Shown: piece by piece, positions 1-19,379 of the stretch | How positions within the stretch are numbered: position 1 is the stretch's first letter | How the letters are laid out: each line of letters starts with the position of its first letter | NCBI GenBank assembly: GCA_039024555.1 | Contig: JBCCQQ010000090.1 | Location: forward strand, 1 to 19,379 | Direction: 5' to 3' | Source of the DNA: Cyanobacteria bacterium P01_D01_bin.156 | GTDB taxonomy: Bacteria > Cyanobacteriota > Cyanobacteriia > Phormidesmidales > Phormidesmidaceae | DNA length: 19,379 nucleotides | Notes under the pieces: generated by a model | The model's database searches: none | What the model was told of the DNA's origin: nothing | What the model saw: the letters and a program-made list of their open reading frames with translations, nothing else | Program-made: the position numbers and the translations under genes

Positions 1-162
1 CGTTTTATCAAAAAGTAGAACAGGGCTACTTTTGAGTAAATTATTGACTGATAAAATTAGGCAGGACAAAACGCCTAAAAGGCCTGCATTCACGGCATAG
101 AAACACAATAAAAAGGCAACATTAACTTATTGCTCGATAGAAACTTAACTATCATCGGAAAA

Positions 163-215
163 TAAAAGTGTGTACTCAATAGCATCTTTAAACTGCTGTG
201 GAGTACACACTTTTA
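163..215. terminator. Long hairpin, likely bidirectional terminator downstream of the TonB-domain gene
   Basis: 15-bp perfect inverted repeat TAAAAGTGTGTACTC (163-177) / GAGTACACACTTTTA (201-215), extendable inward, with A/T runs on both sides. Confidence 0.65.
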
Positions 216-251
216 AGTAATTTGATTTCGTTCATGTAGAGTTGCCTGACT

Positions 252-2183
252 CTAGAAATATAGCAAAGTAAATCGGTGTTCTATAAAAATGTAGTCTCCT
301 GTATAGCAGTCTGGAAAGGGAGGAAAGCGACCTGAAAAAGCGTTAATGCTAGCAATTGTAGAGGCATCCAGTGGAGCATAGCCACTCGATTTAATCATAG
401 AGATTTCGTTAGCTGTACCATCTCTGGCAACATAATATTCGAGAAGAGTAACCCACTCACCTCGTCGCGGTGGTCTAGGTGGTTGCCAATCATTTTCTGT
501 AAAACTTCGGCTACTAGATGCGTAATCATCAACATTGCTACTGCAGACAAGATTTAGTGCAATATCACGTTGATCGAGAAGTCCTTCAGTACTAGATAAT
601 GTTTCAGATTGGGCTGTGTCATCTGTCAATACATCAGAATCATCGATTCCAGTTATTAAAGAAGGAGAATCCTCTAACGGAGGTTGTTCATCTGTCTCTC
701 CAACCGATGTAATGAGCCCAGTAGGTGGGTTAACTTTGAGAGTTAATCCTGACCTTATTTTTTCATCACCAATTTGAGCAACTATATCTAGAGCATGGGT
801 TGTAATGGGTGTGTTCTCTGAGAGTTCGAACCTCAGTAAAAACATCCCTGGAATTTCACCAGGGATAACTTCTAGACCTAATCCTAAAGGTAAATTCGGA
901 ATTGACAGCGCAGGTATGTTATCTCCAGATGGTGTACCAGAGACATACGCGATAACTTCAGCAGTTTTCTCTTGATTGGTACTCAGAAACGTTGTTGACA
1001 GCGAGATTCCTAGTGGAATTTCTAATGGACTGTCTCTTAAAATCTTGACAGTGTTAGCTTCAATAGCACTTGCATAAGCTACTTCAAAAGTTTCAAGTGC
1101 TTGCGGTAAATTACCCTCATGAACTAATTCTTTCCCGGTTAGAAAATTAGATAATGCTAATTCACTCCCCCTGTAGGGAGCGGCAGTTGTAAGCTCATGA
1201 GCAACAGAAATTTCGGAGATACCTAAAATAATCTGATAAAAAGATTTTTGGATTGCGTCAATTCTCTCCTGTGTCAATCCTGCAGGATTTTCAGATTCTG
1301 GCTGAATACCAGGAACTAAGGCGAAGGCCTCATTAAGAGGGTTAAATAGTGCACCTACACGTGTCCCTGATTGATCTTGTTCTCCAGATGAGCCTTGAGG
1401 GCAGGCAGCTTGAGAAGCTTCTGCATTTAGATATCCTCGGTTATGCTCATATGCTAGTAAAGGACCCGTTGGATTTTTTTCTGAATCCAGAAAATGCTTT
1501 GTTTTATAAAAATAGAAATCTGGATGTCCAAGCCAACCATCAGATTCACCTGCTACAAAATTCAAATATCCTAAATCATCGTGACCGTCGAGCGAGACTG
1601 CAGATCCAACTAGAGCGTCAAATGGAGGAGGAATAACAGCTCCAGCGATTGATGAAATTACCCCTTCGGTGGCCTCTGTATCTAACTCAATTAAATGCCC
1701 TGTAATTACAATGGGAGACTCAGGGCTACATTCATCATGCGTATAGATTTCCAAACCCTGATTAAAAGCTGAGTCAATGTTGCCTTGATTACTACTGACC
1801 TCAGATCCAGGAAAAAGCCATCCAGTTTGTAGGGGATTGTGATTATAGACTCCTCGTTCAGGTATCCTGGAAGTATGAATCATTGCTCCGCTGGCTTGGC
1901 GATCAACAATTTGACGCATTCCTGTTTCATGTCCAACATGGTTCCACTGCAAAAATAGTAATAATTCTGCTGTGCCCCCCGTTTCAACTGGAAAAGAGGG
2001 AACCATAGGCTGAATCAGCCCTCTGACAGGAGGGAAATCAACAAATTTGATTGTCAATTGATGTCGTTGTAAGGGGGCTGAACCTTCACCTGGATGAGCT
2101 TCAACATTAATGACAAAAAGGCCTAAAAAGGCTATCGGCAATAGCAGTTTGAATTTTGTAAGGAGGAGTGTAGCTCTATTCAT
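252..2183 (-). CDS. Secreted multidomain protein with C-terminal TonB_C domain
   Basis: 643-aa ORF with an N-terminal signal-like segment (…IAFLGLFVINVEA|H) and an acidic linker. The C-terminus WQPPRPPRRGEWVTLLEYYVARDG…IKSSGYAPLD…RFPPFP…FTL is a typical TonB C-terminal pattern. Confidence 0.8.
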   Translation of the reverse strand: MNRATLLLTKFKLLLPIAFLGLFVINVEAHPGEGSAPLQRHQLTIKFVDFPPVRGLIQPMVPSFPVETGGTAELLLFLQWNHVGHETGMRQIVDRQASGAMIHTSRIPERGVYNHNPLQTGWLFPGSEVSSNQGNIDSAFNQGLEIYTHDECSPESPIVITGHLIELDTEATEGVISSIAGAVIPPPFDALVGSAVSLDGHDDLGYLNFVAGESDGWLGHPDFYFYKTKHFLDSEKNPTGPLLAYEHNRGYLNAEASQAACPQGSSGEQDQSGTRVGALFNPLNEAFALVPGIQPESENPAGLTQERIDAIQKSFYQIILGISEISVAHELTTAAPYRGSELALSNFLTGKELVHEGNLPQALETFEVAYASAIEANTVKILRDSPLEIPLGISLSTTFLSTNQEKTAEVIAYVSGTPSGDNIPALSIPNLPLGLGLEVIPGEIPGMFLLRFELSENTPITTHALDIVAQIGDEKIRSGLTLKVNPPTGLITSVGETDEQPPLEDSPSLITGIDDSDVLTDDTAQSETLSSTEGLLDQRDIALNLVCSSNVDDYASSSRSFTENDWQPPRPPRRGEWVTLLEYYVARDGTANEISMIKSSGYAPLDASTIASINAFSGRFPPFPDCYTGDYIFIEHRFTLLYF

Positions 2184-2502
2184 GCTTCAACCTGTTTCAG
2201 GGGGATATTATCAAAGTTCCTGGGTAAGACAGGTACATCAGATTTTTTTCCCAAATCACCTGCTTCGCAGATAAAAATAGGTGTTCGCAAATAGCAACAT
2301 GAACTTATACGATCCAAGTATGGAGAGACTTATACCTAAAAATTGTCTTTGCCATCACTAGCTTTTATGAGATGTAAATATTCGTGTATCCAGATCTCTT
2401 CCTAGGCAAATTTAAAGATGTGTTTCTTATGCCGTGCAGCTTTTTCAGCCAAGGCTAATTCGCAAGCTGCACAGTTGGTTTTTAGGGATTTTCGAGGTTA
2501 GG

Positions 2503-4764
2503 TTACTTTCGGCGTTTGGGGCGACTAAACTTTGCTTGTAAATCTGACAAACTTGCTGGCTTTGGTGCAGCTTTCTCAACCGCTTGTTTCTTACTTGGCC
2601 TCGGCGCAGAGCGTCCACCACCCTCATCACTAACCGCCTTTATACTCAAACCAATCCGCTTTAGCCCTTTATTCACCTCCATTACTTTCACCTTCACCAC
2701 CTGGCCCACCTGCACAATCTCTTTCGGGTCCTTCACAAACCGATTCGCCAACTGCGAAATATGCACCAGCCCATCCTGATGCACACCAACATCTACAAAT
2801 GCTCCAAAGTTGGCCACATTGGTGATCACCCCTTCCAATACCATGCCTTCGGTCAGGTCCGAAATCTCATTCACCCCTTCCTGGAAGTTGGCATAGGTAA
2901 ACTCTGCCCGTGGGTCTCGCCCCGGCTTCTCTAGCTCCTCCACAATATCGCGCAGGGTGGGCAGTCCCACCGCATCGGTCACATACCGCTGCAGGTCCAA
3001 CGCTGCCAGGTTCAAGTCTTCTAAACCCGCCTTAACCTCTACGCCCTTGTCTTTCAAAATTGTTGTGGCAATGTCATAACTCTCGGGATGCACGGCTGTA
3101 TTATCCAGCGGATTTTTGCCGTCTCGAATCTTTAAAAATCCGGCGCACTGCTCGTAGGCTTTGGGGCCTAGCTTTGCTACTTTTAGCAGCTGCCGTCGAT
3201 TGTTAAAGGCTCCATTCTCATTACGATAGGCAACAATGTTGTTGGCAATGGCTGAACTAATGCCAGATACATAGGTCAACAACTCACGGGATGCAATGTT
3301 TAAGTCCACCCCCACGTAGTTCACACAGCTTTCTACGGTGGCATCCAGCTTTTGTTTTAACTGCTTCTGATCCACGTCATGCTGATACTGGCCCACCCCA
3401 ATGGACTTGGGCTCAATCTTCACCAGTTCTGCCAACGGATCCTGTAGTCTTCTTGCAATACTAATAGCTCCACGCACGGTTACATCCAGGTCTGGGAACT
3501 CGTCAATGGCGACTTCACTCGCAGAATAAATCGAAGCCCCGGACTCGTTGACCATCACTTTGGTGGGTTTAGGATCCAGCTCTTTAATTACAGATGCTAC
3601 AAAGGCATCGGTTTCACGGCTGGCGGTACCGTTGCCAATGGCAATCAGATGAATGTTGTGGCGGTTGATTAAGTCTGAGAGAATCTTGGCGGCACTCTCT
3701 TGTTTGCCGGTATGGGGAAAAATAGCCTTGTATTCAAGGAATTTTCCGGTCTCGTCAATGGCGGCTACTTTACAGCCCGTGCGGAATCCGGGGTCCACCC
3801 CTAGGGTGGGTTTCATCCCTGCCGGTGCGGCCAGCAACAGATTTTTGATATTGACGGCAAAGGTATCAATGGATTCTCCATCGGCCCAGGCTTTTTTCTC
3901 GGCAATCACCTCATTGGTAAGGGAGTTCTTCATCAGCCGAGAGAAGGCATCTTTGATCAGTGCCTGGTAAAACTGTTTGACTGTGGGTTGCTGGGTGCGA
4001 ATCTGGCTGCGCTCTAGGTGGTCAAGAATTCTATCTTCGTCACCGGTCAAACTAACTTTGAGGATGCCTTCTTTTTCACCCCGCAATAGAGCTAGCAGAT
4101 TGTGTGGGGCGAGCTTTGCGATCGCACACTCATATTTCCGATACATCTCATATTTAGTACTGCCCTCGGGATGGTCCGGCTTAATTTTGGAGGTGAATAT
4201 CCCCGTTTTCTCTAGGGTTTGCCGCACATAGGCCCGCAGATCTGACTGCTCTGCCACCCCTTCCGCCAAAATATCCGAGGCTCCCTGTAAGGCAGTGGCA
4301 GCATCCGGCACATCATCGGAAATGTACTTGGCGGCCAGATCGTCTAGGGACTTGACCGATTCTCCAGTTTTATTAAGCTGGGCAATCTGCTGAGCTAGGG
4401 GCTCCAGCCCTTTCTCACGGGCAATGGTGGCACGGGTGCGGCGTTTGGGTCGGTAGGGTAAGTACAGGTCCTCCAGCTCGGTTTTGCTGGTGCATTTTTG
4501 GATGCGATCGCGCAGCTCATCCGTCAGTTTACCCTGGCCGTCAATGGACTCCAGCACCGTCTGCTTACGGTTGGTCAGCTCCGTCAGGTAAGCAAACTGC
4601 TCCTCAATTTGCCGGAGCTGGCGTTCGTCTAGCTCCCCCGTCTTTTCCTTACGGTATCGAGCAATAAACGGCACCGTTGCCCCAGTTTCCAATAGCTCCA
4701 GCGCAGCCTCCACCTGGGCAGAACGCACGGACAAATCCTTGGCAATAACGGGGGCAAACTGCAT
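2503..4764 (-). CDS. tex: Tex-family transcription accessory protein (S1 RNA-binding domain)
   Basis: Hallmark motifs GATVPFIARYRKEKTG, LEDLYLPYRPKRRTRA, GVDPGFRTGCK, VNESGASIYSAS, DPLAELVKIEPKSIGVGQYQHD, and the S1 domain FGAFVDVGVHQDGLVHIS. Confidence 0.97.
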   Translation of the reverse strand: MQFAPVIAKDLSVRSAQVEAALELLETGATVPFIARYRKEKTGELDERQLRQIEEQFAYLTELTNRKQTVLESIDGQGKLTDELRDRIQKCTSKTELEDLYLPYRPKRRTRATIAREKGLEPLAQQIAQLNKTGESVKSLDDLAAKYISDDVPDAATALQGASDILAEGVAEQSDLRAYVRQTLEKTGIFTSKIKPDHPEGSTKYEMYRKYECAIAKLAPHNLLALLRGEKEGILKVSLTGDEDRILDHLERSQIRTQQPTVKQFYQALIKDAFSRLMKNSLTNEVIAEKKAWADGESIDTFAVNIKNLLLAAPAGMKPTLGVDPGFRTGCKVAAIDETGKFLEYKAIFPHTGKQESAAKILSDLINRHNIHLIAIGNGTASRETDAFVASVIKELDPKPTKVMVNESGASIYSASEVAIDEFPDLDVTVRGAISIARRLQDPLAELVKIEPKSIGVGQYQHDVDQKQLKQKLDATVESCVNYVGVDLNIASRELLTYVSGISSAIANNIVAYRNENGAFNNRRQLLKVAKLGPKAYEQCAGFLKIRDGKNPLDNTAVHPESYDIATTILKDKGVEVKAGLEDLNLAALDLQRYVTDAVGLPTLRDIVEELEKPGRDPRAEFTYANFQEGVNEISDLTEGMVLEGVITNVANFGAFVDVGVHQDGLVHISQLANRFVKDPKEIVQVGQVVKVKVMEVNKGLKRIGLSIKAVSDEGGGRSAPRPSKKQAVEKAAPKPASLSDLQAKFSRPKRRK

Positions 4765-5028
4765 AGGTCATCAAAAAAAAGGCAGACATGAGCTATTGCT
4801 GATTTAGAGGATAAAACACTCTGTAAAGCCAGCTAGAGTTACAGGTTTGACAGATGAAATCATCCCCAGGAGCAGCAACACCGACATGATTATAGCGATA
4901 TGCTTTTACATAGCTTCTGTCCGGCTGCAAATCTTCCTTAACGCATGGAACCATACCTGCTAATCTAATCCGCAAATGATGAATGGATTCGTCATTTGCC
5001 ATGTTTGCCCCAAACGAGGTTATCAACC

Positions 5029-5463
5029 ATGCAACGACCTATCGGTGTCACCATCTTGGCCCTAATTGATGGCACAGTGGCCCTACTATTTGGTTTTGTA
5101 GGCGGTACAGCCCTGTTTGCGGGTTCCCAGTTCATTGAACAACTGCGGCTGGATCCAGAATTAGCTGACCTGATAGATCAGCTGCCACCGGACTTTCCAA
5201 GCACTTTTTTTAAGGTGCTAGCCGCTATTTTTCTGGTAATAGCCCTGGCCAATGCAGCCATGGCGTTTGGTCTTTGGACCCTGCGGGCCTGGGCTTGGTA
5301 TGTGAACTTGGGTTTACAGGGATTGGGGATCTTTGGCAATCTTGGCGGTTTAATACTGATTAACCCGGTAAGTATTTTGTCAATTGCCTTTAGTGGTTTT
5401 TATATCTACTACTTTTTACGACAACCGGTTCAAGCCGCCTTTGGTGTGCGAAATGCGTTTTAG
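5029..5463 (+). CDS. Small integral membrane protein (about 4 TM; QRPIGVTILA N-terminal motif)
   Basis: ATG at 5029 is preferred over the TTG at 4996. It has four hydrophobic segments and a GLWTLRAWAW motif, and its stop overlaps the stop of the convergent gene. Confidence 0.8.
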   Translation: MQRPIGVTILALIDGTVALLFGFVGGTALFAGSQFIEQLRLDPELADLIDQLPPDFPSTFFKVLAAIFLVIALANAAMAFGLWTLRAWAWYVNLGLQGLGIFGNLGGLILINPVSILSIAFSGFYIYYFLRQPVQAAFGVRNAF

Positions 5464-5993
5464 AGCACAGGCTGCCCCAGATGGTCCTCTAAATAGAAAA
5501 TAAAGGTGTGGAAATCTCTGTCTGTTGAAAAAAAGCGGCGGGGAAATAGTTTATACAATTCACTGGACGTGTACAGTAGAACACAGTCTCTGCCCAACTT
5601 ATATTGATAACAATCAGCAAGCGCGACGGTCCGATGCCCCAGTTCAGAGGTTGTTGTTATGGTGTCGGGGCCAATGACAGTTTCGTAGGTGTGCCGCAGT
5701 GATTCACGTCTGGCATATCTGTGGCGGATGCTGCTGATGGGAAAAACAAGGTATATCAGAATATAGAGGACACTAAAGCAGATTAGGGGCATGATGGCTC
5801 TGATCTGCTTGATGAGAGGTGCACCAACCAGAATTAATGGAAACACCCTTATAAAAGACAATCCCGCAACGACCATTAACCATTGCCTCTGCCATGGTCG
5901 CAGCCGCATGTGTAGGCGTAATGCCTTGAGATAATCCTCTACCGTGTATTGGTAACGCAGCGTAATCAATGCAGTCACGTTGAAGAGGGGCAA
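5460..5993 (-). CDS. YcxB-like membrane protein
   Basis: N-terminal YQYTVEDY, two TM helices, and a C-terminal beta-rich domain ending LLYTSSELYKLFPRRFF, as in YcxB-family proteins. The start is uncertain (TTG). Confidence 0.75.
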   Translation of the reverse strand: MPLFNVTALITLRYQYTVEDYLKALRLHMRLRPWQRQWLMVVAGLSFIRVFPLILVGAPLIKQIRAIMPLICFSVLYILIYLVFPISSIRHRYARRESLRHTYETVIGPDTITTTSELGHRTVALADCYQYKLGRDCVLLYTSSELYKLFPRRFFSTDRDFHTFIFYLEDHLGQPVL

Positions 5994-6023
5994 GCTATTG
6001 TCTCTAACATTAGGGATAAACGC

Positions 6024-6291
6024 TTATGAGTAATTTGCCCATTGGAGATAACGGAATAGATCATCAGTCGAGATTGCTACTTTCGCAGCCGCTCAAGTTT
6101 CCTGTCCAAGCATCGCATTGAGCCCAATTTGTAGTCTTTGGTCGTAAATAGCTGTCGTAGAGATCGCAACTCCAGTTACCAGTGGGCCTGCTAGGTTTAC
6201 GGTCTTTGTATCCGTGGTGGGTGGTGCTTCAGGAAACTATTCGATTAGCTAGTGGTCAGCGGGAGGAAATGCAGGCAATGGCTTAGTTGGG
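6024..6291 (-). pseudogene. Possible decayed ORF remnant
   Basis: One minus frame reads PTKPLPAFPPADH*LIE*FPEAPPTTDTKTVNLAGPLVTGVAISTTAIYDQRLQIGLNAMLGQET*AAAKVAISTDDLFRYLQWANYS*. It looks protein-like with isolated stops and no start; the family is not recognised. Confidence 0.25.
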
Positions 6292-6316
6292 TTGGAGTTA
6301 TAGCCCAGTTTGAGAT

Positions 6317-6356
6317 CAAAAAAAGTCTTCACCCTATAGGGTGAAGACTTTTTTTG
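6317..6356. terminator. Bidirectional intrinsic terminator (40-bp perfect palindrome)
   Basis: CAAAAAAAGTCTTCACCCTATAGGGTGAAGACTTTTTTTG, downstream of cp12. Confidence 0.85.
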
Positions 6357-6430
6357 GGCGTATTAAAAAGAATCTCTCAGAGAAAGTCACTCAACGATAG
6401 AAAGAGTCTTTTTGAGTACAAGAAGCAATC

Positions 6431-6709
6431 CTAGATGTCATATACGCGAGCTTCTGACGCGCCAGGGTTCTCGGCACAGTATCGAACAAAGGCTATTGTT
6501 GGATTAGCCTTTTTATGACCTGCTTTGGCCACCTGTAGTTCTTCAACGGTTTCCCAGGCAAGGGCTACCTCAGTGTTTTCGGGACCATACATTTCAGTGA
6601 GTCGACGGGCATGTTCAAGGGCAGCTTGGAACTGCGTATCAAGGGCTGACTCCGATGATGGCGTCTGTAACGGTGTAGATGTTGTGGGCGCAATAGTGGT
6701 GTAAGTCAT
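6431..6709 (-). CDS. cp12: Calvin cycle regulator CP12, atypical single-Cys variant
   Basis: AWETVEEL core and C-terminal FVRYCAENPGASEARVYDI. ATG at 6709 gives 92 aa. Confidence 0.88.
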   Translation of the reverse strand: MTYTTIAPTTSTPLQTPSSESALDTQFQAALEHARRLTEMYGPENTEVALAWETVEELQVAKAGHKKANPTIAFVRYCAENPGASEARVYDI

Positions 6710-6853
6710 GGGAAGGACTACTGTTAGGGTAAATGATTTGTAGCTCGCACATTGTGCCTGCAATTCTAGCGATTATGAATGTTTATAAAGTATAAGTTTC
6801 ATCTACGATCGGTTGATTTTCTTTACCTATCTACTTGAAATTAATCTCGATAT

Positions 6854-6884
6854 AAAAAAGCCTCCACCCTATCGGCAGAGGCTT
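6854..6884 (-). terminator. Intrinsic terminator of the repeat-protein transcript
   Basis: Minus strand AAGCCTCTGCC-GATAG-GGTGGAGGCTT followed by a T-run. Confidence 0.8.
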
Positions 6885-6962
6885 GGAGGGTGTGAGGAGA
6901 GTCTGAGAGGGAAAGGGTGCCCTAAAGTAATGAAGCCTTTCACAGATTACGGAGTCTGTATC

Positions 6963-7060
6963 GGGCACCCAAAATTTTCAGCTGGAGCACCGCAACAGTG
7001 CGGCCCCGGGCACCCAGAATTTTCAGCTGGAGCACCGAACCAGTGCGGCCCCGGGCACCC
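6963..7060. repeat. 45-bp GC-rich tandem repeat (2 copies plus 8 bp)
   Basis: GGGCACCCA(A/G)AATTTTCAGCTGGAGCACCG(CAA/AAC)CAGTGCGGCCCC at 6963-7007 and 7008-7052, then GGGCACCC at 7053-7060. Confidence 0.92.
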
Positions 7061-7085
7061 GAGCGCCGCAACAGCTCACTATTTG

Positions 7086-7649
7086 TTAGCGGACTACTGA
7101 CTTCGTACGAGCATCGAGGCCACTCAAGCGCTCAGCCTGAATGTTTTCAACGGCTTTGGCTTGGTTGTTTAGGTGCTCAACTCGTAGCTTGTGAACAGTG
7201 TTTTTATCACGAGTATCGAGACCGTTTAGACGCTCAGCCTGGATATTTTCAACAGCTTTGGTGCGAATATCCAATGCATCTAGTCGAGCGGCTTGGATAT
7301 CTTCGATAGCTTTAGCCTGGTTGTTTAGGTGCTCAACTCGTAGCTTGTGAACAGTGTTTTTATCACGAGCATCGAGACCGTTTAGACGCTCAGCCTGAAT
7401 GCTGTCTATAGCTTTGGTGCGAATATCCAGAGCATCTAGCCGAGTCGCTTGGATATCTTCAATGGCTTTGGATTGGTTGTTTAAATGCTCAACGCGTAGC
7501 TTATGGACGGAATTCTTATTGCGGTTATCCAGCTCTTCGAGGCGAGTGGACTGAATATTGAAACTAGCGGGCTCGATAGCGGAAGCAACGGGTGCGATCG
7601 CAGTAGAGGCCACGAGAACAGTTAAGGCAGAAAGGATAGTGCGTTTCAT
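7086..7649 (-). CDS. Secreted protein built from 16-18-aa tandem repeats
   Basis: AAGGAG RBS before ATG 7649 and a Sec signal MKRTILSALTVLVASTAIAPVASA. Repeats KNTVHKLRVEHLNNQA / KAIEDIQATRLDALDIRT / KAIDSIQAERLNGLDARD form a 52-aa super-unit. Confidence 0.88.
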   Translation of the reverse strand: MKRTILSALTVLVASTAIAPVASAIEPASFNIQSTRLEELDNRNKNSVHKLRVEHLNNQSKAIEDIQATRLDALDIRTKAIDSIQAERLNGLDARDKNTVHKLRVEHLNNQAKAIEDIQAARLDALDIRTKAVENIQAERLNGLDTRDKNTVHKLRVEHLNNQAKAVENIQAERLSGLDARTKSVVR

Positions 7650-7900
7650 AATTAAAGCTCCTTGGGGCATCAGCGAAGTATGTGTTTGCTTCATTGATTA
7701 CAAGAATGCCGGGGCTAGCTGAACGCTATCTGACCGGTAACTGAACATTGATTAAGACGTTTCTGAATTTGACTGAGGAATGGTGGTGACACCCATCACA
7801 AAGATAAAAATACAACTTGGAAGGTTACAAATAGAGAGATATTAAAGCCGTTCTTTTTAAGATTGTGATGAACATGTTGGCTGGGTGTAAAACCGGTTGA

Positions 7901-7958
7901 TTGGGGCTCCTCCGAGTTCCCCAAACCCCTATGGGCAGGGCGGAAACCGCCGCCCTAC
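7901..7958. repeat. Two adjacent GC-rich hairpins, one resembling a GTAG-type REP
   Basis: Minus strand GTAGGGCGG-CGGTTT-CCGCCCTGC (7958-7935), and TTGGGG…CCCCAA (7901-7924). Confidence 0.45.
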
Positions 7959-8060
7959 GACCCGTCATGGGATTTGTCAACAGAAGGTCGCAGCCGTCCG
8001 CGAAAGGATTGTGTGGCCTTCCCGTAGCTTGAATGATTGAGACTGATGTGAACAATGAAA

Positions 8061-8281
8061 TAACGTCTTTGCAATACTGAGTATTGGGGTCGTTCAATGT
8101 GCTCTAACGATGTATCAACAACCAGTCATTCGTAGTCACCATCGTAACAGTGCCACAGTTTCCCTATTCGCTATCATCGAGGTTACGCCCCACTCACAGA
8201 TCGTAGTCGTTAATCAAATAACCGCTTTACAGGGTCGTAGTCGGGGTCATAACGCGATAGATAGATTACTCGTCGTTAGAG
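8061..8281. ncRNA. Candidate bridge/seek-type guide RNA with periodic motif array
   Basis: Non-coding region directly 3' of the IS110 gene. It has GACTACGA x3 plus variants at ~35-nt spacing, alternating with GTTA, and a 9-bp closing stem at 8102-8110/8273-8281. The transcribed strand is not determined. Confidence 0.55.
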
Positions 8282-8352
8282 AGAAGAGAATTGACCACGG
8301 ATAGATGCGGACCTCCTTCCTGTTAATCAATTGTGATGTTACGCTCAGCTGC

Positions 8353-9414
8353 TCAGCTGGACTCACCAGGATAGCCCAGTTGGTAGTGTTCTCCTTTACG
8401 GAAGGCTGCGCGAATCTTGCCAATCAGTTTACGAGCCACTGCAATGATGGCGCGTTTCTTCCCAATGCGAGGGTGTAGCCTGTCAAAAAAGGCCGTCAAG
8501 GTTGGGTCTTGTCGGACGGCCCGCCAAGCAATCTCTAATAAGATTCCTCGTAAATGACGATTCCCTTGTTTAGTAATGTGGCCTCGGCGGACATGATCAC
8601 CAGATGAATGTTCACTGGGCGTTAGACCCGTATAACTAAATAGGCTTCGTTCATTCTTGAACTGGCTCATATCGCCCAGTTCATTCGACAATACCCGAGC
8701 ACTAATTGGGCCAACCCCAGGCACCGATTGATACGTCGCCTCATTCGTATCTTCTGTCGCTTGCCGTTTGAGTTGGTCGACTAGATGGTTAATCTGATGG
8801 TCCAGCGCTTGCCAGATCTGCCAGAGGGCTTCGATAGCTATCGTAAACACCTCGTTCGGAGAACGTTCGAGGAGTTCCTGAAAAACACGAGCACTCATCT
8901 CTCGGCTATCCTCGGGGGCAATCAGGCCAAATTGATGGGCTTTGGCTCTTATTTGCTGTTTTACTCGACTTCTTGCGTGGACCAGTTGCTCACGGGTACG
9001 ACTGAGTAAGCGGGCCTGCTCTTGCACTTCACTGGGTATATAGATCCCTTTGAGACGTCCTGCTTCCAACTGTTCAGACAGTTTTGACGCATCTCGTTTG
9101 TCAGTTTTCACCCGGCTATGAGCGGCTACCTCCACAGCGGCAGGATGCACCACAACACTGTCGATACCGACTCCCTTCAGGGCTCGGTGTAAGCCAAAGC
9201 CACTAAACCCGGCTTCATAGACGGTGTGAATCGTGCCGCCTTTGAAAAACTTCAATAGCTGATTGGCAAAGGCACTTGGATACGATGCTGTGGTCCATTT
9301 CTTGACAATGGTTTGGCTGACTCGAACGACAACGACATACGTTCTTTTATGGACATCAATGCCAACGTAGATATCTTCACCGTCGTATGATTTTGATGGT
9401 GTGGTGGTTTTCAT
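8353..9414 (-). CDS. IS110-family transposase/recombinase (DEDD RuvC-like + Tnp20 domain)
   Basis: YVGIDVHK, YEAG and KTDKRDA supply D-E-D-D. Also SVPGVGPISA, YTGLTPSEHSSG (catalytic Ser region), ITKQGNRHLR and AIIAVARKL. GAGGT RBS before ATG 9414; 353 aa. Confidence 0.96.
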   Translation of the reverse strand: MKTTTPSKSYDGEDIYVGIDVHKRTYVVVVRVSQTIVKKWTTASYPSAFANQLLKFFKGGTIHTVYEAGFSGFGLHRALKGVGIDSVVVHPAAVEVAAHSRVKTDKRDASKLSEQLEAGRLKGIYIPSEVQEQARLLSRTREQLVHARSRVKQQIRAKAHQFGLIAPEDSREMSARVFQELLERSPNEVFTIAIEALWQIWQALDHQINHLVDQLKRQATEDTNEATYQSVPGVGPISARVLSNELGDMSQFKNERSLFSYTGLTPSEHSSGDHVRRGHITKQGNRHLRGILLEIAWRAVRQDPTLTAFFDRLHPRIGKKRAIIAVARKLIGKIRAAFRKGEHYQLGYPGESS

Positions 9415-9560
9415 GAGGGCTACCTCTGAGCTTAGGTCTAGTAACTGCAAGCTACGGGTCAAGACGCTGTTTTGGAAAGCATCACACTATCCACCATAGG
9501 GACACGGACTAGAGGGCTTTGGTCAATAGCCCATTGGGTTGGGGGTAGTCGGTAAAGCAG

Positions 9561-9596
9561 TTTAGAATTTTACGCTCGACCGCGCAAAATTCTAAA
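9561..9596. repeat. Inverted repeat/hairpin upstream of the IS
   Basis: TTTAGAATTTTACGC / GCGCAAAATTCTAAA, 14 of 15 paired, 6-nt loop. Confidence 0.6.
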
Positions 9597-9732
9597 AAGG
9601 GTGATTCCATCGATATTTTTCTAATTGATGGTTAAAGAACGTTTTTTTACAGAGGTTTTATCTCCGTTCCAAGAAAGCCTGACATGTCCATTAGACACCT
9701 TAATTTTTTACGGTGTGGAGCATAATGGGTCG

Positions 9733-9953
9733 CAGCGTAACCTACCTAACCAACTCCCCCATCAATGGTTGTAGCATTTAGCCAATACCCTCTTGTGCAA
9801 CGGGAAACCCCAGTATCCTAAATGGGACGGCCTATATGTTTCCGAGAAGGGACGTTGAGGTCCCCAGAACAGGGAGGTAAACCCCAGTATGCCTAATTGG
9901 GAGAGCCTTGATACTTCCGAATAGGAGGGAAAGTCCTGAGCGTCCCTTTTCTC
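9733..9953 (+). ncRNA. Candidate sRNA, PsrR1(SyR1)-like 5' module followed by a duplicated stem-loop module
   Basis: -10-like CATAAT at 9721-9726. CAATACCCTCTTGTGCAACGGGAAAC…GTTTCCGAG resembles my recollection of the PsrR1 core. There is a 74-nt-offset degenerate repeat, and a terminal AGGGA/TCCCT hairpin with a T-rich tail. Confidence 0.45.
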
Positions 9954-9984
9954 TATGAGCCGATGCTTAACTTCCAAGTCGTGT

Positions 9985-10017
9985 AAAAAAATCCCCTGAC
10001 GGCAAGCGTTCAGGGGA
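9985..10017 (-). terminator. Intrinsic terminator of the small-ORF transcript
   Basis: Minus strand TCCCCTGAACG-CTTGC-CGTCAGGGGA-TTTTTTT. Confidence 0.8.
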
Positions 10018-10159
10018 CATGGACTGTGCTGTATCGAAGGTTGAACTTTGGAAAGGTTTGCGCCGTTGCTGATTTATGGGATGGACCGATCTGACGACGC
10101 TCAACTGTGCCAGATTCTTGCAGAAAAACTCATCCCGAGGATCAGCAACGCAAGATTTG

Positions 10160-10315
10160 CTACCGAGTCATCCATTTGCAAACTAGCTGGCCATCCTCGA
10201 CCACCCATTGAGCGACTAATTGATGTTTCTGAGGTACAGACTGTTTTGGAAATGAGGTCGCAGCGTTAAAAACAGAACGTTCAGTCGTTCTAGCAGTGGT
10301 AGCAGTAGAAAGCAT
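10160..10315 (-). CDS. 51-aa small protein (LVAQWVVEDGQLVCKW motif), absent from the ORF track
   Basis: MLSTATTARTTERSVFNAATSFPKQSVPQKHQLVAQWVVEDGQLVCKWMTR*, with an AAGGA RBS upstream and a terminator downstream. The C-terminal LVAxW…LxCxW pattern resembles small cyanobacterial hypothetical proteins. Confidence 0.75.
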   Translation of the reverse strand: MLSTATTARTTERSVFNAATSFPKQSVPQKHQLVAQWVVEDGQLVCKWMTR

Positions 10316-10502
10316 AGGTCTGATTCCTTAAGTGCGTTAGTCGTGAGCCACACTTAAGTCATGGAGGCGATAAGTGCCGCTCTGTATGGAAAGGAAACAG
10401 AGCGAACCAGCGGCATTCCCAATTAGATTTTGTGATCTTGGTTCGTGTTCGTAGTGTTTTGGCTCACTCAAGTCATCTATAACCAGCACCCGGTCTATAT
10501 AA

Positions 10503-10536
10503 GAAGCCCCCACGCAACTAGGCACATGGGGGCTTC
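10503..10536. terminator. GC-rich hairpin, possible terminator
   Basis: GAAGCCCCCA / TGGGGGCTTC 10-bp stem; the U-tail is weak on both strands. Confidence 0.5.
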
Positions 10537-10555
10537 GATTTAGATATAAGGGGCT

Positions 10556-10590
10556 TAAATAAATTTAGGACCATTGCCTAAATTTATTTA
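10556..10590. repeat. 14-bp perfect AT-rich inverted repeat, 7-bp spacer
   Basis: TAAATAAATTTAGG-ACCATTG-CCTAAATTTATTTA. Confidence 0.75.
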
Positions 10591-10846
10591 GACGATATAG
10601 GGTTCGATATAGAACGTTATGCAATAAGCTGCGCTTGTCTATGAATCTAATGTAGATCGAGTATGGGCAGTAATGACCCACTTGCGAAGCAACCTTACTA
10701 TCTGCTTATATCAGCATCAAATTTTCTTGGTTTGTGTCCGCGATCACTGTTGAATGGTCTGCTTAAGTATGGAATGAAGGATTTACAATGTGCTGTTTGC
10801 TGTCGCCCTATCGTTTGCAGCGCTAATGGAGCGAGCCCAAATTTAA

Positions 10847-10998
10847 AACATGACAACACCCAGAACATTCAACTGAGGGACTCTTCTAAAGAGAACAAGA
10901 CTTCTTAGAGTTGTTGCAAGCAGATAAAATCTACTGTCAAAATACTCTCTAGTGCGAGTAAGAAGAAATATCAGTGAATTGTTTGGGTGTTGTCGTTG
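10847..10998. ncRNA. Rod-like ~150-nt fold-back element (ncRNA or MITE-like)
   Basis: Nested inverted repeats: GACAACACCCA 10852-10862/10984-10994, ACTGA/TCAGT, TCTTCT/AGAAGA, AGAGT/ACTCT and AGAT/ATCT. Confidence 0.45.
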
Positions 10999-11227
10999 AA
11001 CCTATCTCGATGTCTATCGTCAGACCTCCTTTCTTGTAGGTTATGAGCCTTTCAGCTCATATATAAAGCATAGTCCTGTAGTGTTTGCATAGCTCTGCTT
11101 TGATACAAACGTTAACCAGTGTTTTCTCACTGTTGTTACTGTAGAGCAGTGAGAAAAGTCTATCGATAGACCTGCAGCAGCATGGGTATACAGTAATTGC
11201 TAGGCAAGAAGAACTAACAACGTTAAG

Positions 11228-12439
11228 TCAGCATACTTCAAACGTTAATCCAGCTGATTTGACCAGCCGTTCAATCAAAACACTGCCAAACATCGATGCC
11301 GGGGTCCAAAATCCCCCTGCTTTACCCGATGGAGGAAAGTCTTCCGCCAAACATAGCCCCGCCTGACCCAAGATCTTAGCGGTAGAACCATAGCCTGGAT
11401 CGCGATCGCCCGTTACCTTAACTTGAATGGTTTGCCCCTCGACGGTTGTCCCCAAAAATCGTAAATCGTAGAACCCTTGCTCCTGGTCTGTCTGACTGGG
11501 TCCCTCCCCGGGTTTAGGAATCAGCGTATTTTCCAGTAGCCAGCGCGTCGGCGAAAATGCCATGGCTGCCGCCATACCCCCTAGCCCAACACTCAGCCCC
11601 TGGGCAGCTAGCCAACCTGCAGCATTAGGTCCAGTTAGTACCGCCTCTTCATACTGAAACTGTTTGCCATAGGCATACTCCAGTAAGGCATTTGACCGCA
11701 GCACAATGCGGGTATTGATGGCCGCCATCACAAAGGGCGACACCCATCCTTGAAAGTCGTCGTCGTACTGCACTGGCACCAGTGTTGGAGGATGCTCCAA
11801 AGATTGATCTGGGCCAAGGGAATAGGGATTGTCTAGCTCCTGACGTAGGGCCGGATCGCCACTGGCTTCTTTTACTATATTGATGCCGCTGGCAGCGGTG
11901 CCCCCCGAAACACCCCCTTGGGCTGCTTTTACCCGCATGCGGATGCGATCGCACACTTGCCCAAACTGTTGTTTTGCCTGCTGTTGCAGATAGTACACCC
12001 CCAGATCAGACGGAATCGAATCAAATCCACAGCAGTGAACAATCCGTGCCCCAGATTGCTCGGCAGCGGTGCTGTACCGTTGAAGCATCTGGCGGATCCA
12101 CTGGGGTTCGCCCGTCAGGTCGCAATAATCGGTGCCGGTCTCTGCACAAACTTTAACCAACGGTTCCCCATACAGGGCGTAGGGGCCAACGGTAGAAATA
12201 ACCACCTGGGTTTGGCCACACATGTGCTGTAGGCTGGCCTCGTCGGTACTATCTGCAATGATCTGGGGGATGTCCCCTAGCTCAGACGCCAGGGCCTCTA
12301 GCTTTGCCTGGGAACGACTTGCGATCGCCCAGGAGCCATTTAGCCCAACCTGCTTGAGCAAATACCGACACAAAATACGGCCAACAAATCCCGTTGCGCC
12401 AAAAACGACTAAATTGTAGCGGGGAGTTTGATGAACCAT
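11228..12439 (-). CDS. Saccharopine dehydrogenase-like oxidoreductase (trans-acting enoyl reductase family)
   Basis: FGATGFVG Rossmann motif, STVGPYALYGEP, YCDLTGE, HCCGFDSIPSDLG, GDRDPGYGST, GGFWTPA. Confidence 0.92.
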   Translation of the reverse strand: MVHQTPRYNLVVFGATGFVGRILCRYLLKQVGLNGSWAIASRSQAKLEALASELGDIPQIIADSTDEASLQHMCGQTQVVISTVGPYALYGEPLVKVCAETGTDYCDLTGEPQWIRQMLQRYSTAAEQSGARIVHCCGFDSIPSDLGVYYLQQQAKQQFGQVCDRIRMRVKAAQGGVSGGTAASGINIVKEASGDPALRQELDNPYSLGPDQSLEHPPTLVPVQYDDDFQGWVSPFVMAAINTRIVLRSNALLEYAYGKQFQYEEAVLTGPNAAGWLAAQGLSVGLGGMAAAMAFSPTRWLLENTLIPKPGEGPSQTDQEQGFYDLRFLGTTVEGQTIQVKVTGDRDPGYGSTAKILGQAGLCLAEDFPPSGKAGGFWTPASMFGSVLIERLVKSAGLTFEVC

Positions 12440-12497
12440 GAAAATTCCTTTGGTTGATGGCTAAAGCCCGTGGCTTTGACGCGGCTGGATCTATCGC

Positions 12498-12516
12498 GGT
12501 CACTTGCTAAGTAACC
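12498..12516. promoter_or_regulatory. Candidate operator palindrome between the divergent reductase and esterase genes
   Basis: GGTCACTT-GCT-AAGTAACC, 7 of 8 symmetric. Confidence 0.3.
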
Positions 12517-12582
12517 CCCATTTATTCTAAGACTCTAGAAGCCAGTCCAAACGCCAGGACTCCACAGGGATAATCTGCCTTC

Positions 12583-13533
12583 ATGACACCTGAACCCAGT
12601 ATTCGCATTCTCAGCTGGCTGCTCAAGCGACAAAAACCTACGTACCAGCTTAGTCTGCCAGAAATCAAGGAGCGGAATGCAGCTCAATTTAATGGCCCCT
12701 TAGCTTGGATATTTTTAGGGCCAAAGTTATCTCTACCTAGAGTTGTTAACAGCCGTGTGACCGGACGCCACGGTCCTATCCCAGTTCGGCTTTATTATCC
12801 TCGTTTAGACGATGACCTACCTGTAATTGTCTTTTTTCACGGCGGTGGCTGGGTAACCGGTAGCCTAGAAACCCACGATCGTCTATGTCGACGCATTGCC
12901 AAAGGCACAGGCGCATTGATAATGGCCGTTGACTATCGACTAGCCCCCTGGCACAAGTATCCAATTCCCTTAGAAGATTGTTACGACGCCGTTCTTTGGG
13001 CCTCATCCCAGGCTAAAAGTCTCGGAGCAGATGCTAACCAACTTGTTGTCATGGGAGATAGTGCTGGGGGAAATATGGCAGCCGCTGTTTGTCTGATGGC
13101 CCGCGATCTTTCAGGCCCCAAGATCCATCGACAGATTCTACTTTACCCGGCTGTGGATGGCACCCTCTCCTGTGGTTCTCATCAACGCTATGGGGAAGCG
13201 CCGCTACTCACCCAAACGGCTGTTCATTTTTTTCGAGCCCAGTATATGAAAACCCTGGCGGATACTGAAGAAGCTTATTTCTCGCCCTTACTGGCCAAGT
13301 CTCTAGAACAACTGCCACCAGCCTTTATTTTGACAGCCGAGTACGATCCCCTGCATGATGAAGCAGAGGCATTTGCAGAGCAGCTATCAGCGGCAGGAGG
13401 AACTGTTATCTATAAAAACTATCCAGGTATGGTTCATGCATTTTTGCATTTTCCCCGATTTTGCTCCGGTGCCGCCGCTGCGTTTGCGGCGATTGTTGAA
13501 GATATAAAAACAGCTACATCTCACCATGTCTAA
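12583..13533 (+). CDS. Alpha/beta hydrolase, HSL-family esterase/lipase
   Basis: HGGGW oxyanion motif, DYRLAP, GDSAGG nucleophile, EYDPL (Asp), GMVHAF (His). Confidence 0.95.
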   Translation: MTPEPSIRILSWLLKRQKPTYQLSLPEIKERNAAQFNGPLAWIFLGPKLSLPRVVNSRVTGRHGPIPVRLYYPRLDDDLPVIVFFHGGGWVTGSLETHDRLCRRIAKGTGALIMAVDYRLAPWHKYPIPLEDCYDAVLWASSQAKSLGADANQLVVMGDSAGGNMAAAVCLMARDLSGPKIHRQILLYPAVDGTLSCGSHQRYGEAPLLTQTAVHFFRAQYMKTLADTEEAYFSPLLAKSLEQLPPAFILTAEYDPLHDEAEAFAEQLSAAGGTVIYKNYPGMVHAFLHFPRFCSGAAAAFAAIVEDIKTATSHHV

Positions 13534-14320
13534 ACTTGAAGCCGCAACAGTTTTAATTACGGGGGCAGGGGGTGGTTTTGGCCAAGAACTTACCCACCAG
13601 CTCCTGGCTAAGGGCAGTCGGCTGATTCTGACGGATCATCCTTCGGTAAACCTGTCAGAGATGGTTAAAACTCTGGATAAAAATCACCAGGACAAGGTAG
13701 TGGCTTGTTTTTCCTTTGACTTAGCAGGGGCATCTGGCTGTAAGGAACTCTATGCGGCGGTTCAACAGCTTAAGATTGTTCCTGATATCTTGATTAACAA
13801 TGCTGGCATTGCTCTGGTGGGCAGCATGACTGATATCCCTAGCGATCGCTGGGAAACGATGATGCAGATTAATCTACTGACACCCATGCGTCTTAGTAGT
13901 CTGTTTGCCGCCGATATGATTGCTCGACAACAGGGGCATATTGTCGATATTTCTTCCTTAGCAGGCTGGATAGCGGCTCCAGGACTGACCGCCTATGCTG
14001 CTAGTAAATACGGTCTTCGAGGCTTTAGTGAAGGACTACGCTACGAACTTTCACCCCATAACGTTAAAGTCACCACTGTGTATCCGTTTTTTAGCCGTAC
14101 GCCCCTGCTTAAGGCATCTCGCTTTGGTCGTTTTGCCACACTAGAAAGAGACTTACCTCAAGCCTTAACCACCGATCCAAAAAAGATTATGGCTAAAACA
14201 ATTCGCGCCATCGAACGCAACCAGGCTGAAGTATTTCCTGACAATTTTGCGTGGGCTGGGCAGTGGATAAAACGCTATGTTCCGTTTGCTTTGAGCTGGT
14301 TAAGGCTAATCAATCCATAG
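13526..14320 (+). CDS. Short-chain dehydrogenase/reductase (SDR)
   Basis: TGAGGGFG, NNAG and YAASK; 8-bp overlap with the esterase gene. Confidence 0.95.
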   Translation: MSKLEAATVLITGAGGGFGQELTHQLLAKGSRLILTDHPSVNLSEMVKTLDKNHQDKVVACFSFDLAGASGCKELYAAVQQLKIVPDILINNAGIALVGSMTDIPSDRWETMMQINLLTPMRLSSLFAADMIARQQGHIVDISSLAGWIAAPGLTAYAASKYGLRGFSEGLRYELSPHNVKVTTVYPFFSRTPLLKASRFGRFATLERDLPQALTTDPKKIMAKTIRAIERNQAEVFPDNFAWAGQWIKRYVPFALSWLRLINP

Positions 14321-14419
14321 AGGTACTGGAATACTCTGCCTACTTCCATAGCAGCTGATAGAGGAATAGACTTGTATAAGCACGTCTGGTGCGCAACATA
14401 AAGCGAGACAATTTCTCTA

Positions 14420-14479
14420 GGAATTTTGAAGTCGGAAGTAAAGGGTTTTCCGAACTCCGACTTCAAAATTCCGACTTCA
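14420..14479. repeat. 17-bp perfect inverted repeat with TCCGACT-type short repeats (cyanobacterial interspersed repeat)
   Basis: GGAATTTTGAAGTCGGA (14420-14436) / TCCGACTTCAAAATTCC (14456-14472), followed by another TCCGACTTCA. Confidence 0.75.
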
Positions 14480-14547
14480 TCCCTAGTCGAGATTGCCCAG
14501 CTTAAAGTTGGTACTCATAACCACCCATCAGCTCCTCCCCTTTTTCC

Positions 14548-15879
14548 ATGAACGATACCCGACACAAACAGTTAATCATTGGAGCCGGGTTTGTCGGATT
14601 AGGCATGGCTCAGGCTCTAAAAGCCGCCGGGATTCCCTACGACCAGGTTGATGCCAGTGACGATATCGGTGGTAACTGGCACCATGGCGTGTATTCCACA
14701 GCCCACATTATTTCATCAAAGCAAGTCACTCAGTTCACCCAGTTCCCCATGCCGGGGCATTATCCTCCCTTTCCCAGTGCTCAGAATATGGTGGACTACA
14801 TACACCAGTTTGCCGAGCATTTTCAGCTGCAAGATCATATCCGGCTGCGGTCTAAGGTCACCTTAGTTAGACCAGTTGAACACAATCAGTGGGAAGTTAC
14901 CTTTGAAAAGGGTGAAAAGTCTATTTATAAAGGAGTGCTGCTTTGCAACGGTCACCATTGGTGCAAGCGGTTCCCTGAGCTAAAGGGAACGTTTAGTGGT
15001 GCCATTTGGCACTCAAAGGATTACCGTCATCCGGACCAACTGCGGGGAAAACGGGTGTTGGTGATTGGTGGTGGCAATTCGGCCTGCGATATTGCCGCTG
15101 AAGCGGCCCGTGTGGGCGCTAAGTCAATCCTGAGTTTGCGGGAGTCGGTATGGTTTATTCCAAAAAGTTTTGCCGGTATGCCTGTTGCTAACTTGGCCCA
15201 ACCTTGGACTCCAGAATGGCTGCAGCGATTGATGATGTATGGCATTATTCGCCTAACCTTTGGCCCCCACGAAAGCTATGGGCTACCTAAACCCAACCAT
15301 CGTATTTTTGAAAAACATCCCACCCTCAACAACGAAGTTCCGTACTACATTCAGCATGGGCGCATTCAGCCTAAACCCGCTGTTGACCATGTAGATGAGG
15401 ATCGCGTTTACTTTACTGACGGTACGGTCGAAGCGGTCGATCTGATTGTTTGTGCCACGGGGTACTATGTGGCCTATCCGTTTTTACCGCCTGAACTGCA
15501 GCGGGTAGAAGGAGCCACGGTTCAATGCTATGCCGGGTCCTTTTTACCGGACTATAAGGGACTGTATTTTATCGGCTGGGGCCAGGCGCGGGGTGGGGTT
15601 GGCTCTTTAATGGCGGCCTATGGCCCTATTTTTGCCAAGCTTCTACAGCTCCAGGATCAAATTGAGATTCCTTTGGGTCTTGTGTTTAAGGACTTGGGGC
15701 TTGGCTTACCGAAAACCCATCTGGCCGATCCTCAGTCGATTTTTAGACAGCTTAGGCTGTTACGCTGGTTTTTCCCCTGGCTAAAACGCAGGGCACATCA
15801 GACTGACAAGCAATATCAGCAGTTTGAAAACAAGCCGATTGCGGCTGCTCAAAAAGCTGAAGCGTTAACGGTTAATTAG
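14548..15879 (+). CDS. Flavin-containing monooxygenase (class B, FMO-type)
   Basis: GAGFVG (FAD), FSGAIWHSKDY (FxGxxxHxxxY), GGGNSACD (NADPH) and ATGY. Confidence 0.93.
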   Translation: MNDTRHKQLIIGAGFVGLGMAQALKAAGIPYDQVDASDDIGGNWHHGVYSTAHIISSKQVTQFTQFPMPGHYPPFPSAQNMVDYIHQFAEHFQLQDHIRLRSKVTLVRPVEHNQWEVTFEKGEKSIYKGVLLCNGHHWCKRFPELKGTFSGAIWHSKDYRHPDQLRGKRVLVIGGGNSACDIAAEAARVGAKSILSLRESVWFIPKSFAGMPVANLAQPWTPEWLQRLMMYGIIRLTFGPHESYGLPKPNHRIFEKHPTLNNEVPYYIQHGRIQPKPAVDHVDEDRVYFTDGTVEAVDLIVCATGYYVAYPFLPPELQRVEGATVQCYAGSFLPDYKGLYFIGWGQARGGVGSLMAAYGPIFAKLLQLQDQIEIPLGLVFKDLGLGLPKTHLADPQSIFRQLRLLRWFFPWLKRRAHQTDKQYQQFENKPIAAAQKAEALTVN

Positions 15880-15927
15880 GAGATATATTCCTTCTAATTT
15901 GAGGATCGGCAACGCCCAAATAATCAA

Positions 15928-16170
15928 TTAAGCCAAAACTAGGCAGTCGTCTAGCCAGCTGGCTAACTCACGGCGAGACTTTGTTAATCGCACTGTCACA
16001 CACCACACTTGAATGGCATCATTGGCGGATTCGATATGAACCTTCAAGGGTTGGTGACTTTTACACTCACAGCGAATACCCAGCTCCTGCAATCGAAAGT
16101 AGGCTTCCCAGCGATCGCAACAATCAATTTCAACCATAGAGTGACTCGATTTTTTTACAGGGATAGTCAT
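15928..16170 (-). CDS. Asr1405/Asl0597-family small protein
   Basis: DRWEAYFRLQELGIRCEC…QPL…AIQVW…RRELASWLDDC pattern, in its usual neighbourhood of dps and a 2Fe-2S gene. Confidence 0.85.
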   Translation of the reverse strand: MTIPVKKSSHSMVEIDCCDRWEAYFRLQELGIRCECKSHQPLKVHIESANDAIQVWCVTVRLTKSRRELASWLDDCLVLA

Positions 16171-16709
16171 GAATTAGGCACACAGATAAGAATCACAAAG
16201 CAGAACCCAATAACCAACTCATTTTGATGACCCGTATGCTTAATAGCATCCATCTTCAAAAGTTATTGCCATTGGACTGATAAAAGCAGCGCAGTGAAGC
16301 AGTTTGGGAAAAGAACCGACACCGGAAAAATCTAAAAAAGCGCTATACAAATGACACTCTCTTCTAGATAGGGAATAAAAAAGCGTGAAATTCAGTCATG
16401 AATTGTTATTGCTTCCTAATAAGTCGTAACAAAATAACTAGAAGTTACTTGCATCAATAAAAAATGTGCTCGAAAAACTGCTTTGACATAAGTCATTGAA
16501 TTACCTTGTCATTAAGCATCTGTCGCAGATAAAACTAGGGTCACTATTGCGAATACATCCTACGCATAAACGCTAAAACCTTTATAAATCAATGCTTTTA
16601 GCTGTTTGCAATAAGCATTTCTGAGCTACCATAGCTATCAAGAACATTTCGGCCTGAGAGTTTGCCTCAGGTGGATTTTGACACCACACTTACTTTTGAG
16701 GAGTCATAT

Positions 16710-17252
16710 ATGGTTAGCTCATCTACCTTGGTTACCCCCTTTGGTGAAGTCACCGAAAATGCGATCGCATTAGAAACATCCATTACGGCTCCCGTATGCG
16801 AGGGTCTGAATATCTTGTTGGCCAGTTTTCAGGCCATGTATATTCAGTACCAAAAGCACCACTTCGTTGTAGAAGGTGCCGAATTTTATCAGCTACACAA
16901 CTATTTCGAAGACAGCTATGACCAAGTAAAAGGTCACGTACACGACGTTGGTGAGCGTTTGGACGGACTGGGTGGAGTGCCTGTAGCTAGCTTTAGCAAA
17001 CTTGCTGAACTGTGCTGCTTTACTCCAGAGCCCGATGGCATCTATCGCTGTCGCCAGATGGTAGAAAACGACCTAGCAGGAGAAAAGGCGATAATTGCCG
17101 TTTTACGTCGTCAAGCAGCCCAAGCAGAAAGCTTAGGAGACCGTGCCACACGTTACCTGTATGAAACGATTCTGCTGAAGACAGAAGAACGCGCTTATCA
17201 CCTCGATCATTTCTTGGCGAATGACACCCTAGTTGCTTTTAACAACAACTAG
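16710..17252 (+). CDS. dps: Dps-family DNA protection / ferritin-like protein
   Basis: GAGGAG RBS before ATG 16710. [31 protein letters not shown] and [12 protein letters not shown]. Confidence 0.95.
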
Positions 17253-17285
17253 CCGGATGTAGTTGAGAGACAAGTCAAACAAGAC

Positions 17286-17310
17286 AGACCTCCCATTGGG
17301 AGGTTTTTTT
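17286..17310 (+). terminator. Intrinsic terminator of dps
   Basis: AGACCTCCC-ATT-GGGAGG followed by a T-run. Confidence 0.85.
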
Positions 17311-17322
17311 ATGCCTAACATT

Positions 17323-17371
17323 TGAAAAGTATTCTCAATTTAGATTGAACATCAAATGAAAATAGATGTCA
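17323..17371. promoter_or_regulatory. Putative Fur-like boxes upstream of the 2Fe-2S gene
   Basis: TGAAAAG-T-ATTCTCA (11/14 to TGATAAT-N-ATTATCA) and TGAAAAT-A-GATGTCA (10/14). Confidence 0.5.
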
Positions 17372-17614
17372 AGAAGCTAAATGAATCTTCTAGAAACGGA
17401 TATCTTGAAGTCTGAGTTGGCTTAGCTATACCTTCTATAAATAAAGGTTTTGAAAGACATATATCATTTTGATTTAGTTTCAGGATCTTGAATAGTCTTT
17501 ACTAATAGGATTAAGTTCTAAGTTTGATTTCCCTAATTTTAGAGGAACTAATCTCAATAAGCCCAAAAACTAAGCTAGACTAGCGTCAAAAGCACCATTA
17601 CCAGCTCAGGTGGT

Positions 17615-18193
17615 ATGAAAATGGATAAGCGCCCCTTTTGCCTAGAAGGTCGATTTGAAGGATTTACCGCAGGTGGAAAGTCTCCCTTTAAATATCTGAG
17701 TTTGCAGAGTACTGATGGCAACCAGCTTATTAAGCTTCCCAAGTCGGTGCGTATGATGCTGTTTCGCTATCTACAGCCCGGAGATTGGATCCGCGTCGTT
17801 GGTCGGGAATCCATAGATAAGGAAACCGGCGAACCTAATTTTAAGGCCCAAGAAGTGGTGAGGGTCAAGCCCTTACAGGTGGTTACCACTCCTGCAGCTC
17901 CTCCCCAGAAAATGCCAAAGACTAAACCCGGTAAATCTAAAATTTTGATCTGTCAAAAGTCTAAGTGTCGTAAGCGAGGGGCTGAAAAGATCTGCGCCAA
18001 AGTAGAAGATGCGCTGGCCAGTCAAGGGTTAACGGATACGGTTCAAGTGAAGCTGACGAGCTGCATGGATCGATGTAAGGCGGGACCTAACTTGGTCGTG
18101 ATGCCCCATAAAAAGCGATATACCAAGGTTACCCCTGCCCAGATTCCAGACTTGATAGCGCAGCATTTTCAGCCTAAAAGCGATGTAGGCTAG
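17615..18193 (+). CDS. (2Fe-2S) thioredoxin-like ferredoxin domain protein with N-terminal beta domain
   Basis: ICQKSKCRKRGA…TSCMDRCKAGPNLVV gives a Cx4C…Cx3C ligand set. Confidence 0.9.
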   Translation: MKMDKRPFCLEGRFEGFTAGGKSPFKYLSLQSTDGNQLIKLPKSVRMMLFRYLQPGDWIRVVGRESIDKETGEPNFKAQEVVRVKPLQVVTTPAAPPQKMPKTKPGKSKILICQKSKCRKRGAEKICAKVEDALASQGLTDTVQVKLTSCMDRCKAGPNLVVMPHKKRYTKVTPAQIPDLIAQHFQPKSDVG

Positions 18194-18243
18194 CTGATTA
18201 GGGTGATTGGCAGCAGCAGGGATGATTTCCCTAAGAGCTTATA

Positions 18244-18292
18244 ATTCGGAATTCGGAGTTAGGAATTCCGAAAAGGATAGCATTCCGACTTT
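18244..18292. repeat. Short tandem heptamer repeats (STRR-like)
   Basis: AATTCGG AATTCGG AGTTAGG AATTCCG … TTCCGACTT, related to the 14420 element. Confidence 0.55.
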
Positions 18293-18510
18293 ATTAAAAT
18301 CTCTGGGTTCCTAGGCTTTCACGCTTTGACTAGCAGGGAATGGGGAACCTATGTGAAAATTGCGATCGCATTTGGCTTGGTGAACGTTGGGGCCGTGGTG
18401 AGAGAAAGGCAACCAAGAAGACCACTCGTGAAGCGTCAGTGATATGCCAGAAATCGTATAGTATCCTTTATTCGTTTACGTCTCAGGCACTAGATTAGGG
18501 GGGCTGTAAG

Positions 18511-18553
18511 TAAAATAGCCTCTATCACTAGCAATAGTGAAGAGACTATTTTA
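18511..18553. terminator. Hairpin terminator downstream of the peptide gene
   Basis: TAAAATAGCCTCTATCACTA-GCAA-TAGTGAAGAGACTATTTTA. Confidence 0.7.
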
Positions 18554-18619
18554 AAGAGCTATATAGGTAGCATGAGAGGGGAAACAGAGCTTAAGTCTGT
18601 CTGGAATAAATGAATTGTC

Positions 18620-18799
18620 TTAACACGCGTTGGAATAGGTATTCATAGCATTCGGTACGGGGTTTTCCCCGCGACCGGCCCCTGGCCTCCACCAGCCGCC
18701 GCCGTTACCAATTGGAAAGAGTTGACCGCCCTTAACAATTTCCTGTTGCTTTTTACTGAGATTAGTCCAAAGTTTTTGGGATTTATCTTGGGAATACAT
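18620..18799 (-). CDS. Double-glycine-leader peptide precursor (bacteriocin/RiPP-like), 59 aa
   Basis: MYSQDKSQKLWTNLSKKQQEIVKGG|QLFPIGNGGGWWRPGAGRGENPVPNAMNTYSNAC. The leader fits the cyanobacterial LxxxLSxxQQExVxGG type. Confidence 0.75.
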   Translation of the reverse strand: MYSQDKSQKLWTNLSKKQQEIVKGGQLFPIGNGGGWWRPGAGRGENPVPNAMNTYSNAC

Positions 18800-19018
18800 A
18801 GCGAAATTTTCTGTTGACTTGCATTTATTCAAGCCCGTACTGAGGTTAAAAACACCTAGGGAATCACGGAAGCTAACGTGAAGTTGAGGTGAAGTAAGTA
18901 GTTTCGGTCGTGTGGAGGTAGGATTGCCCGTTATTTTACTGCCGAACATAAGAAAAACCTGTACCGATAAATCAGTACAGGCCACTAACGCGTTACGGAC
19001 CTCTGGTGTGATAATCGC

Positions 19019-19239
19019 CTAGGCGATCATCAATTCTCTTTGGTGAGCCTTTAGGGCTCGACTGCTGACAAATTTTTCTCTTCCCGACCAGCGAAGTAAC
19101 CCTTCTGCTTCTAGCTGTTTGATAAAGCGAGTGACGGTAACACGTGAGGTGCCAATGGTTTCGGAAATCTCTTGGTGGGTCAGCCGAATGGAAATTATCT
19201 GGCCACAGCTGGTAGCCTGACCAAAATTATCCGCAAGCC
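19019..19239 (-). pseudogene. Crp/Fnr-family regulator, C-terminal HTH fragment cut off by an IS
   Basis: LADNFGQATSCGQIISIRLTHQEISETIGTSRVTVTRFIKQLEAEGLLRW…MIA*. The similarity stops at the IS end at 19240. Confidence 0.88.
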
Positions 19240-19379
19240 CTGACGGGGTTACACAACTGCTGCAAGCCTTATAAATTCAGTGGTTAAGAATGGGTAGATA
19301 AAAAAAGATAGGCTAGTTTTACGAACACGACCTATCACGCCCTATGATACCGTCAATCTACCAAAGCTATCTAGAGAAG
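19240..19379 (+). mobile_element. Left end of a cyanobacterial IS4-family element, with transposase start at 19344 (truncated by window)
   Basis: End sequence CTGACGGGGTTACA. The ORF MIPSIYQSYLEK resembles the MLPxFYQxxL N-terminus of cyanobacterial IS4 transposases, and the element interrupts the Crp gene. Confidence 0.75.

Follow-up and report, generated by a model that had tools for sequence, protein, structure and literature searches.

A cyanobacterial IS1111-group insertion sequence and the probable two-loop bridge RNA or long seekRNA gene behind its transposase

The insertion sequence, its ends and its target

The window, which is the whole stretch of 19,379 bp that was analysed, carries a complete insertion sequence (IS) on its minus strand. 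The element is an intact member of the IS1111 group of the IS110 family. Its main parts are the following.

7964..9504, minus strand: complete IS1111-group insertion sequence, 1541 bp; its flanks are adjacent in uninterrupted repeat copies
8353..9414, minus strand: transposase gene, 353 aa, with a DEDD/RuvC-like N-terminal domain and a PF02371 C-terminal domain
7964..8352, minus strand: non-coding region of 389 nt on the 3' side, long compared with the 90 nt upstream (from ORF and junction coordinates)

The transposase was matched by Pfam PF01548 (2e-15) and PF02371 (1.7e-24). NCBIfam NF033542 gave 238 bits with a cut-off of 140, and PDB 8wt6 (IS621/IS110-group) matched the protein with an E value of 2.2e-08. 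Homologous transposases align from residue 1 of the 353-aa translation. According to the available text of PMC11187229, IS1111 elements have their non-coding region downstream, carry the motif GL-P----S(T)G and encode seekRNAs. In the translation, this motif is found as GLTPSEHSSG in the C-terminal domain, and the longer non-coding side lies downstream of the transposase gene (389 vs 90 nt). Sub-terminal inverted repeats of 7–17 bp were also part of the IS1111 test. When the left end was locally aligned with the reverse-complemented right end, 682 of 1000 shuffles scored as high or higher. By eye, only ATGG..GGAT against ATGGGAT was found, a 7-bp repeat interrupted by a 2-nt gap; relatives show it more clearly.

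The ends were determined by a search of the element's own genome with 7700-9800. The flanks 9505-9798 and 7812-7963 are contiguous on contigs C21, C16, C5, C13, C26, C40 and C1. Because these uninterrupted repeat copies join the two flanks, both ends of the IS are fixed at 7964 and 9504. Four exact empty target sites are present in the genome. The target of insertion is a multi-copy genomic repeat, as expected of site-specific insertion, and the insertion point reads ...GTCCG / NG / GGTCGTAGGG.... The core dinucleotide is TG at the left junction. At the right junction it is G in the window copy, which is one base shorter there than the empty sites predict, or AG in the copy on C95. Contigs C95 and C130 each end at another junction of this IS. 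A single complete guide RNA copy was found in the assembly by the covariance model search, and the remaining IS copies are cut off by contig ends.

Several observations touch on the repeat and the surroundings of the element. The repeat split by the IS is about 446 bp long and is uninterrupted on at least seven other contigs at 71–93% identity. A 75-nt piece of it (7963-7889) is present many more times than the whole repeat, and no Rfam family was found for the ~446-bp repeat. The one-base junction pattern of the window element is also seen in the relative L085. Some contigs of runs X1 and X2 join across the IS (e.g. from 7962 to 9503). These joins showed 90% likeness and are best read as other, empty repeat copies rather than as a sign of excision. 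Run X2, a microbial-mat metagenome, also contains pieces of the IS (8046-8502 and 9004-9458, 0–3 differences each), which include the guide RNA region and differ there at 8081 and 8100, outside the guides. A CP12 gene was found near the IS in the Pfam scan; like the relatives of the transposase, it indicates a cyanobacterial host. A 202-aa ORF at 7086-7694 on the minus strand consists of 2.3 tandem copies of a 156-nt repeat (87% matches) and gave only a sub-threshold Pfam match, to Peptidase_M73. A separate 45-nt tandem repeat (2.2 copies, 6962-7060) lies just downstream of this ORF.

The predicted guide RNA and its relatives

The region 3' of the transposase is very probably the gene of a bridge RNA or long seekRNA that belongs to the intact element. 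An earlier note on this DNA had already expected a guide RNA of the bridge/seek type in the non-coding end of this IS110-family element, and the comparison of sequences points the same way. In the covariance-based model, the RNA has an outer stem that surrounds a target-binding loop as well as a donor-binding module, with four guides about 35 nt apart. The predicted parts are listed below; T and B denote the guides for the top and the bottom strand.

8102..8281, minus strand: predicted guide RNA bounded by helix P1 (strands 8281-8273 / 8110-8102)
8182..8253, minus strand: target-binding loop arm; outer stem 8253-8242/8192-8182, inner hairpin 8230-8203, small and variable
8231..8240, minus strand: target guide T (CTACGACCCT), for pairing with the top strand to the right of the insertion point
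8195..8201, minus strand: target guide B (ATCTGTG), core TG at 8196-8195, same sense as left flank and core GTCCG-TG
8181-8168, minus strand: linker of the donor module
8161..8167, minus strand: donor guide T (ATAGGGA), reverse complement of left-end TCCCTAT at 9502-9496
8131..8157, minus strand: donor-module hairpin, stem 8157-8147/8142-8131, loop TACG; the 8-mer at 8137, discussed below, forms the 3' strand
8123..8130, minus strand: donor guide B (AATGACTG), right-end ATGAC and core TG (8124-8123)

The inverted repeat 8102-8110/8273-8281 had been noted before as a perfect 9-bp stem. It is indeed perfect and is a true enclosing helix, P1. Its pairing continues to about 8298/8083, and the minimum free energy fold of 8310-8080 recovers it. 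The two flanks of the core were compared in 66 homologues: their median duplex energy is –21.7 kcal/mol with the own partner and –12.4 kcal/mol when they are taken from mismatched elements. The whole 389-nt non-coding region, on the other hand, did not fold better than its shuffles (z = 0.41).

Relatives were collected by protein scans, which gave 45 transposase loci in genomes and 80 in metagenomes. Their regions after the stop codon have a common conserved core of about 140–150 nt. RNAalifold on 10 sequences gave 27 pairs, from which the covariance model R1 was built. In 88 sources, R1 picked up 76 matches of full or almost full length, of which 68 are distinct. Every match is on the transposase strand, and at the loci where the gene position was read, the matches are downstream of the gene. 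In the R1 alignment (A3), standard pairing holds in 92.3% of 1745 cells, and two-sided changes are seen at 24 of the 27 pairs; this alignment is fitted to its own model, which favours the pairing figures. None of 500 shuffled controls reached its pairing measures, and sliding the partners by 1–3 columns lowered the pairing to 25–52%. The outer stem of the target arm (helix 1) has two-sided changes in 10 of 11 pairs with 94.1% of cells paired, and the donor hairpin (helix 5) in 10 of 11 pairs with 90.4%. A compensatory change is seen in the window itself, where the stem reads GTTATG/CGTAAC and most relatives have GCTGTG/CGCAGC. A further stem, proposed by RNAalifold from 13 extended sequences between the donor T-guide region and the part past the donor B guide, was rejected, as 0 of its 7 pairs showed a two-sided change.

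R1 also matched a plasmid copy of Acaryochloris marina with 95.9 bits. At the locus behind the enterobacterial ISSso6 transposase (33% identical), R1 detected no RNA. Therefore, a link at the level of sequence between the R1 RNA and the experimentally studied seekRNAs was not made. The Rfam scan of 7600-9900 with E up to 10 returned only chance snoRNA and hammerhead matches far below the thresholds, so the RNA model is the analysis's own.

Some relatives have peculiarities of their own. The closest named relative is Leptothoe spongobia (L031), whose transposase is 83% identical. It carries about five tandem 44-nt units (L031:2572-2790) after the stop codon and ahead of the guide RNA, and the unit includes the last bases of the transposase gene. 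A metagenome contig (L144) has two guide RNA copies of equal score (2299-2439 and 2769-2909), 470 nt apart behind a single transposase gene. In L075 (1575-1709), a guide RNA stands beside a transposase fragment of only 45 aa and its target guide mismatches the flank; it may be a decayed or orphan copy.

The four guides and the periodic motifs

The guide assignment was examined in the elements whose ends could be called by pattern, which were 26–28 of the 68 distinct ones; the rest are without flanking DNA or off-pattern. The right end was called in 27 elements and the left end in 27–28. Target guide T is the reverse complement of AGGGTCGTAG in the empty sites. Its longest common substring (LCS) with the own right flank had a median of 8, against 3 in 640 non-own pairs (n=26), and an LCS of at least 6 was reached with 77% of the own flanks and 2.5% of the non-own pairs. 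In the window, the LCS is 9 with the own flank and 10 with the empty sites. Target guide B was compared in a fixed register. It matched the own left flank and core at a mean of 5.59/7 and those of other elements at 2.78/7 (n=27); the window guide is 5/7 exact and 7/7 when G-U/G-T wobble is allowed. The two target matches thus fall one on each strand and overlap at the insertion point, with T 5' of B. The same arrangement, T before B with an overlap at the insertion point, is given for IS1111 seekRNAs in the available text of PMC11187229. Across the family, the target guide columns are the least conserved and hold almost no information, while the core G is conserved at 99% and 97% in the two B guides. 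Variable guide loops are surrounded by conserved, covarying stems, in an alignment fitted to its model.

The donor guides match the element's own ends, the T guide more weakly in relatives. In donor guide B, the triplet that precedes the core (RNA columns 230-232) is the same as the final 3 nt of the right end for 24 of 27 elements, in five variants. The permutation control gave a mean of 7.7 and a maximum of 15 (of 27), and for two of the three misses the right end seems, by eye, to have been called wrongly. Its core equals the left-junction dinucleotide in 26 of 27 elements. Donor guide T is exact over 7 nt in the window and imperfect in many relatives (median LCS 4 vs 3). Nevertheless, it changes with the class of the left end (TYCCT/AGGRA, TTGCT/ACAACT and TTACT/ATAACT).

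The weak donor T-guide matches in many relatives would suit a different reading, in which only the target half acts as RNA, as a short seekRNA of about 80–100 nt, the ends are recognised by protein and the donor-like segments take no part in RNA-DNA pairing. In the available text of PMC11187229, an 82-nt short seekRNA of ISEc11 was sufficient in a mini-IS assay. The tracking of five right-end variants and of the core by donor guide B is hard to explain without selection for pairing, and therefore it counts against this reading. The donor hairpin covaries too. A purely target-side RNA is thus considered improbable, and the full-length RNA with both modules is preferred.

The periodic motifs, from which the earlier note had started, can be described on the full-length RNA. 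Six 8-mers are present on the minus strand at 8277, 8242, 8208, 8175, 8137 and 8097, with spacings of 35, 34, 33, 38 and 40 nt, and GTWA occurs six times (minus-strand starts 8253, 8222, 8186, 8148, 8108 and 8064). The gap from GTWA to the next 8-mer is 7 nt in four of five cases. All these counts were reproduced. The places of the 8-mers in the predicted RNA are as follows.

8277, minus strand, AACGACGA: 5' strand of P1
8242, minus strand, GACTACGA: G that closes the outer stem, then a single unpaired A, then letters 1–6 of target guide T
8208 and 8137, minus strand, both GACTACGA: the inner hairpins' 3' strands, each stopping directly ahead of a B guide
8175, minus strand, GATAGCGA: linker before donor guide T
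8097, minus strand, TTGAACGA: flank outside the conserved core

The four central 8-mers sit at the four guide segments. They recur because each inner hairpin ends with ...ACTACG directly before a B-type guide, and the CTACGA in target guide T is a coincidence of the element's target. The guide positions recur at about +19, +50–57 and +123–132 of the core across relatives, so the ~35-nt rhythm is a real feature of the whole family that reflects the four guides. Exact GACTACGA has only three copies in the 19,379-bp window on either strand. The density in 8050-8300 exceeds that of the whole minus strand 3.6-fold for CGA and 4.3-fold for GTWA. The six 8-mers have only ...CGA in common, and they use 6 of the 11 CGA in 8050-8300, as the GTWA series uses 6 of 8.

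Conservation of the motifs was scored in the 67 other distinct RNAs; the motifs at 8277, 8108, 8097 and 8064 are outside the modelled core and not part of these scores. The 8-mers at 8208, 8175 and 8137 are partly kept, with mean identities of 4.78/8, 4.30/8 and 5.87/8. The 8242 8-mer is not (mean 2.43/8, fully identical in 0 of 67), nor is GTWA: none of the 67 has it at 8253, 8222 or 8186, and 13 of 67 have it at 8148, in the hairpin loop. Two of the GTWA are created by the compensatory change of the window stem described above. The closest relative, L031, has GACTACGA once. Among the compared sequences, GTWA and the triple identical GACTACGA are peculiar to the window copy.

These results bear on the proposal of the earlier note that the region is a multi-loop bridge RNA with five to six equivalent protein-binding/guide modules set by the 8-mer and GTWA. 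The proposal draws on the six CGA-ending 8-mers at 33–40-nt spacing with their regular 7-nt gaps, on the three exact GACTACGA copies and on two extra target-like heptamers that flank P1 (8301-8295 and 8093-8087). Guide behaviour, however, is seen in four segments only. The 8-mer at 8242 is itself part of a variable guide, the one at 8277 is a P1 strand and the one at 8097 lies outside the conserved core. At three of the four sites scored, none of the 67 relatives has GTWA. The heptamers are missing from the closest relatives L031 and L076, and about one chance 7-mer match per element is expected by estimate. Equivalent modules are therefore very improbable, and the motifs fit the standard two loops with two guides each. 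The earlier note had named a standard two-loop RNA that explains the motifs as the outcome that speaks against its proposal. This outcome has in part been reached, as the region fits such an RNA and its layout covers all the motifs.

The same note had placed the region between bridge RNAs and TIGR arrays, a placement that falls away because the region fits the standard two-loop layout. TIGR-Tas systems have a tandem repeat-spacer array of ~36-nt units and a Tas (Nop-domain) protein. A tandem guide array processed to ~36-nt units has next to no probability here: the ~35-nt period and a sub-threshold match of NCBIfam TIGR_Tas_endo to residues 134-304 of the transposase (P0001; 27.8 bits, cut-off 100) speak for it, but Tandem Repeats Finder detected no array in 8061-8281, none of the 7 ORFs scanned against Pfam is a Nop-domain or Tas-like gene, the segments belong to a single covarying fold, and the 8-mer/GTWA motifs are not conserved in relatives. 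The weak endonuclease match would fit a distant kinship of the protein families rather than membership.

Relation to known systems and a proposed mechanism

The two-loop guide RNA is of a kind that is already known from a system described in 2024, and the cyanobacterial IS1111 lineage adds another member. The closest known elements are the IS1111 seekRNA elements ISEc11, ISPa11, ISKpn4 and ISPst6, as far as they are described in the available text of Siddiquee et al. (2024, PMC11187229). According to the same text, they resemble the window element in the non-coding region that lies downstream of the gene for the transposase, in a transposase of ~350 aa with GL-P----SG, and in a top-strand match that lies 5' of the bottom-strand match and overlaps it at the insertion point. 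Their stems are likewise conserved, their guides vary with the target and their insertions are in repeated sequence. In the available text of PMC11208160, a right-end bridge RNA is predicted for 93% of IS1111 elements, and the findings of both papers are summarised in PMC13604230, as far as its text is available. The window element differs from the ISEc11 group in its cyanobacterial lineage, whose best named relatives lie on Acaryochloris plasmids (~61% identity). Its predicted RNA shows no sequence similarity to enterobacterial members by R1, and its sub-terminal inverted repeats are weak.

The core of IS621 is CT, whereas that of the window element is NG (TG in this copy). In the available text of Durrant et al. 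(2024, PMC11208160), the IS621 bridge RNA also has two modules with one guide per DNA strand each, a common core dinucleotide that is read in both modules, and a recombinase of the DEDD type. Compared with IS621 as described there, the RNA of the window lies in the right end instead of the left, and the guide order is reversed. Unlike in IS621, one outer stem encloses both modules of the window RNA, and the donor guides are on junction strands. The likeness to TIGR-Tas consists of the ~35-nt guide spacing and of guides that address both DNA strands; the window has neither tandem repeats nor a Tas protein, and its segments are in a single folded RNA.

A small chance is given to the idea that this cyanobacterial IS1111 clade has an undescribed layout. 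It would comprise the long outer helix around both modules with the donor guides placed on three-way junction strands, an identical hairpin end (T-G-Y...R-C-G) before both bottom-strand guides, and a free first core position (TG left; AG or the one-base-shorter G right). In a bolder version, the heptamers 8301-8295 and 8093-8087 may be a third, outer pair for target recognition. The two heptamers pair with each other; one equals the target top strand across the insertion point and the other copies 7 nt of guide T.

A striking periodic motif pattern is thus explained by a system described in 2024, and the knowledge of its mechanism is unchanged by the finding. What is provided is an annotation at the level of coordinates, with four guides, core, ends and natural target, for a cyanobacterial IS1111 lineage. 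In addition, the covariance model that finds 68 distinct relatives is useful for genome annotation and for choosing RNA-guided recombinases.

By analogy with IS621 and ISEc11, the RNA would be made together with the transposase message or after it. The transposase would bind the RNA, and the RNA would pair with both strands of target and donor. In the target loop, the T guide, whose complement is the top strand to the right of the insertion point, is followed by the small hairpin and then by the B guide. In the donor module, the order is a guide complementary to the left end, the conserved hairpin and a guide identical to the right end and core. The pairing with target and donor would position the DEDD/Ser recombinase, and the circle would be inserted at ...GTCCG-NG-GGTCGTAG... 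in the genomic repeat.

As for the source of the RNA, the sigma-70 scan of 7900-9560 found no minus-strand promoter ahead of it, and the terminator scan of the same range found one hairpin-like candidate (8003-7988), no more than in shuffles. Circularisation would bring together two elements from the ends of the IS.

7975..7980, minus strand: TTGACA near the right end; in the circle, 17 nt before left-end TATGGT (9498-9493)

By the same analogy, the TTGACA-17-TATGGT promoter formed in this way would be the probable source of the RNA. The spacing suggests that the pair may act as a junction promoter, and the relative L048 has the same 11+2+4-nt spacing between TTGACA and TATGGT.
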